This document shows, piece after piece, positions 1-64,000 of a stretch of 64,000 nt of DNA (its first letter is position 1; the number at the start of each line of letters is the position of its first letter). Where the stretch lies: the sequence record NC_049849.1, one strand, 5' to 3'. The translations under genes and the position numbers were made by a program. A model generated the notes under the pieces. That model searched no databases. It saw only the letters and a list, made by a program, of their open reading frames with translations, and was not told the origin of the DNA.

Positions 1-137
1 ATGCGTGAGTTCGCGCACATCGGAAACGCGCATGAGGCCATGAACCACATGCACAAGGTCGTCGGCGCAGTTGCCGATATCATCGGTTAAGCAGTACCCA
101 ATCCAACCTCACAACATCAACAAGGACAACATACATC

Positions 138-896
138 ATGGCAAACAAGAACCGCGGTGCTCGTGCTCAGGACTTCAAGCAGGGCCGTACCATGTACCTT
201 GCGTACTTCGGCGAACTGCAAGTCGTTCACATCCTCGGCCGGCCTTACAACCGAGGTGGCGGCTCGATCATGAGCGCAGTCGACGTTATGAAGGTCGACT
301 ACAAAGGCCGCTATGAGAGGGACACTCTGTTCCTCGGTGATCGCGGCGTGCCGGGTTTCGCATACGATCAGCGCCCGAATGAAATCTTTCTGTCGCGTGG
401 GGCGTGCGAGCGCAACCTCGAACGTATCAAGGAGTACCGCGATGAGTTGTGCACTCGAATCTCAAACGACATGCCCCTATCGTGGATGGATTATCCCGAC
501 TACGACGACTGGCATGAGCCGTCGCCCGACGAGCAGGTACGGAATGTCCTGAGCCGCATGGCAAGTGTCGGCACGCGTGAAGGCTACTTGCACGAAGTGC
601 CCGAGCGCCTCTATGAAAACTTCACCATGAGCGATCACAGTACCACGTACGTCTGCCGCAAGCTCGAGTCTGACTGCATCGCCATTGACTACAAGCGCGA
701 CGACGCCACGGGTGACTGCAAAGACGTGCATGAGTTCTACACGTTGCAGAAAGGTATGTGGCGTCGAATTCTCGAAGGCCGTTTCCATGATCGCAAAAGC
801 CCGACGGCCTCGAAAGACTTCTGCAAGTTCCCGGTCGCGCACGAAATCAACGAGCTGCTGAAAGGCCTCGTCACCTACGCAATGGAGAGGAACTAA
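138..896 (+). CDS. hypothetical protein (252 aa)
   Basis: Long ORF at the head of a tightly packed same-strand gene array; no family recognised. Confidence 0.7.
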   Translation: MANKNRGARAQDFKQGRTMYLAYFGELQVVHILGRPYNRGGGSIMSAVDVMKVDYKGRYERDTLFLGDRGVPGFAYDQRPNEIFLSRGACERNLERIKEYRDELCTRISNDMPLSWMDYPDYDDWHEPSPDEQVRNVLSRMASVGTREGYLHEVPERLYENFTMSDHSTTYVCRKLESDCIAIDYKRDDATGDCKDVHEFYTLQKGMWRRILEGRFHDRKSPTASKDFCKFPVAHEINELLKGLVTYAMERN

Positions 897-897
897 C

Positions 898-1257
898 ATG
901 CCGTATCGCAATATGACTTCTCACAACATTGCAGTCGACGCAATCGAGCAGGCGCTGCGGCACTTGATCCAGTCGCAACGCGGATTCACGTTCGACTTCA
1001 AGAACGGCAACGGCTTGCAGATCAAGCGGCAGCTTTCGCACTACGCGCAGTTCAAGCCTGGGTACGAAGTGATTGTGCAGTTCCTCGAACATCGTGCCGA
1101 TGACGGGTGCTACGTCGTGTGCGCAGTCGAGCACTTCTCGTTGGCGAATCAGGAGTCGGCCATCGAGGCGTTCATGACGCGACTGATGGGGCCGAATCCA
1201 CACCGCGCTACCGACCTCGGTCAATCGGTCGAGTCCTTCTTCGTGAGGAAAGAATGA
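898..1257 (+). CDS. hypothetical protein
   Basis: Starts 1 nt after the upstream stop; GGAGAGG SD upstream. Confidence 0.65.
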   Translation: MPYRNMTSHNIAVDAIEQALRHLIQSQRGFTFDFKNGNGLQIKRQLSHYAQFKPGYEVIVQFLEHRADDGCYVVCAVEHFSLANQESAIEAFMTRLMGPNPHRATDLGQSVESFFVRKE

Positions 1258-1535
1258 GCAGTCGGCCCAACTGGAGCGGTGTCCGCGTGCTGGTAACGCC
1301 TACGGAACGCCTGAATCACTACTCCAAGGTCGCGGTAGCATTGCAGGATGCAAGCGACGCCCTTGGTAAGGCAATCGCCATGTGCAGTGATTCGTGCGGC
1401 GATTCTATCCACGGTACGGACTGGGGCACCTACAGAAAGATGGTGACCACCAAACTTCGCGTTGAAGAATTACATCGTAAATACAGGGAGCGCGCAGAGC
1501 GTGCCCTGAAGAAACAACATCAACAAGGAAAGTAA
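1254..1535 (+). CDS. hypothetical protein
   Basis: ATGA overlap with the upstream stop; start trimmed from ORF 1107. Confidence 0.6.
   Translation: MSSRPNWSGVRVLVTPTERLNHYSKVAVALQDASDALGKAIAMCSDSCGDSIHGTDWGTYRKMVTTKLRVEELHRKYRERAERALKKQHQQGK
1475..1483 (+). promoter_or_regulatory. TCGTAAATA motif, intragenic copy ~50 nt upstream of the 1536 gene
   Basis: Exact match to the 9-mer found at five intergenic sites. Confidence 0.35.
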
Positions 1536-2036
1536 ATGAAGCTCCGCATTGGTCAATTCGACGCCAACGAGGCCATCACGCATAACCTGCGCACGCTGGC
1601 AGCGTTTGGTACAACGACTCGCAAAATTCGCAGAGGCTTGCAATTTGCATCGGCGCCGCTCGACCAAGTAGGCACGGTCACGCTTGTACTGCTGGACAAT
1701 CAGCAAGCCACGGAGTATCAGTGGCGCAAGGCTCGCGAGTCGGCCGTCAAGTTCCTCAAGGCTCTCAGCGACGAACTCGGGTCGCTGCTGCAGTGGGTGG
1801 GAATGCCCGCGCCGACTCCTGATTCGCAATGGTATGAACGCGAAGCCGAGGCGCGTGTACGAGTGCAGTTCACGTCGGACAAGCCGCAGCGTCAGCTGGA
1901 GCTGATGGTCACCCCCATGACCACGGACTTCGTAGAGACCGCTACGATGGCTCAGCTGGTAACGTACGTGTACATGACGCTGAACGTTGCGCATGAGTTC
2001 CAGCACTTCCCCCACTACCAGGTACCTCAACAATGA
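1536..2036 (+). CDS. hypothetical protein
   Basis: AAGGA SD; abuts the upstream stop. Confidence 0.65.
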   Translation: MKLRIGQFDANEAITHNLRTLAAFGTTTRKIRRGLQFASAPLDQVGTVTLVLLDNQQATEYQWRKARESAVKFLKALSDELGSLLQWVGMPAPTPDSQWYEREAEARVRVQFTSDKPQRQLELMVTPMTTDFVETATMAQLVTYVYMTLNVAHEFQHFPHYQVPQQ

Positions 2037-2254
2037 CGACTCCCGAAGACGTACTGCATTTCATCGAGTGGCTGAAATCCAAAGGCATGCAAATCGGCGG
2101 CATGGCACCTTCGTTGATTGCAGGAGTTCCGCAGTTCCGCCCGCTGCACAAAGACGACGTGCCGAACGTCGCACATGACTACGCAGCCTTCGTCAATCAC
2201 GGCGACGGCGGCGAATCCGACAACAGCAACAATGACCAGCCGGTCATCCATTAA
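2033..2254 (+). CDS. hypothetical protein
   Basis: ATGA overlap with the upstream gene. Confidence 0.55.
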   Translation: MTTPEDVLHFIEWLKSKGMQIGGMAPSLIAGVPQFRPLHKDDVPNVAHDYAAFVNHGDGGESDNSNNDQPVIH

Positions 2255-2265
2255 GGAGTTCTGAA

Positions 2266-2796
2266 ATGAATATCGTTCGACGCATGGCCCAAGCCGAACT
2301 CGACCTGTTGATGCTCGAGACCCAAAGCATCCAAGCGAGCCAGCATGTGACTTTCCCCGACGCTCTTGCGCAGAGCCTGCAAGCACGATACGGCGTGCAC
2401 TTCATGGTTCCGCCCAACATGATCGACGCGCTGACGTGGCTGCATACCAACTACGTGGAGCTTCCCGATGCCGAAGCCATGGAGCGTCGCCTTGAGTACT
2501 TCAAGGACTTCTTGGTCAACGACCCCGAAGACTACGACGGCAAGATGAAAGCCTTCTCGAAGGTCGCAGTCGGCCAGCACTTCATGCACTCGTTCTCGCA
2601 CAATGGCTTGTGGATGCAGGAACAGCGCAGCTGGAAAGATTGCGAGTTCGCGATCTATCGCAAGCTCGACGACGAGTTGGTGATACGTGCATACGTACAC
2701 AACAGCAACATGCAGCTGTTCGAAGTCCTGCCGTTCCAGTCGCTGCTCGAAGCCATGTCAATGGCGGGCGATTCCAAAGTCGTATTCGTGGACTAA
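2266..2796 (+). CDS. hypothetical protein
   Basis: TAAGGAG SD directly upstream. Confidence 0.7.
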   Translation: MNIVRRMAQAELDLLMLETQSIQASQHVTFPDALAQSLQARYGVHFMVPPNMIDALTWLHTNYVELPDAEAMERRLEYFKDFLVNDPEDYDGKMKAFSKVAVGQHFMHSFSHNGLWMQEQRSWKDCEFAIYRKLDDELVIRAYVHNSNMQLFEVLPFQSLLEAMSMAGDSKVVFVD

Positions 2797-2798
2797 GC

Positions 2799-2972
2799 AT
2801 GTACCTGCAACTCTTCTTTCTTTTCATCATCGTCTACCATGTGTTCCGCATCACTGAGAACTTCCGCCAGTGGTATGACGGCAGTATCGAACTCGGCTAC
2901 GGCTTGTGGTGCATGTTCTGCAATGTCGCTTTCATCGTAACGGCAGCGGTGTTTCTTCTCAAGCGCGTATGA
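2799..2972 (+). CDS. small membrane protein
   Basis: Two hydrophobic segments (MYLQLFFLFIIVYHVF; GYGLWCMFCNVAFIVTAAVFLL); start trimmed from ORF 2610. Confidence 0.55.
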   Translation: MYLQLFFLFIIVYHVFRITENFRQWYDGSIELGYGLWCMFCNVAFIVTAAVFLLKRV

Positions 2973-3370
2973 CGAAGGCGATGCGCGTCCACTTGAAGGC
3001 ACTAGCCAAAGGTACTAAGTGGCTAGAGAACAATCTCGGCGGCGAGTGGGCGTGCATCGGAGCAGCACAGCCCATCCGCACCGGGTACTTGATCTACAAC
3101 CTGGTCAATCACGAAGACCGAAGCGGTCAAGTGATGGCAGACATTCTCGAAAAGAAGTTCGAGATTGTGGCATCCGTAGAGACTAAACGAGGCAAGGTCA
3201 TCTACTTCCGCCATCGCAAGGTCGGGTATCCGATTAGCCTTTTCATTCACAAGCTGTTCATGTCGGTCACGCTCTACAGCGAATTCCATTTCGCCAAGAC
3301 TCTGATCGACGTGCGCGAAAATCCAAGGAGCAAGCTATGGCAGTCAGCTATGTCAACTTCGCAGACATGA
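2969..3370 (+). CDS. hypothetical protein
   Basis: ATGA overlap; start trimmed from ORF 2906. Confidence 0.55.
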   Translation: MTKAMRVHLKALAKGTKWLENNLGGEWACIGAAQPIRTGYLIYNLVNHEDRSGQVMADILEKKFEIVASVETKRGKVIYFRHRKVGYPISLFIHKLFMSVTLYSEFHFAKTLIDVRENPRSKLWQSAMSTSQT

Positions 3371-3690
3371 AGAATCCCGAAACGGGTGCGAGCATGCGCG
3401 AAGAAAATTTCGCACGTCAGCACACGATTCCGCTGGGCGCGTTGGTCGAAATCGCAAGCCTCGACACTGGCGCTGACGAGTACAACGGCTTGCGGCTGCG
3501 TGTGGTATCGCATGACCGCGACTGCGATGGTACTCCGCTGTACACGTTGTCGTTCAGTCTCGACCTCTACCAGCGCGCAAAGGATAACGCCAAGGGCTCG
3601 TCTGGTGTCTACTGCGTCGCGTATCTCGCAGGTCTCGCGCTCAATGGGATGAGCGAAGAACTTCTCACAGTCATCAAGGAACAAGCATGA
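3337..3690 (+). CDS. hypothetical protein
   Basis: AAGGAG SD upstream. Confidence 0.65.
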   Translation: MAVSYVNFADMKNPETGASMREENFARQHTIPLGALVEIASLDTGADEYNGLRLRVVSHDRDCDGTPLYTLSFSLDLYQRAKDNAKGSSGVYCVAYLAGLALNGMSEELLTVIKEQA

Positions 3691-4016
3691 AATCTTTTCT
3701 CGTCGCAGTAATGCTCGCAATGGCGCCCATCGTTGCGCACTCGATTGAGTACGTGAATCAGGGCACCTGGGATGCGACTCCGCGCAGCGAACGTGCAATC
3801 TGCAAGCCGAACAAAGCGGATGGCATGATTGTACTGACCAGTATTTCGCACCCGCAGCATCCGAAGTTCAAGACGGTCTTCGGCACAACTCCAGCGGGTC
3901 CCGTAGTCACTGGCTACTGGAGTACGATTGGTGACACCACGTTCAGCATTACGTGGGATGGCGTCAATCAAGTCAACCTTCACGAAGTGAACTCGTTCAG
4001 GCTCTGCCGGTTCTAA
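3687..4016 (+). CDS. putative secreted/periplasmic protein
   Basis: Signal-peptide-like N-terminus MKSFLVAVMLAMAPIVAHS; ATGA overlap. Confidence 0.6.
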   Translation: MKSFLVAVMLAMAPIVAHSIEYVNQGTWDATPRSERAICKPNKADGMIVLTSISHPQHPKFKTVFGTTPAGPVVTGYWSTIGDTTFSITWDGVNQVNLHEVNSFRLCRF

Positions 4017-4059
4017 ATCAACACTCCAATCACCCAACACCTACAAGGATTAGCATCAA

Positions 4060-5118
4060 ATGAAAAAAGCTCCGAAGACGCCGAGGACTTCCAGCGCTCT
4101 GCGCAAGCAAAAAGAAACCGCCGCCGACTACGCAGCCCGCGATGTGTGGCCGTATCTGGTTCGGCTCACTGGCGCCACTGCACGGATCGAGTGCTACAGC
4201 GATGACTCGATCTTGGAGAAGCTCGAAGCAGGAGTGAAGGGCAAAGAGTTCACAATCGTTGCTGGTCCAAAAGACGCGTTCCATAACGGGTTCAATCTCA
4301 GCAACGTTCTGCAAGTGGTGACTGAAGTTGGAGGGCATCATATTTGGCCGCCGCTGGCCAAGAAACCTGCGACCAAGACTGCACAGGTGACGTTCACCAT
4401 CGAAACCTATAGCTTGGGTACATTCCAGTATCAAGCGGAATGTATTGACCAGTTGCTGGAACTGCTGAGCGACGAAGGGGTGTTTCCAAGCGACTGCTCG
4501 TTGAACAACGATGGTGACGACGTGGACGTTGCTGATATGGACGAAGACGATTTGGCAGTCAGCCTATCTGACGTGAAAGCGATTCGAGCCGCAGGCCTTA
4601 CGGTGTGGGAAAACTCCAAGCCTCAACGAGCAAAGAAAGTTCGGCGTCCGGCGGTGACTTCCGAAGGTGCTTCGGAAATAGAACTCAAGCGTTGGTTCGA
4701 TCTTGGCACTGGCGAGTTCTTCGACTACCGAGACAATCCGCAATACCGAGCGATCTTGAATCTCAAACGTCAGACGTTCAAGTCGCTGGTCTACAACATT
4801 CTGACCGGTAGCCGTTGCAAAGTCGAAACCGAAATCGACGGCTTCCAAATCAAGGTCGGCGAACCCTACGAAGACGTTGACGGTCACCTGGCAGTCGACG
4901 GCCGACTGTTTGCTGCGCACTACGACGTGGCTGGAGTCACTATGTCGTTCGCTCTCGGCCAGGGCGTTGAAGGCAAATCATGGGTCAAGTGCGCAGAAGA
5001 TCAAACCGACAACTCGGGTGAGGCCTCACAGTCCCTTTACTCGAAAGGACGTTCTCTGGAAATCGACATGGAAACTCTGATGGCGGAATTCCTGCCCAAG
5101 ACCAAGGCGTGGTTCTAA
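4060..5118 (+). CDS. hypothetical protein (352 aa)
   Basis: Long ORF with a CA-rich leader and AAGGA SD. Confidence 0.75.
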   Translation: MKKAPKTPRTSSALRKQKETAADYAARDVWPYLVRLTGATARIECYSDDSILEKLEAGVKGKEFTIVAGPKDAFHNGFNLSNVLQVVTEVGGHHIWPPLAKKPATKTAQVTFTIETYSLGTFQYQAECIDQLLELLSDEGVFPSDCSLNNDGDDVDVADMDEDDLAVSLSDVKAIRAAGLTVWENSKPQRAKKVRRPAVTSEGASEIELKRWFDLGTGEFFDYRDNPQYRAILNLKRQTFKSLVYNILTGSRCKVETEIDGFQIKVGEPYEDVDGHLAVDGRLFAAHYDVAGVTMSFALGQGVEGKSWVKCAEDQTDNSGEASQSLYSKGRSLEIDMETLMAEFLPKTKAWF

Positions 5119-5119
5119 C

Positions 5120-5518
5120 ATGGACGAGTCATACGGAGATTGGAACGAAGAAGTAGAGCAGAGTCCGCGTAAGCCTCGGCTTCTCCGCTGGACGTTGATC
5201 GCATTGCTTAGCATAGCGACTGCAGCTGCGGTAGGCTGGCTCTGCTACTACAATTATGACCGCGGAGTCGTTGGCGGGAAATTTCTGCCTGTGGTTCGCG
5301 TTCAGTGGGGTTCGGTTATAGAGACTGGACAGTGCACGAAGTACCGATGCGCGGTTAGCATCAAAGCTGACGACGGGCGCATATTCACGTCGAGTGAAAG
5401 CAGTCCAAGGCTGATTGGTCAGCGCGTGCCTCTTACCGAGTACATTGTGAAGGGCCAGCCTGAACAGGTGTACTTCAGTATGCACCTGCCCCGCTTCGGT
5501 CCTTTCGCACGGGAGTAG
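5120..5518 (+). CDS. membrane-anchored hypothetical protein
   Basis: One TM segment (LLRWTLIALLSIATAAAVGWLCYY). Confidence 0.6.
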   Translation: MDESYGDWNEEVEQSPRKPRLLRWTLIALLSIATAAAVGWLCYYNYDRGVVGGKFLPVVRVQWGSVIETGQCTKYRCAVSIKADDGRIFTSSESSPRLIGQRVPLTEYIVKGQPEQVYFSMHLPRFGPFARE

Positions 5519-5674
5519 ATGATGAGCGGCATTCGTGTCTTGATAGCGCTCATCGTGTTCACCGTGCTGTGCAACATAGGGTTCGCTGTGTGGCTCGTGA
5601 ACTACACGCCGACACCGGAAGACACGGCACCGAAGACTGTACGGTGTCATCCACTCAAGCATTGCGGGAGATAG
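5519..5674 (+). CDS. small membrane protein (51 aa, not in ORF track)
   Basis: Read by hand: MMSGIRVLIALIVFTVLCNIGFAVWLVNY...; exactly fills the gap; GGGAG SD. Confidence 0.5.
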   Translation: MMSGIRVLIALIVFTVLCNIGFAVWLVNYTPTPEDTAPKTVRCHPLKHCGR

Positions 5675-5676
5675 CA

Positions 5677-6273
5677 ATGGCAATATTGGTTCGCGTTTCA
5701 CCGCACTCTGAACGAGTCGGCACATTCTGCCTAATGGGAAAACCAGCGGACGAACCAGTCGTGGTCTACGAAGTACACGCCGGCCGGGTCCTCTGGCTAG
5801 TAGATGATGGGCCCTTCTACATGAAGGCTGGCTACTGGTGCGAAGAGACGAAGACGACTAAGAGCAGGTCGGCGTACAAGGGGTCAACAGTGGACGCCCC
5901 GCCCGAAGTACGAGACCTCGCAGTCGCATATCGTGAGTACCAGAAAAGAAAACGTAAAATAATGGGTGAGCGAAATCGACGGCTGCAAGAGCGCGCAAGA
6001 CGCGCAGTCTATCAGCTCACCAAGTATCAGTTCTTCAACCTTTCACGCTTGACCTACAAGCTAAGCAGAGCCGAATGGTCAATCGTTCACCAACTACTAA
6101 AAACAAAGGTTTTCAAAAGTGAGTTTCGCAAAAAGTCTGCTGAAAAAATTCGTGACTGGCTTGAGTTCCCTCGGCAAGAGTCTCCATTCACCGACCGAGA
6201 GTGGTGGGACCTCGGCCGCGCCGCAATTAATAAAACGCTACGTGCTCGTACCGAGGTACGTCAGGTCGGCTAA
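5677..6273 (+). CDS. hypothetical basic protein
   Basis: GGGAG SD; start trimmed from ORF 5569. Confidence 0.65.
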   Translation: MAILVRVSPHSERVGTFCLMGKPADEPVVVYEVHAGRVLWLVDDGPFYMKAGYWCEETKTTKSRSAYKGSTVDAPPEVRDLAVAYREYQKRKRKIMGERNRRLQERARRAVYQLTKYQFFNLSRLTYKLSRAEWSIVHQLLKTKVFKSEFRKKSAEKIRDWLEFPRQESPFTDREWWDLGRAAINKTLRARTEVRQVG

Positions 6274-6511
6274 CGACGGCCAGTTCCATTACATCGATGC
6301 AACCAAACTCCGCGCCTGCTACAGACTGGCCGCGCATGAAATCGCATCGCTGATGAGCACTGAAGCACGCGTGGCAGTCAGCAAGGCGCAAGAGCGACCG
6401 GTCCTGGTCGACAACGTAGTCTATATCCCGCTGAGTCCTCGGTACCACGGTGACTATGACGAGTACAAACAACAACGCGACAACGAAGTGAGGTTGAAAT
6501 ATGGCTGCTGA
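6242..6511 (+). CDS. hypothetical protein
   Basis: VLVPRYVRSANDGQFHYI N-terminus; start uncertain. Confidence 0.5.
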   Translation: MLVPRYVRSANDGQFHYIDATKLRACYRLAAHEIASLMSTEARVAVSKAQERPVLVDNVVYIPLSPRYHGDYDEYKQQRDNEVRLKYGC

Positions 6512-6833
6512 AGTGAGGTTCCTCAAGTCCAACAATATCTCGACTCAGAAGATGATGCTCGAGATTCACGCACGGCAAGCTGGGTTGATGTTCAACATGC
6601 CGCGACGCGTGCTGGTGGTCACTACCAAGCCGATGGTTGCATCGTGGCAAGAGCGTCTGCAGCAGATGCCGATTGTCACTCGGGTCGTTACGCCCTACAG
6701 CTTCCAAGCTCTGACTGCAGAAGCGATGGCGGACAATCTGATTCTGATCGACATGCTGTACCCCGATCAACTGCAGCGCGTCTTTGAGAAAGTGGCTGCC
6801 GACAACTTCAGCTATGGAGTCTATCAAGCATGA
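6501..6833 (+). CDS. hypothetical protein
   Basis: GAGG SD; overlaps the upstream stop. Confidence 0.55.
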   Translation: MAAEVRFLKSNNISTQKMMLEIHARQAGLMFNMPRRVLVVTTKPMVASWQERLQQMPIVTRVVTPYSFQALTAEAMADNLILIDMLYPDQLQRVFEKVAADNFSYGVYQA

Positions 6834-7126
6834 GTGATGAACTGATGCGCGAGCTCATTGCAGAGCAACGCCGTACCAACAAGCTTCTGCAAGACTTGAT
6901 TCTGGTGCAGACCAAACACTTCGCTACTCACATGGCTGCAGCGGCTTCGAACAATACGATGACTCGCAACGTCTCAGCTATGATTGCCATCATGACCATA
7001 CGTGGTGAAGAGGCAGTGAGTCCGGGTAAGGTCACTGACTACGCACGTCAAGCATTGCAGCTGCAAGTTGCAAACGACAATCTCAACAAAGAACTTATCA
7101 AGGTCTTGGAGAACGCAGTCCAATGA
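6830..7126 (+). CDS. hypothetical protein
   Basis: ATGA overlap; GGAG SD. Confidence 0.6.
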   Translation: MSDELMRELIAEQRRTNKLLQDLILVQTKHFATHMAAAASNNTMTRNVSAMIAIMTIRGEEAVSPGKVTDYARQALQLQVANDNLNKELIKVLENAVQ

Positions 7127-7479
7127 TGATCTACGCGCAGGCATTTCTAGCAGCATTCATGTCTGCCGTACTCCGTGGTGTTCAGAACAAGAACATAGTC
7201 GGCGGGTACAAGATGTTGACGTTCATCACCGGCGCTCTGATGTACACGGTAGACGCAGTCACCGTGGTCGTCATTGCAAAGAACGTCCTTACCAACAACA
7301 ACTACACGATCATCGCTGCGTCTGCTATCGGCGCGGGCTTGGGTTACGTGGCATCCATGTCGGTGCATCGCATCCTTACTGCAAAGAAGGAAGCCGAGCT
7401 CAAGGCTGCGAAGAAAGCGAAGGATCGCAAGCGAGTGATCAAACTTCTGCGCGAGCTGCGCGACACAGGAGAGCTTTAA
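7123..7479 (+). CDS. multi-pass membrane protein
   Basis: Three hydrophobic helices followed by a basic tail. Confidence 0.65.
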   Translation: MMIYAQAFLAAFMSAVLRGVQNKNIVGGYKMLTFITGALMYTVDAVTVVVIAKNVLTNNNYTIIAASAIGAGLGYVASMSVHRILTAKKEAELKAAKKAKDRKRVIKLLRELRDTGEL

Positions 7480-7480
7480 C

Positions 7481-7777
7481 ATGAAACGTAACCTCATCAT
7501 TGTGCACTCGGATAGGGAGACGCGCACCGGCAAGAAAGTGCTGGCAATCGTCGACTGCTTCGAGTACACGAACAATGAGTATAGTATGGCGTCGCGCAAC
7601 ACCTGGGAGCTCTTCGTCAACGACCATGACAGTCTTATTAAGACGGATGCGTGGGTGCGAGCGCGCAACGAAGAAGCTCGTACCGCTGCGGTCGTGTATG
7701 CAAGGCAGCTGGCTGAAGAAAACGGCATGGTCCTTTGGCTGGACGGGGGCGACGATCAACATGAGTACCTGGACTAA
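7481..7777 (+). CDS. hypothetical protein
   Basis: AGGAG SD. Confidence 0.6.
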   Translation: MKRNLIIVHSDRETRTGKKVLAIVDCFEYTNNEYSMASRNTWELFVNDHDSLIKTDAWVRARNEEARTAAVVYARQLAEENGMVLWLDGGDDQHEYLD

Positions 7778-7779
7778 CG

Positions 7780-8007
7780 ATGAGTACATCAATCATTTCT
7801 GATGGTGCAGAGCTGGAATTGTCCGCAGAGAACACCGAAATGTTCCGGCAGTTCCTGTTGGCTATGCACCGCTACGACAAAGCAACAAAAAATACGAAAG
7901 CCGAGGCGCGGTTCGCAGTTGAAGACTGCTTGGGTAACCTGCTCATCAAATGCCAGCGCCTTGAAAACGAAGTGGAGAAGCTGAAGTGCACTCAATCACA
8001 ATCCTGA
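7780..8007 (+). CDS. hypothetical protein
   Basis: Packed ORF with a coiled-coil-like C-terminus. Confidence 0.55.
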   Translation: MSTSIISDGAELELSAENTEMFRQFLLAMHRYDKATKNTKAEARFAVEDCLGNLLIKCQRLENEVEKLKCTQSQS

Positions 8008-8498
8008 TAGGCATCAACGGTTGCGGCAAGACTGCATGGCGCAATCGCTTGATCGAAGAAGAGCGCGGGCATCTGACATTCTCAATTGAGAACTGCGTAC
8101 GCGGGTTCTACTACTCGCACCGCGGCCGTATCGTTGACATGGAAATCATGGATGCGTTTGCCAAAGAGCATCCGAAGTTTCCCGAGTTCATGTGGCGCAA
8201 GTTTGAAGCTGCCTTGGACAAGTTTCAGTCGGTGATCATCGATGGTGACTTCATTACGCCGGAGCAACGTGCCCCGTTCATAGACAAAGCCCGCGCACGA
8301 AATATTCCTGTGTACGCAGTCGTATTCAATACTCCGTTTGATATCGCGTACGAGCGCAATCGCAGACAGCGCAAGCCGTATCGAGTGACCAAGCGTGAGC
8401 TTGAGTACCAAGTGCGTAGGTTGGATATCTCGACGTTGAAGGCCGAAGTCGATGATGTGCATTACGTGGACAACATTCAAGTCAAGGGGTTTGCATGA
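7986..8498 (+). CDS. P-loop kinase (AAA_33 / polynucleotide-kinase-like)
   Basis: N-terminal Walker A LIGINGCGKT; VIIDG strand; R..F; lid YERNRRQRK. Confidence 0.75.
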   Translation: MHSITILIGINGCGKTAWRNRLIEEERGHLTFSIENCVRGFYYSHRGRIVDMEIMDAFAKEHPKFPEFMWRKFEAALDKFQSVIIDGDFITPEQRAPFIDKARARNIPVYAVVFNTPFDIAYERNRRQRKPYRVTKRELEYQVRRLDISTLKAEVDDVHYVDNIQVKGFA

Positions 8499-8707
8499 AT
8501 ACTGGATACATCAATCTGTTCGCCGCGCTGGTCAGCGTGTATTTTATTTGGGTCATTCTCAGCGGCTTGCCGAAGTGGCGGGACAAGTACCCGATGTTGC
8601 CGTGGAAGGACTTAAACTTCTATGCGTGGCTCGGCGTTGTCGTGCTGGTGTTCGACGGCATTGACTTTGCGATGCGCGGACTGGAGAAGCTGCAGTGGTT
8701 AAACTGA
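8495..8707 (+). CDS. small membrane protein
   Basis: Two TM segments; ATGA overlap. Confidence 0.6.
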   Translation: MNTGYINLFAALVSVYFIWVILSGLPKWRDKYPMLPWKDLNFYAWLGVVVLVFDGIDFAMRGLEKLQWLN

Positions 8708-8733
8708 TTCCACCGCCGCTGCCCAAGGTCATT

Positions 8734-8865
8734 ATGGGCAAGGGTCAAGAGTTGGATGCTCAATGGTTCTCGCGCAGCGAAGTGCTGCAAATTCAACGTG
8801 ACGCTATGGAGTCTGCTCGACAGCAGCTGCAACAGCACGACAAGTCAGAGGAAGGCGAATGGTAA
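8734..8865 (+). CDS. small hypothetical protein (43 aa, not in ORF track)
   Basis: Read by hand: MGKGQELDAQWFSRSEV...; fills the gap before 8859. Confidence 0.35.
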   Translation: MGKGQELDAQWFSRSEVLQIQRDAMESARQQLQQHDKSEEGEW

Positions 8866-9056
8866 AGTACAGCCTGAGTTGTGTGGGCAAGCCGCGCATG
8901 GCAGTGAGTGCAGAAGCGTTGCCGTTGGTTGGCAGCTCGATCTTTGTGTTTGGCGACGAGCATATCGTTGATGAAATCGAGTTCTTGATTTACGGAGACC
9001 CCGAAGATCAACCGCTGCGTCAATCCATAGTCGTTCACGCTCACCTGGTTGAGTAA
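8859..9056 (+). CDS. hypothetical protein
   Basis: GAGGAAGG SD. Confidence 0.5.
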   Translation: MVKYSLSCVGKPRMAVSAEALPLVGSSIFVFGDEHIVDEIEFLIYGDPEDQPLRQSIVVHAHLVE

Positions 9057-9057
9057 A

Positions 9058-9066
9058 TCGTAAATA
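9058..9066 (+). promoter_or_regulatory. TCGTAAATA putative phage promoter
   Basis: Exact 9-mer immediately after a stop codon and upstream of the 9113-12202 gene run. Confidence 0.6.
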
Positions 9067-9112
9067 CGAGCAGCAAATGACAACAATGTACAAGCGACAA
9101 CAAAGGAACGCA

Positions 9113-9310
9113 ATGAGCAATTCCAACTGGCCGCGCGCCACGCAACAGAAGCAGTCGGGATTCTTCGATTTGCCGGTGGCACAATTCTGCACTCACCCTG
9201 AACACAACTTCCCCACCCACCTCTATATCCCGCCGGGTCAGGGCTATCGTCATGTGTGCCCGGGCTGCAAGCGTGAAGAAGTCTCATACAATCACGGAGT
9301 ATTTGCGTAA
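9113..9310 (+). CDS. small Cys/His metal-binding protein
   Basis: CTHPEH...HVCPGC motif; AAAGGA SD. Confidence 0.6.
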   Translation: MSNSNWPRATQQKQSGFFDLPVAQFCTHPEHNFPTHLYIPPGQGYRHVCPGCKREEVSYNHGVFA

Positions 9311-10332
9311 TGGCAAAGCTGAACATGGTTCAACGCGAACCTGCAACTCCATCCGCCAAGCGGGTGTTCGCGCATCAAGACCTGCCGCTGGACAAGATGG
9401 TCGTGTCGGTCACCCGGGCTCAGAACATCTTTGCTTGCATCGGGGCCTACATCGACAGCAAGGCCGAGAAGTGGACGAAGGATCACGGCGAATTGGCAGC
9501 GTTCCACGAAAGCCAAGACGACGACCTGAGCAACGACCTCGAGCTCCTGAACAAAATCTGGTACGAGTATCTGCGCATGTCGATCCTGGTCAAGGTCGGC
9601 ATTACGTACGACGACTACTTGCGGGATTACCCCGAGTACTTCGAGAATGCGAATTCTCAGAAAGACCCTCACGTACGAGTCGAGCAGCTGCGTGCCAACT
9701 CGATGCACTCGTGGGTAAGGAATGCCATTAGCGAGGCATCCGAGGCAGCAGACATTCATACTTGGGATCGTGACCGCAGTTACACGCGCCACGACAGCAC
9801 CCCACAAGTGTATCGCCCGCCGTTAAGCGAATATCGCACGGATACGCTCCCGCCGATTCGCGTTTACGGTAGGCCGTACAAGCCCAATGTTGCACATATG
9901 GTTCAGAAGAAGTGGGCTGGGTATGCAGATGACGCCGCGGTCGCAGAGTATGCAGTGCAAGACTTTGCGGTCGGACGTGAGCACGCTACTATGTTCCGCG
10001 ACGTGGAAAACGGTTCGCTGTTCACCAAGTGGGAAGAAGAGTACGAGCAGCACATTCGCCAGTTCAATGCACGCTGGGCTGACCTCCGCAACATATTGCG
10101 CGAAGCGCTGGAGCGCATTGCGTTTGTATCTGGCGAAGCTTCAGTTGCCTTCGAGCAGAAGCAGAAAGAGAAGCAAGAGCAGGAAGCCCGCGCTGCAGCA
10201 GCCGAAGCAGCCCGCAAGATCGCAGAAGAAAATCGGCCCGCGGTCTCTGTGGTGGAACGCGGCGTCATCGGCATTACGCTGTTCCTAGTCGTTGCATACT
10301 TCGGCTATCAATACATCAAGCCGTACATCTAA
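9310..10332 (+). CDS. hypothetical protein with C-terminal membrane anchor
   Basis: 340 aa; coiled coil then TM GVIGITLFLVVAYFGYQY. Confidence 0.7.
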   Translation: MAKLNMVQREPATPSAKRVFAHQDLPLDKMVVSVTRAQNIFACIGAYIDSKAEKWTKDHGELAAFHESQDDDLSNDLELLNKIWYEYLRMSILVKVGITYDDYLRDYPEYFENANSQKDPHVRVEQLRANSMHSWVRNAISEASEAADIHTWDRDRSYTRHDSTPQVYRPPLSEYRTDTLPPIRVYGRPYKPNVAHMVQKKWAGYADDAAVAEYAVQDFAVGREHATMFRDVENGSLFTKWEEEYEQHIRQFNARWADLRNILREALERIAFVSGEASVAFEQKQKEKQEQEARAAAAEAARKIAEENRPAVSVVERGVIGITLFLVVAYFGYQYIKPYI

Positions 10333-10368
10333 CTCGCAGTCAACCGTTCACAACCAACAAGGATTCAA

Positions 10369-11124
10369 ATGAACGATCTTCAGAAGAAAGCTCAGAAGTA
10401 CAAAACGCTTTTCAAGTTTGGTACCCTGGGCGTCATTCTTTTCGTGCTCGCACCCATTCTGTACACTGTGCTGCAAGCCACCGTCGCCGCAATCGCACTC
10501 GCGGTCATCGGCGGTACGACGTGGATGCTCACTCCGTATCTCTCGACCAAGTTCGCGAACATGCGGCTCAAGCTGGTGAAGGAAGCCGCGAAAGAGAACC
10601 CGATCGAAACTGCGCAACTCGAATTGCAGCGGCGTCGAGCAGAGCTGCAAGAGCGCAAAGCTGCCATTGAGAAGTGGGGCGGTTACGTGCAAGGCTACAT
10701 TCTGAAAGCCAAAGAGCAGGTCGACAAGTATCCGCACAAGAAGCAAGAGTACCTTGAGCGCATTCAGGGCATGCAGGCGTTGCATCAGCGTCGTGCTGAA
10801 CAGTGGCGTGAGACCCGCGCAGCCTTGGAAGTGTACGCCGCTCAAGTGCAAGAGAAGATCGACGAGTATGAAATGGCCAAGGAAGAACTCAAGGTCCGCG
10901 GCATGGTCGATGGCATGGACGAAGCCGACTTGTTCGCGCAGATCAAGATGGACGAAGCCATGAAGGAAATGACCAGCACGGTTGGTATGGCATTCTCCAG
11001 CCTCGAGTCCATTACGCATGACATGGACTACGATCATGAGAAGGGCAAGAAGCTGATCGCAAACAGCCCGACTCAGTCTCTGAACAACCTGGAAGTTATC
11101 GACGTTGAGGCAGTCCTGAAATGA
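10369..11124 (+). CDS. membrane-anchored PspA/IM30-like coiled-coil protein
   Basis: Two N-terminal TMs, then ENPIET and a long amphipathic coiled coil; context resembles yjfJ-type loci. Confidence 0.55.
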   Translation: MNDLQKKAQKYKTLFKFGTLGVILFVLAPILYTVLQATVAAIALAVIGGTTWMLTPYLSTKFANMRLKLVKEAAKENPIETAQLELQRRRAELQERKAAIEKWGGYVQGYILKAKEQVDKYPHKKQEYLERIQGMQALHQRRAEQWRETRAALEVYAAQVQEKIDEYEMAKEELKVRGMVDGMDEADLFAQIKMDEAMKEMTSTVGMAFSSLESITHDMDYDHEKGKKLIANSPTQSLNNLEVIDVEAVLK

Positions 11125-11255
11125 AAACCTGGATCATCGGTGCAGTTCTCATCGCCGCAGTCGTAGCACTCGGCTTCTTTGCCGGCAACAACTCTGTGCC
11201 TTCGGGCTCGAAGTCGCAGCCTTCGCAGTCTCAATCCAACAAGTACAAGTTCTAA
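11121..11255 (+). CDS. small membrane protein (44 aa, not in ORF track)
   Basis: Read by hand: MKTWIIGAVLIAAVVALGFFAGNNS...; ATGA overlap. Confidence 0.55.
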   Translation: MKTWIIGAVLIAAVVALGFFAGNNSVPSGSKSQPSQSQSNKYKF

Positions 11256-11281
11256 ACCAACCCCAACAAAAAGGAAATCAA

Positions 11282-12202
11282 ATGCGTATCACTCGTATCG
11301 TTGTCGCATCCCTTCTGTCTCTGGCAGCCTTCGCCGCTCATGCGCAACAGCTCAAGGTCGCTACCGGCGGTCCGCAAGGCACGTACTCGCAGATGTTCAA
11401 GGAAGTCGCACGAGTCTGCCAAGGTCAGATGAATCTGGTCGAGCAGAACACGTCGGGTTCGGTCGAGAACGTTGACCTGCTGGTCTCGAACAAGATCAAC
11501 GCAGCCATCGTGCAATCGGATGTGCTGAAGTTCCGGGCGCGCAACGAAGCGCAAATCTCGCAGCAAGTGCGCACGGTCTTCGGTCTCCACCCCGAAGAAA
11601 TTCACCTGGTGACTCGTGCGGATGGCCGCAAGGTCGGAGGCTACGGTTTCGGCAACTTCAAGTTCGGCGCCGAGCTGGTTGTGCTGCGTGACTTCCGCGA
11701 CATGGAAGGCAAGGTTGCTGGTGCAGTCGGCGGCTCGTATCTGACGGCGCAAGTCCTGGCCAACAACTCGGGTATCAGCTTCAACGTCGAGCAGTTCGGA
11801 TCGAACGATGACATGCTGCGCGCATTGGCTGAAGGCAAGATCGACGTTGCGGTCATGGTCATGGGTGCTCCTGCAAAGGCCATCACCGAAATGGGTCCCG
11901 AGTTCCGTCTGCTCCCGATTGAAGGGAAGCAAGTCGAAGCGTTGAAGGACTACTACGACGTGACGCGCCTGACCTACAACAACCTGAGCGACTCGCAAGG
12001 CGTTGCTGCTCTGTCGGTGCAAGCTCTGTTTGTCTCGCGCAACTACAAGACCGATGCAATGAAGAATGGTCTGAACACTCTGCGTGAATGCGTGTCCACG
12101 AAGCTGGATGAGCTGAAGGAAGAAATGGGTACGCATCCGAAGTGGCAGCAAGTCGAAGCCGGCCAGAATGGGAAGTGGCTGGTCTACAACAACGGTAACT
12201 AA
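11282..12202 (+). CDS. TAXI-family TRAP transporter solute-binding protein
   Basis: Signal peptide; ATGGPQGTY, TSGSVENV, AIVQSDV, LHPEEIHLV motifs typical of TAXI receptors. Confidence 0.85.
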   Translation: MRITRIVVASLLSLAAFAAHAQQLKVATGGPQGTYSQMFKEVARVCQGQMNLVEQNTSGSVENVDLLVSNKINAAIVQSDVLKFRARNEAQISQQVRTVFGLHPEEIHLVTRADGRKVGGYGFGNFKFGAELVVLRDFRDMEGKVAGAVGGSYLTAQVLANNSGISFNVEQFGSNDDMLRALAEGKIDVAVMVMGAPAKAITEMGPEFRLLPIEGKQVEALKDYYDVTRLTYNNLSDSQGVAALSVQALFVSRNYKTDAMKNGLNTLRECVSTKLDELKEEMGTHPKWQQVEAGQNGKWLVYNNGN

Positions 12203-12208
12203 GTAACG

Positions 12209-12245
12209 ATGGGCAGGGGCTGCGGTCTCTGCCCATTTTTCATTT
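12209..12245 (+). terminator. Rho-independent terminator
   Basis: ATGGGCAGGGGC-TGCG-GTCTCTGCCCAT then TTTTCATTT. Confidence 0.8.
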
Positions 12246-12266
12246 GTGGCATTCAAAGGACTAGAC

Positions 12267-13577
12267 ATGCAAGGTCGTAACGTATTCATCATCGGTTGTG
12301 GTTCCATTGGTCAGGGTCTGATCCCGCTGCTGTTCAAGCACTTCTATATGGAGCAGTCGCGAGTGGTCGTCATCACCGCCGATGAACGCGGCAAGGCTCT
12401 TGCTCAGTACTACGGCTGCTCGTTCCTGATCGAACCTCTCGGTCCTCTGAACTTTGAGTACGTGCTGGACAACGTTGGTCACAAGCCGGGCGACATTATG
12501 ATTAACGTCTCGGTCGATGTGTCGAGTATCGACCTCATGAACTACTGCAACGAGCATGGTCTGATGTATACCGATACATGCGTTGAGCCGTGGAGGGGTG
12601 GATATCAACAAGGCATGACCAACGCGGGACTGCGTACGGCGGCGCTGATGAGTCGTAAGATCGAGGACACTCCGACGGCCTTGATTGCACACGGGGCGAA
12701 TCCTGGGCTGGTTACGCACCTTCTGAAAGAAGGCTTGCGCGAACTCAGCTATGAGCGCCGTGTGATCTATGACCACGAAGCCACAGCGTTCAGCGCATTT
12801 GGATTTAAGGCGGTCCATATCGCAGAGCGTGACACGCAAGACAACGACGAAGAACGACCGAGTGGCAAATTCGTAAATACGTGGTCGGTAGACGGGCTTC
12901 TCAGCGAACTGTACCAGCAAGCTGAAATCGGCGTTGGCACTCACGAGCCTTTCAATCACAATATGTTTCCGACTTCGCGTATCAGTGCCAAGCTCCCTAC
13001 GCGCAGCGCAGATACCAAAGTCAAATCGTGGGTGCCTTCGGGTGGCGCACAAGACGCTTACTTGATTACGCATCACGAGTCCATTTCGCTTGCAGCGTTT
13101 CTTGAAGACTCGGACGGCAATCGACCTACGGTGCTGTACGCGTACAATCCGAGTCGGTTGACTCGCGAGTCCATTGAAGAATGGCGCGCTACTGGATTGC
13201 AAGAGCCGAAGCACAAGGAAGTCATGAAGGGCGTTACCCAAGGGTTTGACGAACTTGGCGTCCTGATGATCGGTCCGAGTCACAGCTACTGGTATGGGTC
13301 GAAGCTCTACGCAGAGGATGCGCGCAAGCTCATGCCGCAAGACTCCCTGCATTTGATTGAAGGTTTTAACGCAACGACGTTGCAGGTCACAGCCACCCTC
13401 ATCGGAGGTCTGAAGTGGATGCTGAAATGGCCCAACGAAGGTGTGGTAGAAGCTGAAGATATTGATAGCAGCTTGGTCCTCAAGTATGCTCATCAGTACA
13501 TCGGCGATGTGCGCGGTCACTTTACCGCATGGTCCTTTGGTAATTGTTCTTTCAACAACTTCTTGATTCAAAAATAA
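12267..13577 (+). CDS. hss: homospermidine synthase
   Basis: Rossmann IIGCGSIG; DTCVEPW, HGANPG, HIAERDTQ, FVNTWSVDG, ITHHES, DELGVL, NATTLQV motifs; AAAGGA SD before ATG 12267. Confidence 0.92.
   Translation: MQGRNVFIIGCGSIGQGLIPLLFKHFYMEQSRVVVITADERGKALAQYYGCSFLIEPLGPLNFEYVLDNVGHKPGDIMINVSVDVSSIDLMNYCNEHGLMYTDTCVEPWRGGYQQGMTNAGLRTAALMSRKIEDTPTALIAHGANPGLVTHLLKEGLRELSYERRVIYDHEATAFSAFGFKAVHIAERDTQDNDEERPSGKFVNTWSVDGLLSELYQQAEIGVGTHEPFNHNMFPTSRISAKLPTRSADTKVKSWVPSGGAQDAYLITHHESISLAAFLEDSDGNRPTVLYAYNPSRLTRESIEEWRATGLQEPKHKEVMKGVTQGFDELGVLMIGPSHSYWYGSKLYAEDARKLMPQDSLHLIEGFNATTLQVTATLIGGLKWMLKWPNEGVVEAEDIDSSLVLKYAHQYIGDVRGHFTAWSFGNCSFNNFLIQK
12871..12879 (+). promoter_or_regulatory. TCGTAAATA motif, intragenic copy in hss
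   Basis: Exact 9-mer; may be an internal promoter or chance. Confidence 0.25.
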
Positions 13578-13961
13578 ATGAAACGATCAGCGAAGATCAC
13601 CCTGGTACTTCTCGGCACGATGGCACTTACGGCGTGCGGCGATGGCAACGAGTCTCGTCAGACGACGCGCCAACAGTACAAAAGCATGGCCGACTGCCAA
13701 CGCGAATGGGGCACCGACAGTCGGAATTGCACAACCTCAAGCAGCGGCCACTTCTTTGGCCCGCTTTATTTCTGGAATCACTCGACGGGTACGCCGATGG
13801 TAGTGGGTGCGGGCGGTGAGACTCGCGCAGTTCCTAACGCCTATGCGAATCCGGCCAACAGTGCAGTAGCGCGCAGTTCTGCAATCAGCACTTCGACCAG
13901 CACCGCAATCGTCCGTGGCGGCTTCGGCAGCACCGGCTCTTCGTTCTCCGCAGGCGGCTGA
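13578..13961 (+). CDS. DUF1190-like (YgiB/YjfM-type) lipoprotein
   Basis: Lipobox LTAC; CQREWG..C; Ser/Thr/Gly-rich tail with RGGFG ending AGG; directly upstream of a GSP-synthetase-like gene. Confidence 0.8.
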   Translation: MKRSAKITLVLLGTMALTACGDGNESRQTTRQQYKSMADCQREWGTDSRNCTTSSSGHFFGPLYFWNHSTGTPMVVGAGGETRAVPNAYANPANSAVARSSAISTSTSTAIVRGGFGSTGSSFSAGG

Positions 13962-13964
13962 TAC

Positions 13965-15092
13965 ATGCAACGAGTCAAGGTTCAAGAGCGTGCCGACAAG
14001 GCAGACAAGCTGGAAGCGATCGGGCTTTCGTTCCATGCGTGGGATGACTACTGGAACGAGGGAGTCGCCTACAAGTTTGAGTCGGCAGAAATCGACAAGC
14101 TCGAAGCCGCAGCCAATGAACTGCATGGCATGTGTTTGAACGCAGCGCGCTATGCGATCAATCACAACCGCCTCGGCCAGATGGGAATTCCCGAGCAGTT
14201 CCATGAAGCGATTCGCCAGTCGTTCGACCGCAACGAGTTCTCGCTGTACGGCCGCTTCGACTTCGCGTTCGACGGCGATCAAATCAAGATGCTCGAGTAC
14301 AACGCAGACACTCCGACCTCGCTGTTGGAATCCGCGGTGGCTCAGTGGGACTGGATGGAAGAAGTCAAGCCTGGCACCGATCAGTTCAACAGCCTGCATG
14401 AGCGACTGATCGAGCAGTGGCAGAAGTTCCGCGGTGCGAAGAAAGTCTACTTTGCGTCGTTGCGCGACAACGAAGAAGACTGGGTCTGCGTTCACTACAT
14501 GATGGACACAGCCGCGCAAGCTGGCTTGGAAGTTCAGCACATCTGGCTGGATGATATCGGCTACGATCCGATGAACCAAGTCTTCGTTGACGACCGCAAC
14601 CGACCCATCGAAGCGCTGTTCAAGCTCTACCCGTGGGAATGGTTGATGCGTGAGGACTTCGCGCAGTACTTAACGACGACCAAGACCCAGTTCGTTGAAC
14701 CCATCTGGAAGTCGGTGTTGTCGAACAAGGCGCTGCTGCCGATCTTGTGGGAAGTCTACCGCGATCATCCGCTGCTGTTGCCGTCGTACTTCGAAGCCGA
14801 CAAGCTCAAGTCGTTTGCCAAGAAGCCTTTCTTTTCGCGTGAAGGTGCCAACGTCGAACTGCATGAGAATGGCTTGATGCAGGACTTCGACACCGGACCG
14901 TATGGTGCTGAAGGTTACATCTACCAGCAGCTGATCCAGCTTCCCAAGTTCGACGACGTGTATCCGATCATCGGTGCGTGGATCGTGGGTGAAGAGTCGG
15001 CTGGTATCTGCATCCGCGAAGATCGGCTGCGCATCACCACCAACATGAGCCACTTCATTCCGCACTACTTCACCGACAACGAGGAAGCATGA
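13965..15092 (+). CDS. glutathionylspermidine synthetase-like ATP-grasp ligase (YgiC/YjfC type, no amidase domain)
   Basis: LYGRFDF, MLEYNADTPTSLLES, QFNSLHE, FKLYPWEW, EPIWKSVLSNKALL, KPFFSREGANV motifs. Confidence 0.92.
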   Translation: MQRVKVQERADKADKLEAIGLSFHAWDDYWNEGVAYKFESAEIDKLEAAANELHGMCLNAARYAINHNRLGQMGIPEQFHEAIRQSFDRNEFSLYGRFDFAFDGDQIKMLEYNADTPTSLLESAVAQWDWMEEVKPGTDQFNSLHERLIEQWQKFRGAKKVYFASLRDNEEDWVCVHYMMDTAAQAGLEVQHIWLDDIGYDPMNQVFVDDRNRPIEALFKLYPWEWLMREDFAQYLTTTKTQFVEPIWKSVLSNKALLPILWEVYRDHPLLLPSYFEADKLKSFAKKPFFSREGANVELHENGLMQDFDTGPYGAEGYIYQQLIQLPKFDDVYPIIGAWIVGEESAGICIREDRLRITTNMSHFIPHYFTDNEEA

Positions 15093-15364
15093 GCGCCCTA
15101 CAGACCCTGAACGAACTTCGTGCGCGTGTACATCTGCGCACTCGTGTCCTGCCAAATATCATCGACGCCGCAAAGCGTATGATGACGCTTGGCGCTTCGG
15201 TAGAAGAAGTCAATGAGCTGCTCGACGCTTTCGGCTACGAAGGCATGAAGGTCAAGCTTACCGCAGAGGATCAACGAGACACGTACGCTCTGTCGGCTAC
15301 CTTCATGGGCTACACGGAAGTCAAGCTCTTCGAAGTGGTAACCGTCGATGACGAAGCTGCATAG
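15089..15364 (+). CDS. hypothetical protein
   Basis: ATGA overlap; GAGGAAG SD. Confidence 0.6.
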   Translation: MSALQTLNELRARVHLRTRVLPNIIDAAKRMMTLGASVEEVNELLDAFGYEGMKVKLTAEDQRDTYALSATFMGYTEVKLFEVVTVDDEAA

Positions 15365-15473
15365 ATTTTTCGCCATCATCTTGCTTGGCATCGCTATCGT
15401 TTACATAGCGTACGGTGCAAGCATAACCGCATATCTGTTTTTCAAAATCTACAACCTACTGGAGCAATCCCGC

Positions 15474-15860
15474 ATGGCAAACATCCTGAATACCTTCCTG
15501 TACTTCTTCACGTCGCTGGCTATGCTGGCACTGTTCATGGTCGTTTACGAGAAGGTCACGCCGTATCGTGAATGGGTCGAAATCAAGAACGGCAACACCG
15601 CGGCGGCTATCGCATTCGGCGGCGCGCTGATCGGCTTTGTTCTCCCGCTGTGGTCCGTCATCATGAGCACGCACTCGGTGCTCGAAGTCATCAAGTGGGG
15701 CTTCCTGGTCGGTGCCATTCAAATCGTTTCGTTCCTGGTCATTCATCGTCTGCGCGGCTTCGGCGACTGCGTACGTGAGGGTCGAGTGTCGAGCGCGACG
15801 TTCCTGGCTTTCGCATCCATTGCTATCGGCATCATCAACGCAGCTTCGATCAGCTACTGA
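15474..15860 (+). CDS. DUF350 (YjfL-type) membrane protein
   Basis: Four TMs; VYEKVTPYREWVEIKNGNTAAAIAFGGALIG signature; GGAG SD before ATG 15474. Confidence 0.85.
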   Translation: MANILNTFLYFFTSLAMLALFMVVYEKVTPYREWVEIKNGNTAAAIAFGGALIGFVLPLWSVIMSTHSVLEVIKWGFLVGAIQIVSFLVIHRLRGFGDCVREGRVSSATFLAFASIAIGIINAASISY

Positions 15861-15863
15861 ACC

Positions 15864-16124
15864 ATGCAACTTCCCGACAATCGCTTTACTGCAGAGGAAG
15901 CCCGCGCCAAGATGGCAGAGGCTTTCAAGATCAACCCGCGCAAGGTCATGCTGGAGCTACGCAGAGCATACGGCCTGATTGAGCAGGACATAGCCAAGGG
16001 GTCAGTGGCCTTCTTGATTCGAGGTTCTGCCATGCGTGAAGCCGTAGCAGAGCAACTGCGCAAGGATGGTTACACGGTCTCGCTGTGTGCGAGTTCTGAC
16101 AAGATCATCGTCTACTGGAAGTAA
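15864..16124 (+). CDS. hypothetical protein
   Basis: Last ORF before the terminator. Confidence 0.6.
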   Translation: MQLPDNRFTAEEARAKMAEAFKINPRKVMLELRRAYGLIEQDIAKGSVAFLIRGSAMREAVAEQLRKDGYTVSLCASSDKIIVYWK

Positions 16125-16130
16125 AGCAAT

Positions 16131-16158
16131 GGGTGGGGCCTTCGGGTCTCACCCTTTT
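16131..16158 (+). terminator. Rho-independent terminator
   Basis: GGGTGGGGCC-TTCG-GGTCTCACCC-TTTT (cUUCGg loop). Confidence 0.8.
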
Positions 16159-16187
16159 CGTACATCTATAGAACACTAGATACCAAA

Positions 16188-17969
16188 ATGAGCAAACGTT
16201 ATCAACGTGGTAATCTGTCGCAGGTTCAAACGCAAACGACGGCTCAAGCCGTGCCTGCGCTGCCGACACTACAACATCAAAAGCTGCCCGATAACAAATA
16301 CCACTACTGCACGAACTCCTGGTTCGATCAGCAGTTTCGCAAAGTCTCTAGCAGTACCGACACGCTCAAGGCCATGACGCCTCTGGCGATCCTACGCGAA
16401 GCCGAAGGTATTGAGCCTGTGTCTTCGACTGCACTCCGTATTGCAAAGACAGACTGGTCTGGTCGCGAGCAGTTCATCCTGTCCAGTGGCTGCCGCCTGG
16501 GTAAGAACACGCTTATGCGGGAACTGATGAAAGACTATCAGAGGGATGCGCTGGTAACTCTTGACTCGTGTCCGCCTATCATAACGGGTGAGCTTGGCAC
16601 GCTCGAAGGCGTGACCATCACTCATGGCGTAAAGCAGCTCGCAGAAACCCCAGCTTTTCAAAATGCTGTTAGCCGGCCGATGGTACTGACTATGGACCCA
16701 GGCACTTCGTTGAACGACATTCACGAGTATGGTTTGTACTCGGTGGGCAGCGGCTTGATTGCCACGAATAGCCCGATTCAAGGTGCATCAGTGGACAGCA
16801 CTTCCTACTGGTCTCACATATTCGACGGATTCGACGAAGACCTACAGATTCGACGTGAGGCAGTTCGTCAGCGCGCAGTCAATCAAATTCTCAACGACGA
16901 GCAAGCACGCGGTCGACTGAATCGAGCTACTATCGGATTCGCACAACCGCACATCATGCAGATACCCCGCGAGCGGATGGACGACTACTTTTACAGTATG
17001 CGTGCCTTCAGCCGTGAAGGCAGTCTCCTGAGTGAGTCGCTTCCTGGAGACCCTGTTAAGGATCGCCGCGAACGTCCAAAGAATCCGATCAACGTTGACA
17101 CCTTGAAAGAGGCGATCACCAAGGCGGTAGCTGCGTGGAGTCCCGAGATTCAGAAGTGGATGCTGAGTACCGCGTTCAATTGGGCACGGTCCAATCTCGA
17201 AACTGCGTTCTATCGAAATACGGAGTCCGAAAAGAAGAACGCCCCCGACTGGGTGCAAGCTGCTTGGGATCGGGGCGACAACTTGGTACGCTTCGATGTG
17301 ACTCGTTGGATGCACCCCACTGCATGGAATGAGGTATCGACTCGCAATTTTCAGGACCTCATCAATACGATTTCTGTCAAAGACGATTCGATTTGGCACG
17401 CAGCGGGCAGCATATCAGTTCATTCGCTGCGTACTCAGCTAACTGCTCTCGGTCTGTATTTCCAACAGTGCCGCTCGGAACTTCCCGCTGACCTCACCCA
17501 TATCTCATATGAAGATGCGCGCAAGAAAGCAAAAGAATGGTTCGAGGCCTCGGCGTATCAGAAGGTTCTGAATCGTCGCCTGGAGCAAGAGGTGTGGTTC
17601 TCTGTCTTCAAGAATGGCAAAGCATTCAACGTCGTACCACTGCACACGCGTGAGTCTTTTGAGGATGAGCACGTTGCCAATCGCGTGTGCATCAACAACT
17701 CAGAGTACCGTCAGCGCAGCAACGAAACGGGTGCCATTTATCTGTCGGTGCGTGATGCTGAGACTGGCGAAGGCTGCCTGACTATCGAACTGCGTACAGA
17801 GCATGGCGAGCCCAAGTTCAAGGGCGGAAAAATTCAACGCGAAGTCAGCTATCAGGGCGAAGCTATCTCGCACACCGGCAACATCTATGCTGCGAAGTAC
17901 GAATGCTTGGTGGTGCAAATTGAGAAGCACCTTGGCATTCCCTTGACTCACCTCTACTGCCAGGACTAA
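16188..17969 (+). CDS. large protein with C-terminal PcfJ-like domain
   Basis: 593 aa; C-terminal SYEDARKKAKEW...PLHTRESFEDEHVANRVCI...IYLSVRD...TIEL resembles PcfJ-like domains. Confidence 0.55.
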   Translation: MSKRYQRGNLSQVQTQTTAQAVPALPTLQHQKLPDNKYHYCTNSWFDQQFRKVSSSTDTLKAMTPLAILREAEGIEPVSSTALRIAKTDWSGREQFILSSGCRLGKNTLMRELMKDYQRDALVTLDSCPPIITGELGTLEGVTITHGVKQLAETPAFQNAVSRPMVLTMDPGTSLNDIHEYGLYSVGSGLIATNSPIQGASVDSTSYWSHIFDGFDEDLQIRREAVRQRAVNQILNDEQARGRLNRATIGFAQPHIMQIPRERMDDYFYSMRAFSREGSLLSESLPGDPVKDRRERPKNPINVDTLKEAITKAVAAWSPEIQKWMLSTAFNWARSNLETAFYRNTESEKKNAPDWVQAAWDRGDNLVRFDVTRWMHPTAWNEVSTRNFQDLINTISVKDDSIWHAAGSISVHSLRTQLTALGLYFQQCRSELPADLTHISYEDARKKAKEWFEASAYQKVLNRRLEQEVWFSVFKNGKAFNVVPLHTRESFEDEHVANRVCINNSEYRQRSNETGAIYLSVRDAETGEGCLTIELRTEHGEPKFKGGKIQREVSYQGEAISHTGNIYAAKYECLVVQIEKHLGIPLTHLYCQD

Positions 17970-17971
17970 CA

Positions 17972-18166
17972 ATGAGCAATCTCCGCTATAAGGATATGTC
18001 GGTATCCAAGAGCTCCGCAATGGGACAAGCTATGCTGAACAAGGCCAGCCCCAAGGTGATCGAACAGCATTACCGCGAAGGTAATGCGCAGTTCCATCGA
18101 GACTTTCCTAAAGACGTATGGGAGCGATTGCATGAAAGCAAGGGACTGGTTAGCCGAACTGAATAA
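17972..18166 (+). CDS. hypothetical protein
   Basis: Packed ORF. Confidence 0.5.
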   Translation: MSNLRYKDMSVSKSSAMGQAMLNKASPKVIEQHYREGNAQFHRDFPKDVWERLHESKGLVSRTE

Positions 18167-18353
18167 GCAATGTCAGTTCGGCTCGCGTGAGCAACGTGGT
18201 AAGAAGGTTACGCGTGCCGAGCTGCAGCGCTGGTTAGATCAGAAGGCCGTACTCATCAATGGTGAGACGGTCAAGCAGGATGAGGAGCTAGACTTCCCGA
18301 TCATATCGGTGGTCTTGCATCCTGCATCCAAACATCGCACTACTATCTGGTGA
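18132..18353 (+). CDS. small S4-like RNA-binding protein
   Basis: TRAELQRWLDQKAVLINGETV resembles the S4 helix-turn-strand motif; GGGAG SD. Confidence 0.45.
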   Translation: MKARDWLAELNKQCQFGSREQRGKKVTRAELQRWLDQKAVLINGETVKQDEELDFPIISVVLHPASKHRTTIW

Positions 18354-18784
18354 ATCAAATGATTAGCTTTCAAGACAAGTCTCTGGACGAAATTCTGGAA
18401 CTTGCGCACATCGGTCAGATCGCATTGCGCTTCGTTGATCGCGCAGGTGACCATGATCCGCAGCACGATCCAGCAGAGCGTATCTGCGATGAGTTCAGCA
18501 AGGCCGTAGCGGACTTCACGCACGAGCAACGGCAGGTGCGTATGCGCGAGACGATGGAGCACGGTCAAGTGTGGCGTGTGTCTTTCCGCACGTTCCATCG
18601 TACCGCAGTGATCGAAGTCGATAGGTTCAATGACTTCGGCATCACCTTTCGGTTTTATGATTGGTTTCGTCAGCCGCAACTGCCCGAAGCACTTCAGCAC
18701 GGATCACGAGTGCGCTACAGTTGGGAAGAAGTCGAGTTGCTCGGGCAGCTGACTGGAGAAGAAGGCGAAGACTGGTCGCTCTAA
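18350..18784 (+). CDS. hypothetical protein
   Basis: GTGA overlap. Confidence 0.55.
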   Translation: MNQMISFQDKSLDEILELAHIGQIALRFVDRAGDHDPQHDPAERICDEFSKAVADFTHEQRQVRMRETMEHGQVWRVSFRTFHRTAVIEVDRFNDFGITFRFYDWFRQPQLPEALQHGSRVRYSWEEVELLGQLTGEEGEDWSL

Positions 18785-18785
18785 A

Positions 18786-18794
18786 TCGTAAATA
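18786..18794 (+). promoter_or_regulatory. TCGTAAATA putative phage promoter
   Basis: Exact 9-mer just after a stop codon. Confidence 0.6.
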
Positions 18795-18825
18795 TGCAAT
18801 GCACACAACTTCAACAAGGAACGAA

Positions 18826-19200
18826 ATGAAAACCCTGAAAGACATGATGTACCCCGCAGTCATCTACGCAATTTATGGCATCCTGTTTTACTTCTGGCAA
18901 TTCCAAGGCCGTGAGGCTGCTGGCACCGCACTCATCACTCTGCTGTGGGTGGGTACGTGCATTGGAGTCCTCGGAATCTTCACCATCGGCCGAGTTGAGC
19001 CCGAGAAGTTGAAGCGCACTCCGCTGGCCATGTTTATCGGCATGCTCATCAGCTTGGGGATATTTGGTGTGCTGGTGTGGGCGGGCAACGTGGTTCTCGG
19101 TACCGTGTACATTATCGTCAGCTTCATTCTGATGGCACGCCGTGCTGAAATTATGAAAGAAGCTGGTGCCGCTAAAGCCGTCTGGAAAGAGGTGCAGTAA
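18826..19200 (+). CDS. four-TM membrane protein
   Basis: Four hydrophobic segments; AAGGA SD; start trimmed from ORF 18661. Confidence 0.7.
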   Translation: MKTLKDMMYPAVIYAIYGILFYFWQFQGREAAGTALITLLWVGTCIGVLGIFTIGRVEPEKLKRTPLAMFIGMLISLGIFGVLVWAGNVVLGTVYIIVSFILMARRAEIMKEAGAAKAVWKEVQ

Positions 19201-19757
19201 TGAAACCGTGCGAACTCATCGTGTACAACGGCCATCAGTGGGGCCGCCTCGCAAGTGCTATTCGCTACATTCAGATGCCGGACACCACCGGCGAAGGTCC
19301 TGACATTTGGGAGCGAGTGTTGCCCACTAATCTGATGTTCGAAGCGCACTATGTGCGAATCGTCGGCAACGATAAGCCAATCAAGAACAAGGGCAGCTAT
19401 GTAGAACCTGATTACGTCATGGAGTTGCCGTTGGCAGTTGCTGAGGAAGAAGACCTCGGCGGCTTCACGGGGTTTCGAGCGGTTCGGTTCTTTGCTGAAC
19501 ACGACGACTACTTCTTTGTGCTGGGTGCACCCAAGCTGCAAACGCTGGACCAAAAGACAATCTGGATCGGCGACCGTACACATACGCTGCGGCTTCTGCG
19601 CAAGGTCTACCACGAAGGGGCGCATTACATTGTGCGCTTGGAGCAAGACGACCAAGGCGCTGCGCGCTACACGCTGTTCAATGGTTTGACAGACATTCAA
19701 ACTGCCCGCAGCATATTCAACAATGCAAAGAAGTTGCATCAACCGGAGACTGCATAA
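19200..19757 (+). CDS. hypothetical protein
   Basis: TAATG coupling. Confidence 0.65.
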   Translation: MKPCELIVYNGHQWGRLASAIRYIQMPDTTGEGPDIWERVLPTNLMFEAHYVRIVGNDKPIKNKGSYVEPDYVMELPLAVAEEEDLGGFTGFRAVRFFAEHDDYFFVLGAPKLQTLDQKTIWIGDRTHTLRLLRKVYHEGAHYIVRLEQDDQGAARYTLFNGLTDIQTARSIFNNAKKLHQPETA

Positions 19758-20365
19758 TGCTGGTCCTGTTCAAGCAAGTAAACAAGGATATGCTGGAAGC
19801 TAAGATTGCAACTCGCAGCGAGCAAGAACTCGAACTGAAGCAGTACCACGACGAATACTGCGAGGCTATGTGGCCTGTAGGTGGAGCAATGTCCAAGATC
19901 ACCGTCGCGTATCAGAACGCTTGGTACGAAGACTCGGAGAAGACCAAGCTCGTCAACTTCGATTGGTCCGCCGCCCGTGGCATCTTTTCAATCAAGCACA
20001 CGAACAGTGCGCGTGTCCGCTTCGACCTCGCCAAGAACTGGGAGCCGCAGGACTTCAAGATCGAAGTTCTGGAAGAACTGAACGAAGCGCTGCAATACAG
20101 CGAAGGTGATATCTACGTGACGGTAGAGCAGGCCAAGGCCTTCTACCAAAGCCCGAAGGTCTTTAAGGCAATCCAGCACGCCAAGGAAGTCATTGCGTTG
20201 GCAAAGGAAACCGCACGGCTGATGCAGCTTGACGAATTCAACGCAGTCTTCTTGGAACCTCTGCTGAACATCAAACGGCAACGTACCGAAGAAGAAAAGC
20301 TGCAGACAGCTGGCTTCCTAGCGTCATGGCTGGCATCGAAGACCAACAAGGAGGCAGGCAAATGA
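19757..20365 (+). CDS. hypothetical protein
   Basis: TAATG coupling. Confidence 0.65.
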   Translation: MLVLFKQVNKDMLEAKIATRSEQELELKQYHDEYCEAMWPVGGAMSKITVAYQNAWYEDSEKTKLVNFDWSAARGIFSIKHTNSARVRFDLAKNWEPQDFKIEVLEELNEALQYSEGDIYVTVEQAKAFYQSPKVFKAIQHAKEVIALAKETARLMQLDEFNAVFLEPLLNIKRQRTEEEKLQTAGFLASWLASKTNKEAGK

Positions 20366-20565
20366 GCACTGCAGATTTTCGAGTCGTTCGCAACTACAGT
20401 CAGCGCGAGTTTCAACAGGACGTGAATGATTTGCTCAATGATGGCTATACGCTGCATGGTCCGATGATTACACACCTCGCAGGCTCCAGCATCCTGTACA
20501 TTCAGGCGCTGGTCTACACTCCGCCCAAGACCAAGACGCGGGCCAAAGCCAAGGATGAAGAGTAA
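20362..20565 (+). CDS. DUF1737-like small protein
   Basis: FRVVRNYSQREFQQDVNDLLNDGYTLHGP pattern; AAGGAGG SD. Confidence 0.55.
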   Translation: MSTADFRVVRNYSQREFQQDVNDLLNDGYTLHGPMITHLAGSSILYIQALVYTPPKTKTRAKAKDEE

Positions 20566-20741
20566 TGCTATCAGGCTGCTTGCTTCTCTTGGCCGCATTC
20601 CTGATAATGCAAACGGCTCTCGGTCTTTACACATCAGAACGCGCAGGCGCTATTGCATCCCTGATCGCTTTCCTGCTGTTGATTCTATCACTCGCGCTCG
20701 GCCTGTATGGCGTCGGTCGCATTCTCAAGTGGCTCTGGTAA
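20565..20741 (+). CDS. small two-TM membrane protein (58 aa, not in ORF track)
   Basis: Read by hand: MLSGCLLLLAAFLIMQTALGLY...; TAATG-coupled at both ends. Confidence 0.6.
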   Translation: MLSGCLLLLAAFLIMQTALGLYTSERAGAIASLIAFLLLILSLALGLYGVGRILKWLW

Positions 20742-21100
20742 TGGACAGCCCCGCAAACATTTGGGAGCATGGGATCGTCAGTCCCATCATCATCGAGTAC
20801 GGCGGCGAGCAGTTGATGCGCGACATAGTGCAGCTCATGGCGGAGTATGTCGCGACCTCGGGCAATGCACCTGAAGACTTCTACCTGATACTCGAGAAGC
20901 CCACGAAGCTGCCGGTACTCGGCGTAGAAGAAATGACGAGGACGGGGTGCTATCTAGGCTTGTACGTCAATACGCGGGAGTTCCACGACGGCGTATCCAA
21001 CATGCTCTGCGTTCACAGCATCACTATCGAAATCGACGACTCATCCGATCCAATGCGGATGACCAAGGCATACAACTCCATTCGACCAACTCTACAATAA
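20741..21100 (+). CDS. hypothetical protein
   Basis: TAATG-coupled ATG at 20741 (MDSPANIW...), trimmed from ORF 20555. Confidence 0.6.
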   Translation: MDSPANIWEHGIVSPIIIEYGGEQLMRDIVQLMAEYVATSGNAPEDFYLILEKPTKLPVLGVEEMTRTGCYLGLYVNTREFHDGVSNMLCVHSITIEIDDSSDPMRMTKAYNSIRPTLQ

Positions 21101-21106
21101 AAGATC

Positions 21107-21502
21107 ATGAACTACAAACGCGCATACGAAGAAGCACAGGCCCATCTGGAAACCCTCGCCAAGTTCGGCGGCACTCTCCAGCAGGCACGAGAACTTGCAC
21201 AGGTTGGGCTGACTCGCAGTGAAGACTTCGTGGTAGCAGAAGCGGCGGTGGCCGACACTCCGGCACGGCGTGACCCGGACGATCAGTTCGCTCACTATGT
21301 GGACCTCAAGCGGTCGGAACTGACGCTTGGAGACTTCACGGATGACGAGCTGGCGAACTACGCATTCATGAATTACGACCGTCGGCCTTCGATTGAAGAC
21401 TTGCTGACGGGCTGCGGTTACCCGCCCATCGCAATCATGACCGCAGTGAAGGAACGCATTCGCTGGTTGTCGCGCAAGTTGCTGCAAGCGCAAGGTCAGT
21501 GA
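21107..21502 (+). CDS. hypothetical protein
   Basis: Packed ORF. Confidence 0.6.
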   Translation: MNYKRAYEEAQAHLETLAKFGGTLQQARELAQVGLTRSEDFVVAEAAVADTPARRDPDDQFAHYVDLKRSELTLGDFTDDELANYAFMNYDRRPSIEDLLTGCGYPPIAIMTAVKERIRWLSRKLLQAQGQ

Positions 21503-21750
21503 TGGAAGCCCCAGTTACTGCTGTCATCCTGGGCCTAGGCTTGCTAGGCTACGCCGGGTGGCTTCATCGCACTGGTGACGATAGGTCTGCCGGAGGCGTC
21601 ATGATCGCGGTGTTGGCTGGAGCTGCTTCGTTCCTTACTGGAATCGTGGCGCTCGGATTCTACATACACGTATGGCTTGGACTCGGGCTGACTGCGTTGT
21701 TCATCGTGGGGTATGTATACTGGGCGGTACGCCTGTTCAGAGAACTGTAA
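21499..21750 (+). CDS. three-TM membrane protein
   Basis: Hydrophobic throughout. Confidence 0.6.
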   Translation: MMEAPVTAVILGLGLLGYAGWLHRTGDDRSAGGVMIAVLAGAASFLTGIVALGFYIHVWLGLGLTALFIVGYVYWAVRLFREL

Positions 21751-21950
21751 TGAGATTCCGCAATCCAAACTGGCATAAGTGGTGGGCCTGGCGTCCGGTA
21801 AAGCTGGATGACGGCACTTGGGTGTGGCTCGAGTACGTGCGGCGCCGATGGGACTATCAAGGCAAATCTTGGTCCACGGTTCCAGGTGCCCGCATTTCTT
21901 TTTACACTGGGTGTTATGAATACACCTGGCATGTTGACTACAAAAACTAG
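21750..21950 (+). CDS. small Trp-rich phage protein
   Basis: WHKWWAWRPVKLDDGTWVWLEYVRRR; TAATG coupling. Confidence 0.6.
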   Translation: MRFRNPNWHKWWAWRPVKLDDGTWVWLEYVRRRWDYQGKSWSTVPGARISFYTGCYEYTWHVDYKN

Positions 21951-21957
21951 GACGACT

Positions 21958-22422
21958 ATGACTAACTTTCTGGAAGCACTAGATCGAGACCGTGAGAAGC
22001 GCCGGCTGGCTAGCGAAGCATTCACTGCCAAATATCCGTGGATCAGTCCGAACGTTGAAGGTGACCTCGGCAAGTATCGGCCTGAAGTCTTTGAGCGTCA
22101 TCAGCATTACGCTGTACGCACGGGCGCCGCGCACAAGAGCATGCCTTTCATGATGCCGATTCATTCGCACGGGCTGGAGCGCGTCGATGGCTACGACTGG
22201 GAAATCTTCAGCGCCAGCCACCAAGGCACGATTGATGGCGTAGAATACATTTGGGGTTCCTTCGTGGAAGGCATCGGAGCATTTCACGTTATGGCGCCTA
22301 TGGAGTACGTGCGCGAACTCTCGCAAGCCGAACGCGATACCTGGTCGAAGGTCGTACTCGGCATGTACGGATCGCACACGGGCAAGCACTCGTACAACTT
22401 GAACTCTGGCGTTGAGCCATGA
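21958..22422 (+). CDS. hypothetical protein
   Basis: TAGGA SD; start trimmed from ORF 21808. Confidence 0.6.
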   Translation: MTNFLEALDRDREKRRLASEAFTAKYPWISPNVEGDLGKYRPEVFERHQHYAVRTGAAHKSMPFMMPIHSHGLERVDGYDWEIFSASHQGTIDGVEYIWGSFVEGIGAFHVMAPMEYVRELSQAERDTWSKVVLGMYGSHTGKHSYNLNSGVEP

Positions 22423-22694
22423 AGCTTTTTACGTTCACGCACCCTACCATGACCGAGGATGTTGTGGTGAAGCGTATCAAAGGTAAGAAGGGACAGCCCG
22501 ACCAGGAAGGCTACGAGCTTTACGTATCGTATGCTGTGGTTGGACGCGACGAGGAGCATGCCCGTACGTGGGCCGCTCGCAAGATCGAGTGCCGTCCTGA
22601 CATTGACCCCGGCGGCTTTCTCATGCACGACTGGAAGCTGATTAGAGAACAACAACTCCCATCTACTTGGGACAATTACTGGACTGGAGTATAG
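22419..22694 (+). CDS. hypothetical protein
   Basis: ATGA overlap. Confidence 0.55.
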   Translation: MKLFTFTHPTMTEDVVVKRIKGKKGQPDQEGYELYVSYAVVGRDEEHARTWAARKIECRPDIDPGGFLMHDWKLIREQQLPSTWDNYWTGV

Positions 22695-22695
22695 A

Positions 22696-23316
22696 ATGGA
22701 TATTTCAAAGTGGCGGGTGGAACTCACTCGAGAAGAACATGCGAAGGTGATTGCCGACAAGATCGAAATGTTCGAAGCCGCACATCGCAAGTACTCTGAA
22801 ACGGAGAGTCAGTTCAAGAAAGTTTTTCAAACGCTCGAGTGCCGCATCAGCGCACTGGCTGAGAATTTTGCTGCGCGGTCGCAGATCAGTATCGAATTTG
22901 ACAACGAGTCAGGCAAGCGCATCCGTCTGGAAATGATGATGGATGCCAAACGCTTTCAGCCGGGCCCGAATGATGACCAGTGGTTCTTCAACGAGAACTT
23001 TATCTCGGCGCGAGTGTTCCTGCAGCGGGGCGACATATACTTCTCTCTGTCCAAAGCCATTGGTGGTGAACCTTGGCTCGACAACTACTCGACGTACTAT
23101 GCAGAAATGAAACGTGCGAGTACGTTTCTCGAGCATGCAGCGCGCATTCAGCTACCGGCCGATCAAGTGCAGTGGCTGGCCCTGAGCAACAATGACTTCG
23201 CCAAGCTGTGCGACTCGCAAGCCGCGAAAATGCAAACCGCTATGCTGACCTTGGGAGTCATCAACAATGTCGTTGATTCGATTGAGTCGCTCAACAATCT
23301 GCCGAGTACTCGATAG
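22696..23316 (+). CDS. hypothetical protein
   Basis: GGAG SD. Confidence 0.65.
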   Translation: MDISKWRVELTREEHAKVIADKIEMFEAAHRKYSETESQFKKVFQTLECRISALAENFAARSQISIEFDNESGKRIRLEMMMDAKRFQPGPNDDQWFFNENFISARVFLQRGDIYFSLSKAIGGEPWLDNYSTYYAEMKRASTFLEHAARIQLPADQVQWLALSNNDFAKLCDSQAAKMQTAMLTLGVINNVVDSIESLNNLPSTR

Positions 23317-23506
23317 CGATGCGTGGTTCACGCTCATGGTGTTTATCACGGCGGCGAGCATCTGTATTGCGTACGCCGTAGAGACCAAGCCGTTTCTACT
23401 GTTCGCGGCGATCATGAGTCTGCTGGCGCTGCTCTGGTCCTACTACCTAATCACCACCTCATGGATTGAAGACATAAAAGATGGCAACGAAGAAAAGCAA
23501 GGCTGA
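23267..23506 (+). CDS. small membrane protein (start uncertain)
   Basis: Two TM segments. Confidence 0.4.
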   Translation: MSLIRLSRSTICRVLDSDAWFTLMVFITAASICIAYAVETKPFLLFAAIMSLLALLWSYYLITTSWIEDIKDGNEEKQG

Positions 23507-24101
23507 TAGCCGGTCGGTGCACACCGATGCACTGGCCACTCTCGGTACGATCCACAAGCGCACGGAATTTCGAGACGCGATTCACTTGGCAGTTGAAGCA
23601 GTGGTTGCTGCCAAAGACTTGAAGCCCGGAGCTCACATCGGCTTCAACTCTAAGGGGCTGGCGTCGGATCGCGCACAGAAGAAGCTGGGCATTGTCGATC
23701 CGTTTCTGACGGCTCCGGTGTTGAAGGGTCAGCGTTTCTGGTTGGTGGTGTATCCGCGAGCCATTACGAGTCTGCGGCATGTGTGGAGTCACCCCGACTT
23801 CCCCGAGGCAGAGATTCCGATGGATTCACCGAAGCCTGTTGCAGAGCGGGCCACGCCCGAAGAACTGCAACGTATCCATTCAGTCGATTGGATCAAGCGG
23901 TTTGCGGAGTCGGTGGAGCGTCCATACGAAGCTTTGATGGACGGCGCGAGGGGGTACCTGAAGTACGGTGCCTGGATGAATGGAGGAGCCGAGTTTGAAG
24001 GCACCTTCAAGCAAGAGTTTTGGGACCACTACGAAATCGTCACGGGTGAATCCGTGACAAACCGTAATCGTGGTTCTTTCTTCAACTGCAGCTGCGGCTG
24101 A
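23481..24101 (+). CDS. conserved phage hypothetical protein
   Basis: RDAIHLAV...PGAHIG...GIVDPFL...FWLVVYP..ITSLRHVWSHP pattern, recalled as recurring in phage proteins. Confidence 0.7.
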   Translation: MATKKSKADSRSVHTDALATLGTIHKRTEFRDAIHLAVEAVVAAKDLKPGAHIGFNSKGLASDRAQKKLGIVDPFLTAPVLKGQRFWLVVYPRAITSLRHVWSHPDFPEAEIPMDSPKPVAERATPEELQRIHSVDWIKRFAESVERPYEALMDGARGYLKYGAWMNGGAEFEGTFKQEFWDHYEIVTGESVTNRNRGSFFNCSCG

Positions 24102-24113
24102 TAGGAGTATCTA

Positions 24114-24326
24114 ATGGAAACGCAACTTCAAGCAATCAAGAATATGATTTCTGACTACTTCGGTGACACCTCGCGGCCGGCGCATGAAACGCGTGAGGGT
24201 CTGGAAGACATTGCCAGTCACCTCGACTCGCTGCTCGACGTGCTGCCCAGTGATGATGACGCAGACGACTCGGACTGGGACAACGAAAGCGGTGATGACG
24301 ACGAAGATGTGAGTGACTGGGAATGA
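24114..24326 (+). CDS. small, highly acidic protein
   Basis: TAGGAG SD; D/E-rich C-terminus. Confidence 0.6.
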   Translation: METQLQAIKNMISDYFGDTSRPAHETREGLEDIASHLDSLLDVLPSDDDADDSDWDNESGDDDEDVSDWE

Positions 24327-24619
24327 TTGAGTCACCGGATGACGGAGTAGACGACCTCGACGACGAAGATGGTTGGTTCGGCGATGAGGACGCATGGTGT
24401 GAAGAGTGCGGCGGCGTCATTGGTGAGGACTGCGCGGCTTGGTGTCAGAGCAGGATAGAAGACGCAGAGAACGAGCAGGCAGAAAGCGACGAGCTGGACG
24501 AGATAGACCGGATGTGCGATCCGGCTATGCTTCCGCCCTTCACGAAGGCGGAGATAGACGCCGCTAAAACACGCGCAGAAGAACGCGCCCAATTGATGCG
24601 TGAGATTGATCCTATCTAA
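24323..24619 (+). CDS. small, highly acidic protein with CxxC
   Basis: ATGA overlap; CEECGG motif; D/E-rich. Confidence 0.6.
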   Translation: MIESPDDGVDDLDDEDGWFGDEDAWCEECGGVIGEDCAAWCQSRIEDAENEQAESDELDEIDRMCDPAMLPPFTKAEIDAAKTRAEERAQLMREIDPI

Positions 24620-24645
24620 TAGGGGAAGCGCGCATACGGCGTTCT

Positions 24646-24772
24646 ACGGGGACTACAGCGGTGTTGCATAAAAACAACGCCGGTCTGTAGTCCCTGTTTT
24701 CGTGATATCATATCTACACGGGGAAGTACAGTCCCGACATTCTTGTAATCCGTCGAATAGGAAAATCCGACA
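24646..24772 (+). promoter_or_regulatory. structured regulatory element, copy 1 (long hairpin + TGaTATCAT extended -10 + leader hairpin + SD)
   Basis: GGGACTACAG/CTGTAGTCCC and CGGTGTTG/CAACGCCG stems; near-identical copy at 33220. Confidence 0.75.
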
Positions 24773-25111
24773 ATGAAAAATCCCGCACAAGCTTGGCCGT
24801 TTCCCGTTGGTACAGACGCCAGCGGCAATGGTGTGTATCTCCCGCTGACGTGGCCGGTTCAATCGAAAGAAGAAATTGAACGCGACGCGAAAGAAGACGC
24901 CGTAAAAGAAACCGTACGCGAGTACGTGCGTTTCAATTGGCCGTTCACTGAATCCGATGTGAACTTCCAAGCCGTGGTGCAATTCGTACGCGACGGCAAG
25001 CTGTTGAATGCCGAGGACGCTTTGATGACCGACGCGATTGAACGCGGCATTGAAGACGCATTCGAGGACGCCCGCAACGACTGGAACCAATGCGGCGGCC
25101 TGGTCAACTAA
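24773..25111 (+). CDS. hypothetical protein
   Basis: First gene after regulatory element copy 1; TAGGA SD. Confidence 0.65.
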   Translation: MKNPAQAWPFPVGTDASGNGVYLPLTWPVQSKEEIERDAKEDAVKETVREYVRFNWPFTESDVNFQAVVQFVRDGKLLNAEDALMTDAIERGIEDAFEDARNDWNQCGGLVN

Positions 25112-25142
25112 GCAACAGCAACGCAGCAACCAATAACAATCT

Positions 25143-25412
25143 GTGAGTAGCGCAATGAAGAAACCTGCCAATCCTTTCGCACACATCCCGCCGGTCAAGA
25201 AGTCGATTGATGATCCTTTCAAGAAAGACAACCGCGCAGTACGTGCACCCATCGCGGACAAAGATGATGGCGTGGCACTCAGCGAAATCTTTCTGACGTT
25301 TGCAGCCGAACGGCGGCGCATGGCAAAGGTTGGCGCGATCAGTGACGAGGCCTGCCTCCGCGATATCGAACGCGCAACGCAGATGCTCAACAAGCTCACT
25401 ACTCTTCTGTAA
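25143..25412 (+). CDS. hypothetical protein
   Basis: GTG start within TCTGTG; alternative ATG at 25155. Confidence 0.6.
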   Translation: MSSAMKKPANPFAHIPPVKKSIDDPFKKDNRAVRAPIADKDDGVALSEIFLTFAAERRRMAKVGAISDEACLRDIERATQMLNKLTTLL

Positions 25413-25418
25413 TCCATC

Positions 25419-25445
25419 GGGCCTACGGGCCCTTCTCTCTTTTCT
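25419..25445 (+). terminator. short hairpin with pyrimidine tract (weak terminator or processing site)
   Basis: GGGCC-TACG-GGCCC-TTCTCTCTTTT. Confidence 0.5.
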
Positions 25446-25466
25446 CTGTGGAGCATTTCAAATGTC
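25445..25466 (+). repeat. 22-nt direct repeat TCTGTGGAGCATTTCAAATGTC spanning RBS and start codon
   Basis: Identical copy at 35594-35615. Confidence 0.8.
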
Positions 25467-25896
25467 TATCAAGTCCAACTGCATCGAGCTGCAAACGTTG
25501 ATGAACGCGCAAGCGTATCTGCGCACGGGTGGCGAGCTTACCCAGTCGATGGAAGCGGAACTCACACCCTGCCTTCAAAAGATCGAAGGCGCGGTCGCTA
25601 TGTGGGAACGCATGGAAGGTGTTCACCCGGAAATGTCCGAACTGATCGCTGCTCTGGTCGACAACAAAGTTTGGGTCAGTTCTGCGAAGCCGGACGACGT
25701 TATGGTTATTTCGTTCGCCACGCTGCAGAACGTTGTTGCCAAGTTCGCGCAAGACCGCAACCCCGAGCATCGCGACCTCGGCTTCGACACCAAGATAGGC
25801 GGCGTGCCGTTGTCGGCCAAGAACTCTGTTGGCTACGCGCTGCGTGTCGCTAACAAGCTGATCGACGACGCGTACCAAGGCAACGAGCCGGGCTGA
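25462..25896 (+). CDS. hypothetical protein
   Basis: GGAG SD; start trimmed from ORF 25300. Confidence 0.65.
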   Translation: MSIKSNCIELQTLMNAQAYLRTGGELTQSMEAELTPCLQKIEGAVAMWERMEGVHPEMSELIAALVDNKVWVSSAKPDDVMVISFATLQNVVAKFAQDRNPEHRDLGFDTKIGGVPLSAKNSVGYALRVANKLIDDAYQGNEPG

Positions 25897-25900
25897 TAAT

Positions 25901-25909
25901 TCGTAAATA
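25901..25909 (+). promoter_or_regulatory. TCGTAAATA putative phage promoter
   Basis: Exact 9-mer just after a stop codon. Confidence 0.6.
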
Positions 25910-25977
25910 ACCGACAGGGAGCCAGCGTGCTCCCTACTCGCACATTCAAACGTTGTGCTTTCTGTGGAGCGTGTGCC

Positions 25978-26247
25978 ATGACGCAAATCTCTAGCGAGCT
26001 TGCGAACATCAAGCAGGTGTGGGTGAAGTTCAAAGAGGGCGACACTCTCGTTACCTTCATCGAGTATATCGGCCTTGACTACTACACGGCGGTTCCCTTG
26101 AACAGCGCGCCCACCATCTACGTGCATAAGAGCGGCGACCAGTGGGAAGCTGCGTGCTTTGATGGCCGGGATCAGCGAGCGGTGTCTAGTCTTATGGACA
26201 CTCCCGAAGAAGCGTTCAACCTGTTGGTCAACGAATACTGGAAATAA
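25978..26247 (+). CDS. hypothetical protein
   Basis: TCTGTGGAGC RBS upstream of ATG 25978. Confidence 0.6.
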   Translation: MTQISSELANIKQVWVKFKEGDTLVTFIEYIGLDYYTAVPLNSAPTIYVHKSGDQWEAACFDGRDQRAVSSLMDTPEEAFNLLVNEYWK

Positions 26248-26248
26248 A

Positions 26249-26551
26249 ATGAAGACCAAACGCAAGCTCAAGGTCGTGGTGCCCTGCAAGTTCAAACACC
26301 ACACGTACGAAGTAGAGTACGAGCGCTCGTACTGGAGTGGGAAGTTGCCGCAGTACTCAGCAACGGTGCAAGGCGAGTACGGCCACCTGTATCCTGTCAT
26401 CGTGGTGACCCAGCGCCTGGACGGATTCTTTGTCGGCTACGTTCAGCTTGGCGCAGATAACGGATACGTTACCGTCATCACGAATCCGAAGCTCACGGCT
26501 GCCGAAGCGTACGCGATCCTGGCCCGTGACTACTGGGAAAATCGCTACTGA
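26249..26551 (+). CDS. hypothetical protein
   Basis: Abuts the upstream stop; C-terminus resembles the preceding gene. Confidence 0.6.
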   Translation: MKTKRKLKVVVPCKFKHHTYEVEYERSYWSGKLPQYSATVQGEYGHLYPVIVVTQRLDGFFVGYVQLGADNGYVTVITNPKLTAAEAYAILARDYWENRY

Positions 26552-26585
26552 GCTAGCGCCACAATCAACAATACAAAGGACAAAC

Positions 26586-27059
26586 ATGGCACTCAATCGT
26601 TACCCCGACGACTTCTTTCCGTTCACTGTGACTGCCTCCGAAGGCCAGCAGCCTTGGCGTCGAGTGAAGGGCTTTGAGCAGTGGGTTCAGTCGAACAGAG
26701 AAGTCTTCAAAGAGAAGTACGGCCGTCAGGTATACACCTCGATGGATGGCAGGATCGGATATCACAAAGTCTGGTCGTACTATGAGGCCGACCTCGTTGT
26801 CACCAGCGCGACGACTGCAGTTGTGAAGTTCTATGGGCTGGGGCGTGATTGGGACTTCAGCGGCGACTCAAAGCGCGGCGATCTGCAAGAGCAAATCGAG
26901 ATTACGCTCGACGAGTTCGACTTTACCGAAGTGGTCGAACGTAAAGCCTGGCTGTACTCAGTCGAAGTGCAGCAAGCCCGCGAAGCCGAACGCAAGCGCA
27001 TTGCGCGAGTACGTGAAACCGACGCCATCCTTATCGAATTCTTTGGAAAGCAGCTGTAA
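26586..27059 (+). CDS. hypothetical protein
   Basis: AAAGGA SD after a CA-rich leader. Confidence 0.65.
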   Translation: MALNRYPDDFFPFTVTASEGQQPWRRVKGFEQWVQSNREVFKEKYGRQVYTSMDGRIGYHKVWSYYEADLVVTSATTAVVKFYGLGRDWDFSGDSKRGDLQEQIEITLDEFDFTEVVERKAWLYSVEVQQAREAERKRIARVRETDAILIEFFGKQL

Positions 27060-27223
27060 TGCAAACCCTGATCCGCAACATCAACCAGTTACTCCTCAAC
27101 ATCTTCATCATCGTACTGCTCGCAGTGGTCGTGGTCGCCAGCTTCCACCTGTGGGGATGGATGGGCGTGTTTATCTCCGCACTCGTGATCGCAATTCTGC
27201 TGGCCTTTGGCAGCGGCAAATAA
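27059..27223 (+). CDS. small two-TM membrane protein (54 aa, not in ORF track)
   Basis: Read by hand: MQTLIRNINQLLLNIFIIVLLAVVVVASFHLWGWMGVFISALVIAILLAFGSGK. Confidence 0.6.
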   Translation: MQTLIRNINQLLLNIFIIVLLAVVVVASFHLWGWMGVFISALVIAILLAFGSGK

Positions 27224-27234
27224 GGAATACTGCA

Positions 27235-29151
27235 ATGACTATCAAGTTCTCCGAACTCACCCTCGCTCAAAAGAAGACTCTGTACAAGAAAGCCTGCGAG
27301 TCGTACTACGCGGGCGAGAGCGGTCGTGGTCCCAAGCAGAGTACGGTGATGACCGATGCGCAGTTCGACCGGCTCGAAGACCTCATCAAGGCCGAGCAGC
27401 CGGACTGGGTTGGACTGAAGCGTACCAACACCAATGCCATCGGCAAGAAAGAGAAGGTGAAGCTGCCGCACTTCATGCCGTCGCTGAACAAGGCTTACCC
27501 GGAGCATGTGGAAGCGCGCAGCAAGCACCTGGAGGGCAACTCTGTTGTCATCATGGATAAGCTCGATGGCTCATCGATCTACGCGCAGTACAAGGGCAAC
27601 AAGTGCGTGAAGCTCATCACCCGCGGCGACGGGATCACCGGCAAGGATATCTCATTCTTGATTCCGCATTTGAATCTGCCGAAGATTCAAAACGACGGCG
27701 TGACTGCTTTCCGCATCGAAGCGCTGATGAAGAACTCGGTCTTCGCAAAGAAGTACGCGAAGCTGAAGGACAAGGACGGTGAGCCGCTGTACTCGAATCC
27801 GCGCAATCTGGTCGCTGGCATTCTGAATCGCAAGCTCGACCACAAGACGGACAAGGGCCAACTGCTGGATATCGACCTGGTCGTTCTCGGCGTGTTTGCA
27901 GAGCCGATCAAGTACGGCTTGGAGTGGGCACGCAAGGTCGGCCTGAGCACCGTTCAGTACTCGGTGATCAGCAAGAGCAAGGCGAAGGCAGAGCAGTTGT
28001 CGAAGCTGCTGGAAGCTCGACGCGCAAAGTCGGACTACGCAATGGATGGCTTGGTCGTCATCGGCTCCGAGCAAGTATTCAATTACGAGTCGTCCGACAA
28101 GCCGAAGTGGACGTGGGCATTCAAAGAGAACTTGACGGAAGACACCGCGCCGGATGCGTTGGTCAAGCGTATCATCTGGCAGCAGTCGCATTCGAACCGT
28201 TTGATCCCGAAGGTTGAAATCGAACCTGTAGAGATTGACGGCGTGACTATCAAGTTCGCCACGGTGCACAATGCGAAGTGGATGGTGGATCGTAAGATCG
28301 GCCCGGGTGCTGTAATCAAGATCGTTCGGTCGGGCGACGTGATTCCCAAGATCATCGCGGTGGTCAAGCCTGGCAAGCTGCAACTGCCGGATGTTGATTA
28401 CGTGACGAAGGGCGTGCACTTCGTCGCTACTGAAGCGACCACGGAGTCTTCTGCAAAGAAAATTGAGCGCTTCCTGAAGGCTGTTGGTATCGAAGGATGG
28501 AAGCAGTCTTCGATTGAGAAGCATTTGGAAACGATGGCGACGATTGACGACTACATCATCGTCGCAGGCATGGGCGCCAAGGATGCGGAGCGCGCACTGT
28601 TGGATATCGGAGTCGGCACTGCGGCCGCAAAGAAGTTGGCAGCAGAGTTGCAGAAGCTGAACGGCATATCTGTAATCAAGCTCATGGCCGGCTCGGGCAT
28701 CTTTGATGCAGGTGTGGGTGAGCGTCGTCTGACGGAACTGGCAAAGCACATCAAGGTGTCGAACTGGTTCAAGTACAGCCGCACTGAGTTTCAGCTGCGC
28801 ATCCTGGAAATTCAAGGCTTTGGTGAGGCACTGGCCAAAGAGATTGCCTGGGGCGTCCACAAGTTCCGAGTCTCTTACAACGAGTGGAAGTCCTATATTG
28901 ATATCAAGCTTCTCATCAAGACCGAGAAGAAAGCGAAGCCTACTTCGCTGGACTACCTTGGTGTCAAAGCATGCTGGACTGGCTACCGTGCGCCGGAGCA
29001 GGAAGCAGAAATCATCGCAGGTGGTGGCGAAGTCGTGTCGTTCACGGGCAAGACCACGCACTTGTTCTACAAAGAAGGTGGCAAGACTTCATCCAAGATC
29101 GCAAAGGCCGGTGACCGTGCCATGACCTGGGAACAATTCAAAGGACAATAA
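27235..29151 (+). CDS. ligA: NAD-dependent DNA ligase
   Basis: Ia domain (YY...MTDAQFDRL), MPSLNKA, adenylation motif KLDG, RGDG..GKDI, NPRN..AG, MDGLV, motif V AFK, OB fold (RSGDVIPKI), BRCT-like end; TAAGGA SD before ATG 27235. Confidence 0.92.
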   Translation: MTIKFSELTLAQKKTLYKKACESYYAGESGRGPKQSTVMTDAQFDRLEDLIKAEQPDWVGLKRTNTNAIGKKEKVKLPHFMPSLNKAYPEHVEARSKHLEGNSVVIMDKLDGSSIYAQYKGNKCVKLITRGDGITGKDISFLIPHLNLPKIQNDGVTAFRIEALMKNSVFAKKYAKLKDKDGEPLYSNPRNLVAGILNRKLDHKTDKGQLLDIDLVVLGVFAEPIKYGLEWARKVGLSTVQYSVISKSKAKAEQLSKLLEARRAKSDYAMDGLVVIGSEQVFNYESSDKPKWTWAFKENLTEDTAPDALVKRIIWQQSHSNRLIPKVEIEPVEIDGVTIKFATVHNAKWMVDRKIGPGAVIKIVRSGDVIPKIIAVVKPGKLQLPDVDYVTKGVHFVATEATTESSAKKIERFLKAVGIEGWKQSSIEKHLETMATIDDYIIVAGMGAKDAERALLDIGVGTAAAKKLAAELQKLNGISVIKLMAGSGIFDAGVGERRLTELAKHIKVSNWFKYSRTEFQLRILEIQGFGEALAKEIAWGVHKFRVSYNEWKSYIDIKLLIKTEKKAKPTSLDYLGVKACWTGYRAPEQEAEIIAGGGEVVSFTGKTTHLFYKEGGKTSSKIAKAGDRAMTWEQFKGQ

Positions 29152-29456
29152 TGATTCATGCAATCAACCCGTACGTCGGCGCTGAAAAGCTCGATGTAGA
29201 TTTCCCGCACGTCTCCAAAAGCGTGTGCCTGAAAATCCAGCGCGGCAACTTTACCATTTCGATTGTCGCGGACAACAGCCTCGGCACGATGGACAAGCTG
29301 CGCCGTACCAACCTGCGAGTCTTCTATGCGCAGCCCGACGAATCCGACCGCGCACTGGAAGTTACCGATAAGGTCTTCAACGGCGAAGACAACGTTGAAG
29401 GCACGTTTGACACTCTACAGTCGGCCATGTTTTGGATCGACGCGCAATCGCTGTAA
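29151..29456 (+). CDS. hypothetical protein
   Basis: TAATG coupling. Confidence 0.6.
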   Translation: MIHAINPYVGAEKLDVDFPHVSKSVCLKIQRGNFTISIVADNSLGTMDKLRRTNLRVFYAQPDESDRALEVTDKVFNGEDNVEGTFDTLQSAMFWIDAQSL

Positions 29457-29498
29457 GTCAACTCCATAGACAACTCACAACGCAAACAAGAAACTTCA

Positions 29499-30707
29499 AT
29501 GGCTAAAGTAAAAACTATCAACCCGAGCAAGTACGTACTCATGCCGTCTCAGCTCAAAGCGCCGGACGGCGCAGACCTCTTTCTCGTCAAGGCACTGCGC
29601 GACGGCCTGCATTTCAAGAAAGGCGACGTTGGTGGATACGTCAGCAGCAGCTACAACCTCATCCAGAAAGACGACTCCTGGGTCGGCCCCGGCGCTATGG
29701 TGTACGGTCATGCGATAGTGTCGGGCATTGCGCTGATCGCAGATAATGCTCGGGTCTTTGACCAGGCACGAGTTAACGGATACTCACAAGTCCGCGACTC
29801 CTCTGTGATTTGTGGAGAAGCCCGCGTAAGCGATACGTACGTCAATGGTACGGCTATGATTCGTGACGCATGCCTTCGTACCTGCAAGATATCCTCGAAG
29901 GTCAAGGTGACCGGCGGTTCTATCACTGAGAGCAGTCTTTATGACTCGGTGCAGGTCCACGGCTCGGGTCTGTATATCTCCAACTGCGAGCTGCAAGGAC
30001 ACACCCATGTCAGCGGTAGTCACGACTACGACGTTTACAATCTAACTGTGCGGGACGCGCGGATTGAATCCGCCGACGACTACATGGTGATTACGTCTAT
30101 CGGGTCAGAGCATGGAATACTCTACGCGTTCCGTAATTTGGAAGGCATCCTGATGGTCAATCGCGGATGCTTCGAGGATACCTTGGACCGGTTCCGTGAA
30201 AAGGTTGAGCGCGTTCACGGCAAAGTCAGGAAGCGTGAGAAAGTGGCTGCTGAGTATCGGCTGTTGATCCGACTGATGGAGCTGCGCTTCAGCCACCTGA
30301 AGCATTCAAAAGAGGCTGCGAAGCCGGGTAGGGCTGTTGCTGTCGAGCTGGAACCGAAGGTCGTCAGCCGTGCAGTCGCTCGCAACTTCTTTCTGCGCCA
30401 CCAGCTGTTGAGCAAGGTCTACGTGCAGCACGAAGTCTTGCGCCGCGCGGTGCAACGCGCGCAACGCGATGCGGCCAGTGGGCGCGGTCCGTACAATACT
30501 CTGTACCTGGCGCAACGCGACCTGCGGCAATACCTCGTGACCCATAAGGACGTGTTTGCGAACGACTCAGCAGCGTTTGCTGAGGTGTGGGGTGACTCGA
30601 CAAAGCGTCAGCAGTTGCTGGCGGCGTATGAAGCTCACAAAGAGCTGCGCGCAGCTGCGTCTGCCGATGACGCAGAGGACATCGAAGCAGGCTACGATCA
30701 CGCATAA
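29499..30707 (+). CDS. left-handed beta-helix (hexapeptide repeat) protein
   Basis: KKGDVGGYV...NL..DSWV followed by repeated A.V.G.A.V hexapeptides. Confidence 0.7.
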   Translation: MAKVKTINPSKYVLMPSQLKAPDGADLFLVKALRDGLHFKKGDVGGYVSSSYNLIQKDDSWVGPGAMVYGHAIVSGIALIADNARVFDQARVNGYSQVRDSSVICGEARVSDTYVNGTAMIRDACLRTCKISSKVKVTGGSITESSLYDSVQVHGSGLYISNCELQGHTHVSGSHDYDVYNLTVRDARIESADDYMVITSIGSEHGILYAFRNLEGILMVNRGCFEDTLDRFREKVERVHGKVRKREKVAAEYRLLIRLMELRFSHLKHSKEAAKPGRAVAVELEPKVVSRAVARNFFLRHQLLSKVYVQHEVLRRAVQRAQRDAASGRGPYNTLYLAQRDLRQYLVTHKDVFANDSAAFAEVWGDSTKRQQLLAAYEAHKELRAAASADDAEDIEAGYDHA

Positions 30708-30718
30708 GGAGTTTTGAA

Positions 30719-30943
30719 ATGAGAGAACGCCATTTTTGCTACGGCTGCAAGAAGCACTTGTACGAAGAACTATTTCCGACCGATACTGACTTCAAAGCAC
30801 AAGGTCGTAAATGCACTCGTTGCCGAGACAACATTGCGAACCGTACGCGTAACGCCGGTGCATCGCAAGCCACCCTCAAGCAAACCAAGAAGCGCTACGC
30901 CAGCGGCGAGTCCGACAAATTCTTTTCCAAGGTGAACGAGTAA
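30719..30943 (+). CDS. small zinc-finger protein
   Basis: CYGC...CTRC; TAAGGAG SD. Confidence 0.6.
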   Translation: MRERHFCYGCKKHLYEELFPTDTDFKAQGRKCTRCRDNIANRTRNAGASQATLKQTKKRYASGESDKFFSKVNE

Positions 30944-30944
30944 C

Positions 30945-31310
30945 ATGCAAAACAACATCGAGCAACGCCTGAACACTGACTTGGCCGACATGACTGCAGC
31001 CGAAGCAGTGGAGAAGCTGAAAGAAGAAACGGGGCTGAATATCATTCATGCCGACCAGGCCAATCCCGTGGTCATCGGCGCCGGAACCCTGGGCGTGGAT
31101 GAGTACATGCTGGGCACTGATCGTGACAACATGGTCCGGTCTCTGATGGCACTCGGCGCAGGTCCTGGCATCGTGTCCATGTTGAAGGACGAAGACTTCC
31201 AGGCCAAGGTCCGCGATCCTGAAACGGAAGAGTCCAAGCGTGCGCTGAGCGCTGCAGAAGCAAAGCGTCAACGCAAGGCCGAAAAGCTGAAGCGTCAGTT
31301 CTCCAAGTAA
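30945..31310 (+). CDS. hypothetical protein
   Basis: Packed ORF with a basic C-terminus. Confidence 0.6.
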   Translation: MQNNIEQRLNTDLADMTAAEAVEKLKEETGLNIIHADQANPVVIGAGTLGVDEYMLGTDRDNMVRSLMALGAGPGIVSMLKDEDFQAKVRDPETEESKRALSAAEAKRQRKAEKLKRQFSK

Positions 31311-31337
31311 TCACAACTCCGACAAAAGGATACACGC

Positions 31338-32255
31338 ATGAACTTCGCAAACTTGCCCAGCATGTTCACCAAGCTGCCGGCTTCGGTTAACCTCGACGAA
31401 GGCAACCCCATCGTGTTTGTCGTCAACGACCTTGGCCGCGACATTGACTCGGACGTTCGCGTCCACTCAGTTGGCACTAAGACCATGGCCGCGCTGATGG
31501 AAGCGATCCGCGCTTGGGAAGTCAACAGTGAAGTGCTGGTGATTCATCAGAACCAACTGAAGTGGATTTTGGGCAACCTCCCGCCTGATACGTGGGTCTA
31601 CTTTGGGGAACCGGTGGACAAGCCCACGCTGAAGACGTTGAACAGCACGAAGCGAGCCGCAGCCGAACCCAGTGATCATGTCGTGCTGATGCCGACGCCG
31701 CCGAGCGAAACCATCTATGCGCATTACTCCCGCATCAGTGATGCGTTGAGCGAACGGTACACTCGCGCTCTGGTCATCTGCAATCAAGACATGGTTGACC
31801 GAGCAAAACTCGCGGACCTGTGGACCATCGACAACAGCGAATCCGAAGACGACCGGGTGCTGTATATCACTATCGACCAGTTCAAGCGCGACCTGCTGCA
31901 CGTTGAAGCCACGGTCTTCTTTGACTACTACTGGGCCGATGAATGGAACCGTGTGTGCAAGATCGTCAACATTGCAGCCAAGCAGTGGTTCCAGCCTAAG
32001 CCCGCGCCGGCTGAGCTGCTGTCGTCGGATATCGACGTGTACAAAATGTCCACGGCCGAACGTCAGAAGCTCTTGCTGAAGTTGCAGGACTCCATGCAGC
32101 CTTGGACGTTCTACGACGTGGTGACGTTGGCGGATGAAGCAGACAGCGAGTACAAGAAGCCGGTCAAGATCGAAATGCTGGACACCGGCACGCACTACTC
32201 GGTGGTCGGCCACCATGTTGACCAACAAGGCAGCATCGTGCTGCACGTTGCGTAA
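31338..32255 (+). CDS. hypothetical protein (305 aa)
   Basis: AAAAGGA SD. Confidence 0.7.
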   Translation: MNFANLPSMFTKLPASVNLDEGNPIVFVVNDLGRDIDSDVRVHSVGTKTMAALMEAIRAWEVNSEVLVIHQNQLKWILGNLPPDTWVYFGEPVDKPTLKTLNSTKRAAAEPSDHVVLMPTPPSETIYAHYSRISDALSERYTRALVICNQDMVDRAKLADLWTIDNSESEDDRVLYITIDQFKRDLLHVEATVFFDYYWADEWNRVCKIVNIAAKQWFQPKPAPAELLSSDIDVYKMSTAERQKLLLKLQDSMQPWTFYDVVTLADEADSEYKKPVKIEMLDTGTHYSVVGHHVDQQGSIVLHVA

Positions 32256-32265
32256 GAGTATCTCC

Positions 32266-32682
32266 ATGCAGTTGATACATGGAGTGCGCGGTTCGGTCCC
32301 AAGCATCACTGGATACTGGATCGCCGCGGATGGTACGGTCTACTCACTCAACAAAGGGGCGTACCATTCACGACTTCTGGCAGAAATCGAAGCCAGCGAG
32401 GCAGCCGCTGATGGCGTGGACTTCACGCACGCCTTGATAGACCTCGAAGATTTCGTGGCACGTATGCAGACCGACAAGGGATGGATTCGTGTCAACAGTA
32501 GGTATGACGAGTTCACGGTAACGGTCGACGCCAACGAGGCGAAGTTACCCAAGGCGCAAGTTGAGGCCTTGAACGACCTAATCAACATTCACAACAACCA
32601 AGAGCGGCTCGTGTTCAACGAAAATCGAGCACGTCTTGGCCGCCGATTCATTCAACAACTGAGGGACCAATGCGTAACCTGA
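32266..32682 (+). CDS. hypothetical protein
   Basis: Start trimmed from ORF 32134. Confidence 0.6.
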   Translation: MQLIHGVRGSVPSITGYWIAADGTVYSLNKGAYHSRLLAEIEASEAAADGVDFTHALIDLEDFVARMQTDKGWIRVNSRYDEFTVTVDANEAKLPKAQVEALNDLINIHNNQERLVFNENRARLGRRFIQQLRDQCVT

Positions 32683-33215
32683 GCAAAACCATCGACTGGT
32701 GCATCAATCAAACTCTGCCTGTGGCGCTGATCGACATTGATGGTGTCGTGTGCGACAACCGGCACCGCCTTCACTACTTGGTCGAAGTCGTTGATGGTGT
32801 TCAGCGTGAGAAGGAAGTCACTGACTGGGCGACGTACGAATCGGAATGGCGTAAGGATACGCGAGGTGCGGGCTGCCCGGTCGTCAAGAGCCTGGCTCAT
32901 GTGTACAGCATCGTGTTTCTCACGGCGCGGGAAGAAATGTCTGATGAGGACCAGAAGGAGCTGCTGCACACGCTGGCCGAATGGTGCGGTCTCAATCGTG
33001 CGGCGCTGATTATGCGCGAGCGCAACGTGGCAGGCATTCAGCGCCCGCCGGCGTCTGTATTCAAAGCAGAGGTTGCGGAATACATGCAAAACGAAGGCGT
33101 TGAAATCGGCCTGTTCATTGATGACTCGCAAGATAACGTCATCGCAATGGCCGGCTTGTCGATCCCCAGCATGCGCCTCTACAACCACCTGAACGAAACC
33201 AACCTGCACTACTGA
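32670..33215 (+). CDS. HAD-family phosphatase (T4 PNK 3'-phosphatase-like)
   Basis: LIDIDGVV motif I; FLTAREE motif II; LIMR; FIDD motif IV. Confidence 0.8.
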   Translation: MRNLSKTIDWCINQTLPVALIDIDGVVCDNRHRLHYLVEVVDGVQREKEVTDWATYESEWRKDTRGAGCPVVKSLAHVYSIVFLTAREEMSDEDQKELLHTLAEWCGLNRAALIMRERNVAGIQRPPASVFKAEVAEYMQNEGVEIGLFIDDSQDNVIAMAGLSIPSMRLYNHLNETNLHY

Positions 33216-33219
33216 TTGC

Positions 33220-33334
33220 ACGGGGACTGCAGCGGTGTTGCGTAAAAACAACACCGGTCCGCGGTCACCGTTTTTGTGATATCATATCTATACGAGGCAC
33301 AGTCCGCCTCGGAGTCTGTGAATAGGAAAACGAT
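33220..33334 (+). promoter_or_regulatory. structured regulatory element, copy 2
   Basis: GACTGCAG CGGTGTTG CGTAAAAA CAACACCG GT CCGCGGTC then TGATATCATATCTA, CGAGGC/GCCTCG hairpin and GAATAGGAAAA; matches 24646. Confidence 0.75.
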
Positions 33335-33610
33335 ATGAGCAAGAAGCATCCGATCAACAACGGTCTGCCTGCCGGCCTGCATTTCTCCGATATCAAGATA
33401 GGCGACGAGTTGGTCATCGGTTGGAACGACGCTCCAGAGGAAAAGGTGATCGTGCTGGCGTCGCCCGGCCTACTCCATCCGAAGTCGTACAAAGGTGGTG
33501 TAACTATCCGGGTTATGTCTGACGCTGACAATCATCGAACCCTGCATAGCAGTATCGACGGAGCGCAAGTGATCGAACGTACCGGGCGCAACATCTTCCA
33601 GCTGCTGTAA
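33335..33610 (+). CDS. hypothetical protein, tandem paralogue A
   Basis: MSKK..NNGLP.G.HFS....G...YKG shared with the next gene. Confidence 0.7.
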   Translation: MSKKHPINNGLPAGLHFSDIKIGDELVIGWNDAPEEKVIVLASPGLLHPKSYKGGVTIRVMSDADNHRTLHSSIDGAQVIERTGRNIFQLL

Positions 33611-33623
33611 TCCCATCAAGACC

Positions 33624-33650
33624 CAGCCCTTCGGGGCTGTTTCCTTTTCT
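33624..33650 (+). terminator. cUUCGg hairpin with pyrimidine tract
   Basis: CAGCCC-TTCG-GGGCTG-TTTCCTTTT. Confidence 0.65.
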
Positions 33651-33672
33651 AATTTCTCTGTGAGACAACACC

Positions 33673-34047
33673 ATGAGCAAGAAGCAAACGCTGGTCAACA
33701 ACGGCCTGCCCGAAGGCGTACACTTTTCGGAAGTCGAAGTCGGGTCGGTCATGCGCGTGCTGTTCAAAGATAGCGAACCGCAGCACGTGCTGGTCATCCG
33801 GTCACGCGACGCGAATCGGCGGCCGACGTACAAAGGCTCGGTGTCATTTACAGGCGTGAACGGCGAGGGCGATATCATCACCTTCGACGGTGACCAGGTG
33901 CACGAATGGATCGGCACGCAGCCGCTGGCGCAACTGACGGCGGCAGACATTCTGATGAACGACACGCTGCAAGCTCAGCGTTATCCGCGTGGCACTGTTG
34001 TCCCTGACCAAGACAAGATCGACCCTGCATACGACCCAACGCTGTAA
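33673..34047 (+). CDS. hypothetical protein, tandem paralogue B
   Basis: Paralogue of 33335. Confidence 0.7.
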   Translation: MSKKQTLVNNGLPEGVHFSEVEVGSVMRVLFKDSEPQHVLVIRSRDANRRPTYKGSVSFTGVNGEGDIITFDGDQVHEWIGTQPLAQLTAADILMNDTLQAQRYPRGTVVPDQDKIDPAYDPTL

Positions 34048-34058
34048 CGAGCAAGACC

Positions 34059-34085
34059 CAGGCCTTCGGGCCTGTTCCCATTTCT
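34059..34085 (+). terminator. cUUCGg hairpin with pyrimidine tract
   Basis: CAGGCC-TTCG-GGCCTG-TTCCCATTT; same CAAGACCCAG prefix as 33617. Confidence 0.6.
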
Positions 34086-34101
34086 GCGTTCTAACTTTTC
34101 T

Positions 34102-34515
34102 GTGAGTCAACTAATGGATATCGTTGTTTGCATTCCCACCGCCGTACGTTTCGTCGTTGACGAAGAGCGTCATACCATCGCCGTCGTTAAGCGTGTGAAC
34201 GAGTGGATGACCCAATGGACTGTCCCGAACAACATCAAGGCGTATGTTGGCCCGGCACTCGGCGCGGGATGGATTCCCGAGGCAGCCGTTCGTGCATGGT
34301 CGGTTCGGTTCAATGCTGCGATGACGGCGGCCCTAGGCGCACCGTCTGCGTTCCTCTCGGCTTCGGACTTCGAGTTCACGGTTGCGGTCTCGCACCCTCA
34401 TGTGCATTCGACCGAGCGCCCTGTCGGCCTGGACCCGAACGTTGAAGGTATGATCTGGATCAACGGCGATTATGTGCGCCAGCTTCGTCTTTATGATCGG
34501 ATGGAAAACAACTGA
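34102..34515 (+). CDS. hypothetical protein
   Basis: GTG start within TCTGTG; alternative ATG at 34114. Confidence 0.6.
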   Translation: MSQLMDIVVCIPTAVRFVVDEERHTIAVVKRVNEWMTQWTVPNNIKAYVGPALGAGWIPEAAVRAWSVRFNAAMTAALGAPSAFLSASDFEFTVAVSHPHVHSTERPVGLDPNVEGMIWINGDYVRQLRLYDRMENN

Positions 34516-34997
34516 TGACTTTGCCGGACAAAGGTGATTTGGTTCGTGATCTGCGTGAGCGTGAAGCGCGGGAAGGCATCGTAGGCTTGACGGTTGATCT
34601 GCGGCCCGTCGCAGTTGAGACTACGGTGACCGTTGAATGGATGGACGGCTTTGGTGGTGAAATGTTCACGCTGAGCCAGCTTCGCAAGATCGCTGACCAT
34701 CACTGGGTGATCGACAAACACCCGGATACACAAGACTTCGTGATCTATGTAGGCGAGCTTCGGTTCGGTTACGTGTGGAGCTGGGATCATGAAGACCATA
34801 CCGCTTTCGTCTTTTGCGCAGACGACATACTCACTGCGCAACAAGCCTTCTTAGCGGCTGAAGAAGAATTCGCACAAGTTCCCGAGGACCCAGACCTCGA
34901 AGCGCAGTGGGTGTGCAAGCACCCGAACATGAAAGCGATCCCGTTTGACGATATGACATGGGATCATGAATGGCAACAATGGGTCGTGACGATCTAA
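34515..34997 (+). CDS. hypothetical protein
   Basis: TGATG coupling. Confidence 0.65.
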   Translation: MTLPDKGDLVRDLREREAREGIVGLTVDLRPVAVETTVTVEWMDGFGGEMFTLSQLRKIADHHWVIDKHPDTQDFVIYVGELRFGYVWSWDHEDHTAFVFCADDILTAQQAFLAAEEEFAQVPEDPDLEAQWVCKHPNMKAIPFDDMTWDHEWQQWVVTI

Positions 34998-35007
34998 AGG
35001 ACTATCT

Positions 35008-35355
35008 GTGAAAAGCAAACGTGATATCTCAATTCTGAACAAGCAGATGAACGACGTTGAGAAAGTGCTGCGGCTGCCCAAGCAGTTCAATCACTGGCTC
35101 AAGCAAGAAGGCTTGACTGAAGAGCGCTTCCGCGGTTTTCGTCGCGGTCACAATCACTACTGGAAGGGACGCGGCCGCTACTGGCGCATCAACTGCTTCG
35201 GCGTGTTCGAGTGCTCGGAGCGGTTCGATACGTTCGATCGCTGGGCGAACTCGAATCCCCAGGTCGGCGTCTCTATCGAATGGATGGCCAACCGTGCGCA
35301 ATTCCGCCGCGCGTTCTTGCAGATGCTGCGCGACGTGCGCGCCAAGGGGTTCTGA
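35008..35355 (+). CDS. hypothetical basic protein
   Basis: AAAGGA SD and TCTGTG start. Confidence 0.65.
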   Translation: MKSKRDISILNKQMNDVEKVLRLPKQFNHWLKQEGLTEERFRGFRRGHNHYWKGRGRYWRINCFGVFECSERFDTFDRWANSNPQVGVSIEWMANRAQFRRAFLQMLRDVRAKGF

Positions 35356-35356
35356 C

Positions 35357-35593
35357 GTGCCGCATTCCATTGTCTGCATTCCGGCGCCTCTGTTCCGCGA
35401 AGCACGTACCGAGCTGAAGGTCAAGCAACGCTTCGGACGTGAACTCATCGTCAACGATGACGGCGACCCACTGTGCGCAGGCGAAGCCTTGTTGGTTGAA
35501 GCAACACTCGAAGAAGTCGCAGCACAACATCCCAGCGCGTACTGGTGCATCAACCCGATGTGCGGTCCGTGGTATCCTGTCCCTACCCTCTAA
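35357..35593 (+). CDS. hypothetical protein
   Basis: GTG 1 nt after the upstream stop. Confidence 0.5.
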   Translation: MPHSIVCIPAPLFREARTELKVKQRFGRELIVNDDGDPLCAGEALLVEATLEEVAAQHPSAYWCINPMCGPWYPVPTL

Positions 35594-35615
35594 TCTGTGG
35601 AGCATTTCAAATGTC
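35594..35615 (+). repeat. 22-nt direct repeat (second copy of 25445-25466)
   Basis: TCTGTGGAGCATTTCAAATGTC. Confidence 0.8.
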
Positions 35616-36519
35616 ATCTATTCTGAGTCTGTTGAACGAAGTCGCCAAGCAAGCTGAAGAAACTGCCGAGAAGATCACCAGCACTGTCGAATCGATGAGC
35701 GAGGATATCAAGCACGAGTTCGTCGGCTCGCTCCTCAATCATGACACCGTGGCCGAGTACGAGCAGGAGTGCGGAGGCAAAGGCATTCTTAGCGATATCG
35801 AGTTGCTGATAAAATCCGCAAGCATGAATGCTGGGCGCAACAAGCTGCTGGAAGCCTTGGGCGACACGTCGATGAACTCGGACTTCCTGCAATTCGTCGC
35901 GGTCGCACAGGCGAACGGATTCGAGACGGTGAAGACCTTTACGTTCTGGCCCATCGACCGCGATACCGGTCTGGAAAAGACGGACAACGTTATGCGCCGC
36001 GAAGCGTTCCTGGTTATGGCCGATCCCAAGCGCAAGCTGATCCTGACAGTCGAGACTTACACTGTCTACTACGAAGTAGAGCAGCAGTACAAGGTCGGCG
36101 TGAATACGGCGAATCTGTATTTCGCGTGGAAGTCGAACAACGACAAGGCCTATCCGTTTCATTGCTCGGGCGGCTTCGAGTCTGCAAGCAATCCCGACTG
36201 GCGTAAGCACGCAGAAGAAAAGCAGCCCGACGACTTGGTCTTCTGCGGCTACAAAGATGTGCGCACCGGGCTGGTGTGGTCGATCAAGCACTTGGAGCGC
36301 ACGGGCACGTTTATGGATCATCCGCAAATCAAGCGCCCGGCGTTTGGCGGGTCGGTCTACGGTGTGAACTTCTACACCGACTACTATCATGCACGGCATC
36401 AGCGTGCCGATGGCAGGGGATTCGACTACTCGAAGTCGGATGAAGTATCGGCGATGCGCAAGGAGCGCATTGACACATTGCCGATCTGGTTCTTGAAGAT
36501 GGCTGGCTATTCCGTTTAA
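35611..36519 (+). CDS. hypothetical protein (302 aa)
   Basis: GGAG SD; start trimmed from ORF 35545. Confidence 0.75.
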   Translation: MSSILSLLNEVAKQAEETAEKITSTVESMSEDIKHEFVGSLLNHDTVAEYEQECGGKGILSDIELLIKSASMNAGRNKLLEALGDTSMNSDFLQFVAVAQANGFETVKTFTFWPIDRDTGLEKTDNVMRREAFLVMADPKRKLILTVETYTVYYEVEQQYKVGVNTANLYFAWKSNNDKAYPFHCSGGFESASNPDWRKHAEEKQPDDLVFCGYKDVRTGLVWSIKHLERTGTFMDHPQIKRPAFGGSVYGVNFYTDYYHARHQRADGRGFDYSKSDEVSAMRKERIDTLPIWFLKMAGYSV

Positions 36520-36535
36520 GAAGTGGAGATTTGGT

Positions 36536-36982
36536 ATGAGCAATAGCGTTCAATTCCAAGAAGTACGTAAGGCCGTTCTCGACATTGTTGAGAACGCACT
36601 GGACCTGGACCTGGATCAAGAGGCCGTAGCGGACGGTCTGACCCGCGTCGTGATCGGGCTTGCCAACTACCTGGCAGAGAAAGAAGACAAGCAGCCGATG
36701 ATGATGCGGTTCAGTGTCGATGCAGTGCGTTCGATGTACACCGGGCATTCGAGCTCTGACAAGATTGATGACGAGGAGTTCATCGTTGGCGAACTGTTGC
36801 CCGAAGTAGTCGCCGACCTGTACGGGCTGCGCATCATCGAGAATCCGCACTTCAGCAACGAGTTGTTCCTCATCAACTTCCCGGCCTACATGGTGACGCG
36901 CAAGCGGGTGTGGAGCGCTGAAGGGAAGTGGCTGCGCAAGTTCTCGGACGAGCGTACGGCGCCTGGATTTTTCCAGCCTTGA
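36536..36982 (+). CDS. hypothetical protein
   Basis: GGAG SD. Confidence 0.65.
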   Translation: MSNSVQFQEVRKAVLDIVENALDLDLDQEAVADGLTRVVIGLANYLAEKEDKQPMMMRFSVDAVRSMYTGHSSSDKIDDEEFIVGELLPEVVADLYGLRIIENPHFSNELFLINFPAYMVTRKRVWSAEGKWLRKFSDERTAPGFFQP

Positions 36983-36987
36983 ACGAT

Positions 36988-36996
36988 TCGTAAATA
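36988..36996 (+). promoter_or_regulatory. TCGTAAATA putative phage promoter
   Basis: Exact 9-mer after a stop codon, followed by two TCTGTG motifs. Confidence 0.6.
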
Positions 36997-37022
36997 ATCT
37001 GTGATTCTCTAAGGAGTACTCT

Positions 37023-37634
37023 GTGAGTTACCGACTTAATCAATATGCAAAGCGGTTGCCTGTGCAAAAGCAAGTGATCGACCGCTGGCTTTCTGAGCAT
37101 GCTGATGTTGCTCAATGGTTGGCATCCACCAACTCGGAATTCGCTGTAAGCCTTCGGGCGCAACTTAACAGCCGTGGCTATCTGTCCGACAATCAAATCA
37201 TCGCGGTGCGCAATGCGGTGAATCGTTCTGTTGAGCGTGTCGCTGCTGCACCCCAAGTCGATATGGGTTTGGTTGAGCAAGCGTTCGCGACCGCGAAGAA
37301 CAACGGCATCAAGCAGCCCAAGATGAACCTGGGTGAGGTCAAGCTCAGCGCAGCGCCGGCTTCGGGCAGGAACCCCAACGCGGTGTACGTGAAGTCCGTC
37401 GATAACGTATACCTGGGCAAGATCGTCGGCGGTAAGCTGTTCGCAACGCCGGAGTGCACAGCAGAGCAGCAGCAGTATCTGCAAGAGGTGGTGCGCGATC
37501 CTGTCGCCGCTGCAAAAGCTTTCGGACAACGCACGGGTATCTGCTGCATTTGCAGCCGTACTCTTACCAACGGCGAGTCGATTGAACTGGGCATCGGTCC
37601 AATCTGCGCCGGCAACATGGGATGGGCAATGTAA
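37023..37634 (+). CDS. DUF6011-type zinc-finger protein
   Basis: C-terminal CCICSRTLTNGESIELGIGPIC signature; TAAGGAG SD. Confidence 0.75.
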   Translation: MSYRLNQYAKRLPVQKQVIDRWLSEHADVAQWLASTNSEFAVSLRAQLNSRGYLSDNQIIAVRNAVNRSVERVAAAPQVDMGLVEQAFATAKNNGIKQPKMNLGEVKLSAAPASGRNPNAVYVKSVDNVYLGKIVGGKLFATPECTAEQQQYLQEVVRDPVAAAKAFGQRTGICCICSRTLTNGESIELGIGPICAGNMGWAM

Positions 37635-37873
37635 TGGCACTGATACAACACCGCGACGGCATGGGTCGCGTTACCGGCGGGACCGATGACACCTTCAACT
37701 ACGAAGACATGGACCCCCAAATGCTTGGATACATGCGCGACTACATTGCGCGCAATCTCAGCGTCAGCGTTTCCAATTACGGCTACGGCAACCGCATCGA
37801 CCTGCGCGTTCATGTAGTGCTAGAAAACGTCGTCATCAGTCAAGACGCCCTCGAGTTCACGGTAGGAGAGTAG
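37634..37873 (+). CDS. hypothetical protein
   Basis: TAATG coupling. Confidence 0.55.
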   Translation: MALIQHRDGMGRVTGGTDDTFNYEDMDPQMLGYMRDYIARNLSVSVSNYGYGNRIDLRVHVVLENVVISQDALEFTVGE

Positions 37874-37874
37874 A

Positions 37875-38285
37875 GTGATTTTTCTTAACACCTGCGAGTA
37901 CGATAAGGCGCTGGCATTGGCAACTGCATTGACCGGAGTATCCGGCTGGGAAGAAGTCGGGTCTGGCAACGACGGTACAGCCCACGGCATAGAAATGTAC
38001 ACGGAGCTAGAAGTAGAGTTGTCCAGCTCCGCCGTCGCAGCAATGCTGCTGGAAATCGAAAAGAACTTCAAGTCCGCGTTCTGGAAGCCGACCAAGCATT
38101 TCGAGTTTGCGGATGACGACGCGCCCACGCTCCTGGCGTACAAAGCCATCGGCGCCTGGTCCAAGAACAATGCCAAGCGCGTTGAGATTTCGATCTTCAA
38201 TGACGGCACGCTCGCAACGGTGAATCTGTTTTTCGTGCATGGCTACACGTTCGAGCAAATCAAACGGCTGGACAAAGACGAGTAA
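37875..38285 (+). CDS. hypothetical protein
   Basis: TAGGAG SD; GTG start. Confidence 0.6.
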   Translation: MIFLNTCEYDKALALATALTGVSGWEEVGSGNDGTAHGIEMYTELEVELSSSAVAAMLLEIEKNFKSAFWKPTKHFEFADDDAPTLLAYKAIGAWSKNNAKRVEISIFNDGTLATVNLFFVHGYTFEQIKRLDKDE

Positions 38286-38290
38286 ACGAA

Positions 38291-38821
38291 ATGGACATTA
38301 AAAAATTGCGTGAGAAAGAGCAGCGGCTGGAGCGTCTGACCAATTGGGTAGACGCGTTCACCAGCTACTGCGACAAGGACGCCAACGAGTGGCCGGTCAA
38401 GGCCTGGTTGGATACGTACCAAATGGCTAACGTCGATACGCTGGTCGCTACGCGTGAGCAGTCGCAGGCTGTGGGATTCATGGCATCGGTTGTGCACTCG
38501 CGTGCCACGCAGTGGGGCCTGACTCTTTCGGTCGGCGCGGCAATGACCATCGTGTCGGTGTCGCAGACTCCGGGCATCGCAGTGATGCTGCTCGCAGTCA
38601 TCAAGCACCACGCGGTTTGCAACGTCGGCCAGGACTTCATCACTGCGGAGTTCATCTTCAACGTTATGCCGAACGCACCGACGCCAAACAACCTGGCTAT
38701 AGCGTGGGACGCACAGAAGACGAAGGACGGTAATCTGCTGGATCAGCTTGGGCCAGATGACTTCATCATGACGGCCGAAGAAACGAAGCAGCTGGACGAC
38801 TTGTTTGGGGAATCGCCATGA
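38291..38821 (+). CDS. hypothetical protein with hydrophobic hairpin
   Basis: Central hydrophobic stretch GLTLSVGAAMTIVSV...IAVMLLAVI. Confidence 0.6.
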   Translation: MDIKKLREKEQRLERLTNWVDAFTSYCDKDANEWPVKAWLDTYQMANVDTLVATREQSQAVGFMASVVHSRATQWGLTLSVGAAMTIVSVSQTPGIAVMLLAVIKHHAVCNVGQDFITAEFIFNVMPNAPTPNNLAIAWDAQKTKDGNLLDQLGPDDFIMTAEETKQLDDLFGESP

Positions 38822-39066
38822 TTGAAGAATCAAAGCCAAACAAAATCGGATTCTTTCGTTCGCTAGCTCGTGAACTCGGCTGGTCGCTCCTGAGCTGGAG
38901 CAGCAATATCAAGCCGGACTCGAGCGTCATGGTAATGATGAACGAAGGTCGGGAAGTCTTGCGCATCGTTCTTTCCGGCACGCCTGAAGCGCGGCGGAAG
39001 TTCCGTCATTACTTCTCGCATCAAAACACCAGCCCTATGGAGCAGGCAGATGAAGGCAAAGAATAA
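38818..39066 (+). CDS. hypothetical protein
   Basis: ATGA overlap. Confidence 0.5.
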   Translation: MIEESKPNKIGFFRSLARELGWSLLSWSSNIKPDSSVMVMMNEGREVLRIVLSGTPEARRKFRHYFSHQNTSPMEQADEGKE

Positions 39067-39403
39067 AAAGCAAGACAAAGAGTTCGCGGTTCTCGTTCAG
39101 TGGGGTGGGTACTGGGATGGCGCCATCAACACCGTAGCATACGAAGTCGTGAAGCTCAATCCTAAGACCATCGTGTACCGCGATTCTTTCGACAACAAGA
39201 CGATGGCGCGGGAATCTGTGATTCACAAGTGGTTCACGGACAAAGAAGAACTGCAGCTCTTCGTTCGCAAGAAGGCAGCCGAAATCAAGAAAGAACTGCG
39301 CGAGTGCATCAAGCGCACCGAGCAAGCTTTGCGTGAAGTCAACTCGGGCAAGATGCCCGTGATCGAACAGCAACAAATACACAAAGGCCCTTTCAAGCTA
39401 TGA
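39050..39403 (+). CDS. hypothetical protein
   Basis: GGAG SD. Confidence 0.6.
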   Translation: MKAKNKKQDKEFAVLVQWGGYWDGAINTVAYEVVKLNPKTIVYRDSFDNKTMARESVIHKWFTDKEELQLFVRKKAAEIKKELRECIKRTEQALREVNSGKMPVIEQQQIHKGPFKL

Positions 39404-39813
39404 CCGCAAACAACGAGTTCACTGTCGCTGCCGTTGCTGACGCACCGAAGTACGTGACGAACAAAAATGGTCACCTCATCAATGCCGACGGCAGGCCGTT
39501 GACTCAAGAAGACAAGTGGGCCATCATGGCTACTCTGAAGCCGGAGTATCTGCGTGAGAAGCGTAAGGCTGTGGCGGCAAAGATGGACCCGCAGGAGCTG
39601 GCGCTCATCGGCGTGCGAGCAGACGGCTCTGCGGTCAACCCGCAAGGCAGTGTTTCGATCAACGAGTACGAATCGGACTGGGGCGTTCGCGTTGATGAAT
39701 ACATCAAGTTCGACTTCTACGGGGATGCGTTGACGTACGCCAATCGGTACAACGAATTCTTCGACAACTCCAAGTCGCCTAGCTGGCGCATGTGGGCAGT
39801 TGCAAACAAGTAA
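39400..39813 (+). CDS. hypothetical protein
   Basis: ATGA overlap. Confidence 0.6.
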   Translation: MTANNEFTVAAVADAPKYVTNKNGHLINADGRPLTQEDKWAIMATLKPEYLREKRKAVAAKMDPQELALIGVRADGSAVNPQGSVSINEYESDWGVRVDEYIKFDFYGDALTYANRYNEFFDNSKSPSWRMWAVANK

Positions 39814-39825
39814 CCAAGGAACTCT

Positions 39826-40281
39826 GTGATGACTCCGATTGAAACTCTGAAAAGCGCGCTCGAAATTCTGCGTGACCCCAAGCATCATACCGATGTTTTC
39901 TATGCGGCAGACAAGCATGGTAACGTGACTGACCCTTTCGATCCGTCGGCTTGCAGCTTCTGCATGTTCGGCGCGATGGTTAAGGCCGCCGAGTTCAACT
40001 ACAACGAGACCGATGACCATAGGCCGTCGTGGCGACACCGCGATATCATGGCCAAGATCGTGGAGCGGTTCTCTGAAGAAATTAAGCTGCTGGTCCCGCA
40101 CTTGGACCTGGACTTGATCCGCAGCAGCTCGGAGTTCAAGCTCAAGCAAGAGCTTGGCAAGACTGAAGACCCGGCGGATTTCGCGCCGTTCCACAAGATC
40201 ACGCACTTCAGCGACTACGCGGGCCACTCGGCAGTCGTCGCCGCATTCGAGGCAGCTATCGCGGCTGCCGAAACCAAATAA
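39826..40281 (+). CDS. hypothetical protein
   Basis: AAGGA SD and TCTGTGATG start. Confidence 0.65.
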   Translation: MMTPIETLKSALEILRDPKHHTDVFYAADKHGNVTDPFDPSACSFCMFGAMVKAAEFNYNETDDHRPSWRHRDIMAKIVERFSEEIKLLVPHLDLDLIRSSSEFKLKQELGKTEDPADFAPFHKITHFSDYAGHSAVVAAFEAAIAAAETK

Positions 40282-40305
40282 GCAAACAACGAAAACAAGG
40301 AATCT

Positions 40306-41154
40306 GTGATGAATCACAACGAATTCGCCGGCAAGTACAATCTGCCCAAATGGCCGCAGATGCTGGTGTGGGGTACGCCGGTATCCATCGAGCAAGCGCA
40401 GGATGTGATTTTCCGTACCGATAAGTTCCTGCATCGCCTGTCGGATATCTACGGCGGCAACAACCAGAAGTACAACGAAGCGGTGCACCGCGAACTCGGA
40501 TATGATCGTGTCAAAAAGGCCTTTAAAGGTCTGCAGCAAAAGCACGGTGTCCACAGTAACTGGTCTGTCGACTACGAACTTGAACAGTGGGCCGAAGAGC
40601 TGATCGAAGAAGCTCTCGGCGTAGTCTATACCGTGTACGTCAAAAACGACTGGACCAGCTGCGCGTTCATCTACGGCGGCCATGGTTGGCTGCACCCCGA
40701 TGGCAACATCGGATACTTCGACAACATCGGCAAGTATCCCACGTACGAAGAAGTGTTCAATGACTGGTCGAAGATCGCAGCAGCGTTTCCGTATCTGGAC
40801 CTGAAGGTTACGCTCATGAGCGGCGAGTCTTGCGAACCCAGCAAGCCGGTGTTCACTCTGGTAATGTCGAACGGCCAGCTGGTGACCGCGGCAGAGACGA
40901 TGATGCCAACGCGAGATTCGGTCATCGAGTATCTGGCATGGCAGCGCTCGGATGATCGCTACATGGTAGAGGCAGTGTCGAATCGTTCGAGTGAGAATAA
41001 GCTGCCTTGGTCGTGGGTGCAAGTTCTCGGCAAGAAGCTCCACCCCGTGGTCGATCAAATCATCAGGAACGCAGAAGTCAAACTGCTTCTGATTCTGCAA
41101 GAGCGTGAAGAGCGCGCACAAGCGTTCAGCCAACCCCAACAAAACGAGGAATAA
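40306..41154 (+). CDS. hypothetical protein (282 aa)
   Basis: AAGGA SD and TCTGTGATG start. Confidence 0.75.
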   Translation: MMNHNEFAGKYNLPKWPQMLVWGTPVSIEQAQDVIFRTDKFLHRLSDIYGGNNQKYNEAVHRELGYDRVKKAFKGLQQKHGVHSNWSVDYELEQWAEELIEEALGVVYTVYVKNDWTSCAFIYGGHGWLHPDGNIGYFDNIGKYPTYEEVFNDWSKIAAAFPYLDLKVTLMSGESCEPSKPVFTLVMSNGQLVTAAETMMPTRDSVIEYLAWQRSDDRYMVEAVSNRSSENKLPWSWVQVLGKKLHPVVDQIIRNAEVKLLLILQEREERAQAFSQPQQNEE

Positions 41155-41157
41155 GAA

Positions 41158-41844
41158 ATGGACTATCGCTACCACATGCGCCGTGCCTTCAACAACCACG
41201 GTTGGCTGACGGCACTGAACGAGAAGTATCCGCGCATTCCCGTCGGCTGCTACGCGTGCTGCAAGGTCGTGAAGTATGACAACCTTAAGTGGATCGAAGA
41301 ATCCGACGGCGGCAAAACTGCGTGGTGCCCGCACTGCGATACGGATGCGATCACCGCGACCTCCAATCGTCGCAAGCTGCAAGTCATACGCGACTTCGCA
41401 TTCTCTGGTTTCGTTCGCACTCCGGTGCGTTATGTGCATACGTCGTCGCAGGCATCTTTTGCAGAGTCGGCGCAGCTCAATGGGTATCGTGAAATCACGT
41501 TCGGATATCGCATGGCACGACATGCCGTGCAGGTCAGCCTGGCTATGCTGTATCCCGATGACAAGTGGACGCGTCAGCAAGGACGTGAGTTGGTGTGGGC
41601 ACGTTTCCGTGCCAAGCAGTATCTGGAACTCACCGCGGACGATCTGTTTCCGAAGCTGAGGCAGCGGATCAAACTCGAGCTTGTTGATCCTCAATATCTG
41701 CGTGACACGTTGACGCTGTATGTGCATGCCAATGCCAAGGCGCTGCTCAATCGTATCAAGTACGAGACGCCGATGACTGAAGTGCGCACGTATCCCGTCG
41801 AAGACGACGAAGATGATGCAGTGTACGCAACGGGAGAAGAGTGA
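41158..41844 (+). CDS. two-domain protein with N-terminal zinc finger
   Basis: GCYACC...TAWCPHCDTD; second domain ending D.WTRQQGRELVWARF. Confidence 0.65.
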   Translation: MDYRYHMRRAFNNHGWLTALNEKYPRIPVGCYACCKVVKYDNLKWIEESDGGKTAWCPHCDTDAITATSNRRKLQVIRDFAFSGFVRTPVRYVHTSSQASFAESAQLNGYREITFGYRMARHAVQVSLAMLYPDDKWTRQQGRELVWARFRAKQYLELTADDLFPKLRQRIKLELVDPQYLRDTLTLYVHANAKALLNRIKYETPMTEVRTYPVEDDEDDAVYATGEE

Positions 41845-41845
41845 A

Positions 41846-42049
41846 GTGAGCGTTGCACGAGAGATTGACCAGTACTGGAATGCGTGGACTCGTAGGAATC
41901 GGAGTCGCCTCCAGCCAACATACCGACCGGAGCAGTTTGTGTTCGGGGCGCATCCTGCAGTGCAAGCTGGCTTGCTCACACCGACTGGCGTGGCTTGCGC
42001 AGTAGCAGTGATCCCCGAGCAGGAACTGAACGCTATTGTTCTGCCCTAA
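41846..42049 (+). CDS. hypothetical protein
   Basis: GTG after GGAG SD. Confidence 0.45.
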   Translation: MSVAREIDQYWNAWTRRNRSRLQPTYRPEQFVFGAHPAVQAGLLTPTGVACAVAVIPEQELNAIVLP

Positions 42050-42401
42050 CTGCCAGCACGACGGCAACCACAAAGTGATTGAGACACGCCACCACGAAGG
42101 CTACACCTATCGTAGGCGTGAGTGTCCGCAATGTGAGTGTCGATACAATACGCGAGAAGCGTTCTTTGATGCGGGAATCCCCCAAGGTCCTAGAACGCGT
42201 CCGCGTCCACCGAAACGCAGGAAACCAAAGGTTGAACCGATGAGTGAAATTCTGAGTGGATTGAAGATGCCGGCTGAGCCGCAAGTCAACCAGTCGGTCC
42301 TGGGCGACAAGGATGCCCGCAAGCGTGCGCAGCTTGAGCACAAAGCTCGGGTGCGTGATCTGTTGAACTCGAAGCAAGACAAAGACCTGGAGTGGTTCTG
42401 A
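42036..42401 (+). CDS. NrdR-like zinc-ribbon protein lacking the ATP cone
   Basis: MFCPNC...KVIETR...YRRRECPQCECRYNTRE matches the NrdR N-terminal ribbon; basic, Pro-rich tail. Confidence 0.7.
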   Translation: MFCPNCQHDGNHKVIETRHHEGYTYRRRECPQCECRYNTREAFFDAGIPQGPRTRPRPPKRRKPKVEPMSEILSGLKMPAEPQVNQSVLGDKDARKRAQLEHKARVRDLLNSKQDKDLEWF

Positions 42402-42402
42402 T

Positions 42403-42798
42403 ATGTGGACCTGGGAAGTTATCGCAATCGTTGCAGCGGCGGTCATGCTGATTACGTCGTTCATTCTACTGTCCTACATTCAGGACATTATGGGCGATGC
42501 TAGGCAGGCGTTGAGTGATGCACTGGAGCACGAAAGGGCGGCCAATGCTCACAACGAGTCGGCGTTGCGACACATGAACCAAGCGCAAACGGGTTTTAAA
42601 GAGATACAGAAGATAGCAGGGGTCGTGGCGCAGGACCTTTACATGTCGAAGCGCCAACGTAAGAAGGCTCAGCTGTTGCTGGACGAAGCCCGCCAAGTGT
42701 TTGCCGACTCCCAGTTGATGCGGCAGGCTGTGTTCAAGACACTAGGCACCGAGCCTGACGTCGAAGCTGAGACGCCGGAGACTGAAACCTATGTCTAA
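42403..42798 (+). CDS. membrane-anchored coiled-coil protein
   Basis: N-terminal TM then helical region. Confidence 0.6.
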   Translation: MWTWEVIAIVAAAVMLITSFILLSYIQDIMGDARQALSDALEHERAANAHNESALRHMNQAQTGFKEIQKIAGVVAQDLYMSKRQRKKAQLLLDEARQVFADSQLMRQAVFKTLGTEPDVEAETPETETYV

Positions 42799-43036
42799 GG
42801 TCTTGATAGCAGCGGCAGTGGTTCTGAGCCTGACCGGCTGCGACCAACTGACTGAACCGAAGCCTCGGCCACAAGCAATGACTGAGGACGGCAAGATCAT
42901 TACGCTCGGTACGTACTACGGCGAAATGTGTCTCGACGGATTCGTGGCGCTCACCAGCACGCATCAAAGCTGGTGGAAGTTGGACAAAGAAACGCGTCAG
43001 CCCATCAAGTGCGCACCCATTGGAGAAAAGCAGTGA
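42791..43036 (+). CDS. small lipoprotein
   Basis: Lipobox LTGC. Confidence 0.65.
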   Translation: MSKVLIAAAVVLSLTGCDQLTEPKPRPQAMTEDGKIITLGTYYGEMCLDGFVALTSTHQSWWKLDKETRQPIKCAPIGEKQ

Positions 43037-43347
43037 GCAAGCTCATCAAGATTTCCGAGCACAAAGCATTCAAGGTCCAGCCGGTACTCATCAAAGGTGA
43101 GAAGCTGATTAGCGTCCGGCAGATGTACACGACCAAGAACGATCCCGAGTGGAAGCATGGCAAAGCCGGGATCACCACGACGTACGAAGAACTGCGCAAG
43201 GTGTTCAAGCGCGCCAAGGCTTTGCACGAAGACGAAGCTACTGAGTACGAAGATATCTTCGGGGAACTGGCGAAGCCTTCCGACAAGGAAAGCAAGAAGG
43301 CTAAGCCAGCCAAGAGTACGACCAAAAAGAAAAAGGTGAAGACGTGA
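43033..43347 (+). CDS. PC4/YdbC-like ssDNA-binding protein
   Basis: KGEKLISVRQMYTTKNDPEWKHGKAGITT resembles the PC4 fold; Lys-rich tail; GGAG SD. Confidence 0.55.
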   Translation: MSKLIKISEHKAFKVQPVLIKGEKLISVRQMYTTKNDPEWKHGKAGITTTYEELRKVFKRAKALHEDEATEYEDIFGELAKPSDKESKKAKPAKSTTKKKKVKT

Positions 43348-43550
43348 ACGACGAACTGTGCAATATGTTTGAAGCTGACTATATGGAAGCTCAGGACGAA
43401 ATCGGCAATCAAGCCGACCAGTCGTACTGGGACCATATGTTCCGCCGATCTGATGACGACGGCCAATATGAGGACTATGCAATTCAATGGTCCTATCTTC
43501 TGTGGCTCAAGGGTTACAACCGCAGTCCTGAACTGCCTGACCTGGAGTAA
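43344..43550 (+). CDS. small acidic protein
   Basis: GTGA overlap. Confidence 0.5.
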   Translation: MNDELCNMFEADYMEAQDEIGNQADQSYWDHMFRRSDDDGQYEDYAIQWSYLLWLKGYNRSPELPDLE

Positions 43551-43556
43551 ACCAAA

Positions 43557-43862
43557 ATGATCGCACGTATCAAGTACCAAGGCAAAGAAGCCTACTTCTC
43601 CTTCGTTGGTGGATTCATTCCGAACTGGATTCGCCACAAGGCTCAATCAATCACGGTCGTGGCCTTTGGCAGCAACTTCCCTAACGGAGTGCCGCTGCTC
43701 GGCCAGATGATCTACGATACGGTCGACACCAAGGCCGGTCGTATCAGGACCCTGGTTGGTTTGAAGCAAGAGTTTGAAGGCTTTTACATGATGCGTCAAG
43801 GCGATGGCGTACCGCTAGACCTTCTTCCAGAGGGAGCCCGGCGTAGCCTGGTTGTAATTTAA
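43557..43862 (+). CDS. hypothetical protein
   Basis: GGAG SD. Confidence 0.55.
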   Translation: MIARIKYQGKEAYFSFVGGFIPNWIRHKAQSITVVAFGSNFPNGVPLLGQMIYDTVDTKAGRIRTLVGLKQEFEGFYMMRQGDGVPLDLLPEGARRSLVVI

Positions 43863-43864
43863 TA
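43856..43864 (+). promoter_or_regulatory. AATTTAATA putative late promoter
   Basis: Matches the AATTTnATA found upstream of three structural genes. Confidence 0.4.
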
Positions 43865-43887
43865 CATAGGCTAACTAGGAGGCCCTC

Positions 43888-45513
43888 ATGCGAATTACTG
43901 CAGCACAATTGGCGTCGCTTCTCGACGTTCTCTACACCCTCGTCATCGTCTACCAGGAAGTAGGCGAGTCCAAAGCTACTGGTCAGAATGCACACCGGCT
44001 GAAGCAACTCAAGCCAACCGCCAAACAGTGGACGGCTGAGTTGCCCAGTCTCGAGCATGCAGTCGATGCAGAACTCACTGGCAAGGATACGGTCTCGACC
44101 CTGGTGAATCTTGGGTTCGAAATCAAAGACGTGTTCGAGCAGCTGAAGCTCAACGAAGGATTCAGTTCGGCTGAGCTTCAAGCGCTGAAGGCCGCCGGTG
44201 CATATCTGCGCACGGACTCGGAACCTGCGCTGAAGACTCTGATGAAGCTGGCTGGCCTTACGGGTTCGCCCTGGGTCAGTCAGCGATTCAGACCGCAGGT
44301 TGGTAAGCAGTCTGACACGCAAGGCCGGCTTGAGAAGTTGGTGAACAAGATGGTCGGCCGCAAGGGTACAGCGTTGACGATGGAAGAAGCTGTACTGGCG
44401 AAGGCCACGTACCCCGAGGAGTATGCGGAGTACTTGTCCCTTCGCCGGGCGTTCAATCAGGTATGGAAAGATGCTTTGGTTGATTACGTGCGAGCATCCG
44501 GGCAGAAGCTCGTGCCGTTTAAGGATGCAAAGGCATATCTCGATTCCAACAACATCGAGTATGCTCTGACCGATGGCTTTGATGGTCTGATGGATGACCA
44601 GGGCCGCTTCTATACGCGCAAGGGCGATCTGATCGAAGGTGTTCCGGCTGCGGTGAACTTTCCGCAAGTGGTGATGAATCCGGACTATCCGAAAACGCCC
44701 TGGGTGTTCCAAGCCATTCGACCGAACGGTGAACGTGGCGCATATTTCTATACGGCCGATTTCAAGAAGAGTCAGGCCAAGAAGAAGTTTGAAAAGGTCG
44801 ACGGCTTGAACGCAAAGATGCCGAGCATTCGTGGCAAGTGGATGAAGAGCGTGAAGGCGTTTGACCAAACGAATCCGGTCTGCCTGGCGTCTACTATTCT
44901 TGAACTGCTGTATGAGTTCTCGGCTCGCGTTGGCACTCCCAACAATCCGACGTATGGCATTGGCACGCTTTTGGTCAAACACTTGAAGGTGCAGCCTAAC
45001 GGTGACGTGCTGATTGCGTACAAGGGCAAAGACTCTGTGCCCCACAAGCACTTGGTGAAAGTTTCCGATCCCGACCAGAAGTTCATTGCCCGCAATCTCC
45101 GCGAGCTGATCGATGGCAAGGAACCGACCGAGCGCGTGTTTGCTATTGGCCGCAAGCCCGTTGGTCCTGCATACGCCAATCAGTTGTTCAAGCAGCTGTC
45201 TGGCATGCCGGAGATTACGGTGCACAAGATTCGTACGTATCGCGGAACCAAGCTGTTCAATGAGCTGGTTGAGCAAGAGCTGCCGAAGCTACAGTCGAAG
45301 AAAAACCTTGATGAGAAAACGGCTCTTGCAGTCTTCACCAAGATTGCAGAGAAGGTTGGCAAGCTGTTGAATCACGTTCGCCGTGGCGCTACTGGCACCA
45401 AGGTAACGGGCATGACTGCAATCGCAAACTACATCGACCCCTCGTCGTCGGTCGCATATTTCCGTCAGTTGGGCTTCCGCCCACCCAAGGTGCTCGAAAA
45501 GTTCGACGTTTGA
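43888..45513 (+). CDS. DNA topoisomerase IB with long N-terminal extension
   Basis: Catalytic pentad pattern: SARVG (R), YKGKD (K), HKIRTY (R), LLNH (H), ANYIDP (Y); TYGIGTL; N-domain VPAAVNF..V..NP; TAGGAGG SD. Confidence 0.85.
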   Translation: MRITAAQLASLLDVLYTLVIVYQEVGESKATGQNAHRLKQLKPTAKQWTAELPSLEHAVDAELTGKDTVSTLVNLGFEIKDVFEQLKLNEGFSSAELQALKAAGAYLRTDSEPALKTLMKLAGLTGSPWVSQRFRPQVGKQSDTQGRLEKLVNKMVGRKGTALTMEEAVLAKATYPEEYAEYLSLRRAFNQVWKDALVDYVRASGQKLVPFKDAKAYLDSNNIEYALTDGFDGLMDDQGRFYTRKGDLIEGVPAAVNFPQVVMNPDYPKTPWVFQAIRPNGERGAYFYTADFKKSQAKKKFEKVDGLNAKMPSIRGKWMKSVKAFDQTNPVCLASTILELLYEFSARVGTPNNPTYGIGTLLVKHLKVQPNGDVLIAYKGKDSVPHKHLVKVSDPDQKFIARNLRELIDGKEPTERVFAIGRKPVGPAYANQLFKQLSGMPEITVHKIRTYRGTKLFNELVEQELPKLQSKKNLDEKTALAVFTKIAEKVGKLLNHVRRGATGTKVTGMTAIANYIDPSSSVAYFRQLGFRPPKVLEKFDV

Positions 45514-45517
45514 AATA

Positions 45518-45526
45518 TCGTAAATA
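45518..45526 (+). promoter_or_regulatory. TCGTAAATA putative phage promoter
   Basis: Exact 9-mer just after the topoisomerase stop codon. Confidence 0.55.
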
Positions 45527-45535
45527 GAGGATGGA

Positions 45536-45781
45536 ATGGCAGCGTTGAAAGATAAGCAGTGCGTGATATGCGGTGAGGTAGGCGGCCTTAAAAATATTGT
45601 AGAGCATGCCAAGACACGTAAGGGTGTCGAGTACATGCGATACGGTACGGTCTGCAAGTACTGTGACGCTGACTACACCACCAGCGACCAGTGGACCGCA
45701 TCCATGAAAAATTTGAGAGAAGCACATGACGAAATCGAAAGACGCTACCAAAACCCCGAGCAAGCCGAGCTTCCGATTTAG
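45536..45781 (+). CDS. small zinc-ribbon protein
   Basis: CVIC...CKYC; GAGG SD. Confidence 0.6.
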   Translation: MAALKDKQCVICGEVGGLKNIVEHAKTRKGVEYMRYGTVCKYCDADYTTSDQWTASMKNLREAHDEIERRYQNPEQAELPI

Positions 45782-45941
45782 CGATCAGAAGTTTTCGCTG
45801 AAAGAACTGGAAGACATGGTCGAGCAGAGCCGCGACTGTGGTGACGGGCTTGACGCAATGATGGGCGACGAAGGTTTCGGCTGCGAAATCGTCGCTCAGC
45901 TCATCGCACACATCAAGAAACTCAACAAGGAAAAGAAGTAA
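45726..45941 (+). CDS. hypothetical protein
   Basis: Overlaps the upstream gene; start uncertain. Confidence 0.45.
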   Translation: MTKSKDATKTPSKPSFRFSDQKFSLKELEDMVEQSRDCGDGLDAMMGDEGFGCEIVAQLIAHIKKLNKEKK

Positions 45942-46180
45942 TGTCGTACTTTGAAGAAACCGTTCGACTGTTGGACAAAGCTTGGCGTGAGCCGGTGCCT
46001 GTACGTGCCAACATCTGCGCGGCGCTACTTCCTCGAGTCATCAATGCGTACCAAAAGGTAGCGGCACGCAATATGCACGAAGAAGCAGCAACGCTGTCGA
46101 GCTGGATCGAAGATATCGGGGCCCTGCTGTACGTGAATGCGCAGCTTAAGCTGGAAGGCGTGGCCGCCAAAGCAGAGTAA
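45941..46180 (+). CDS. hypothetical protein
   Basis: TAATG coupling. Confidence 0.55.
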   Translation: MSYFEETVRLLDKAWREPVPVRANICAALLPRVINAYQKVAARNMHEEAATLSSWIEDIGALLYVNAQLKLEGVAAKAE

Positions 46181-46183
46181 ACC

Positions 46184-46220
46184 AAAGGGTGGGCCACTAG
46201 CGGGTACCACCCTTTATTTT
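46184..46220 (+). terminator. Rho-independent terminator
   Basis: AAAGGGTGG...CCACCCTTT followed by ATTTTT. Confidence 0.7.
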
Positions 46221-46239
46221 TGTCTATGGAGCGTGTGAC

Positions 46240-47052
46240 GTGCCAACTTCGTATTTGAAGACATTGAGCGAGAAAGGCAAGGGCTCAGTGCCTGAGCTGG
46301 AGAAGCAGTGGGAGAAAGCTAAGGCAGACGCCAAGGCGCAAGGCCAGGCGGATAACTGGGCGTATGTCACGGGTATCTTTAAGCGGCGTATCGGCGCGTC
46401 TGCGTTCAGCGATAACTGGATGGACAACGAAGACCGCCTGGCCGCTGTCGATCCTGTAAATCAGTTTGCGACTGAGACGGTCGCGGATGTGAACGCAGAA
46501 CATCGACTGAACGCCGCAGCCTTTCTGAGGTCGTTGCCCGATCAAGCGAACCGCGGAGCATGCCGTACGGCGTTGTTCTCATATCTGTATGGTCGGAACA
46601 CTCCGCAAGAAGTGGAGTTGGCTCTTATGCGCCGCCAGGTCTATGCCGGGCGTGAGAGTGGCAAGGGTGCGGGCATTTTCTTCTACTGCCCAGGTACGGA
46701 CCGATTCCTCATGGTCAAGCGTTCGGCCTACGGCGATGAAGCCGAGTCCTGGGCCACGCTGGGCGGTGGAGTAGACGAAGGCGAGGAGCACGAAGAAGCG
46801 GCGTTGCGTGAAGCTCTGGAAGAAGGGCGGTTCATAGGCGAGGTCGAGCTGATTCCTATGTACACGTCTTATCAGGAAGACTTCAAGTACTACAACTTCC
46901 TTGGCATTGTCGAAGAAGAGTTCACGCCAGTCTTGAACGAAGAGCACACGGATTATGGTTGGTTCTATGCAGACGACTTCCCGCAGCCGATTCTCGAGCC
47001 ATTCCAAGATGCACTGAACGAATCCCCGATCAAACAACACTTCGGATTTTGA
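46240..47052 (+). CDS. Nudix hydrolase with N-terminal extra domains
   Basis: Nudix box GGGVDEGEEHEEAALREALEEG; LNEEHTDYGWF. Confidence 0.85.
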   Translation: MPTSYLKTLSEKGKGSVPELEKQWEKAKADAKAQGQADNWAYVTGIFKRRIGASAFSDNWMDNEDRLAAVDPVNQFATETVADVNAEHRLNAAAFLRSLPDQANRGACRTALFSYLYGRNTPQEVELALMRRQVYAGRESGKGAGIFFYCPGTDRFLMVKRSAYGDEAESWATLGGGVDEGEEHEEAALREALEEGRFIGEVELIPMYTSYQEDFKYYNFLGIVEEEFTPVLNEEHTDYGWFYADDFPQPILEPFQDALNESPIKQHFGF

Positions 47053-47053
47053 A

Positions 47054-47536
47054 ATGACCTGCCCGATGGTTACCGTTTATAGCAAAGATGGGTGCACGCT
47101 GCACTCATTCAAGATGGGTCAGAGCGATACGTGGACCAAGCTGAACGCAGTGCTTGCCCTGCACTACGACCAGCCGTTCAGTGTGCGCGTTACGGTCCCA
47201 GCTCGCAAGCACGCGACTGCAGGCACGTGGGAACATAACCCCGACGACGAGTTCCCTATCTCTGTAGAACGTCCGGCATTGAAGTCGTGGTATCAGGAAA
47301 CGATTGTCGAAGTGCACGAAGTCATGTTGAACATCGGCACGTTTGAGGAGCGCGGCCATTACCTGGCTGGATATCTTGATGGTCGCATCGCCAAAGGCAG
47401 GGCGAGTTCGCCCATGGTCGCACATATGAAGTCCGATGTGTCGAAGCTGCGCAAGATCATGGCCGAAGTTGACGACGCCAAAGAAACGCTCGGGCACGCG
47501 CTGAACAAGCTCAAAGACTTTCTGGAGCGCAAGTAA
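47054..47536 (+). CDS. hypothetical protein
   Basis: Abuts the upstream stop. Confidence 0.6.
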   Translation: MTCPMVTVYSKDGCTLHSFKMGQSDTWTKLNAVLALHYDQPFSVRVTVPARKHATAGTWEHNPDDEFPISVERPALKSWYQETIVEVHEVMLNIGTFEERGHYLAGYLDGRIAKGRASSPMVAHMKSDVSKLRKIMAEVDDAKETLGHALNKLKDFLERK

Positions 47537-47643
47537 TGGATTGGCTAATTTTCATTGAGACGTTTGGCAAGTGGGTAGTGTGCCCAGTAGCGGTTGCCTG
47601 GGTGCTGGTAACCATGGTTAAGAACTGCTAAGGGAGTTACAAA

Positions 47644-47985
47644 GTGTTCAAGCCGGGTGATCTTGCAATCATCACTCGCGGTCCAGGCATCGGGCAGATT
47701 GTACAGTTGAAGTATTGCCCTCTTGGATGCAGCCACAACGTTGAGGTGGCAGAGACGGGTGATAACATCAACGCAGTGAAGCTGGAAGGTCAGACCTGGC
47801 AGGTTCACACAAAACATGGCACGCCGTGGGTCGTAGAGGCTCAAGGCATGCCGGTATTATGGGTTAGCGGCGGCGGTGTCCCGCGAGCCTTTCATCTATT
47901 CATCAAGGGTGAGACGCAATTGCGCAAACTCGAAGATGATCCAACACCGGCCGAAGTGCTGGAAACTGAACTGGAGTGTGTATGA
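47644..47985 (+). CDS. hypothetical protein
   Basis: AAGGGAG SD; MFKPGDLAII start. Confidence 0.6.
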   Translation: MFKPGDLAIITRGPGIGQIVQLKYCPLGCSHNVEVAETGDNINAVKLEGQTWQVHTKHGTPWVVEAQGMPVLWVSGGGVPRAFHLFIKGETQLRKLEDDPTPAEVLETELECV

Positions 47986-48482
47986 AGAATGATCCTGTAG
48001 AAGCAGTCGAGTGCGAAGAAGCTGAACCGCTGCGGCCTGAACCTGAATCCGAGCCCGCGCAGAGCGAAGAGTTCTACGACATGGGCAAGCCCCAGCCCGT
48101 GCCGGCTGAGCCTGTGACGACTGGCAACGACTTCGAACCGGAAGATGCTGAGCTTCTGCCGCCGGCTGCTGAAGACACGTACACGGACGAAGAAGAAACC
48201 AGTGCGTCGTATGTTCCGGTCTCCTGGTATCGCGTGATCGCGGTGACTGGCATGGTGGATCGACTGGTCAAGGATGATCCGGTCGAACGTACCAAGACGT
48301 TCACTACTGAACCCGCTACGATTTCGATTGTGGTGCAAACGATTGGCAACATCGTGGCCGACTTCCAAAGCGTCAAGACCCACCTCGGTGCTGCGTGGTC
48401 GAATGTGCGCCTGCTGTCCTACACGGAGCTGCCGACCACGGTCACTCTTGAGCAACTCAAAGACCTCGGGTTCAATCAATAA
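47982..48482 (+). CDS. acidic hypothetical protein
   Basis: ATGA overlap; E/P-rich N-terminus. Confidence 0.65.
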   Translation: MKNDPVEAVECEEAEPLRPEPESEPAQSEEFYDMGKPQPVPAEPVTTGNDFEPEDAELLPPAAEDTYTDEEETSASYVPVSWYRVIAVTGMVDRLVKDDPVERTKTFTTEPATISIVVQTIGNIVADFQSVKTHLGAAWSNVRLLSYTELPTTVTLEQLKDLGFNQ

Positions 48483-48802
48483 TGCGTACGTCATACGTCA
48501 AAGGCCTGAGAGAGCGCTTGCACGTTTCCGCAGCCAAGCATGGCAGGATTGCGGATCACACGGTACGAGCTTCCTATCTTGATGCAGCACAGTGGATTGA
48601 TATGCCCGGTATGAGCTGCGTCCGTTCTGGTTCGTCTGTCTTGTGGCGACGGCCAGGGCTGAGCATCAAGGTCATGCCTGAATCGAAGTCGATCTATGTA
48701 GATCGCGGAACTGGTATCAAGATCAAGTCTGAGATTGTGAAGTACGAGGGTATCAACGGCTTGCAGCAAACCCTGCTGCAGCTTGCACAACCCCAGCACT
48801 AG
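48482..48802 (+). CDS. hypothetical protein
   Basis: TAATG coupling. Confidence 0.55.
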   Translation: MRTSYVKGLRERLHVSAAKHGRIADHTVRASYLDAAQWIDMPGMSCVRSGSSVLWRRPGLSIKVMPESKSIYVDRGTGIKIKSEIVKYEGINGLQQTLLQLAQPQH

Positions 48803-48823
48803 CACTAGCAAAAGGAAAACAAA

Positions 48824-49429
48824 GTGAGCACTATCAAACTCCTTAGAGGCGGTCGCATTGAAGCGTACACGCCCGACCGTGAGAATGGTTGGCAGCATCG
48901 TCAGTATCACGGTACCGCTATCATTTCGTTCCTGCAGTACCGTATCGATTACTGCCGTTGGACTCTGCGTGACTTTCTGTTCGCGCTGAACACCGGACCG
49001 GGTCGTACCGTCTTCAAGTACGAAGGTATCGAAGACTACATGAAGCTGCTTGACGTTGACCCCGTCGAGTCCGGTGCTCGCTTTGTTGACCTTCAACGTT
49101 TCTACGAAGAAACGGATTACACGCAGCTGGGCATGGGTGGTAAGGAACATGACATTTCTTACTGCGCTAGCCTGGTTGGTGAGAAGCAGCAAGAGGATTA
49201 CTACGACGGCGACTACTTGATGGTGCCGATTGGTAAGCGCCGTAGCTGGAGTGCATCATACACTCCTCTGGCCGAGTTCATTGATCTGCCGCTGGTGATT
49301 CGACCTGAGCTTCCGTTTCACGGACACAAGCCGCAAGAAGACAAGCGCACGTTCCATCGCAACTTTGACGTGTTCGAAGTCTACCGTTGCATCTTTGACG
49401 ACATTGGATTTACTTGGAGAGACGAATGA
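48824..49429 (+). CDS. hypothetical protein
   Basis: AAAAGGA SD; GTG start. Confidence 0.65.
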   Translation: MSTIKLLRGGRIEAYTPDRENGWQHRQYHGTAIISFLQYRIDYCRWTLRDFLFALNTGPGRTVFKYEGIEDYMKLLDVDPVESGARFVDLQRFYEETDYTQLGMGGKEHDISYCASLVGEKQQEDYYDGDYLMVPIGKRRSWSASYTPLAEFIDLPLVIRPELPFHGHKPQEDKRTFHRNFDVFEVYRCIFDDIGFTWRDE

Positions 49430-49959
49430 CTGTTAACGCAGCCGGCATGATTGATACGCCGGGCTATCTGGACAGTGAATACAAGATGAAGTTGAGGCCC
49501 AAGTGGCCGCTGGCTAAGCAGGCCCTGTATGATCGCCTGTATTTGGATATCGCTTGGCGCTTCTCCAAGATGAGCTATGCAATGCGTTTGAAGGTTGGGG
49601 TGTGCTTGGTCAAAGATGGACTGGTCGCTCCTGGCTGGAATGGCATGCCGGCCGGAGCGGACAATCAGTGTGAGCATTTGGTTGGCACCGAGTGGGTGAC
49701 GAACCCCGAAGTCAGCCATGCTGAAGAAAATGCGCTCGACAAGATCACGCGGTCTACGCTGTCATCGGTCGGCGCCGAACTCTACATGACGCATAGCCCG
49801 TGCGGTCATTGTGCAAAGCAAGTTGCCAACTCCGGTGTCGTGCGCGTTCTCTACGATGAGTCGTACCGTTCGGATGATGGCATCATCTATCTGCGTAATC
49901 GCGGAGTGCTGGTCCAGTCGTGGGCCGAGCTGTATGGCGCAGCGCGTCAACCGCAATGA
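49426..49959 (+). CDS. dCMP deaminase
   Basis: KVGVCLV, GWNGMP, HAEENA and SPCGHC zinc motifs. Confidence 0.9.
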   Translation: MTVNAAGMIDTPGYLDSEYKMKLRPKWPLAKQALYDRLYLDIAWRFSKMSYAMRLKVGVCLVKDGLVAPGWNGMPAGADNQCEHLVGTEWVTNPEVSHAEENALDKITRSTLSSVGAELYMTHSPCGHCAKQVANSGVVRVLYDESYRSDDGIIYLRNRGVLVQSWAELYGAARQPQ

Positions 49960-49982
49960 AGTGAATTTGCAGCTACCCAGGT

Positions 49983-50030
49983 AAAAGAAAAGCCCCTAGA
50001 GACGAAAATTCTCTAGGGGCTTTTTTTGCT
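49983..50030. terminator. bidirectional Rho-independent terminator at the strand switch
   Basis: AAAAGCCCCTAGAG...CTCTAGGGGCTTTT flanked by an A-tract and a T-tract between convergent genes. Confidence 0.9.
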
Positions 50031-50043
50031 TTGTGCCTAGTAC

Positions 50044-50805
50044 TTAGGCGTCGCTACCTTCAGCAATGAAGTCAACGATTTCATCAGCGTACTCGGGAGC
50101 GTATGCGAATGCGCGCTTCCAGTAGTCAGCTTCGCTGGCCTTGGTCGAGGCTTTGACCGGGAACGATGCCATGATCTTGTGGTGAACTTCACGCGGAATT
50201 TCGACAGGGTAGAAACCTGCAACCATGCGATTCGGCACCACCACTTCAGTCTTGGTCGTATGGCTCACCACCTTGCACTTGTCAGGAGCAGTGCGGATGA
50301 TGAAGCCGTAATCCATGTCACCCGAGGGAGTCACGAAAGCGGCGACCTCGCCACGACGGCCTTGGCCGATAGTCAGCTGATTGACCTTCGGCGTATAACC
50401 ACGGCCAAACTCGGCGGAAGCTTCGACTCGATTGTCGATCAACTCCGACAGGTTCTCATTGCCATGACGCGCAAGGTACGAACCACCCGAGCCACTCTTC
50501 ACTTCCCACAGCGACTCATCGGCTTTGTCCATAACAATGTTGGCAGCCGAACTCAGCAGGCGGTACTTGGCAGTCAGCTCTTGCTTCTCGATCACGCGCA
50601 CTTCACGATTGGCGCGGACGAAGCCGGCATACACGCCCTGCTTGACCTTGCGGAAAGAATTCTCAACAGGAGCACCAAGGTACTGCAGCTGTTCGCAGAT
50701 GGATGCGTGAATTTGCGACTTGGTCGGATTGCCCGTGGTGGTGACGATGACCTTAGCCAGGGTCGGGGTTTCCATAACGCGGTCAGTGATGTTTACGGTA
50801 TACAT
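50044..50805 (-). CDS. putative virion-associated protein
   Basis: End of the - strand structural block; GGAG SD. Confidence 0.65.
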   Translation of the reverse strand: MYTVNITDRVMETPTLAKVIVTTTGNPTKSQIHASICEQLQYLGAPVENSFRKVKQGVYAGFVRANREVRVIEKQELTAKYRLLSSAANIVMDKADESLWEVKSGSGGSYLARHGNENLSELIDNRVEASAEFGRGYTPKVNQLTIGQGRRGEVAAFVTPSGDMDYGFIIRTAPDKCKVVSHTTKTEVVVPNRMVAGFYPVEIPREVHHKIMASFPVKASTKASEADYWKRAFAYAPEYADEIVDFIAEGSDA

Positions 50806-50890
50806 TTTTGAATCTCCGATTGTGAACCTCTAATGGGTAGCGGATTGAGAGCCCTATTTACAGGGCTTGGAATGAAAATGCGTTATGCGA

Positions 50891-51343
50891 TTACGCTTGG
50901 ATGAGCGACGGAATCATGTGCTCAACCAATGCTCGCAAACGAGGTGCTTTCGCAAGCGCTTTACTCTGGCTTTGGCGGGAGTCAGCAAACTTTCTGACCA
51001 GCTCTTTCTTCGCAGATGCCGCATCCTTGAACTTGTTTGTGTCGATTTGGCCCACTACGATGAGGTTCTTGGAGGTGCCCGGTACTTTACCCTCGACCGT
51101 AATACGGAGTTGTCCGTACTTCGACATAGCGATTTCGCCACGAACTGGATATGCGTCCATAGAATCTTCGCTAATCGTCTTAGAGAACGAAACGATCTGA
51201 ACCGGTCCTTGCTCCTGGTCTTTGCCTTTGCCTAGATACTTGGTAAACACGGCGTAGCATTTACCGGCGACTTCCATGTCCATAGAGTTGGCCACGACCT
51301 TGGCAGCGTTGAGGCGCGCTTGAGCTTGAATACGCATAGCCAT
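50891..51343 (-). CDS. putative virion-associated protein
   Basis: Directly downstream of the tail tube gene; AAAGGA SD. Confidence 0.65.
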   Translation of the reverse strand: MAMRIQAQARLNAAKVVANSMDMEVAGKCYAVFTKYLGKGKDQEQGPVQIVSFSKTISEDSMDAYPVRGEIAMSKYGQLRITVEGKVPGTSKNLIVVGQIDTNKFKDAASAKKELVRKFADSRQSQSKALAKAPRLRALVEHMIPSLIQA

Positions 51344-51346
51344 CCT

Positions 51347-51856
51347 TTATTGAACGAGGAACCAGTCGGTGTATTTGAACGAGACCGAGATTTCAACCGG
51401 ACCAGAAGTCGAGCCGTCAAGGCTAGTCTCTTGCAGGTTTTCGGGCCAGATGTAGTTGATCTGCCACGTCTTGATCGGCTGCGGAATATCGTCGTACGTC
51501 ACCAGCAGGCACGGCACTGCATAGGTATTGAAGTACGAACCAGAGTTCTGTCTCCAAGACCGTGCAAGCTCAATCCAGTTGGTGAAGATATCACGAGTGC
51601 CCCAGTCGGCCGTTTCGTGCAGCGTAACGTTCAGAGTTTGAGTGAACATACGGCGGCCAGCATACGGAACCACCACGCCATGCAGCGCGACTTCCAAGGG
51701 CTCCAACTGCGTACCGGGCATGTCGGTAGTCTTCACGCGGTAGGTCAGACTGCGAGTGTCTGCCATGCCGGGGATCGACGGAAAGAACAAATCGAAGTTC
51801 CAGGCCTGTGCGGGATCGCCAAGACTCAGAACATCTTCAAGTGATGTACGTGCCAT
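51347..51856 (-). CDS. tail tube protein (T4 gp19-like)
   Basis: WNFDLFFP...RVKTTDMPG..LEPLEV..HG..VPYAGRRMFTQTLNVT...W...IWP...ISVSFKY pattern. Confidence 0.8.
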   Translation of the reverse strand: MARTSLEDVLSLGDPAQAWNFDLFFPSIPGMADTRSLTYRVKTTDMPGTQLEPLEVALHGVVVPYAGRRMFTQTLNVTLHETADWGTRDIFTNWIELARSWRQNSGSYFNTYAVPCLLVTYDDIPQPIKTWQINYIWPENLQETSLDGSTSGPVEISVSFKYTDWFLVQ

Positions 51857-51867
51857 GTAATTCTCCT

Positions 51868-53043
51868 TTAGTACCGGCTATCCATTGCGGTGACAGAGTT
51901 GCCACTGTAGCTGACATATAGGCCGAGCTTCTTACTGATGAGCATGTTGCCAGCGGCTGGGTGAAAGCCTTGGTCACGCAAAATTCCAACCACCGAGTCC
52001 TTGGGTGCGGTGAAGACTGCGGCACTGACTTGACCCTTGATGCTGAATTCCATTTGCAAGCCTTGCACCGAAGGCACCATCGTTGAAATAGACAAGCAGG
52101 GCTCGCCATCAATCAAGTTGCGGAATGCAAACAGCAGGTCGCGGAATTTGGGGAGCACTTCGCCCAGCAGGATCACCGTAGTGCCCCAGCCGTTCGAGTT
52201 CTCTTTGACCAGGATAGGCATGCGTTCGCCAATCGCCAGAAAGCGTGCGCGTCGCATCTTCGAGTCAATTTCCCAAGCTGCGGGCTTGAAAGGCTTGAAC
52301 CCAAGGCCGATGAAGTCGGAGAGCACGTCCTCGATATCCGAGTTACTGCGGAGTGTCAGGTCGATGCTGTTCAGCGAGTAATCGTTGATCGACGTTACCA
52401 GCTTCTTCATCAACTCTTCAGCGGCGCGCTTAACGTCGCTTTTGTTGGTAAAGGTTCTGGCTTCCATCGTAGATGCCCGCATCTTCATCTTTGTCTTCTT
52501 TGCTACTTTCTGCATGGTCTGCCCTTTACCCAGCATGATGATGCGTGTTTCGTCCTTCTTCATGACTTTCGGATCAACAGATTCGCCCAAGTACGTGAGG
52601 TCGCCATTCATTGCATGGTGGACGATGAACTGCGGATACTTCTGACCAAGCTTGGCCCATAGTCCGCTGGCGCCTTGGCTTTGAGTCTCACCCGCCATAA
52701 ACACCATACCCTTTTCCAAGAAGTAGGCGTAGATGGAATAGGCGAGACCCTTGCCTTGCTCAGTCTTCGCAATCAAAACGTGCGGAGTCCACACGTCTTT
52801 GTTCATCGTCTTCTCAAGCTCGAATCGTGCAACCACTTGCTTGGCACCGTCGATCACGGCATACGCATAGCCGAAGCGCGTTTCGCTGAACAAGGCCAGA
52901 GTGTATCCTGGCCGAAGTTCGACTGGCTTCTTCAGCTTCACCTCGCCCCTGGCAATGTCCTCAGTCATGCCGTTCAGCGTTGACTTTAGATTCTTGTCAG
53001 TGACTCGGTGGTTAGTGCGCAAGGCTTCAAGGTTGGGGGTCAT
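51868..53043 (-). CDS. GNAT-domain protein in the tail gene cluster
   Basis: IAKTEQGKGLAYSIY (acetyl-CoA motif A) and GETQSQGASGLWAKL; start trimmed to 53043 to avoid a 110-nt overlap. Confidence 0.6.
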   Translation of the reverse strand: MTPNLEALRTNHRVTDKNLKSTLNGMTEDIARGEVKLKKPVELRPGYTLALFSETRFGYAYAVIDGAKQVVARFELEKTMNKDVWTPHVLIAKTEQGKGLAYSIYAYFLEKGMVFMAGETQSQGASGLWAKLGQKYPQFIVHHAMNGDLTYLGESVDPKVMKKDETRIIMLGKGQTMQKVAKKTKMKMRASTMEARTFTNKSDVKRAAEELMKKLVTSINDYSLNSIDLTLRSNSDIEDVLSDFIGLGFKPFKPAAWEIDSKMRRARFLAIGERMPILVKENSNGWGTTVILLGEVLPKFRDLLFAFRNLIDGEPCLSISTMVPSVQGLQMEFSIKGQVSAAVFTAPKDSVVGILRDQGFHPAAGNMLISKKLGLYVSYSGNSVTAMDSRY

Positions 53044-53674
53044 TTTCGCCCCCACCAGAAGCTGGACCAGGAACCAAAGGCTCTTCGAGTTCTTCCGGCT
53101 CTTCTGGATCAGGAGTGACCGGAGTAGGTTCTGCAATCACGGACTGCACCAGGACCGTGCAAGTCATCAAGCGTTCCGACTGATAGTTGAATGCTTGGAT
53201 GCCAATCTCATACAGCGCCGAAAGGCCGCCGACGATCATGGTTTGCGATGCCAGTGTTTGCGAGTACACATCCAGCGCGTTGTCTTTCCAGTCCTCAATC
53301 GCCAGTCGCGTATAGCGCGTGAGAAAAGGATTTCCTTCGATAGCCTTCACCACGGTTTCTACACGATAGAACTCAGAGGGGTCCAGACCCTTGCAATCAG
53401 CACTGACGGCAACCCGCCAAGGGAGGCCATCGCTGCCAGTGTTAGAAATGATGTTGATCCCTTCCGCCATTGGAAGCGCGCCGTCCGTAGCATACAGCAC
53501 GACGCCAAGCTCCAAGCTGCCATCGGTCACCACAGTCCAGCCCGTTGCCGGAGCACCTGGAACCAAAGCACCAATAACAGGAGCAGCGCCGAAGCGCTTA
53601 ACGAAGTACGGCTGTATTCGGGGATCGGCAGGGAAAACCAGGTCGCCTTGTTTTACCGGGGCTGCCATATGCAC
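53027..53674 (-). CDS. putative virion protein, paralogue of the 53676 gene
   Basis: PAD.R...YFV, DG..ELGV and TV..A.EG shared. Confidence 0.65.
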   Translation of the reverse strand: MHMAAPVKQGDLVFPADPRIQPYFVKRFGAAPVIGALVPGAPATGWTVVTDGSLELGVVLYATDGALPMAEGINIISNTGSDGLPWRVAVSADCKGLDPSEFYRVETVVKAIEGNPFLTRYTRLAIEDWKDNALDVYSQTLASQTMIVGGLSALYEIGIQAFNYQSERLMTCTVLVQSVIAEPTPVTPDPEEPEELEEPLVPGPASGGGENDPQP

Positions 53675-53675
53675 C

Positions 53676-54578
53676 TCACTGAGCGTTGATGATGATGGAC
53701 GCAGTCATCAGTTGGCCGGTGAACCGATCTTCCGATGTGAGCCCCAGGACATAACGACCACGCCGGGTGCCGAAGTCGAGCTTGAAGATTGCAGACTGTT
53801 TGTCTTCTGGGTCAATGAAGTAATTGCCCAAGCGGTACTGTTCCGTCGCCGGAACCCATTCAATCGTACTGCCACGGCTCGGGTGTTCAATCTCTTCACC
53901 TTCAAAGGCGTTGATGACAGTGGTGATGATCTTGGACTGATTGACCGGATTATCATGCCGTGCATACGCAGACAGGATCACGTACCAGCCTTCACCATTC
54001 GTACCAAAGCGGTCGATGGTCACTTCATTGGCCGCATTCGATTCGAGGACCGTAGTGTCGTCATTCGTGTAGCGAACGGCAACGCCGAGTTCGACCAGAC
54101 CATCACGGCACACAGTGAAACCACCTTCATAGTCAGGCGGAGTGATCGTGGCGTTTTGAGTCGGCACAAAGTACGAAGGGAAACGCGAGTCAGCAGGAAT
54201 GTGCTCGTTGGTTTCGGGAACCGGATTTACTGGACCTGCAGCGAAGGCTGATGCAGTTGGTGCATCCTGTACGCTTGCGCCATCGGCGGCGGGATCGTCG
54301 CTGGACACTGAATCATCAGATTGTTGAAGGTCACCTTCAAGGCTAGCGCCGAGAGCGTTGACTTCGCCAGATACGTCAGCAGCAGAGTTGTCGTCATCAC
54401 TGGTTCCTTCGACTACAGGATCAGGTTCTTGGGATTGGTCGGGCTGAGTCACTTCTTGCTCAGCAGCTTGTTGTTCACCAGAGTTGTCCGTCGGCGTTTG
54501 TTGGCCCTCAGTATTCTCAGGGGCAGCAGACTCGGGCGGAGTTTGCTCGAGGTTTTGATCTTCTACTTGGTCGGTCAT
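53676..54578 (-). CDS. putative virion protein with acidic low-complexity N-terminus
   Basis: AAAGGGAG SD; paralogous C-terminal domain. Confidence 0.7.
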   Translation of the reverse strand: MTDQVEDQNLEQTPPESAAPENTEGQQTPTDNSGEQQAAEQEVTQPDQSQEPDPVVEGTSDDDNSAADVSGEVNALGASLEGDLQQSDDSVSSDDPAADGASVQDAPTASAFAAGPVNPVPETNEHIPADSRFPSYFVPTQNATITPPDYEGGFTVCRDGLVELGVAVRYTNDDTTVLESNAANEVTIDRFGTNGEGWYVILSAYARHDNPVNQSKIITTVINAFEGEEIEHPSRGSTIEWVPATEQYRLGNYFIDPEDKQSAIFKLDFGTRRGRYVLGLTSEDRFTGQLMTASIIINAQ

Positions 54579-54597
54579 TTAGTACTCCCTTTATTCC

Positions 54598-54607
54598 ATA
54601 TGAAATT
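54598..54607 (-). promoter_or_regulatory. AATTTCATAT putative late promoter
   Basis: Identical 10-mer at 61745-61754; 19 nt upstream of the start codon. Confidence 0.5.
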
Positions 54608-54646
54608 AGCAGCCCGGATAGATTAGTACCCAGGCTGCTAGTTCGA

Positions 54647-56605
54647 TTACCCCTGACCGTACAGGTTACGCAGAGTCTCGGTAAAGGAGACGCCGACCTT
54701 CGAGATAACAAAGTCGATCTGCAGTTCATGCACAGGCAAGACCGGAACAATGATCACCGTGGCACGCAGGATGCCAGAGTTCACATAGGCTGCCGGGTTG
54801 TTCGAGTCATCGCAAATCACAGTGAAGCTCGAAATGCCGCGAGCAATGCGCACGGTTTCGAGATACTCACTGAACGTGCCTTGCAGCTGGCGACGCGTAA
54901 ACTCGTCGTTCGGCTGTTGCAGGATATAGAGACCAAACTTGTACAGAGAGGTCTTCATCACGTTGACGATACGACGGACTGACAACCAGGACAGTGCCGA
55001 CTTCTTGGCTTGCAGCGTCTGTTGCTCCCACAACGAGATACCCTGACCGATGAAGTTTCGAGTGTAGTTAACCTGAGCGTTAAACATCAGGTTCATTTCA
55101 CCTTCTTCATAGATGTAGCGGGTCTTCAATACAGGAACGATACCACGGTTCAGACCGGCGATAGAGAACGACGCATTGGCGACGCGATCAGTACGCGCGC
55201 ACAGTGCAGCAGCCCAGCCAGAGAACGGGATATACAGTTGCTTGCCATTGATGTTGTCGGCTTCCAGAACATCAGGATTGAACAACGAGGACCAAGACGA
55301 GTTGAGGTTCAACTCGATGTTGCGATAGTTCACTGCATCCTGGGCACGCTGCTTTGCGCTCGGCACGTCGAGGAGTGCAACTGCATCCTGACGCTTCTGA
55401 GCGATAGCATCCATGGTCATCTGAACGTTCGGGTTCGCAACGCCGCCGTTAATCAGAAGGTTGACCGTAATGGTTTCACGATTGCCAAAGGACTCCCAAG
55501 CACGTGCGATATCAAACGGCGTCGGTGCCGCACCAGACCAGCCGTTGTCCATTTCCACGATACCAGTCGACTGAACGATAGGCGTAACCGGCAGGGCAGG
55601 GACGTTGGTCGTAACTTGGATATACTGCGAGTACGGATTGATGCGCTCGGTCAGCTCGGTCGCCACGCCGTCACCGTCAACGCCTTCATCCAGCGTGCAA
55701 GGGAAAGTCTCACGCGGAGTGAACGGCGAGAACGTGTAGTCGTACACGTTGACCAGAAAGATCGGGCTCGGAGGCGGAACCTGCGCCGGATCAGTAATCG
55801 GCTTCTTCGTCGTGTCGGGAACCAGACCACCGGTGTCCGCCATTTCGTAAGTGCCTTGACCAATCTCAGCCAGCAAGCCAACATCGGCTGCCGTTTGCGA
55901 ACGACCATAGACTCGATACGCGATAGCGCCTGCGACCGGGTCCCACTTGATGGTGTTGACGTTGGTGATGCCGCCGCCTGCTGCGATCACAAGAGTGACC
56001 ACCGGGGATGCCAGAGTCTCACCCGTGCTCGACACAGCCGACACCTGATAGGCATACGTACCGACAGGTAGCTGACCGCCAGTGGTAGCCGTGGTGCCAG
56101 AAGCATTGGCCGGAGTTTTGACTTCCGTGGTTTCGATTTCAATGCCGATGGGCGAATCGCCGTCCACGTTTGCGTAACCACCGGGGCCCTTGTTCGGATA
56201 GAACATGGCGATGGGCACCGCATTGGTCGGCACCATGTTGGGCCAGGGCGGAACTTCAGGATTGGTCACGTCGACCAGGCCAGGAGCCAGATTGGTAACG
56301 CCACCATCGTTGTACAGCATGACGTTTGCGTACTTGGCACCTGCACCAACAACGCGACGACCCCACAATGCGTTGCCTTCCTTGAAGAAGTCCAGAGCGC
56401 AGTACACCGAGAAAGAAATCTTAGCGTTGGGATTGCCGAACTCGGTCAGCACCGACTGCCCCGTGGGGTAGAAGTGCATGCCAGTACGACCACGATCAGA
56501 AACGAAGACCGCGCCAGCCACACTCGAGCTAGCGCTGGTGATCACTTCCGACATATCGAATTCTTGGATGTAAACATCCGAGTGTCTGTTTTGCAAGATA
56601 CTCAT
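54647..56605 (-). CDS. contractile tail sheath protein
   Basis: DVYIQEFDMS N-terminus; C-terminal GLNRG..., LWEQQTLQ...SALS.LSVRR, FSEYLETV..ARGI..FTVICDDSNN typical of gp18-like sheaths. Confidence 0.92.
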   Translation of the reverse strand: MSILQNRHSDVYIQEFDMSEVITSASSSVAGAVFVSDRGRTGMHFYPTGQSVLTEFGNPNAKISFSVYCALDFFKEGNALWGRRVVGAGAKYANVMLYNDGGVTNLAPGLVDVTNPEVPPWPNMVPTNAVPIAMFYPNKGPGGYANVDGDSPIGIEIETTEVKTPANASGTTATTGGQLPVGTYAYQVSAVSSTGETLASPVVTLVIAAGGGITNVNTIKWDPVAGAIAYRVYGRSQTAADVGLLAEIGQGTYEMADTGGLVPDTTKKPITDPAQVPPPSPIFLVNVYDYTFSPFTPRETFPCTLDEGVDGDGVATELTERINPYSQYIQVTTNVPALPVTPIVQSTGIVEMDNGWSGAAPTPFDIARAWESFGNRETITVNLLINGGVANPNVQMTMDAIAQKRQDAVALLDVPSAKQRAQDAVNYRNIELNLNSSWSSLFNPDVLEADNINGKQLYIPFSGWAAALCARTDRVANASFSIAGLNRGIVPVLKTRYIYEEGEMNLMFNAQVNYTRNFIGQGISLWEQQTLQAKKSALSWLSVRRIVNVMKTSLYKFGLYILQQPNDEFTRRQLQGTFSEYLETVRIARGISSFTVICDDSNNPAAYVNSGILRATVIIVPVLPVHELQIDFVISKVGVSFTETLRNLYGQG

Positions 56606-56875
56606 TTATGCCTCCTCGTCTTCGTCGTCCAAACTTTCAGCCGGTTGGTCATCGACTTCCCATCCATGCTTGTGCGGTTGGTTCTCAAACACAACCAGCA
56701 CGCCTGCGTTCATGACATTCCAGTTGTTGTCCACCGTGGTACCGGGTTCAACGTTCACGCGGGAAAGTTCTTGAATAAAGACCGAAGTCTTCTCGCCACT
56801 TGGCGTTCTCAATACAGGGTTCTGCGCCACACGCGTGGTGTTCGCAATCACCGTGACTACTCGCTTCTTTGCCAT
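56606..56875 (-). CDS. hypothetical protein
   Basis: GGAG SD; packed between neck and sheath genes. Confidence 0.6.
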   Translation of the reverse strand: MAKKRVVTVIANTTRVAQNPVLRTPSGEKTSVFIQELSRVNVEPGTTVDNNWNVMNAGVLVVFENQPHKHGWEVDDQPAESLDDEDEEA

Positions 56876-57520
56876 TTAAGACTCCGGAAAAGGAATTGTA
56901 ACTGCGCTGTGTCCTAAGACTTCCTCAATGTTTACTTCTTTGACTATGCCGGTTTCACCCAGGACTGGTTCACTGATGAACCCACGCAGCGTGAATGTAG
57001 ATGTACATTCGTACTCGGCAGTGCTTTCGGTCTTGTTTTCCATGGTGGGTGTCGGAACACTTTCACTCATTTCCAGACCTACACGCAAATTCAGGTCTCC
57101 GTATTTCACAGAGAACTTTAGGCCACCTTGCCGTCTAACGAATAGCCAGCGCCGTTGGAACTCCAAGACTGAACGTTGATTAGTCCCCATCATTTGATTG
57201 GTAACGTACGCAACTTCAAACTCGAACAGCGCAGGCATCAGCCGCACACGATAGAACTGATTACCATCACTCTGTATCACAACTGGCACGCCTGAACGTG
57301 CGAGCGTTTGAGTGTGGAACGACTGAGCATCGTGTCCAATGCTAGTCAAGCTCAAATACGCATACGGATACACGACCGATTTACCGGCAAGCAGCTTCTC
57401 GATAGTACGGATGCGATCTACTGAGTTACCGTACGCCACCATGCACTGAAAGCGTTTGGCGAAGTACTGAGCAACTCCTTCGAGCATATACTCTTCAAGC
57501 GGTTGCAGGGCTAATGACAT
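56876..57520 (-). CDS. putative tail terminator/neck protein
   Basis: Size and position upstream of the sheath; beta-rich YPY..L / F.FEV.Y pattern like gp15-type connectors (inference). Confidence 0.5.
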   Translation of the reverse strand: MSLALQPLEEYMLEGVAQYFAKRFQCMVAYGNSVDRIRTIEKLLAGKSVVYPYAYLSLTSIGHDAQSFHTQTLARSGVPVVIQSDGNQFYRVRLMPALFEFEVAYVTNQMMGTNQRSVLEFQRRWLFVRRQGGLKFSVKYGDLNLRVGLEMSESVPTPTMENKTESTAEYECTSTFTLRGFISEPVLGETGIVKEVNIEEVLGHSAVTIPFPES

Positions 57521-57538
57521 ATTCAACGTCCACAAATG

Positions 57539-57599
57539 AGAAAAGGCCCAAGCAGTAGCCAGTTATAGCTACCAACTTGGGCCACTAGGCTACTGCTTA
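57539..57599 (-). terminator. terminator with overlapping alternative antiterminator stem
   Basis: GGCCCAAG/CTTGGGCC + UUUU, versus the 11-bp AAGCAGTAGCC/GGCTACTGCTT stem. Confidence 0.6.
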
Positions 57600-58148
57600 C
57601 TTTTGCTTTTCAGCGAAGCTGGCCAGCAGCTTGGCGAAGCTAGGAGCCGAAGCCTTAACGGTCTTCTTGGCAGCGACCTTCTTGCCAGCAGCGCGACGGG
57701 CAGTCACGGGGGCGGGAGCATCGTCCTCATCCTCGTCATCTTCCGGTTCGTCGTCTTCGTCTTCTTCAGCCGGCTCGTCGTCTTCGGTGTCGTCTTCGTT
57801 GTCGAAGGCAGCTTCGATATCTTCGAGGTCTTCGGCGGCGCCTTCGTCTTCCATGTCGCCTTCAAGCTCTTCGTCTTCGACTTCGAGTTCGGCTTCAGCC
57901 TTCAGACGCTTGCTGGCCTTGATAGCCTTGGCCTTAGCAGCTTTGACTGCCTTGGCACGCAGGGCCTTGGCTTCCGGAGTGTGCTCGAACGCAGCGCGGA
58001 GATTCTTTTCCAGCGTCATGATCGTAGCTTCCACATCCGATTCAGCCATCGCCGCAGCGAAGCACTTGGCCGATTCCTTGTGGTTGCCGTTTTGGTAATG
58101 GGCGGCTGCAAGCAGCATGCCGTCCAGTGCGCGGAGGTGTCGTTTCAT
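57597..58148 (-). CDS. putative head-associated protein with acidic tract and Lys/Ala tail
   Basis: AAGGA SD before ATG 58148; directly downstream of the MCP gene. Confidence 0.65.
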   Translation of the reverse strand: MKRHLRALDGMLLAAAHYQNGNHKESAKCFAAAMAESDVEATIMTLEKNLRAAFEHTPEAKALRAKAVKAAKAKAIKASKRLKAEAELEVEDEELEGDMEDEGAAEDLEDIEAAFDNEDDTEDDEPAEEDEDDEPEDDEDEDDAPAPVTARRAAGKKVAAKKTVKASAPSFAKLLASFAEKQK

Positions 58149-58171
58149 CTTTGATCCTTGGTTGGCCATTG

Positions 58172-58199
58172 AACAAGGGGTAGCCTATCAGACTACCCC
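58172..58199 (-). terminator. hairpin after the major capsid gene (partial terminator)
   Basis: GGGGTAG...CTACCCC followed by TTGTT on the - strand. Confidence 0.55.
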
Positions 58200-58208
58200 G
58201 TGCGCATC

Positions 58209-59294
58209 TTAGTTGCGGATGCCCTTGGCAACAGCACGCGGGTTGGCCAGGGTCATAGCGAACGACTCCCAGATCACCCAGCCGCGGCCCGGAGTCTTTT
58301 CGACTTCGATACCGACCGGTGCGGATTGCAGGCCGCCGCGATCCGAGTAAGCACCCAGGTTCAGAGGATCGGCGAAGACAAAGAATTCGCCTTGGTTCAG
58401 AACCTTATGCTCCGGGTGACGATAAGCATCGGTCACCAGGGTAGCGCCCCACAGGACACCCAGCTCGCCGGTCAACAGAAGCTCGTGACGAGCAACCGGG
58501 TCGATGGCGTTTTGCATTTCGGTGTTGCCGATAATGTCTTGCAGCAAGTCCGAAGCCATCAGGACATACGGAGTCTTCAGGCCCCAACGGTTGACCTTCG
58601 TCAGCACACGAGCAAACGTGTACGGAGTCAGCTGACCGGAGATAACCGACAGTTCGTTTTCCAGGTTCACGACAGCGTTCGAAGCCATGTACAGCAGACG
58701 GTCTTCAGCAACCATCAGGGCTTCTTGACCTTCGACGAACTTCTCTTCCAGCACGTCGTTGTTCGACTGGTTGATTTCGTTTTCCGGCACGAAGGGACGG
58801 GCAACGATTTGGAATTCCGGCGGAGTGAACCAACGGTCCAGAGCGATTTGCGCGTCGATTTGCGTGGGCGACGTGGAGTACACGGCGGTCACGTTCTTCG
58901 AAGCCATCTTGAAACGCGGGATCGAACCCTGGTCGACAGTGTTCTTCGTCAGGAACTTGCGCAGGAAGCCTTGACGGTTCGCGGTGATGTACAGAGCTTC
59001 AGCCATCTTTTCGCCGAGGACGCGATAGCTGCGCGAATCGTTGAAGGCGGCGGTCAGAAGTTCACGGTTGCGATTCTTGAAATCGACTGCGGCGGTCAGG
59101 GTGGTGTCAGCAACGACACGGCCTTCGGCAGCAGCTTGCATGAACTTCGCGTTTTGGCGCCACAGGTCAGCCTTCGAGCTGGCGTTCATTTCGCCATTCG
59201 CGCCGACCATACGCGCTGCACCCTTCTCGGTGCGGAATTCGGAAGCAGCCTGCACAGGAGTGCGAGCGGCCTTAACGGGAATGCTTTTAGCCAT
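58209..59294 (-). CDS. major capsid protein (HK97 fold)
   Basis: 361 aa; E-loop/P-domain pattern GFLRKFL..NTV..GSIPRF...FQIVARP....EI...DVL...EDRLL; AAGGAG SD; follows protease, scaffold and decoration genes. Confidence 0.85.
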   Translation of the reverse strand: MAKSIPVKAARTPVQAASEFRTEKGAARMVGANGEMNASSKADLWRQNAKFMQAAAEGRVVADTTLTAAVDFKNRNRELLTAAFNDSRSYRVLGEKMAEALYITANRQGFLRKFLTKNTVDQGSIPRFKMASKNVTAVYSTSPTQIDAQIALDRWFTPPEFQIVARPFVPENEINQSNNDVLEEKFVEGQEALMVAEDRLLYMASNAVVNLENELSVISGQLTPYTFARVLTKVNRWGLKTPYVLMASDLLQDIIGNTEMQNAIDPVARHELLLTGELGVLWGATLVTDAYRHPEHKVLNQGEFFVFADPLNLGAYSDRGGLQSAPVGIEVEKTPGRGWVIWESFAMTLANPRAVAKGIRN

Positions 59295-59326
59295 TTAAAT
59301 TCTCCTTGGTTTTCTGAAGCGGCTGA

Positions 59327-60007
59327 TTACTTGAATTCAATGCCGAGGAACGGAATGTCCGTGGTGGGCAGATCGACAACCCAACCGTCGATGACTGCGC
59401 CAGTGCCCTTGTCAGCAGTGATGTAACCGCCAGCGGCCGTTTCGATAACCTTGGCTTCGGCCCAGTTTGCACCGGTATCGACAAACGAGGTATAGATCGT
59501 GCCACGCGTGACCAGACCGATTTGGCCCAGCTGATCGCCAGAGTAGCCACCGGGTTGCACGTCGCCGTACGTACCACGTTGCTCCAGGCCGGTCAGCACA
59601 AACTTGTAGGTGATGGTGACGAAATCGCCAGCCGTCAGACCCGAGACGCGATTGCCAACGACAGTCACGGTGCCAGTCACGGGGACCGGAGCGCCGGTGG
59701 TGTTGTCGAAGATGAACACGTCGGCCGGCGACTTGGGAGCGCGAGCCAGAACCAGGACGCCGGTTTGCGGCACTTGGTACGATTCGACGGTGTTGGCTTC
59801 GTCTTCACGGAAGGGATAGGCCGACGTTTGGACCATCGTGAAACCGACGAACACTTCGTCAGCCAGAACGCCAGTCGAAGGAGCTACGCCCTCTGCGGTA
59901 GCGCCGAGCATGCGCACAGCGGCTTGGCCTTGTGCAGTGAAAACAGCACCGGGGGCGATGATTGCCTCATGGGACAGAGTCGCTCTCGTTTTAGGAAAGT
60001 AAATCAT
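59327..60007 (-). CDS. putative capsid decoration/cement protein
   Basis: Beta-rich, Gly/Ala/Val-rich, immediately upstream of MCP; CAGGAG SD (position-based inference). Confidence 0.5.
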   Translation of the reverse strand: MIYFPKTRATLSHEAIIAPGAVFTAQGQAAVRMLGATAEGVAPSTGVLADEVFVGFTMVQTSAYPFREDEANTVESYQVPQTGVLVLARAPKSPADVFIFDNTTGAPVPVTGTVTVVGNRVSGLTAGDFVTITYKFVLTGLEQRGTYGDVQPGGYSGDQLGQIGLVTRGTIYTSFVDTGANWAEAKVIETAAGGYITADKGTGAVIDGWVVDLPTTDIPFLGIEFK

Positions 60008-60052
60008 ATGTTTCTCCTGATTGAGGTAGAGGCAGATTGTTGTCCTCTGACT

Positions 60053-60062
60053 CTATAAAATT
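60053..60062 (-). promoter_or_regulatory. AATTTTATAG putative late promoter
   Basis: AATTTnATA motif in the gap upstream of the decoration-MCP genes. Confidence 0.45.
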
Positions 60063-60076
60063 TAGAACTGTGATTC

Positions 60077-61705
60077 TCAGAAACTGAGGGGTGCGTCACC
60101 CGCCAGGATAGCGTGGGCTTCCAGGCTGGTAGCGTTGGCACGACCATAGCCACCGGACACGCGGGCATTACCCGGACGTGCAAGGCTAGCGGTGATCGAA
60201 GCCGGGAGGAACTGCTCTACTTCATCAAAGTCTTCAGCCTCGCCTTCAAAGCCGTCAGCGTCGGCTTGCATGTCGGGCACGTCTTCACCGAATTCTTCAT
60301 CTTCCACTTCCGACTCAACGAAGTCGCCTTCGTCGTCGATCAGATCAAGAGCCGCAGCGAATTGAGTACGCGTCGTTTCAGGCATAGCAGCCAGCTTGGA
60401 AGCCAGGGTAACGATGGACTTGGCGTAGCTGATGCCATGCGTAGCGAACGCAGAGTTCACGACACGGTTGGCATTACGGATACCGCACTGTTGCAGATTC
60501 GCAATCAGGCTGGCAGCCAGTTCATTCGTTTGGTCCTTGAAATAGCGACGGTTGATACCGACCGAAGCGATAGCCAGGCATTGTTCCATGGCCTTGTCCT
60601 TGGCACCGGCAACCTGACGCACAGCAGCCGTGGTCTTTTGGACTCGGGCTTCAACGCGACGATTGATGGCATCGGACTTAGCGATGTTGATGGTGGACAG
60701 TGCAAAGCCCATCGACTTCAGACCAGCACGAATGCCCGCACGCTGCATGGCGACCGTGGTCACGTCTTGGAAGTTGTCGGACAGATACACGTCAGCGCAA
60801 CGAGCCTTCACAGCTTGCTTCTTGCCCAGGGTTGCGATCACTCGATTGGCCTTCAGGACCAAGAGACGCGAACCAACCGAGGCAAACACGCACGACTCAA
60901 CTTCGGTGTCGTCCATGCCGTCCAGGTCCATAACGCTGAAGTTGCCTTCAGCTTCATCAACCGGAGCGTCGATCGTGATTTCCTCGCCTTCTTCTTCAAC
61001 GTCAGCAGACAGGTCACCCTGACCAACTGCGTCGCCTACCGGCAGGTCGATTTCTTCTTCAGCGTCCCAGTCGCCATCGGTGTCACCCATGTCGAACTCG
61101 TCGTCTTCGGCTTCGGGCTCAGCGTCGTCTTCAAAGTCTTCAGCGGCTGCGCTGAGGAATTCGTCGATGTTTTCTTGAGCGTCGATTTCGCCGGCGTCGG
61201 GGATGTTGGGATCGCCAGGAACGGGTTGGACTTCGCCAGCGCCATATGCAATACCTGCGTCTTCGCTTTCGTCCATGTCGGCAGCGTTCTCGTCTTCGTC
61301 ACCGAGATTGGCTTCGACCAGCGGACCAGCAACGGCGCCAGGCGAGTTCAGTGCGATTTCGGGTTCGGCATCTTCCAGGTAACCTTCAGCCGGGTTAATG
61401 TCGTTGTCGATGGTCGAAACGTTGTGGGACTCATTGGGCAACGTGTCGTCAACTGCCGACATGATGTTCCAGCGAGGCTTGGGTTTGTTCTTACCCGGTT
61501 CGGTCTTGGTGTAGGTCGAGCCCGGTTCTTGTTTGTCGTCGTACTTCAGGTCGCCCGGGGTGAAAGCATTGTCGATACCGTACTCTGGCTTTTCTTGCGC
61601 TTCCAGAGGACCGTTGTCGTAGTGCAAGCTCGTCGAGTCATTCGCTGCGGCGACCTTGAACTTCTTCTGCTTTGCTACTCCGGCGATTACTCGCGTCTTA
61701 GCCAT
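60077..61705 (-). CDS. putative scaffold/prohead core protein
   Basis: 542 aa, extremely acidic centre, between protease and MCP; TAGGAG SD. Confidence 0.6.
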   Translation of the reverse strand: MAKTRVIAGVAKQKKFKVAAANDSTSLHYDNGPLEAQEKPEYGIDNAFTPGDLKYDDKQEPGSTYTKTEPGKNKPKPRWNIMSAVDDTLPNESHNVSTIDNDINPAEGYLEDAEPEIALNSPGAVAGPLVEANLGDEDENAADMDESEDAGIAYGAGEVQPVPGDPNIPDAGEIDAQENIDEFLSAAAEDFEDDAEPEAEDDEFDMGDTDGDWDAEEEIDLPVGDAVGQGDLSADVEEEGEEITIDAPVDEAEGNFSVMDLDGMDDTEVESCVFASVGSRLLVLKANRVIATLGKKQAVKARCADVYLSDNFQDVTTVAMQRAGIRAGLKSMGFALSTINIAKSDAINRRVEARVQKTTAAVRQVAGAKDKAMEQCLAIASVGINRRYFKDQTNELAASLIANLQQCGIRNANRVVNSAFATHGISYAKSIVTLASKLAAMPETTRTQFAAALDLIDDEGDFVESEVEDEEFGEDVPDMQADADGFEGEAEDFDEVEQFLPASITASLARPGNARVSGGYGRANATSLEAHAILAGDAPLSF

Positions 61706-61744
61706 GTATTTCTCCTAGCTAGTCAAAATGGACGTCTAGTCCTG

Positions 61745-61754
61745 ATATGAAATT
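61745..61754 (-). promoter_or_regulatory. AATTTCATAT putative late promoter
   Basis: Identical to 54598-54607. Confidence 0.5.
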
Positions 61755-61766
61755 GTGGACTGTGAA

Positions 61767-62522
61767 CTAATATGGACTCTTGTACTGGTCGATTCCATTA
61801 TGGATCGTGTCAGACAGAGCTACAGGCCACGCCGGTTCGGCAACCACTGAGAACTCGCAACCAATGATATCGTGCGCATTGAGGAATGCCAGGTGCTGAT
61901 CGCCGTTGTAATCGCGCACCACATTCCATTGCATCTGCGCGTTGGGGTCCAAGTGTTGGCAGCACTGATGCTTGTCAAACACTGCACCGCAATAGCTGCA
62001 AGTGAAGCCGCCTGCGTCCGCACCCATCGAGTAGGTGTTGATTCGCTTATCGGCAACGTCCTGCACCACATCGGTGTACTTGGTCTTGTCGAGTGCAACC
62101 AATGCCATGACTTTCCACAGCTTGCCGCCACCGTAGCCGTTGATCTTGTGCAGCGACGTATCGAGCACCGCGCCGAGAGCTTTGGTGCAGTCTTTGTTGT
62201 CATGCTCCAAGTGCATCGGTACGCCAGCCCAGCTCTTGTACACCATGCGTGAGACAGGCGGAGGTTGGAACTTGGTCAGCTCGGCCAGAGGAAAGCCGAT
62301 GCCGTTGCGGTTCGGAATGTCAGACGGGCACAGCGGAGTCGTGACGAAGATGTAGTCTTCAAGCCTCGGACTAATGTGGTACGTCTTGGCTGCAAAGGGA
62401 AGCCACACGCGGGCATCCAGTTCGAATGCACCGTACGCTTCCTTCAGACCATCACGCCCTTCTGCCGTATCTCCGTCGAACGTCATCAATGGCTGTTCGG
62501 TGTACGAAGTGATTCGTGTCAT
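61767..62522 (-). CDS. prohead (capsid maturation) protease
   Basis: PNRNG..F, PMHLEH (His), TYSMG (Ser), CSYC..CQH zinc insert, EFSVVAEPA. Confidence 0.75.
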   Translation of the reverse strand: MTRITSYTEQPLMTFDGDTAEGRDGLKEAYGAFELDARVWLPFAAKTYHISPRLEDYIFVTTPLCPSDIPNRNGIGFPLAELTKFQPPPVSRMVYKSWAGVPMHLEHDNKDCTKALGAVLDTSLHKINGYGGGKLWKVMALVALDKTKYTDVVQDVADKRINTYSMGADAGGFTCSYCGAVFDKHQCCQHLDPNAQMQWNVVRDYNGDQHLAFLNAHDIIGCEFSVVAEPAWPVALSDTIHNGIDQYKSPY

Positions 62523-62527
62523 GCTTG

Positions 62528-62917
62528 TTACCTCGAGTAGAAATACACTTCACCGTCGGCGGTAAGCTCTACACGTACTGCAGTAAAGAGCGGGGCTTCG
62601 CAGGTTTCAATGGTGCCAACGGCTGGCGTTTGATCGTTGCCCCACAGCACCTTGGCTTGCACGTCCGCGTCGGGATTGCAAGCAAATGCGGGATGCTGGA
62701 GGGTATACTTTAAATTGCATGCTGCGGCGGCCATGACGCAGAACGCATCATGCGCCCCGACGGTCACTGCAACTTGACCAACGTCTACGTAAATGACTTC
62801 GCCGGCTTTGCCGCCAACTGCAGTCCACGAGCCGACGATGGGATAGCCCTCAGCGCCAAGACCCGCAGCGCCACGGCCTTTGAAGTTAGGACTGTTAGGT
62901 CCAATGATGTATGCCAT
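62528..62917 (-). CDS. putative virion protein
   Basis: TAAGGAG SD; in the head gene block. Confidence 0.6.
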   Translation of the reverse strand: MAYIIGPNSPNFKGRGAAGLGAEGYPIVGSWTAVGGKAGEVIYVDVGQVAVTVGAHDAFCVMAAAACNLKYTLQHPAFACNPDADVQAKVLWGNDQTPAVGTIETCEAPLFTAVRVELTADGEVYFYSR

Positions 62918-62926
62918 GTCGGCTCC

Positions 62927-63427
62927 TTAGTTAATCGTGTCTGCGTAGACCTTGGGCTGAAACTCAATCACGACGTGGTTGTCTGCGAGATACGCATTCA
63001 TTTGATCCACGAGTCCCGGCACTTCGTCATGGAACTTGCCGAGAGTGATGTGAGCGTTGTAGTCAGGATGCCCATGCTTGAATCCCTGACTCACAAGGTG
63101 TTCATGTATTGCTTGAATCTCGGGACTGTAGACTCGGAGTACCAAAATCTGGCGCTGTTTGTGATCGGTCCAACATTCAACGCCAGTAGCCAATCCCGTG
63201 ATCGTACGATCTTCGGGCATTGTTGCTTCTTGTGGAAGCGGCCCAGTGTGATACATCAGAGTACAATGCAGGGAAGTGGTGTTGTCGTACTTGAGGTCAG
63301 GATTACGAAACCTACGCTTAAGATCAGACAACGCCAAGTAGCCAGCCTCACTCGGATCGGCCCATGCGTAAAAGCCATCGTCAACCGTGCGCAGTACAGA
63401 GTACAAGACCTTTGCTGCTACGCGCAT
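62927..63427 (-). CDS. acb1: 2H phosphoesterase, T4 57B/Acb1-like (candidate anti-CBASS nuclease)
   Basis: Two HxT motifs (LHCTLMY, NAHITLG); GFYAWA, VECW, ILVL and FKHGHPDY correspond to T4 57B GLYVAA, LEVW, TLVL and ATHDFDDY as recalled; GGAG SD before ATG 63427. Confidence 0.75.
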   Translation of the reverse strand: MRVAAKVLYSVLRTVDDGFYAWADPSEAGYLALSDLKRRFRNPDLKYDNTTSLHCTLMYHTGPLPQEATMPEDRTITGLATGVECWTDHKQRQILVLRVYSPEIQAIHEHLVSQGFKHGHPDYNAHITLGKFHDEVPGLVDQMNAYLADNHVVIEFQPKVYADTIN

Positions 63428-63443
63428 ACTGTTCTCCAATAGT

Positions 63444-63469
63444 GGGTGAGCCACCGAAGCAGCTCACCC
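63444..63469 (-). other. intergenic cUUCGg hairpin (mRNA stabiliser or weak terminator)
   Basis: GGGTGAGCTGC-TTCG-GTGGCTCACCC on the - strand; no U-tract. Confidence 0.55.
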
Positions 63470-63476
63470 GCGTGCC

Positions 63477-63986
63477 TTAGATTTCCAGAGCGCCCGCATC
63501 ACGAACTTGATTGACCTTCAAGCGCTTAACTTCGCGCTGCAGTTCTTCCAGGTTCGTAATCACCACACCGGCTTGCTGAATCTTCTTCATCATAGCCAGC
63601 AGCTTTTCCTTCGTCAGTGCGTAGTAGCACATCGTAGGATCAGACTTGTACCAGGTGACGCCAGGCGCTCTGACCTTGATGGCCTTGAGCGTACCGACTT
63701 GACCACGAATCGGCAGAGCCAGATACACCTCGCCGTTTTCCAGAATCGGATAGGGCTTGATGACCTTGGTGTCAGTCGACGGCTTGTGCTCCATGCGGTA
63801 GAAGTTGCGCAGCTGATTGCGATTAGCCAACTTGAAGGTCAACGAGCTTCTGCCCATCTTACCTTCCTTCATCAGATTGTAGATGCCCAACAGTGCTTGC
63901 ATTTCGTTGGTCATCAGCGGATCAGGAACAAAGCCAGCCTCGTTCCATTTCGTAATCTGCTTCTTCAGTCGCAGCGGCGTTTCCAT
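63477..63986 (-). CDS. hypothetical basic protein (may extend beyond the window)
   Basis: 169-aa ORF near the window edge. Confidence 0.6.
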   Translation of the reverse strand: METPLRLKKQITKWNEAGFVPDPLMTNEMQALLGIYNLMKEGKMGRSSLTFKLANRNQLRNFYRMEHKPSTDTKVIKPYPILENGEVYLALPIRGQVGTLKAIKVRAPGVTWYKSDPTMCYYALTKEKLLAMMKKIQQAGVVITNLEELQREVKRLKVNQVRDAGALEI

Positions 63987-64000
63987 GTGGGCGTAGAAGT

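Follow-up and report, generated by a model that had tools for sequence, protein, structure and literature searches.

A candidate operon for homospermidine synthesis and ligation in the Achromobacter jumbo phage Motura

We found a conserved core of four genes, encoding a homospermidine synthase (HSS), a lipoprotein, an ATP-grasp ligase and a DUF350 membrane protein, in a stretch of 64 kb of phage DNA (hereafter the window). On balance, we favor the explanation that this core is a beta-proteobacterial module that was taken up once by a lineage of jumbo phages, and that it would make homospermidine and ligate it to an acid. The window derives from Motura, an Achromobacter jumbo phage, and its positions 10369-15860 are 100% identical to positions 72369-77860 of the 221,431-bp Motura genome (MN094788.1).

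The clustering of hss with the ligase gene in Motura, and the inference that homospermidine is the substrate of the ligase, are already published. Li et al. (PNAS 2023; PMC9992855, Fig. 4B) reported that hss, a homologue of glutathionylspermidine synthetase and DUF genes are physically clustered in Motura and likewise in beta-proteobacteria, and that hss and gss are unlinked in phage phiRSL1; they read the product as glutathionylhomospermidine. Their account does not include the lipoprotein or DUF350 as part of the core, the YgiC/YjfC signature of the ligase, the phage subclade or the triad of genes upstream. To this we add that signature, and a lipoprotein with an RGGFG...GG tail as the apparent near-obligate partner of the ligase.

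Layout of the region and the upstream triad

The features of the region are as follows.

g1, 10369-11124, + strand: 251 aa, with a hydrophobic N-terminal stretch at about residues 12-55 and then a long helical region; first gene of the triad
g1b, 11121-11255, + strand: 44 aa, with a single hydrophobic helix at residues 1-27; second gene of the triad
g2, 11282-12202, + strand: TAXI-like (NMT1_3) solute-binding protein, predicted to be secreted; third gene of the triad
Terminator-like hairpin, 12208-12237, + strand: 13-bp stem and T run, dividing the triad from the polyamine operon
hss, 12267-13577, + strand: 436 aa, bacterial-type HSS with structure matches and active-site residues
g4, 13578-13961, + strand: 127-aa DUF1190-like lipoprotein with lipobox Cys20 and a C-terminal tail
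g5, 13965-15092, + strand: 375-aa YgiC/YjfC-type ATP-grasp acid-amine ligase with no amidase domain
g6, 15089-15364, + strand: 91-aa ORFan overlapping the ligase stop codon (ATGA)
g7, 15348-15860, + strand: DUF350 (YjfL-family) membrane protein, 170 aa as annotated
g8, 15864-16124, + strand: 86-aa ORFan, last gene before the terminator
Terminator-like hairpin, 16131-16154, + strand: 10-bp stem and T run, operon end

The six-gene unit at 12267-16124 (+) lies between the two hairpins, which correspond to the terminators that the preliminary description had placed at 12209 and 16131. Since the regional total of terminator-like sites equals the shuffle expectation, the weight of these two hairpins rests on their position and not on their number. 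The close packing from hss onward that had been described also held, in that every junction from hss to the 86-aa ORF is abutting, a gap of 3 nt or an overlap. The unit was drawn too short at 15860, as it continues through g8 to 16124. The genes do form one co-directional run, but all 47 annotated genes in the surrounding 21 kb are on the + strand, and therefore co-directionality by itself is uninformative. Taking packing and the two hairpins together, we consider it rather probable, jointly with the explanation as a whole, that positions 12267-16124 constitute a single operon. The start of hss is ATG 12267, which is preceded by an AAGGA ribosome-binding site; GTG 12246, which sits in the T-tail of the terminator, is an unlikely start.

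Five of the six family assignments made at the outset were retained (TAXI-like, HSS, DUF1190-like, although weakly, ligase and DUF350); the 44-aa ORF between g1 and g2 had been missed. The sixth assignment, a PspA-like protein for g1, was rejected. The PspA_IM30 family was absent from g1 even at E<=10 in a Pfam search in which the Salmonella YjfJ control scored 1e-49, BLASTP against Salmonella YjfJ gave no match at E<=100, and g1 has hydrophobic membrane segments, unlike PspA. A single-sequence model of g1 is all-helical and of low confidence (pLDDT 64); a Foldseek search with it returned nothing at E<=1e-3, and PspA/Vipp1 was absent from the matches. The top matches were BAR domains and apoA-IV, all weaker than E 1e-3, and an archaeal ESCRT-III protein also appeared among the matches to this pLDDT 64 model (E 0.41, TM 0.28). 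No Pfam family was assigned to g1, which falls in phrog_27316, a PHROG without assigned function, and has a homologue in ORF195 of Ralstonia phage RP12 (27% identity, E 1e-27).

Counterparts of g1b in size and position are RP12 ORF194 (47 aa) and phiRSL1 ORF100 (58 aa). The g2 protein has a signal peptide, scores 48.6 bits against NMT1_3 (cutoff 27) and 76.5 against TIGR02122 TAXI, under its 84.35 cutoff, and matches solved TAXI structures at 5.6e-6, so that it appears to be a distant TAXI-like binding protein. No TRAP membrane component domain was found in the genes neighboring g2, whose homologues in phiRSL1 (ORF101), RP12/RP31 and the FLC phages are 39-41% identical. The preliminary description had counted g1 and g2 as members of the cassette. 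However, the triad is separated from it by a terminator and is found in Ralstonia jumbo phages that lack both hss and the ligase; we regard g1-g1b-g2, from its sequence context, as a distinct module adjoining the operon on its upstream side.

Proteins of the operon

Motura HSS has the architecture Sacchrp_dh_NADP + Sacchrp_dh_C and matches the solved HSS structure 2ph5 (5e-82), the alignment spanning residues 6-423 of the query and 16-445 of the chain. The substrate-binding and catalytic residues reported for BvHSS are N162, E210, W229, E237, H296, E298, Y323 and D361 (PMC4725965). Transferred through the alignment with the solved structure, all eight are kept in Motura, as N145, E187, W206, E214, H269, E271, Y293 and D328, and these positions are invariant across 27 relatives. 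Judged by these residues, Motura HSS is intact. The HSS enzymes of phiRSL1 and giant viruses have been assayed, and that of phiRSL1 was reported as biochemically functional (PMC9992855).

The g4 protein matches DUF1190 (PF06693) weakly, at 20.9 bits, just short of the gathering score of 22. It has the features of DUF1190 lipoproteins, namely a lipobox, a position directly upstream of the ligase and an (R/K)GG(F/Y)G tail with small residues at its end, in this case RGGFG-x9-GG; it also contains a small Cys40...Cys51 module. Clear DUF1190 proteins occupy the equivalent position in phages OC, Phosso and Aeromonas 31. Among metagenomic loci, 61 of 65 had an ORF with the tail motif next to the ligase gene and on the same strand, as did 41 of 49 viral loci, compared with 2 of 3097 control ORFs. 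This distribution suggests that the lipoprotein is a near-obligate partner of the ligase.

The ligase, g5, covers positions 3-371 of the 371 positions of Pfam GSP_synth (4.5e-144). Its closest matches are YgiC (7uk8; 2.7e-94, 319 bits) and YjfC (2e-85, 290 bits), whereas Gss/TryS score 146 and 115 bits (Gss, 115 bits and 3e-32). Its score for the NCBIfam Gss equivalog is 161.9 bits, below the cutoff of 882. The alignment with Gss begins at Gss residue 257, and neither this alignment nor Pfam revealed an N-terminal amidase domain. E. coli Gss and trypanothione synthetase belong to the same ATP-grasp synthetase fold family as g5 and have the same Mg/ATP motif, R-x-D...E-Y-N-A-D. However, the substrate-side signature is different: in g5 (ADTPTS) and in 12/12 cassette ligases, E-Y-N-A-D is followed directly by T-P-T-S, as in YgiC/YjfC, whereas Gss/TryS have S-A-S-C/T. 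The ligase is thus of the YgiC/YjfC kind and not Gss, in agreement with the preliminary description.

The g7 protein matches DUF350 (PF03994) at 4.3e-33 (114.6 bits; cutoff 26), is predicted from its hydrophobic segments to be a multi-pass membrane protein, and is 35% identical to Salmonella YjfL. Because its homologues are shorter (123-130 aa) and their alignment with g7 begins near residue 44, Met43 (15474, with GGAG upstream) is an alternative start. The ligase is cytoplasmic, yet both of its conserved partners are predicted to be in the envelope, which counts against our preferred explanation. We found no family for either ORFan, and no homologue of g6 in about 280 related loci.

Distribution and phylogeny of the core

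Three contigs from uncultured phages, namely two IMG/VR jumbo-phage contigs (424.5 kb and 242.9 kb) and a phage-like one of 25 kb, carry the same four genes in the same order and on the same strand, as do at least nine loci of bacterial or metagenomic origin, including Zoogloea, Herbaspirillum, Acidovorax, Limnohabitans and beta-proteobacterial MAGs. The operons of Zoogloea sp. LCSB751, Herbaspirillum sp. CF444 and other beta-proteobacteria are cellular and lack the ORFan insertions g6 and g8, but they are identical to the Motura core in content, order and strand. Their HSS is 44-46% identical to that of Motura, their ligase 56-60% and their DUF350 protein 38-42%. The Motura proteins are nearer to those of other phages than to the beta-proteobacterial ones, its DUF350 protein being 63-69% identical to the phage counterparts. 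In neighbor-joining trees, which carry no support values, all 13 cassette-linked HSS form one exclusive clade among 136 HSS proteins, the four phage cassette HSS form an exclusive subclade within the same tree, and the phage ligases, including that of phiRSL1, also form an exclusive subclade. These results support a functional tie between hss and the lipoprotein-ligase-DUF350 trio.

This linkage is nevertheless the minority state from either side, which counts against our preferred explanation. Of the 80 best bacterial HSS loci, only 7 contain the trio, and five close relatives of the ligase (L155, L158-L161) lie in trios without an adjacent hss. The expected linkage in related phages was borne out in the three contigs, but the trio accompanies only 3 of 54 viral HSS contigs, and 34 kb separate hss from the ligase gene in phiRSL1. 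Phage phiRSL1 resembles Motura in encoding an HSS, a ligase (gsp; 61% identity), a lipoprotein (ORF051; 39%) and a TAXI-like protein (39%). Its hss (ORF110), however, belongs to a different HSS clade, and it lacks DUF350, as ORF053 has neither a hydrophobic segment nor a Pfam match.

We considered that the genes have independent functions and were merely transferred together, such that HSS lifts the triamine pool for replication, translation or DNA packaging while the trio uses a host amine for an unrelated purpose. This would account for the separation in phiRSL1, for the many trios without hss and hss genes without the trio, and for some 140 ligase-bearing phage records without HSS (among 145 ligase-positive records, HSS occurs only in those of Motura and phiRSL1). 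The functional HSS of phiRSL1 and giant viruses would likewise be explained without any ligase (PMC9992855). We consider it rather unlikely, given that order and orientation of hss and the trio are constant in phages and bacteria alike, even where HSS identity falls to about 30%, as in two loci (L156/L157) where a more distant HSS lies upstream of the trio at 30% identity. In addition, the exclusive clade of cassette-linked HSS implies long co-inheritance, an HSS is encoded in 5/5 phage genomes or contigs of the Motura ligase subclade despite its apparent replacement in phiRSL1, and the hss and lipoprotein reading frames continue into one another in frame in two cases.

Possible amine and acid partners of the ligase

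Under our preferred explanation, HSS would condense two host putrescines into sym-homospermidine with the use of NAD+, and the cytoplasmic ligase would join one primary amine of this triamine to a carboxylate at the cost of ATP, with the lipoprotein and the DUF350 protein as fixed envelope partners of the ligation. Beta-proteobacteria typically contain putrescine and 2-hydroxyputrescine, not a triamine (PMC10385936). In such hosts, the module may supply its own amine, and the phage would presumably benefit. As the acid, a peptide or protein C-terminus seems more likely than glutathione.

The reading of Li et al., in which the glycine carboxylate of glutathione is joined to phage homospermidine to give a thiol-polyamine conjugate like glutathionylspermidine, draws on the same hss-gss clustering (PMC9992855), on the placement of the ligase within Pfam GSP_synth and on the Mg/ATP motif shared with Gss and trypanothione synthetase. 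The bit scores and the T-P-T-S signature described above argue against it, and according to a passage of PMC11762307 that cites earlier work, YgiC and YjfC have no glutathionylspermidine synthetase activity and join peptides to spermidine. Because the Motura ligase carries the YgiC/YjfC signature and not the Gss one, a peptide conjugate would be the likelier product, and we think glutathionylhomospermidine synthesis improbable.

The enterobacterial operons tolC-ygiB-ygiC and yjfI-J-(kch)-K-L-M-C resemble Motura in that a DUF1190 lipoprotein is encoded directly upstream of a YgiC/YjfC ligase. However, they include no polyamine synthase, their order is DUF350-DUF1190-ligase, and the further yjf genes, for YjfI, the PspA-type YjfJ, a channel and YjfK, are missing from the window. 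The region had been described as a near-complete yjf module, but it holds three of the six to seven yjf genes, in a different order, and tblastn with the Salmonella proteins found no YjfI (DUF2170), YjfJ or YjfK (DUF2491) at E<=0.1 in the 64-kb window. A nearly complete system coupled to YjfJ(PspA) and used in infection for envelope stress or anti-defense, which the combination of DUF350, DUF1190 and ligase with a PspA homologue in the yjf operon and the predicted envelope location of two cassette proteins would favor, is thus very improbable, since g1 is not PspA-like, YjfI, YjfJ and YjfK homologues are absent also from 132 ligase loci, PADLOC gave no match, and RP12, RP31 and the FLC phages carry g1-g2 but not the cassette. 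No support emerged for the envelope-stress or anti-defense role that had been suggested; what speaks for any envelope role is the predicted location of those two proteins.

Returning to homospermidine ligation, we also considered a more specific acid, namely the tail of the lipoprotein itself ((R/K)GGFG and about 10 small residues, usually with a Gly-Gly end), whose C-terminus would be capped with homospermidine. We raise this because ORFs with the tail adjoin the ligase gene so regularly, because RGGFG is 92-98% conserved among 148 family representatives, and because a C-terminal glycine is likewise the acid that the related Gss enzyme uses. Such capping, with homospermidine in Motura and spermidine in enterobacteria, would yield a polyamine-tagged envelope lipoprotein, and DUF350 could serve in its export or anchoring. 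Against this, the ligase is cytoplasmic while the lipoprotein is exported, and only about 70% of family members have Gly as their last residue, so that we hold the idea as a doubtful one. If true, it would give the orphan YgiB/YgiC and YjfL/M/C families a function and represent a new kind of protein modification. The RGGFG...GG tail is common to g4 and the enterobacterial lipoproteins.

Organization of the polyamine operon

The region matches Achromobacter phage Motura (MN094788.1, 221,431 bp), whose laboratory host is Achromobacter animicus, at 100%, with positions in the window equal to positions in the record minus 62,000. A preliminary description had read 10369-15860 as a single co-directional cassette of six genes. 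All of these genes do lie on the + strand, but so does every one of the 47 genes annotated across the 21 kb around them, so that the co-directional run is uninformative by itself. The terminators placed at 12209 and 16131 were both recovered as hairpins, and the features of the region are as follows.

Features of the region (window coordinates)
10369 (start), +, g1, ORF of 251 aa
between g1 and g2, +, g1b, hydrophobic peptide of 44 aa
12202 (end), +, g2, 306 aa, signal peptide
12208-12237, hairpin with a T-tail, between g2 and hss
12267 (ATG), +, hss, first gene of the polyamine operon
directly 3' of hss, +, g4, lipoprotein, 127 aa
3' of the lipoprotein gene, +, g5, ligase, 375 aa
3' of the ligase gene, +, g6, 91-aa ORF
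15348-15860, +, DUF350 gene, between the 91-aa and 86-aa ORFs
last ORF before the second hairpin, +, g8, 86 aa
16131-16154, second hairpin, closing the polyamine operon

The tight packing described for hss through DUF350 was borne out, and all junctions from hss to the 86-aa ORF are abutting, spaced by 3 nt or overlapping, but the run continues past 15860 with the 86-aa ORF. The most likely start of hss is the ATG at 12267, with AAGGA in front of it; the alternative GTG at 12246 falls in the terminator tail. Rfam gave no family in the region, including upstream of hss, and given this result and a leader of only ~29 nt, we rejected a regulatory RNA 5' of hss. Long antisense ORFs (e.g. 12261-13571, minus strand) had no family matches and were dismissed as composition artefacts. 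Neither g6 nor g8 showed a family, or a homologue in any related locus or adjoining any other ligase, and g6 was accordingly discarded as a candidate conserved substrate peptide.

The two enzymes and their predicted product

The Motura homospermidine synthase (HSS) aligns along its whole length with solved HSS structures (lowest E 5e-82). Krossa et al. (PMC4725965) list eight substrate-binding or catalytic residues of the Blastochloris enzyme, and all eight, mapped via alignment, are conserved in the Motura protein and invariant in 27 relatives. On these sequence grounds, we regard the original identification of this enzyme as secure.

The GSP-synthetase-like ligase was also correctly recognized. 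It is a GSP_synth ATP-grasp protein (4.5e-144), stand-alone and of full length, and its similarity to E. coli YgiC (2.7e-94) and YjfC (2e-85) far exceeds that to glutathionylspermidine synthetase/amidase (Gss; 3e-32), with trypanothione synthetase (TryS) likewise much more distant; it scores 162 bits against the 882 required for the NCBIfam Gss equivalog. In alignments, T-P-T-S directly follows E-Y-N-A-D in the Motura ligase, YgiC, YjfC and all 12 cassette ligases, whereas Gss and TryS carry S-A-S-C/T at this position. As summarized in citing papers, including PMC11762307, YgiC and YjfC have no Gsp synthetase activity but do have peptide-spermidine ligase activity. Because the Motura ligase bears the YgiC/YjfC signature, this argues for a peptide, as in YgiC/YjfC, rather than glutathione as its acid substrate. 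In an Acidovorax MAG, the cassette ligase (L064, ~9774-10895) contains one in-frame stop as assembled, which could reflect a pseudogene or a sequencing error.

Most likely, HSS would convert host putrescine to homospermidine, and the ligase would then amidate a carboxylate with homospermidine. It has been reported that beta-proteobacteria typically hold putrescine and 2-hydroxyputrescine, not a triamine (PMC10385936), and by analogy the polyamines of the Achromobacter host are probably like those of other beta-proteobacteria. A combination of HSS and ligase would suit hosts that have putrescine and 2-hydroxyputrescine but no triamine. A defence role, like the suggested anti-defence role, found no backing in PADLOC, where no defence-related model was matched.

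Distribution and co-inheritance of the four-gene cassette

At the closest relatives of the Motura HSS, the genes for HSS, lipoprotein, ligase and DUF350 follow one another in this order on one strand. The same order occurs in 424.5-kb and 242.9-kb IMG/VR phage contigs, in a 25-kb phage-like contig and chromosomally in Zoogloea sp. LCSB751; Herbaspirillum sp. CF444 is another natural carrier of the cassette. When viral contigs were scanned with the ligase or HSS as a single sequence, Motura alone was recovered, so that profile queries were required. The proposed linkage of hss to these genes stands in part: the cassette is present in 3 of 54 viral HSS contigs, and the lipoprotein and ligase genes lie directly 3' of hss in seven of the 80 best bacterial HSS loci (DUF350 being detectable in six of the seven), but hss is unlinked in phiRSL1. 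The four closest of these 80 loci are among the seven carriers, whose named taxa (Herbaspirillum, Acidovorax, Limnohabitans and MAGs) are all beta-proteobacteria. When viewed from the ligase, lipoprotein, ligase and DUF350 commonly occur as a trio, which is preceded by hss only in loci L156/L157 and in the phage contigs; the HSS of L156/L157 is genuine (1.7e-82 to solved HSS) but distantly related, at 30% identity. No other polyamine enzyme was found among the neighbours of trios without hss, which are unrelated genes.

We constructed neighbour-joining trees, without support values, of HSS and the ligase. In the HSS tree (n=136), all 13 cassette-linked sequences form one exclusive clade, with the four phage HSSs as an exclusive subclade and the phiRSL1 HSS outside the clade. 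In the other tree, ligases linked to hss fall within a clade of 20, and the phage ligases, including that of phiRSL1, form an exclusive subclade. Every phage in this ligase subclade has some HSS gene, linked or unlinked; HSS genes are absent from the remaining ~140 phage records with a ligase, most of which are T4-like phages of Aeromonas/Acinetobacter. The phage collection includes two Salmonella chromosomal contigs, AGRM01000002.1 and AFYI01000007.1, which inflate the numbers of phages counted for the ligase and DUF350 and which supplied the true YgiB/YgiC and YjfI-YjfC comparators.

The lipoprotein is DUF1190-like in position, lipobox and tail, but its Pfam score of 20.9 bits is just below the cutoff of 22. 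An ORF on the same strand with the tail motif [RKS]GG[FYW]G within its C-terminal 40 residues, at most 2.5 kb from the ligase, was found at 61 of 65 metagenomic and 41 of 49 viral loci with room upstream, against 2 of 3097 other ORFs in the control. In 148 family representatives, conservation covers the lipobox Cys, the Y...C...W...C...GP module and RGGFG (92-98% for RGGFG), Gly-Gly forms the terminal residues in 105 of 150 sequences, and the tail is common to Salmonella YgiB, Salmonella YjfM and the lipoproteins of T4-like phages. The lipoprotein is thus the most constant partner of the ligase. For DUF350, the earlier call was confirmed (Pfam 4.3e-33; 35% identity to Salmonella YjfL).

Neither the core observation nor the inference of homospermidine is new, because two publications precede this analysis. 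Li et al. (PNAS 2023, PMC9992855) present the Motura hss-gss cluster in their Fig. 4B, report clustering in beta-proteobacteria as well but no hss-gss linkage in phiRSL1, and infer a potential for glutathionylhomospermidine; Ravi et al. (mSystems 2024) describe operons of PspA, CesT, ligase, DUF350, DUF1190 and DUF2491. What is new here is the argument from the ligase signature for a peptide-type acid, the four-gene module with, as judged from the trees, a dedicated HSS clade and phage subclade, and the steadiness of the lipoprotein as partner. YgiC/YjfC, DUF1190 and DUF350 are widespread and occur in E. coli too, yet we know of no physiological role for them. The hss-linked version of the module points to a likely amine substrate, and because it is found as compact, self-contained operons in beta-proteobacteria and one phage that can be cultured, the product could be sought there. 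For phage biology, the predicted system would be a rare virus-borne multi-step pathway for polyamine conjugation.

Several further features were observed at these loci. In two independent cases, P0009 (593 aa) and P0192 (578 aa; L024 6676-8478), the hss frame continues in frame into the lipoprotein gene, and each predicted product is a single HSS-lipoprotein that keeps an internal signal peptide; a genuine fusion, loss of a stop codon or a fault of assembly may be responsible. The 424.5-kb phage contig and a relative (L013 and L015 6683-7975) encode a 430-aa Na_H_Exchanger-family membrane protein 26 nt 5' of hss and a Band_7 protein ~5 kb farther upstream. HSS is an NAD+-dependent enzyme, and the unlinked hss of phiRSL1 (L003, L153; record 52.5-60.2 kb) is surrounded by NAD+ salvage and NUDIX genes (NMN adenylyltransferase/Nudix protein, pncB and MutT/NUDIX hydrolase). 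The annotated Motura DUF350 is extended at its N-terminus by a hydrophobic stretch of 42 residues that all homologues (123-130 aa) lack; an alternative start at Met43 (15474), preceded by GGAG, would abolish the overlap with the 91-aa ORF. phiRSL1 ORF053 was rejected as a divergent DUF350, having neither a Pfam match nor a hydrophobic segment. In a group of large, putatively viral IMG/VR contigs (L247-L251, L255, L257-L259 and L283), the genes for DUF350, DUF1190 and ligase follow the enterobacterial yjfL-M-C order.

The upstream triad

The description of g1 as PspA-like had to be abandoned. In Pfam, g1 gave no PspA_IM30 match at E<=10, in the same search in which the Salmonella-contig YjfJ control scored 1e-49; BLASTP against true YjfJ gave no match, and phmmer against the PDB returned nothing relevant. 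Because a word-based homologue search yielded only g1 itself, the protein was folded without an alignment. The resulting model was all-helical (pLDDT 64), and Foldseek retrieved generic helical bundles (best E 0.046) and no PspA/Vipp1. The g1 sequence also has a long hydrophobic stretch at its N-terminus. Homologues of YjfI, YjfJ and YjfK were likewise absent from the 64-kb window, contrary to the idea of a near-complete yjf module. The TAXI assignment of g2 survives in a weaker form: it exceeds the cutoff of NMT1_3 and gives 5.6e-6 against solved TAXI proteins, but it falls short of the TIGR02122 cutoff and no TRAP membrane partner was found nearby. By these matches, g2 is a distant TAXI-like binding protein.

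The order g1, peptide, g2 was also found in Ralstonia jumbo phages, as ORF195-194-193 in RP12/RP31, and FLC1-1B and FLC4-3B have homologues of g1 and g2. ORF099-100-101 of phiRSL1 is laid out like the triad, ORF099 having no detectable similarity to g1. The ligase and HSS are absent from RP12, RP31 and the FLC phages. Since the triad occurs without them, the hairpin at 12208 divides a separate triad module from the polyamine operon, and the six genes do not form one cassette. The triad, which occurs in jumbo phages of Burkholderiales hosts with or without polyamine genes, comprises a membrane-anchored helical protein, a hydrophobic peptide of 44-58 aa and a secreted TAXI-like binding protein.

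Copies of the triad
10369-12202, window (Motura)
3954-5840, L152 (RP12)
3003-4867, L153 (phiRSL1)

A loose association between TAXI-like and polyamine genes is possible. The TAXI-like gene of phiRSL1 lies 7 kb upstream of its hss. A second case of a TAXI-like gene beside the ligase is an uncultured 112-kb phage contig (IMGVR_UViG_3300037471_000902; L236 6552-10310), in which consecutive genes encode a DUF1190-like lipoprotein, the ligase, a 93-aa ORF, an NMT1_3/TAXI-like protein and a second ATP-grasp protein, of the R2K clade.

Follow-up and report, generated by a model that had tools for sequence, protein, structure and literature searches.

Several carboxylate-activating enzymes, which are ATP-grasp or related ligases for protein C-termini, are paired with a small protein with a conserved, flexible C-terminal tail, as in the systems RimK-S6, LysX-LysW, tubulin tyrosine ligase and PafA-Pup. 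In Gss and TryS, a C-terminal glycine carboxylate is activated and then amidated by a polyamine. C-terminal glycine-spermidine amides have also been described on eukaryotic proteins, as SUMO and ubiquitin conjugates. The closest systems to the one described here, however, are the Escherichia coli pairs YgiB-YgiC and YjfM-YjfC, each comprising a lipoprotein and a ligase. According to a 2025 review, YgiC and YjfC ligate spermidine to peptides in vitro, and the review describes their physiological substrate as unknown. As relayed by citing papers, the two enzymes were reported to be without GSP synthetase activity (Sui, 2012), and such papers also report that these E. coli enzymes do not use glutathione. 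YgiB is a lipoprotein regulated by the Cpx envelope-stress response, and its gene adjoins tolC.

Here, we describe a viral counterpart of these pairs. The window, a 64,000-nucleotide stretch of sequence record NC_049849.1, comes from the jumbo phage Motura of Achromobacter, whose hss-'gss' cluster has already been published and was read as producing glutathionylhomospermidine; the lipoprotein as a substrate is absent from that discussion (Li et al., 2023; PMC9992855). All genes considered in the following lie on the plus strand. The homospermidine synthase gene hss (12267–13577; 12267 is the GenBank start, and another possible GTG lies at 12246) is followed by the gene for a short-form DUF1190-like lipoprotein of 127 residues (13578–13961) and by that for a 375-residue ligase annotated as 'glutathionylspermidine synthase' (13965–15092). 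Further downstream, there are an ORF of 91 residues (15089–15364), a putative module member whose start overlaps the ligase stop, and a gene for a DUF350 (YjfL-like) inner-membrane protein (15348–15860; PF03994, E 4e-33). The hss stop codon (13575–13577) abuts the ATG of the lipoprotein gene, whose own stop codon (TGA, 13959–13961) is separated from the ligase ATG at 13965 by the three nucleotides TAC. This arrangement agrees with the first-pass annotation, which had described a low-complexity tail ending in Gly-Gly 3 nt before the ligase. The two ORFs share the same frame, with TGA-TAC alone between them. A single lipoprotein-ligase chain produced by stop readthrough was considered and rejected, as the genome gives no sign of such a genetic code and the fusion would be without a free C-terminus.

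The 91-residue ORF yielded no match in Pfam, NCBIfam or PHROG, nor by tblastn in 80 related loci. Upstream of hss lies a gene for a TAXI/NMT1-like periplasmic solute-binding protein with a signal peptide (11282–12202; PF16868, E 1e-12; phrog_6856), which scores below the cut-off of TIGR02122 and has no tblastn match in related loci; it is a neighbour outside the conserved bacterial module. The label 'PspA-like' for the ORF at 10369–11124 was dropped, being unsupported by Pfam, NCBIfam, BLASTP against E. coli YjfJ and a PDB sequence search.

HSS contains both saccharopine-dehydrogenase-like domains (Pfam Sacchrp_dh_NADP and Sacchrp_dh_C) and matches solved bacterial enzymes over residues 6–423 (2PH5, E 5.9e-82; 4PLP, E 7e-73); judged by this similarity, its assignment as a close homologue of the solved bacterial homospermidine synthases is well supported. 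The gene is also annotated as HSS and discussed as such in PMC9992855, where the HSS of phage phiRSL1 is reported to be functional. The ligase matches PF03738 (GSP_synth) with 480.6 bits (cut-off 29.3), over profile positions 3–371 of 371. In the PDB, it aligns over residues 1–370 with YgiC (7UK8, E 2.7e-94) and YjfC (7UK6, E 2e-85), whereas Gss is matched in two partial stretches (E 3e-32) and the NCBIfam model for Gss gives 161.9 bits (cut-off 882). Gss and TryS thus share the ATP-grasp GSP_synth catalytic domain with the phage ligase, but the latter is much less similar to them than to YgiC/YjfC and has no amidase (CHAP) domain by Pfam, NCBIfam or PDB comparison. On these grounds, we rejected its assignment as a bifunctional glutathionylspermidine synthetase/amidase (Gss). 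The enzyme is instead a stand-alone ligase of the YgiC/YjfC type, a class with some 375–390 residues, and homology gives good support for regarding it as an ATP-grasp enzyme nearest to YgiC and YjfC, which RefSeq names peptide--spermidine ligases. By analogy with these E. coli enzymes, the Motura ligase is predicted to join a polyamine to a peptide C-terminus at the expense of ATP. It lacks a signal sequence, and the crystal structures of the E. coli orthologues come from soluble proteins, in line with the earlier impression that the ligase is cytoplasmic.

The lipoprotein starts with a signal peptide with the lipobox L-T-A-C (13578–13637), as read from the sequence, and Cys20 (13635–13637) is the predicted lipidation site; a lipobox-like site occurs in 128 of the 150 family representatives. 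Against Pfam DUF1190 (PF06693), the protein scores 20.9 bits, just short of the cut-off of 22. This model misses the betaproteobacterial short forms in G001–G003 and finds the long alphaproteobacterial form only; homology to DUF1190 rests on a custom profile with 919 matches at E<=1e-3, which include representatives with a recorded PF06693 match (e.g. P0111). Seven residues (Y34, C40, W44, C51, P62, G115 and G117) are shared with the ligase-linked homologues to which it aligns and are invariant in 112 sequences, and the hallmarks of DUF1190 are all present: the lipoprotein signal, a Cys pair with Trp, a GP-Y-W segment, RGG[FY]G and a short Gly/Ser tail. The same motifs are found in YgiB and YjfM. 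Given the Sec/lipobox signal and the conserved Cys pair, we expect the mature protein to be periplasmic. In the AF2 model, residues 27–106 form a folded core; fold searches with the model were unconvincing (best Foldseek E 1.1, best VIA-align Z 3.5). A ubiquitin-like or ThiS/MoaD-like GG carrier was considered and discarded, as there is no match to the β-grasp fold, the GG is variable and the partner ATP-grasp enzyme is not E1-like. In a class-wide search with profile A1, the short form was found in 1 of 201 genomes, which is too sparse for an analysis of phyletic co-occurrence.

Lipoprotein and ligase genes are linked far beyond the phage, which is a new observation. In all 67 judgeable metagenome loci and in 18 further pairs, the ligase gene has a DUF1190-like neighbour; in the metagenome loci, this is directly upstream in 63 and nearby in the remaining four. 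The same pairing is seen in 12 of 12 genome loci, in phiRSL1, in one phage-like contig and in both E. coli pairs. Viewed from the lipoprotein side, five of six members examined adjoin an identified ligase gene, and the sixth (P0111) is followed by a cut-off gene. Of 81 pairs, 60 have no more than 6 nt between the stop and the start. A DUF350 gene was found by tblastn 3' of the ligase in 43 of the 73 loci with sufficient room. A word-index protein search returned two relatives only, and a scan of viral contigs with the ligase found none. The E. coli pairs resemble that of Motura in gene order, in their tight junction and in the full-length alignment of the ligases, and YgiB and YjfM share with the phage lipoprotein the signal, the Cys pair, RGG[FY]G and the GG end. 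By contrast, the phage lipoprotein is short, with 127 residues compared to 212–223 in YgiB/YjfM, and the Motura module is viral, has hss added and is missing the yjfI/J/K partners.

The part of the lipoprotein that attracted our attention as a candidate acyl substrate is its tail (13914–13958), which consists of RGGFG (13914–13928, residues 113–117), eight further residues and a Gly-Gly directly before the TGA. The motif R[GS]GFG is found in 147 of 150 cluster representatives of the family. It is followed by exactly 10 residues in 76 of these and by 9–11 residues in 116. Counted from the C-terminus, 90% have Gly at -2 and 80% have Ser at -4, with a final residue that is Gly in 76% and Ser in 22%. 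A GG end was observed 108 times, compared to 7 expected from tail composition, with the significance being indicative only for such related sequences. The tail exceeds a chance low-complexity run and constitutes a newly described family motif that is anchored to the C-terminus: RGGFG, about 10 Ser/Gly-rich residues and a small final residue. It is predicted to be disordered, with AF2 pLDDT values below 50 at residues 111–121 and a mean of 46–50 past residue 110, and should therefore be accessible.

The first-pass annotation had put its emphasis on the terminal Gly-Gly, by analogy to glutathione, and had made its conservation in ligase-linked homologues a test of the idea. Close to the phage this conservation holds: GG ends occur in 21 of the 23 proteins of its own clade, and 73% of the nearest representatives have one as well. 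Across all ligase-linked pairs it does not: just 33 of 81 end in GG, and the nearest homologue, which has an identical cassette, ends in -AAS. About 96% of the 81 lipoproteins have Gly, Ser or Ala at the very end, and Glu, Leu or Ala terminates a few of them. On the ligase tree, GG and non-GG ends have switched at least 12 times, 8 of them on well-supported branches, and Gly/Ser exchange is recurrent. Between ligase alignment columns and the terminal residue (GG or other), there was no covariation beyond chance in 8 independent sister pairs (observed maximum 8, simulated maxima 6–8). The terminal residue is generally a small one, not Gly specifically, and the glutathione-like 'Gly-Gly' argument is weakened.

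It is nevertheless well conceivable, if somewhat short of probable, that the lipoprotein is the substrate of its neighbour, with the C-terminal carboxylate of the tail being amidated with a polyamine before export. Its full-length precursor would be briefly present in the cytoplasm and, being only 127 residues long, would be exported after translation. The ligase may dock on RGGFG and phosphorylate the terminal α-carboxylate using ATP, whereupon the carboxylate would be amidated with homospermidine, the product of the adjacent hss. The presence of hss in the phage module makes homospermidine the probable amine; in hosts without hss, spermidine or putrescine could take its place. Of 64 loci, 11 have hss linked, all of them in the phage's own clade, which fits a varying amine and a constant acyl partner. 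The modified lipoprotein would then be exported by Sec and lipidated, and the polyamine would end up in the cell envelope on a covalent tether.

As to the original idea of the lipoprotein as a polyamine acceptor, the YgiC/YjfC type of the ligase, the constant neighbourhood and the conserved, predicted disordered tail speak in its favor, whereas its GG specificity, the partial overlap of the Gly codons with the ribosome-binding site of the ligase gene and the compartments speak against it. The ligase needs ATP and is cytoplasmic, but the lipoprotein is periplasmic, so that modification would have to outrun export, for which we know of few precedents. In RimK-S6, LysX-LysW, tubulin tyrosine ligase, PafA-Pup and the SUMO/ubiquitin systems, the substrates are cytoplasmic, unlike the Sec-exported phage candidate; moreover, the phage pair has neither a β-grasp fold nor an E1-like enzyme.

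These compartments would pose no difficulty, and no special kinetics would be needed, if the ligase instead joined the polyamine to another small cytoplasmic peptide or metabolite, such as a murein peptide or another short one, with DUF350 and the lipoprotein handling, sensing or binding the product or the polyamine in the envelope. The tail would then serve in the periplasm, where it could bind a partner or a metal or be recognised by a tail-specific protease. We regard this as a possible, if tentative, reading. It accords with the free peptides that YgiC and YjfC use in vitro and with the frequency of operons in which a cytoplasmic enzyme is encoded together with a membrane protein and a lipoprotein. 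A PSP survey interprets DUF1190 as a lipoprotein that chelates metal and belongs to an envelope-stress operon. In E. coli, mutation of tsp (tail-specific protease) increases YgiB 3–4 fold, and both the Cpx regulation of ygiB and the variable terminal residue fit as well. Yet it names no substrate, and it explains neither the fixed distance of the tail motif to a free, small C-terminal residue nor why it is the ligase gene, and not DUF350, to which the lipoprotein gene is so closely and invariably linked.

A true glutathionyl(homo)spermidine synthetase making glutathionylhomospermidine, as first suggested for the Motura cluster, would match the annotation, the PHROG name, the proposal in PMC9992855 and the common GSP_synth domain; however, the far closer relationship to YgiC/YjfC than to Gss, the missing amidase domain, the second-hand report that YgiC and YjfC are devoid of GSP synthetase activity (Sui, 2012) and the unexplained obligatory lipoprotein neighbour make it highly improbable. 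We also think it unlikely that the terminal GG owes its presence mainly to dual coding, in which the last codons, GGN GGN, double as the ribosome-binding site of the coupled ligase gene and the GG would reveal little of the protein's chemistry. Indeed, 32 of 33 GG-ending genes stop at most 6 nt before the ligase start, GG is found in only 1 of 19 metagenome loci with a gap of at least 7 nt, GGAGG or GGGGG appears in the last codons at several loci including E. coli yjfM, and Shine-Dalgarno-like matches of at least 4 nt are seen in 44% of tight GG junctions compared to 22% of tight xS junctions. On the other hand, the commonest codon pair (12 of 33) is GGCGGC, a poor Shine-Dalgarno sequence, and GG is retained where the lipoprotein gene lies 3' of the ligase (L082) or 24 nt away (L081). 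Independent contrasts on the tree for GG against tight junctions were not significant, in an under-powered comparison, and Ser at -4, RGGFG and the fixed tail length would be left unaccounted for.

If the lipoprotein is indeed polyaminated, the reaction would represent a novel type of protein modification and a means of fixing polyamines in the envelope, and it would account for jumbo-phage polyamine genes that adjoin genes for envelope proteins. The broader view that such pre-export modification is a bacterial one that also operates in YgiB/YgiC and YjfM/YjfC, and that a jumbo phage captured it with its own hss to condition the host envelope in the course of infection, seems doubtful to us at present. 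Either way, a universal neighbour with a C-terminus-anchored tail in Proteobacteria and phages makes the question of the YgiC/YjfC substrate concretely testable in E. coli. Should the polyamine idea be wrong, the conserved tail would still mark a functional part of DUF1190 for which an explanation has to be sought.

Betaproteobacterial hss-DUF1190-ligase-DUF350 operons, for instance in Zoogloea, Limnohabitans and Acidovorax (L003–L010) and in the cluster figure of Li et al. (2023), have the same gene order as the phage; their ligases are 56–60% identical to that of Motura, and their lipoprotein tails end in -GG. Motura differs from them in the added TAXI-like binding protein and the ORFs of 91 and 86 residues, none of which are found in these operons. 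In the tree, the phage ligase nests within the betaproteobacterial hss-operon clade, and the best explanation is that the module of hss, short DUF1190 lipoprotein, YgiC/YjfC-type ligase and DUF350 was copied from such operons.

The DNA between 11000 and 17000 is identical (100%) to that of Achromobacter phage Motura, a 221-kb jumbo phage (MN094788). Ralstonia phage phiRSL1 is the sole other phage record with a DNA match, which covers the ligase gene only (67.6% identity). In GenBank, the genes along this stretch are labeled transporter substrate-binding protein, homospermidine synthase, hypothetical protein, glutathionylspermidine synthase and hypothetical proteins. The homospermidine synthase gene (hss, 12267-13577, + strand), whose product matches solved bacterial homospermidine synthases at E 6e-82, has a stop that abuts the start of a lipoprotein gene (13578-13961, +). 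The encoded 127-aa protein has a signal peptide and an L-T-A-C lipobox with Cys20, scores 20.9 bits against Pfam DUF1190, slightly below the cut-off of 22, and carries the motif RGGFG at residues 113-117, followed by eight Ser/Gly-rich residues, Gly-Gly and TGA. TAC alone then precedes the ATG of the ligase ORF (13965-15092, +; 375 aa), so that both the Gly-Gly end and the 3-nt spacing reported in the first-pass annotation are borne out; the ligase stop overlaps the next ORF. Lipoprotein and ligase are encoded in one reading frame (13578-15092), and readthrough of the lipoprotein stop would yield a fusion of the two, although nothing points to its occurrence.

The ligase covers the whole Pfam GSP_synth model (480.6 bits), and its closest solved structures are those of E. 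coli YgiC (7UK8, E 2.7e-94, residues 1-370) and YjfC (7UK6, E 2e-85). Bifunctional Gss and trypanothione synthetase match only partial stretches and are much more distant (E 1e-32 to 1e-41); the ligase has no amidase domain. Further downstream, a 170-aa protein (15348-15860, +) belongs to Pfam DUF350. Upstream, hss is adjoined by the gene of a TAXI/NMT1-like periplasmic solute-binding protein that clearly bears a Sec signal (11282-12202, +), and a 251-aa protein (10369-11124, +) combines an N-terminal hydrophobic segment with a long coiled coil; it matches phrog_27316 alone, and neither Pfam, the PDB sequence search nor a comparison with E. coli YjfJ gave a hit. By tblastn, these two proteins and the phage proteins of 91 and 86 aa have no counterpart in related loci.

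The lipoprotein accompanies the ligase in every sample that could be judged. A signal-bearing ORF with an RGGFG tail lies directly upstream of the ligase in 12 of 12 bacterial genome loci, and ORF051 of phiRSL1 is likewise a tail-bearing lipoprotein in this position. A profile scan of metagenome contigs yielded 80 loci with ligases 43-60% identical to that of the phage, 67 of which had at least 400 nt upstream; in 63 of these 67, a tail-bearing ORF directly precedes the ligase. A DUF1190-like gene is also close by in the remaining four: past the ligase in L082, separated from the ligase by a GNAT-like ORF in L043, and as weaker, divergent copies in L069 and L101. The GNAT-type acetyltransferase-like ORF (L043:1970-2500) may be a further polyamine-handling enzyme of the module. 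Approached from the lipoprotein side, five of six family representatives looked up adjoin an identified GSP_synth gene; for the sixth (P0111), the next gene runs off the contig end. The gap from stop to start is at most 6 nt in 60 of 81 lipoprotein-ligase pairs. By tblastn, a DUF350 gene comes after the ligase in 43 of 73 loci. Only 11 of 64 loci have hss immediately upstream, and all of these belong to the phage's own clade. One uncultured locus, a putative phage with many small unannotated ORFs (L017:4638-8230, on a 35.8-kb Logan contig from SRR14005095), has the gene order of Motura: hss, lipoprotein, ligase, small ORF, DUF350.

The lipoprotein tail, previously described as low-complexity, is indeed Ser/Gly-rich, but it is more than that. 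A profile run against 1.84 billion representatives yielded 919 matches at E<=1e-3. Among the best 150 of these 919, R[GS]GFG occurs in 147 and is followed by 10 residues in 76 and by 9-11 in 116. Counted from the C-terminus, position -1 is Gly (76%) or Ser (22%), -2 is Gly (90%) and -4 is Ser (80%), and a Gly-Gly end is observed 108 times, where the composition of the tail itself predicts 7. Tail length and end-counted conservation therefore define a motif anchored to the free C-terminus, which is a real hallmark of the family. In an AF2 model built from 112 homologues, the core (residues 27-106) is confident (pLDDT 84-94), and fold searches of the model found no convincing structural relative of it. 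Confidence is low for residues 111-121 (mean pLDDT 46-50 past residue 110), and the tail is therefore predicted to be flexible.

Gss activates the C-terminal glycine carboxylate of glutathione, and the terminal Gly-Gly had been read by analogy. Its retention in ligase-linked homologues is only partial, being strong in the phage's group and patchy beyond it. The ligase tree joins Motura, phiRSL1 and their sister L017 in one clade (support 96). The group of 23 members around this clade (support 99) includes 21 whose lipoproteins end in Gly-Gly; over all 81 ligase-linked pairs, only 33 do, with x-Ser in 40, x-Gly in 3 and other ends (Glu, Leu, Ala) in 5. Even the two closest relatives of the lipoprotein (54-56% identical) end in -AAS, with the stop confirmed in the DNA; one of them sits in the L017 cassette, identical to that of Motura, where -AAS stands in place of -AGG. 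At least 12 switches between Gly-Gly and other ends are needed over the whole tree, 8 of them on well-supported branches, and near-identical sister sequences differ solely by Gly or Ser at the end. A low-GC clade (L049, L058, L084, L087, L088, L096 and L103) has a distinct tail type of uniformly 8 residues ending in -V-S-S, with gaps of 8-112 nt before the ligase. About 96% of the 81 pairs have Gly, Ser or Ala at the last position, so the constraint is a small end residue rather than the Gly of glutathione or ubiquitin, and the specific Gly-Gly analogy is weakened.

Part of the Gly-Gly preference may also stem from dual coding, as the last lipoprotein codons lie at the expected ribosome-binding site of the ligase gene. 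GGGAGG or GGGGAGG occurs there at several loci, including E. coli yjfM, the junction is at most 6 nt in 32 of 33 Gly-Gly genes, and only 1 of 19 metagenome loci with gaps of at least 7 nt has this end. However, GGCGGC leads among the codon pairs (12 of 33), Gly-Gly is kept in L082 despite a lipoprotein gene placed after the ligase and in L081 despite a 24-nt gap, and tree-based contrasts, though under-powered, show no significant link between end and junction. Nor can dual coding account for the motif, for Ser at -4 or for the constant length of the tail.

The same pairing exists in E. coli, where the stop of ygiB (DUF1190) lies 5 nt upstream of ygiC, and yjfL (DUF350), yjfM (DUF1190) and yjfC are successive; YgiB and YjfM share RGG[FY]G and the Gly-Gly end. 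The current RefSeq name of YgiC and YjfC is 'peptide--spermidine ligase'. A 2025 review describes YgiC as active in peptide-spermidine ligation (citing Pederick et al., 2023) and devoid of GSP synthetase activity, and says that its physiological substrate 'remains unknown'. The PSP survey describes an operon type of ATP-grasp peptide ligase, DUF350 and 'metal-chelating lipoprotein (DUF1190)' (PMC11237479). The clustering of Motura hss with a gss homologue, also seen in Betaproteobacteria, is already published, with glutathionylhomospermidine as the proposed product and the lipoprotein not discussed (Li et al., 2023, PMC9992855). We consider this product very improbable, because the enzyme is YgiC/YjfC-like and these enzymes are reported not to use glutathione.

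It is possible, if somewhat short of probable, that the ligase instead amidates the lipoprotein tail with a polyamine. The universal adjacency and tight junction, the flexible tail with conservation counted from its free end, and the constancy of the lipoprotein while the amine supply (hss) varies argue for this reading, as do the amidation of peptides with spermidine that the review reports for the ligase family and the activation of a C-terminal Gly carboxylate by the related Gss. In eukaryotes, C-terminal Gly-spermidine amides have been shown for SUMO and ubiquitin, with E1/E2 enzymes as their makers. Against tail amidation, the signal, the lipobox and a conserved Cys pair mark the lipoprotein as exported, whereas the ligase is cytoplasmic; the ligase would have to act on a short-lived cytoplasmic precursor before export, which is conceivable for a chain of 127 aa, whose export must be post-translational. 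No covariation of the tail end with ligase residues was found. A slightly less likely alternative is that the ligase acts on a different small acyl substrate and that DUF350 and the lipoprotein serve as partners in the envelope. The published Cpx regulation of ygiB and the 3-4 fold rise of YgiB without the tail-specific protease Tsp fit an envelope role and do not discriminate between these readings; if the tail is amidated, the blocked carboxylate could protect it from a Tsp-like protease. We found no earlier proposal of the tail as ligase substrate in the literature searched, whose scope did not extend to the text of Pederick et al. (2023). In this broader form, the tail-amidation hypothesis is new in the literature found, has moderate support, and can be tested directly in E. 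coli and with the phage genes.

The signal-peptide region (13578-13637; alignment A3) is unusually conserved for a signal (M-K-R-S-x-x-V-x-L-V-L-L-G), and about 15% of family representatives retain this segment without the lipobox Cys, which suggests a signal-anchor form or a second role. In two natural fusions of homospermidine synthase with a complete DUF1190 unit (P0023, 593 aa; P0053, 578 aa), the signal/lipobox segment is now internal, and such a fusion would tether the synthase to the membrane beside the lipoprotein. P0023 was found in two independent samples and is followed by ligase and DUF350.

Follow-up and report, generated by a model that had tools for sequence, protein, structure and literature searches.

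What does a structured intergenic element of about 120 nt do when it heads two separate groups of small genes in the same jumbo phage? A sequence-only reading had noted such an element in duplicate, with copies at 24646 and 33220, and had proposed three functions for it: a terminator-promoter insulator, a hairpin or cruciform promoter, or an undescribed cis-regulatory RNA driving clusters for early host takeover. The DNA analysed (the window, 64,000 nt of NC_049849.1) is 100% identical to positions 62001-126000, + strand, of the record of the Achromobacter jumbo phage Motura (MN094788.1; Moturavirus), whose genome is 221,431 bp long. Window positions equal record positions minus 62000; for a further segment of the genome, L003, position L003:24229 equals record 55229.

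Motura has been placed in subgroup 2.2 of the jumbo phages, beside phiRSL1, Lu11 and PaBG, and phages of this subgroup have a gp23-type capsid (PMC7824862; PMC7412058). In the jumbo-phage group to which Motura belongs, no phage RNA polymerase is encoded, and transcription relies on the host enzyme together with phage sigma factors (PMC7824862); the group encodes a gp33 orthologue besides these sigma factors, and the host polymerase is thereby redirected (PMC7824862; PMC7412058). The closest sequenced relatives, BcepSauron, BcepSaruman, phiRSL1 and BCSR5, share only about 60% major capsid protein identity with Motura, and no close relative was found in any collection searched. The two ends of the record (1-81 and 221343-221423, outside the window) were identical over 81 bp, which represents either terminal redundancy or an assembly overlap.

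Copies of the element and their surroundings

Both copies were present where they had been reported. Copy A (24646-24723) and copy B (33220-33297) were 86% identical over 78 nt without gaps and also had a ribosome-binding site in common. No direct-repeat family of the window ranked above this pair. When the genome was compared with itself by BLAST, the pair matched with E=1.6e-18 and was the sole dispersed non-coding repeat besides the 81-bp end overlap and one terminator pair, repeats inside coding sequence being left aside.

The number of two did not hold for the whole genome. Fuzzy searches of the complete Motura sequence recovered four copies, of which C and D lie outside the window (Table 1), so that the family spreads over 61 kb, at 34.1, 55.7, 86.6 and 95.2 kb of the record. 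The sequence-only reading had recommended a covariance model and a search of related phages and Rfam with it. A model built from the four copies themselves and run over both strands of the 221 kb returned only these four (E 6e-22 to 7e-15); its remaining matches were the reverse strands of the same copies and noise. In 4/4 copies the layout was collinear: stop codon, hairpin, U-run, extended -10, 7 nt, leader hairpin, Shine-Dalgarno sequence and ATG.

Table 1. Coordinates of the cassette parts and of other promoter-like features of Motura (window positions unless given as record or L003 positions)
Feature	Position	Strand	Details
Copy A, putative terminator hairpin	24647-24696	+	fold -35.1 kcal/mol, z -6.45
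Copy A, outer stem	24647-24658 / 24685-24696	+	
Copy A, inner stem	24659-24666 / 24675-24682	+	loop 24667-24674; 2-nt bulge 24683-24684
Copy A, U-run	24697-24700	+	TTTT within TGTTTTCG, abuts hairpin; no T-run on opposite strand
Copy A, extended -10 TGATATCAT	24703-24711	+	TG 24703-24704; hexamer TATCAT 24706-24711; predicted start A24718
Copy A, leader hairpin CGGGG-AAGTACAG-TCCCG	24719-24736	+	starts 8 nt past the -10 hexamer
Copy A, GAATAGGAAAA and ATG	24755-24775	+	Shine-Dalgarno AGGA 24759-24762; ATG 24773, ORFan QDH83538
Copy B, putative terminator hairpin	33221-33270	+	fold -27.9 kcal/mol, z -2.5
Copy B, inner stem	33233-33240 / 33249-33256	+	loop 33241-33248; outer stem with two mismatches
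Copy B, U-run	33271-33275	+	TTTTT
Copy B, extended -10 TGATATCAT	33277-33285	+	hexamer 33280-33285; predicted start A33292
Copy B, leader hairpin CGAGGC-ACAGTCC-GCCTCG	33293-33311	+	third pair A-U, in the other copies G-C (compensatory)
Copy B, GAATAGGAAAA and ATG	33320-33337	+	Shine-Dalgarno AGGA 33324-33327; ATG 33335, ORFan QDH83553
Copy C	record 55714-55829		outside the window; genome-wide fuzzy search
Copy D, more diverged	record 34066-34184		outside the window; genome-wide fuzzy search
Sigma70-like promoter	record 55346 (L003:24229-24395 = record 55229-55395)		TTGCAC-N18-TATAAT
Sigma70-like promoter	about record 50285 (L003:19263-19403 = record 50263-50403)		TATAAT
Octamer CGTAAATA	1476, 9059, 12872, 18787, 25902, 36989, 45519	+	28 more sites in the rest of the genome
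AATTT[CAT]AT[AT]	61754, 60062, 54607	-	
AATTT[CAT]AT[AT]	43856	+	

A blastn search of 50,697 phage records with the element returned only Motura. The more specific sequence patterns, searched in IMG/VR, recovered Motura itself and one coincidence in coding sequence (contig L117), and the cassette patterns were found neither in JGI metagenome contigs nor in GTDB genomes. An identical 15-mer spanning the promoter box was common to copies A, B and C; in IMG/VR, the 15-mer GTGATATCATATCTA gave at least 110 matches, all of which were chance matches in unrelated AT-rich contigs without the hairpin context. Rfam at gathering thresholds gave no match over the whole window, and with elements A and B at E up to 10 it gave noise only (mir-3122, 15.5 bits against a threshold of 92; sR32).

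A weak 6-bp stem-loop inside a gene, at record 50221-50238 (L003:19221-19238; TTGTTG-TAAAAACG-CAACAA; E=3.9), was considered as a fifth copy and was not counted; it has neither a U-run nor a promoter box. This look-alike lies in the 3' end of the gene for topoisomerase IV subunit A, and two CGTAAATA boxes and a TATAAT follow about 30 nt downstream of it.

The flanking genes, upstream and downstream, were unrelated between the four copies, and none of the genes downstream of them had a match in Pfam or PHROG; all are ORFans. Seven ORFs of 54-184 aa stand between copy A and a DNA ligase gene, and small ORFans follow copy B, in agreement with the earlier description of arrays of tiny unknown genes. 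For the PNK-like protein encoded upstream of copy B, no homologue with more than 35% identity was found among 5.8 billion proteins. The contig of the best homologue (L121, 35% identity) was considered as a possible cassette relative and contained none of the motifs. Downstream of copy B, the adjacent small genes 33335-33610 and 33673-34047 are paralogues with a common N-terminus (MSKK...NNGLP.G.HFS). A near-identical CCCAGSCCTTCGGGSCTG hairpin, ending in a T-rich tail, stands 3' of each gene, and the stretch between the two genes has no obvious promoter.

Hairpin, predicted promoter box and leader

The large hairpin started 6-100 nt past the stop codon of a co-oriented gene in the four copies: 28 nt after the stop codon of CDS 24323-24619 in copy A, and 6 nt after the TGA (33213-33215) of the PNK-phosphatase-like gene in copy B. 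Folds ranged from -28 to -37 kcal/mol, and in all copies a U-run followed the hairpin on the + strand only. Four or five U stood directly 3' of the stem in A, B and D. In copy C the inner stem sits within a branched fold, and the U-run, 14 nt away from that stem, is directly 3' of a structure only if the branched fold forms. A stable stem-loop with a U-rich tract on the coding strand, after a stop codon, is what defines an intrinsic terminator, and this combination was found at the element.

At the core of the hairpin is an 8-bp inner stem (CGGTGTTG/CAACRCCG), paired in 32/32 cells of the four-copy comparison. In copy D one G-C pair has become A-U through changes in both arms, and in copy A one U-A pair has become U-G. 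The 8-nt loop varied while the stem was kept, reading CRTAAAAA in A/B and TATYTWCG in C/D. Copies A and B have an outer extension of 12 further pairs beyond a 2-nt bulge. In copy D the extension consists of two G-C pairs, and the resulting 10-bp stem runs straight into GUUUUU, which is the canonical terminator form.

The differences between the stem arms of A and B had been read as transitions that preserve pairing under selection on a hairpin. One A-U to G-C compensatory change and one U.G wobble in the outer stem of copy B agree with this description, but the same outer stem also contains an A.C and a G.A mismatch, the latter produced by a C-to-A transversion. Because these two pairs are broken, copy B folds 7 kcal/mol worse than copy A. 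With four sequences only and two broken pairs in copy B, covariation argues for the hairpin less strongly than had been claimed: the observed count of double changes was reached in 24/500 shuffles, a weak statistic for four related sequences, and since no homologue was found elsewhere, the evidence from covariation is confined to four paralogous copies.

The loops of C and D (L003:24735-24742 and L003:3087-3094) matched the reverse complement of the A/B loops at 5-6 of 8 positions and their direct sequence at 1-3 of 8. Recombination between the stem arms would flip the loop and give such a match; for loops as short as these, the indication is weak.

Downstream of the hairpin, the box TGATATCAT was present in three copies and TGATAAAAT in copy D, with TGnTAnnnT kept in 4/4. 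In its longer form (GTGATATCAT in A, B and C; GTGATAAAAT in D), the box lies 19-20 nt past the inner stem. As an extended -10 promoter we counted TG at -15/-14, one base and TAnnnT, with a purine as start 6-8 nt downstream and no -35 required. The four copies all had this sigma70-type arrangement, the 7th nucleotide after the hexamer being A or G in 4/4, and a start site could be predicted for each, at record 55786 in C and at about record 34139 in D (for A and B, see Table 1). No -35 was found: 16-18 bp upstream of the TATCAT hexamer stand GTCTGT, GTCCGC, GTCTTT and GGTTTT in the four copies (for copy A, GTCTGT at 24683-24688, 17 bp upstream), and an AT-rich UP region was absent from all four. 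The extended -10 without a -35 that had been reported downstream of the hairpin was thus confirmed in both A and B, where nothing TTGACA-like occurs 16-18 bp upstream. A generic promoter/terminator scan called none of the cassette sites and was not informative for them; the stem has a bulge, and no -35 is present. At the box of copy A, a negative -35/-10 scan is as expected for a -35-less promoter.

Exactly 8 nt past the hexamer, a second hairpin of 5-6 bp started in 4/4 copies, with the arms CGGGG/TCCCG in A, CGAGGC/GCCTCG in B, TGGGGA/TCCCCG in C and CGGGAT/GTCCCG in D. Compensatory changes occurred at two positions across the copies. The pairs were tabulated by script, as MAFFT could not put these hairpins in one register. 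A small hairpin around ACAGTCC had been noted before; the hairpin exists, but ACAGTCC is not its core, being loop and 3' arm in A and the entire loop in B. Since the 7th nucleotide after the hexamer is a purine in every copy, the transcript would enter this hairpin at about +2. Over its full length, the leader was no more stable than shuffled sequence (z +0.45 to -1.8). In both A and B, GAATAGGAAAA stands 7-10 nt ahead of the ATG.

Two further sigma70-like promoters of Motura (Table 1), unrelated to the cassette in sequence, showed the same layout, with a large hairpin upstream of the -10 and a 5' hairpin past it. A stable hairpin stood 6-7 nt past the -10 at record 55346 and at about 50285 (z -3.8 and -4.2), and the upstream and 5' hairpins of the two promoters taken together had z values of -3.8 to -5.0. 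The promoter at record 55346 is also preceded by a hairpin of -47.8 kcal/mol with a T-run. Because two unrelated promoters repeat the layout of the cassette, the combination of hairpin, host-type promoter, 5' hairpin and Shine-Dalgarno sequence suggests a house style of the few host-type promoters of Motura, and the four-copy family is the subset of these promoters still sharing sequence. A genome-wide scan for a -10 plus hairpin gave 11 matches against about 8 in Markov shuffles, which is no enrichment; only intergenic matches are meaningful in such a scan.

Proposed function and alternatives

We consider it probable that the element consists of an intrinsic terminator, an early promoter and a stabilising leader, which together would insulate small early units. 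It is most likely an ordinary regulatory cassette rather than a new kind of regulatory RNA. For Motura we infer from the sequence termination and promoter activity, the polymerase and sigma factor reading the promoter, the start site, the role of the leader and the early timing. The hairpin and its U-run, acting as a Rho-independent terminator, would stop or attenuate transcripts arriving from upstream genes. Right after the terminator, the -35-less promoter would rely on the extended -10 TGnTATCAT. It would most likely be read by the host sigma70 holoenzyme, early in infection, because no polymerase is encoded in the phage group, and this would make the units early. In the conserved leader of about 55 nt, protection of the mRNA 5' end would be the expected task of the 5-6 bp stem-loop, and the leader would end in the Shine-Dalgarno sequence and ATG of a small ORFan. 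Having a terminator and a promoter of its own, a small early unit would therefore be insulated from read-through and given its own start. Early host takeover is a plausible role for the downstream genes. The four copies probably stem from one ancestral sequence, spread by duplication or recombination independently of the surrounding genes.

Among the functions proposed earlier, the terminator-promoter insulator fits everything found: the U-run on the + strand only, the co-oriented stop codon upstream, TGnTATCAT, the leader and the Shine-Dalgarno sequence. With an intrinsic terminator joined to an extended -10 sigma70 promoter the cassette shares a GC-containing hairpin and U-run after a stop codon, TGnTAnnnT, and a purine 7 nt on; its only unusual property is that the whole unit is kept at four loci as an 80-86% identical repeat. 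Stem-loops at the 5' terminus, such as that of the ompA leader, stabilise mRNA. The Motura leader is like them in that a short hairpin stands no more than 1-2 nt from the predicted 5' end, in all four copies and at the two other promoters, the start in Motura being a predicted one.

At the early hairpin promoters of phage N4, which depend on the virion RNA polymerase, a small hairpin with a 5-7 bp stem and a 3-nt loop is located immediately 5' of the start. The cassette resembles them in that an inverted repeat is tied to a phage early promoter. In the cassette, however, about 47 nt separate the hairpin centre from the predicted start downstream, a U-run and a sigma70-type -10 come after the hairpin, and phages of the Motura group encode no RNA polymerase (PMC7824862). 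This does not match the N4 arrangement, and the proposal of a hairpin or cruciform promoter is not supported.

The inverted repeat GGTGTTG-N8-CAACACC (about -59 to -36) might instead be a double-stranded operator for a dimeric phage or host factor, which would activate or repress the -35-less promoter in the manner of the MotA box; at T4 middle promoters, this box replaces the -35. Such a site would agree with an inner stem that is near-identical in four otherwise diverging copies and quite different from the stems of other Motura terminators, with a palindrome held 19-20 nt from the -10, and with a box that has no -35 element. The fixed spacing, however, is also predicted by recent common descent, and a centre at about -47.5 is an unusual position for an activator. 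Copy A breaks the palindrome yet keeps the RNA pairing through a U.G pair; copy D alters both arms together, from G-C to A-U; the 8-nt spacer is free to vary and may even be flipped. In addition, pairing in A and B extends 12 bp outward, which an operator does not need, and the + strand U-run accompanies the hairpin in every copy. An operator is thus quite unlikely. We think it equally improbable that the long hairpin of A and B (about 20 bp) is mainly an RNA processing or stability element, either an RNase III-type site or a 3' protective hairpin, within a read-through polycistronic transcript like those between T7 genes. It is true that the stem of A and B, interrupted by a small internal bulge, is about two helical turns long, that the U-runs are short, with 4-5 U, and that each of the successive genes downstream of B ends in a hairpin without an evident new promoter, so that hairpins of Motura may often attenuate transcription or stabilise transcripts. 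But C and D keep only the inner stem of 8-10 bp with its U-run, too short for RNase III and typical of a terminator, and each copy has a promoter-like box that read-through expression would make unnecessary.

A further question is which sigma factor would read the box. If GTGATATCATATCTA with the G-rich start were a promoter for a phage-encoded sigma factor, the four units would be middle rather than immediate-early. Group 2 jumbo phages do encode sigma factors of their own (PMC7824862), and over about 25 nt (TTTYGTGATATCATATCTAYAYGRGG) conservation exceeds what a minimal -10 requires. On the other hand, the diverged copy D retains hardly more of this stretch than the TGnTAnnnT positions, the two Motura promoters of the same layout have a canonical TATAAT, one of them with the -35 TTGCAC, and CGTAAATA, far more frequent with its 35 copies, and AATTTCATA are better candidates for promoters of phage sigma factors. 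A phage sigma factor at the cassette is therefore unlikely. Highly improbable is a new structured cis-regulatory RNA (a riboswitch, attenuator or translational operator) controlling the downstream gene, even though the leader is conserved in the four copies and its small hairpin is kept in position. The large hairpin lies upstream of the predicted start, and the leader of only about 55 nt folds no better than shuffled sequence and contains no leader ORF. Rfam gave no match even at E up to 10, and no homologues beyond Motura were found in the collections searched. With four unrelated downstream genes, nothing points to a common ligand or autoregulator. The proposal of an undescribed cis-regulatory RNA was not sustained.

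The closest parallel to the terminator-promoter cassette that we favour is the promoter-early stem-loop (PeSL) of T4-type phages, an intergenic motif, some 100 bp long, that recurs within a genome (Arbiol et al. 2010, PMC2839356; Comeau et al. 2014, PMC4122927). In a PeSL, a terminator stem-loop is combined with a sigma70-like promoter, and a Shine-Dalgarno sequence and start codon complete the motif; promoter and terminator activities have been demonstrated in experiments (PMC2839356). PeSLs adjoin ORFans and have been implicated in modular gene shuffling and mini-circle formation (PMC2839356; PMC4122927). Hyperplastic regions contain them in clusters of many copies, with a preference for sites next to ORFans, and recombination from copy to copy gives rise to insertions, deletions and replacements among close relatives. 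The Motura cassette appears analogous to PeSLs, not homologous. Judged by sequence, stem-loop, sigma70-like promoter, Shine-Dalgarno sequence and ATG were combined in one motif in 4/4 copies. Like a PeSL, the cassette is a conserved intergenic motif of about 100 nt in which a terminator stem-loop and a host-type early promoter are followed at the end by a Shine-Dalgarno sequence and start codon; it is repeated in one genome beside small ORFans, in a phage that relies on host RNA polymerase, and its copies resemble each other more than their flanking genes do.

The differences from PeSLs are several. The cassette has no sequence similarity to published PeSLs and occurs in four copies instead of dozens. 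Its stem-loop lies wholly upstream of the promoter, whereas in RB49 and phi1 the stem-loop is mostly between -35 and -10 or over the -10. The promoter itself departs from the PeSL type, with an extended -10 in place of a -35 and an AT-rich UP region and a negative result in the promoter scan. An additional conserved leader hairpin is present at the 5' end in Motura, which is a phiRSL1/BcepSauron-like jumbo phage and not a member of the Tevenvirinae. It appears doubtful that the cassette is a PeSL-like mobile module beyond the T4 subfamily, with copies serving as recombination hot-spots that move ORFans and an inverted repeat, at its fixed distance from the -35-less promoter, doubling as RNA terminator and as a DNA operator that turns the immediate-early units on or off.

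If confirmed, the cassette would mark four of about six recognisable host-type promoters in a 221-kb jumbo phage and thereby point to the handful of ORFans that are the likeliest first to be expressed upon infection. The concept of portable terminator-promoter cassettes would then extend from T4-like phages to a distant jumbo lineage. The cassette opens neither a new RNA class nor a new mechanism; its main use would be to indicate which Motura genes are probably immediate-early.

Other repeated motifs of Motura

With about 1.4 sites expected per strand, the octamer CGTAAATA, usually in the form AAATCGTAAATA, had 35 on the + strand and two on the - strand. Its position is often just ahead of a gene, and a hairpin often follows. 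The sites have the appearance of a phage-specific class of promoter serving early or middle blocks of + strand genes, and the octamer resembles the T4 late box TATAAATA. A second motif, AATTT[CAT]AT[AT] (e.g. AATTTCATA), was about four-fold enriched, with 20 sites genome-wide, mostly just upstream of structural genes, and is a candidate late-promoter motif.

At the convergent junction of the + strand block and the structural genes, a bidirectional terminator (AAAAGCCCCTAGAGA...TCTCTAGGGGCTTTTTTT) was found at 49979-50025. An inverted copy of it, 87% identical, lies at the other convergent junction, record 175710-175755.
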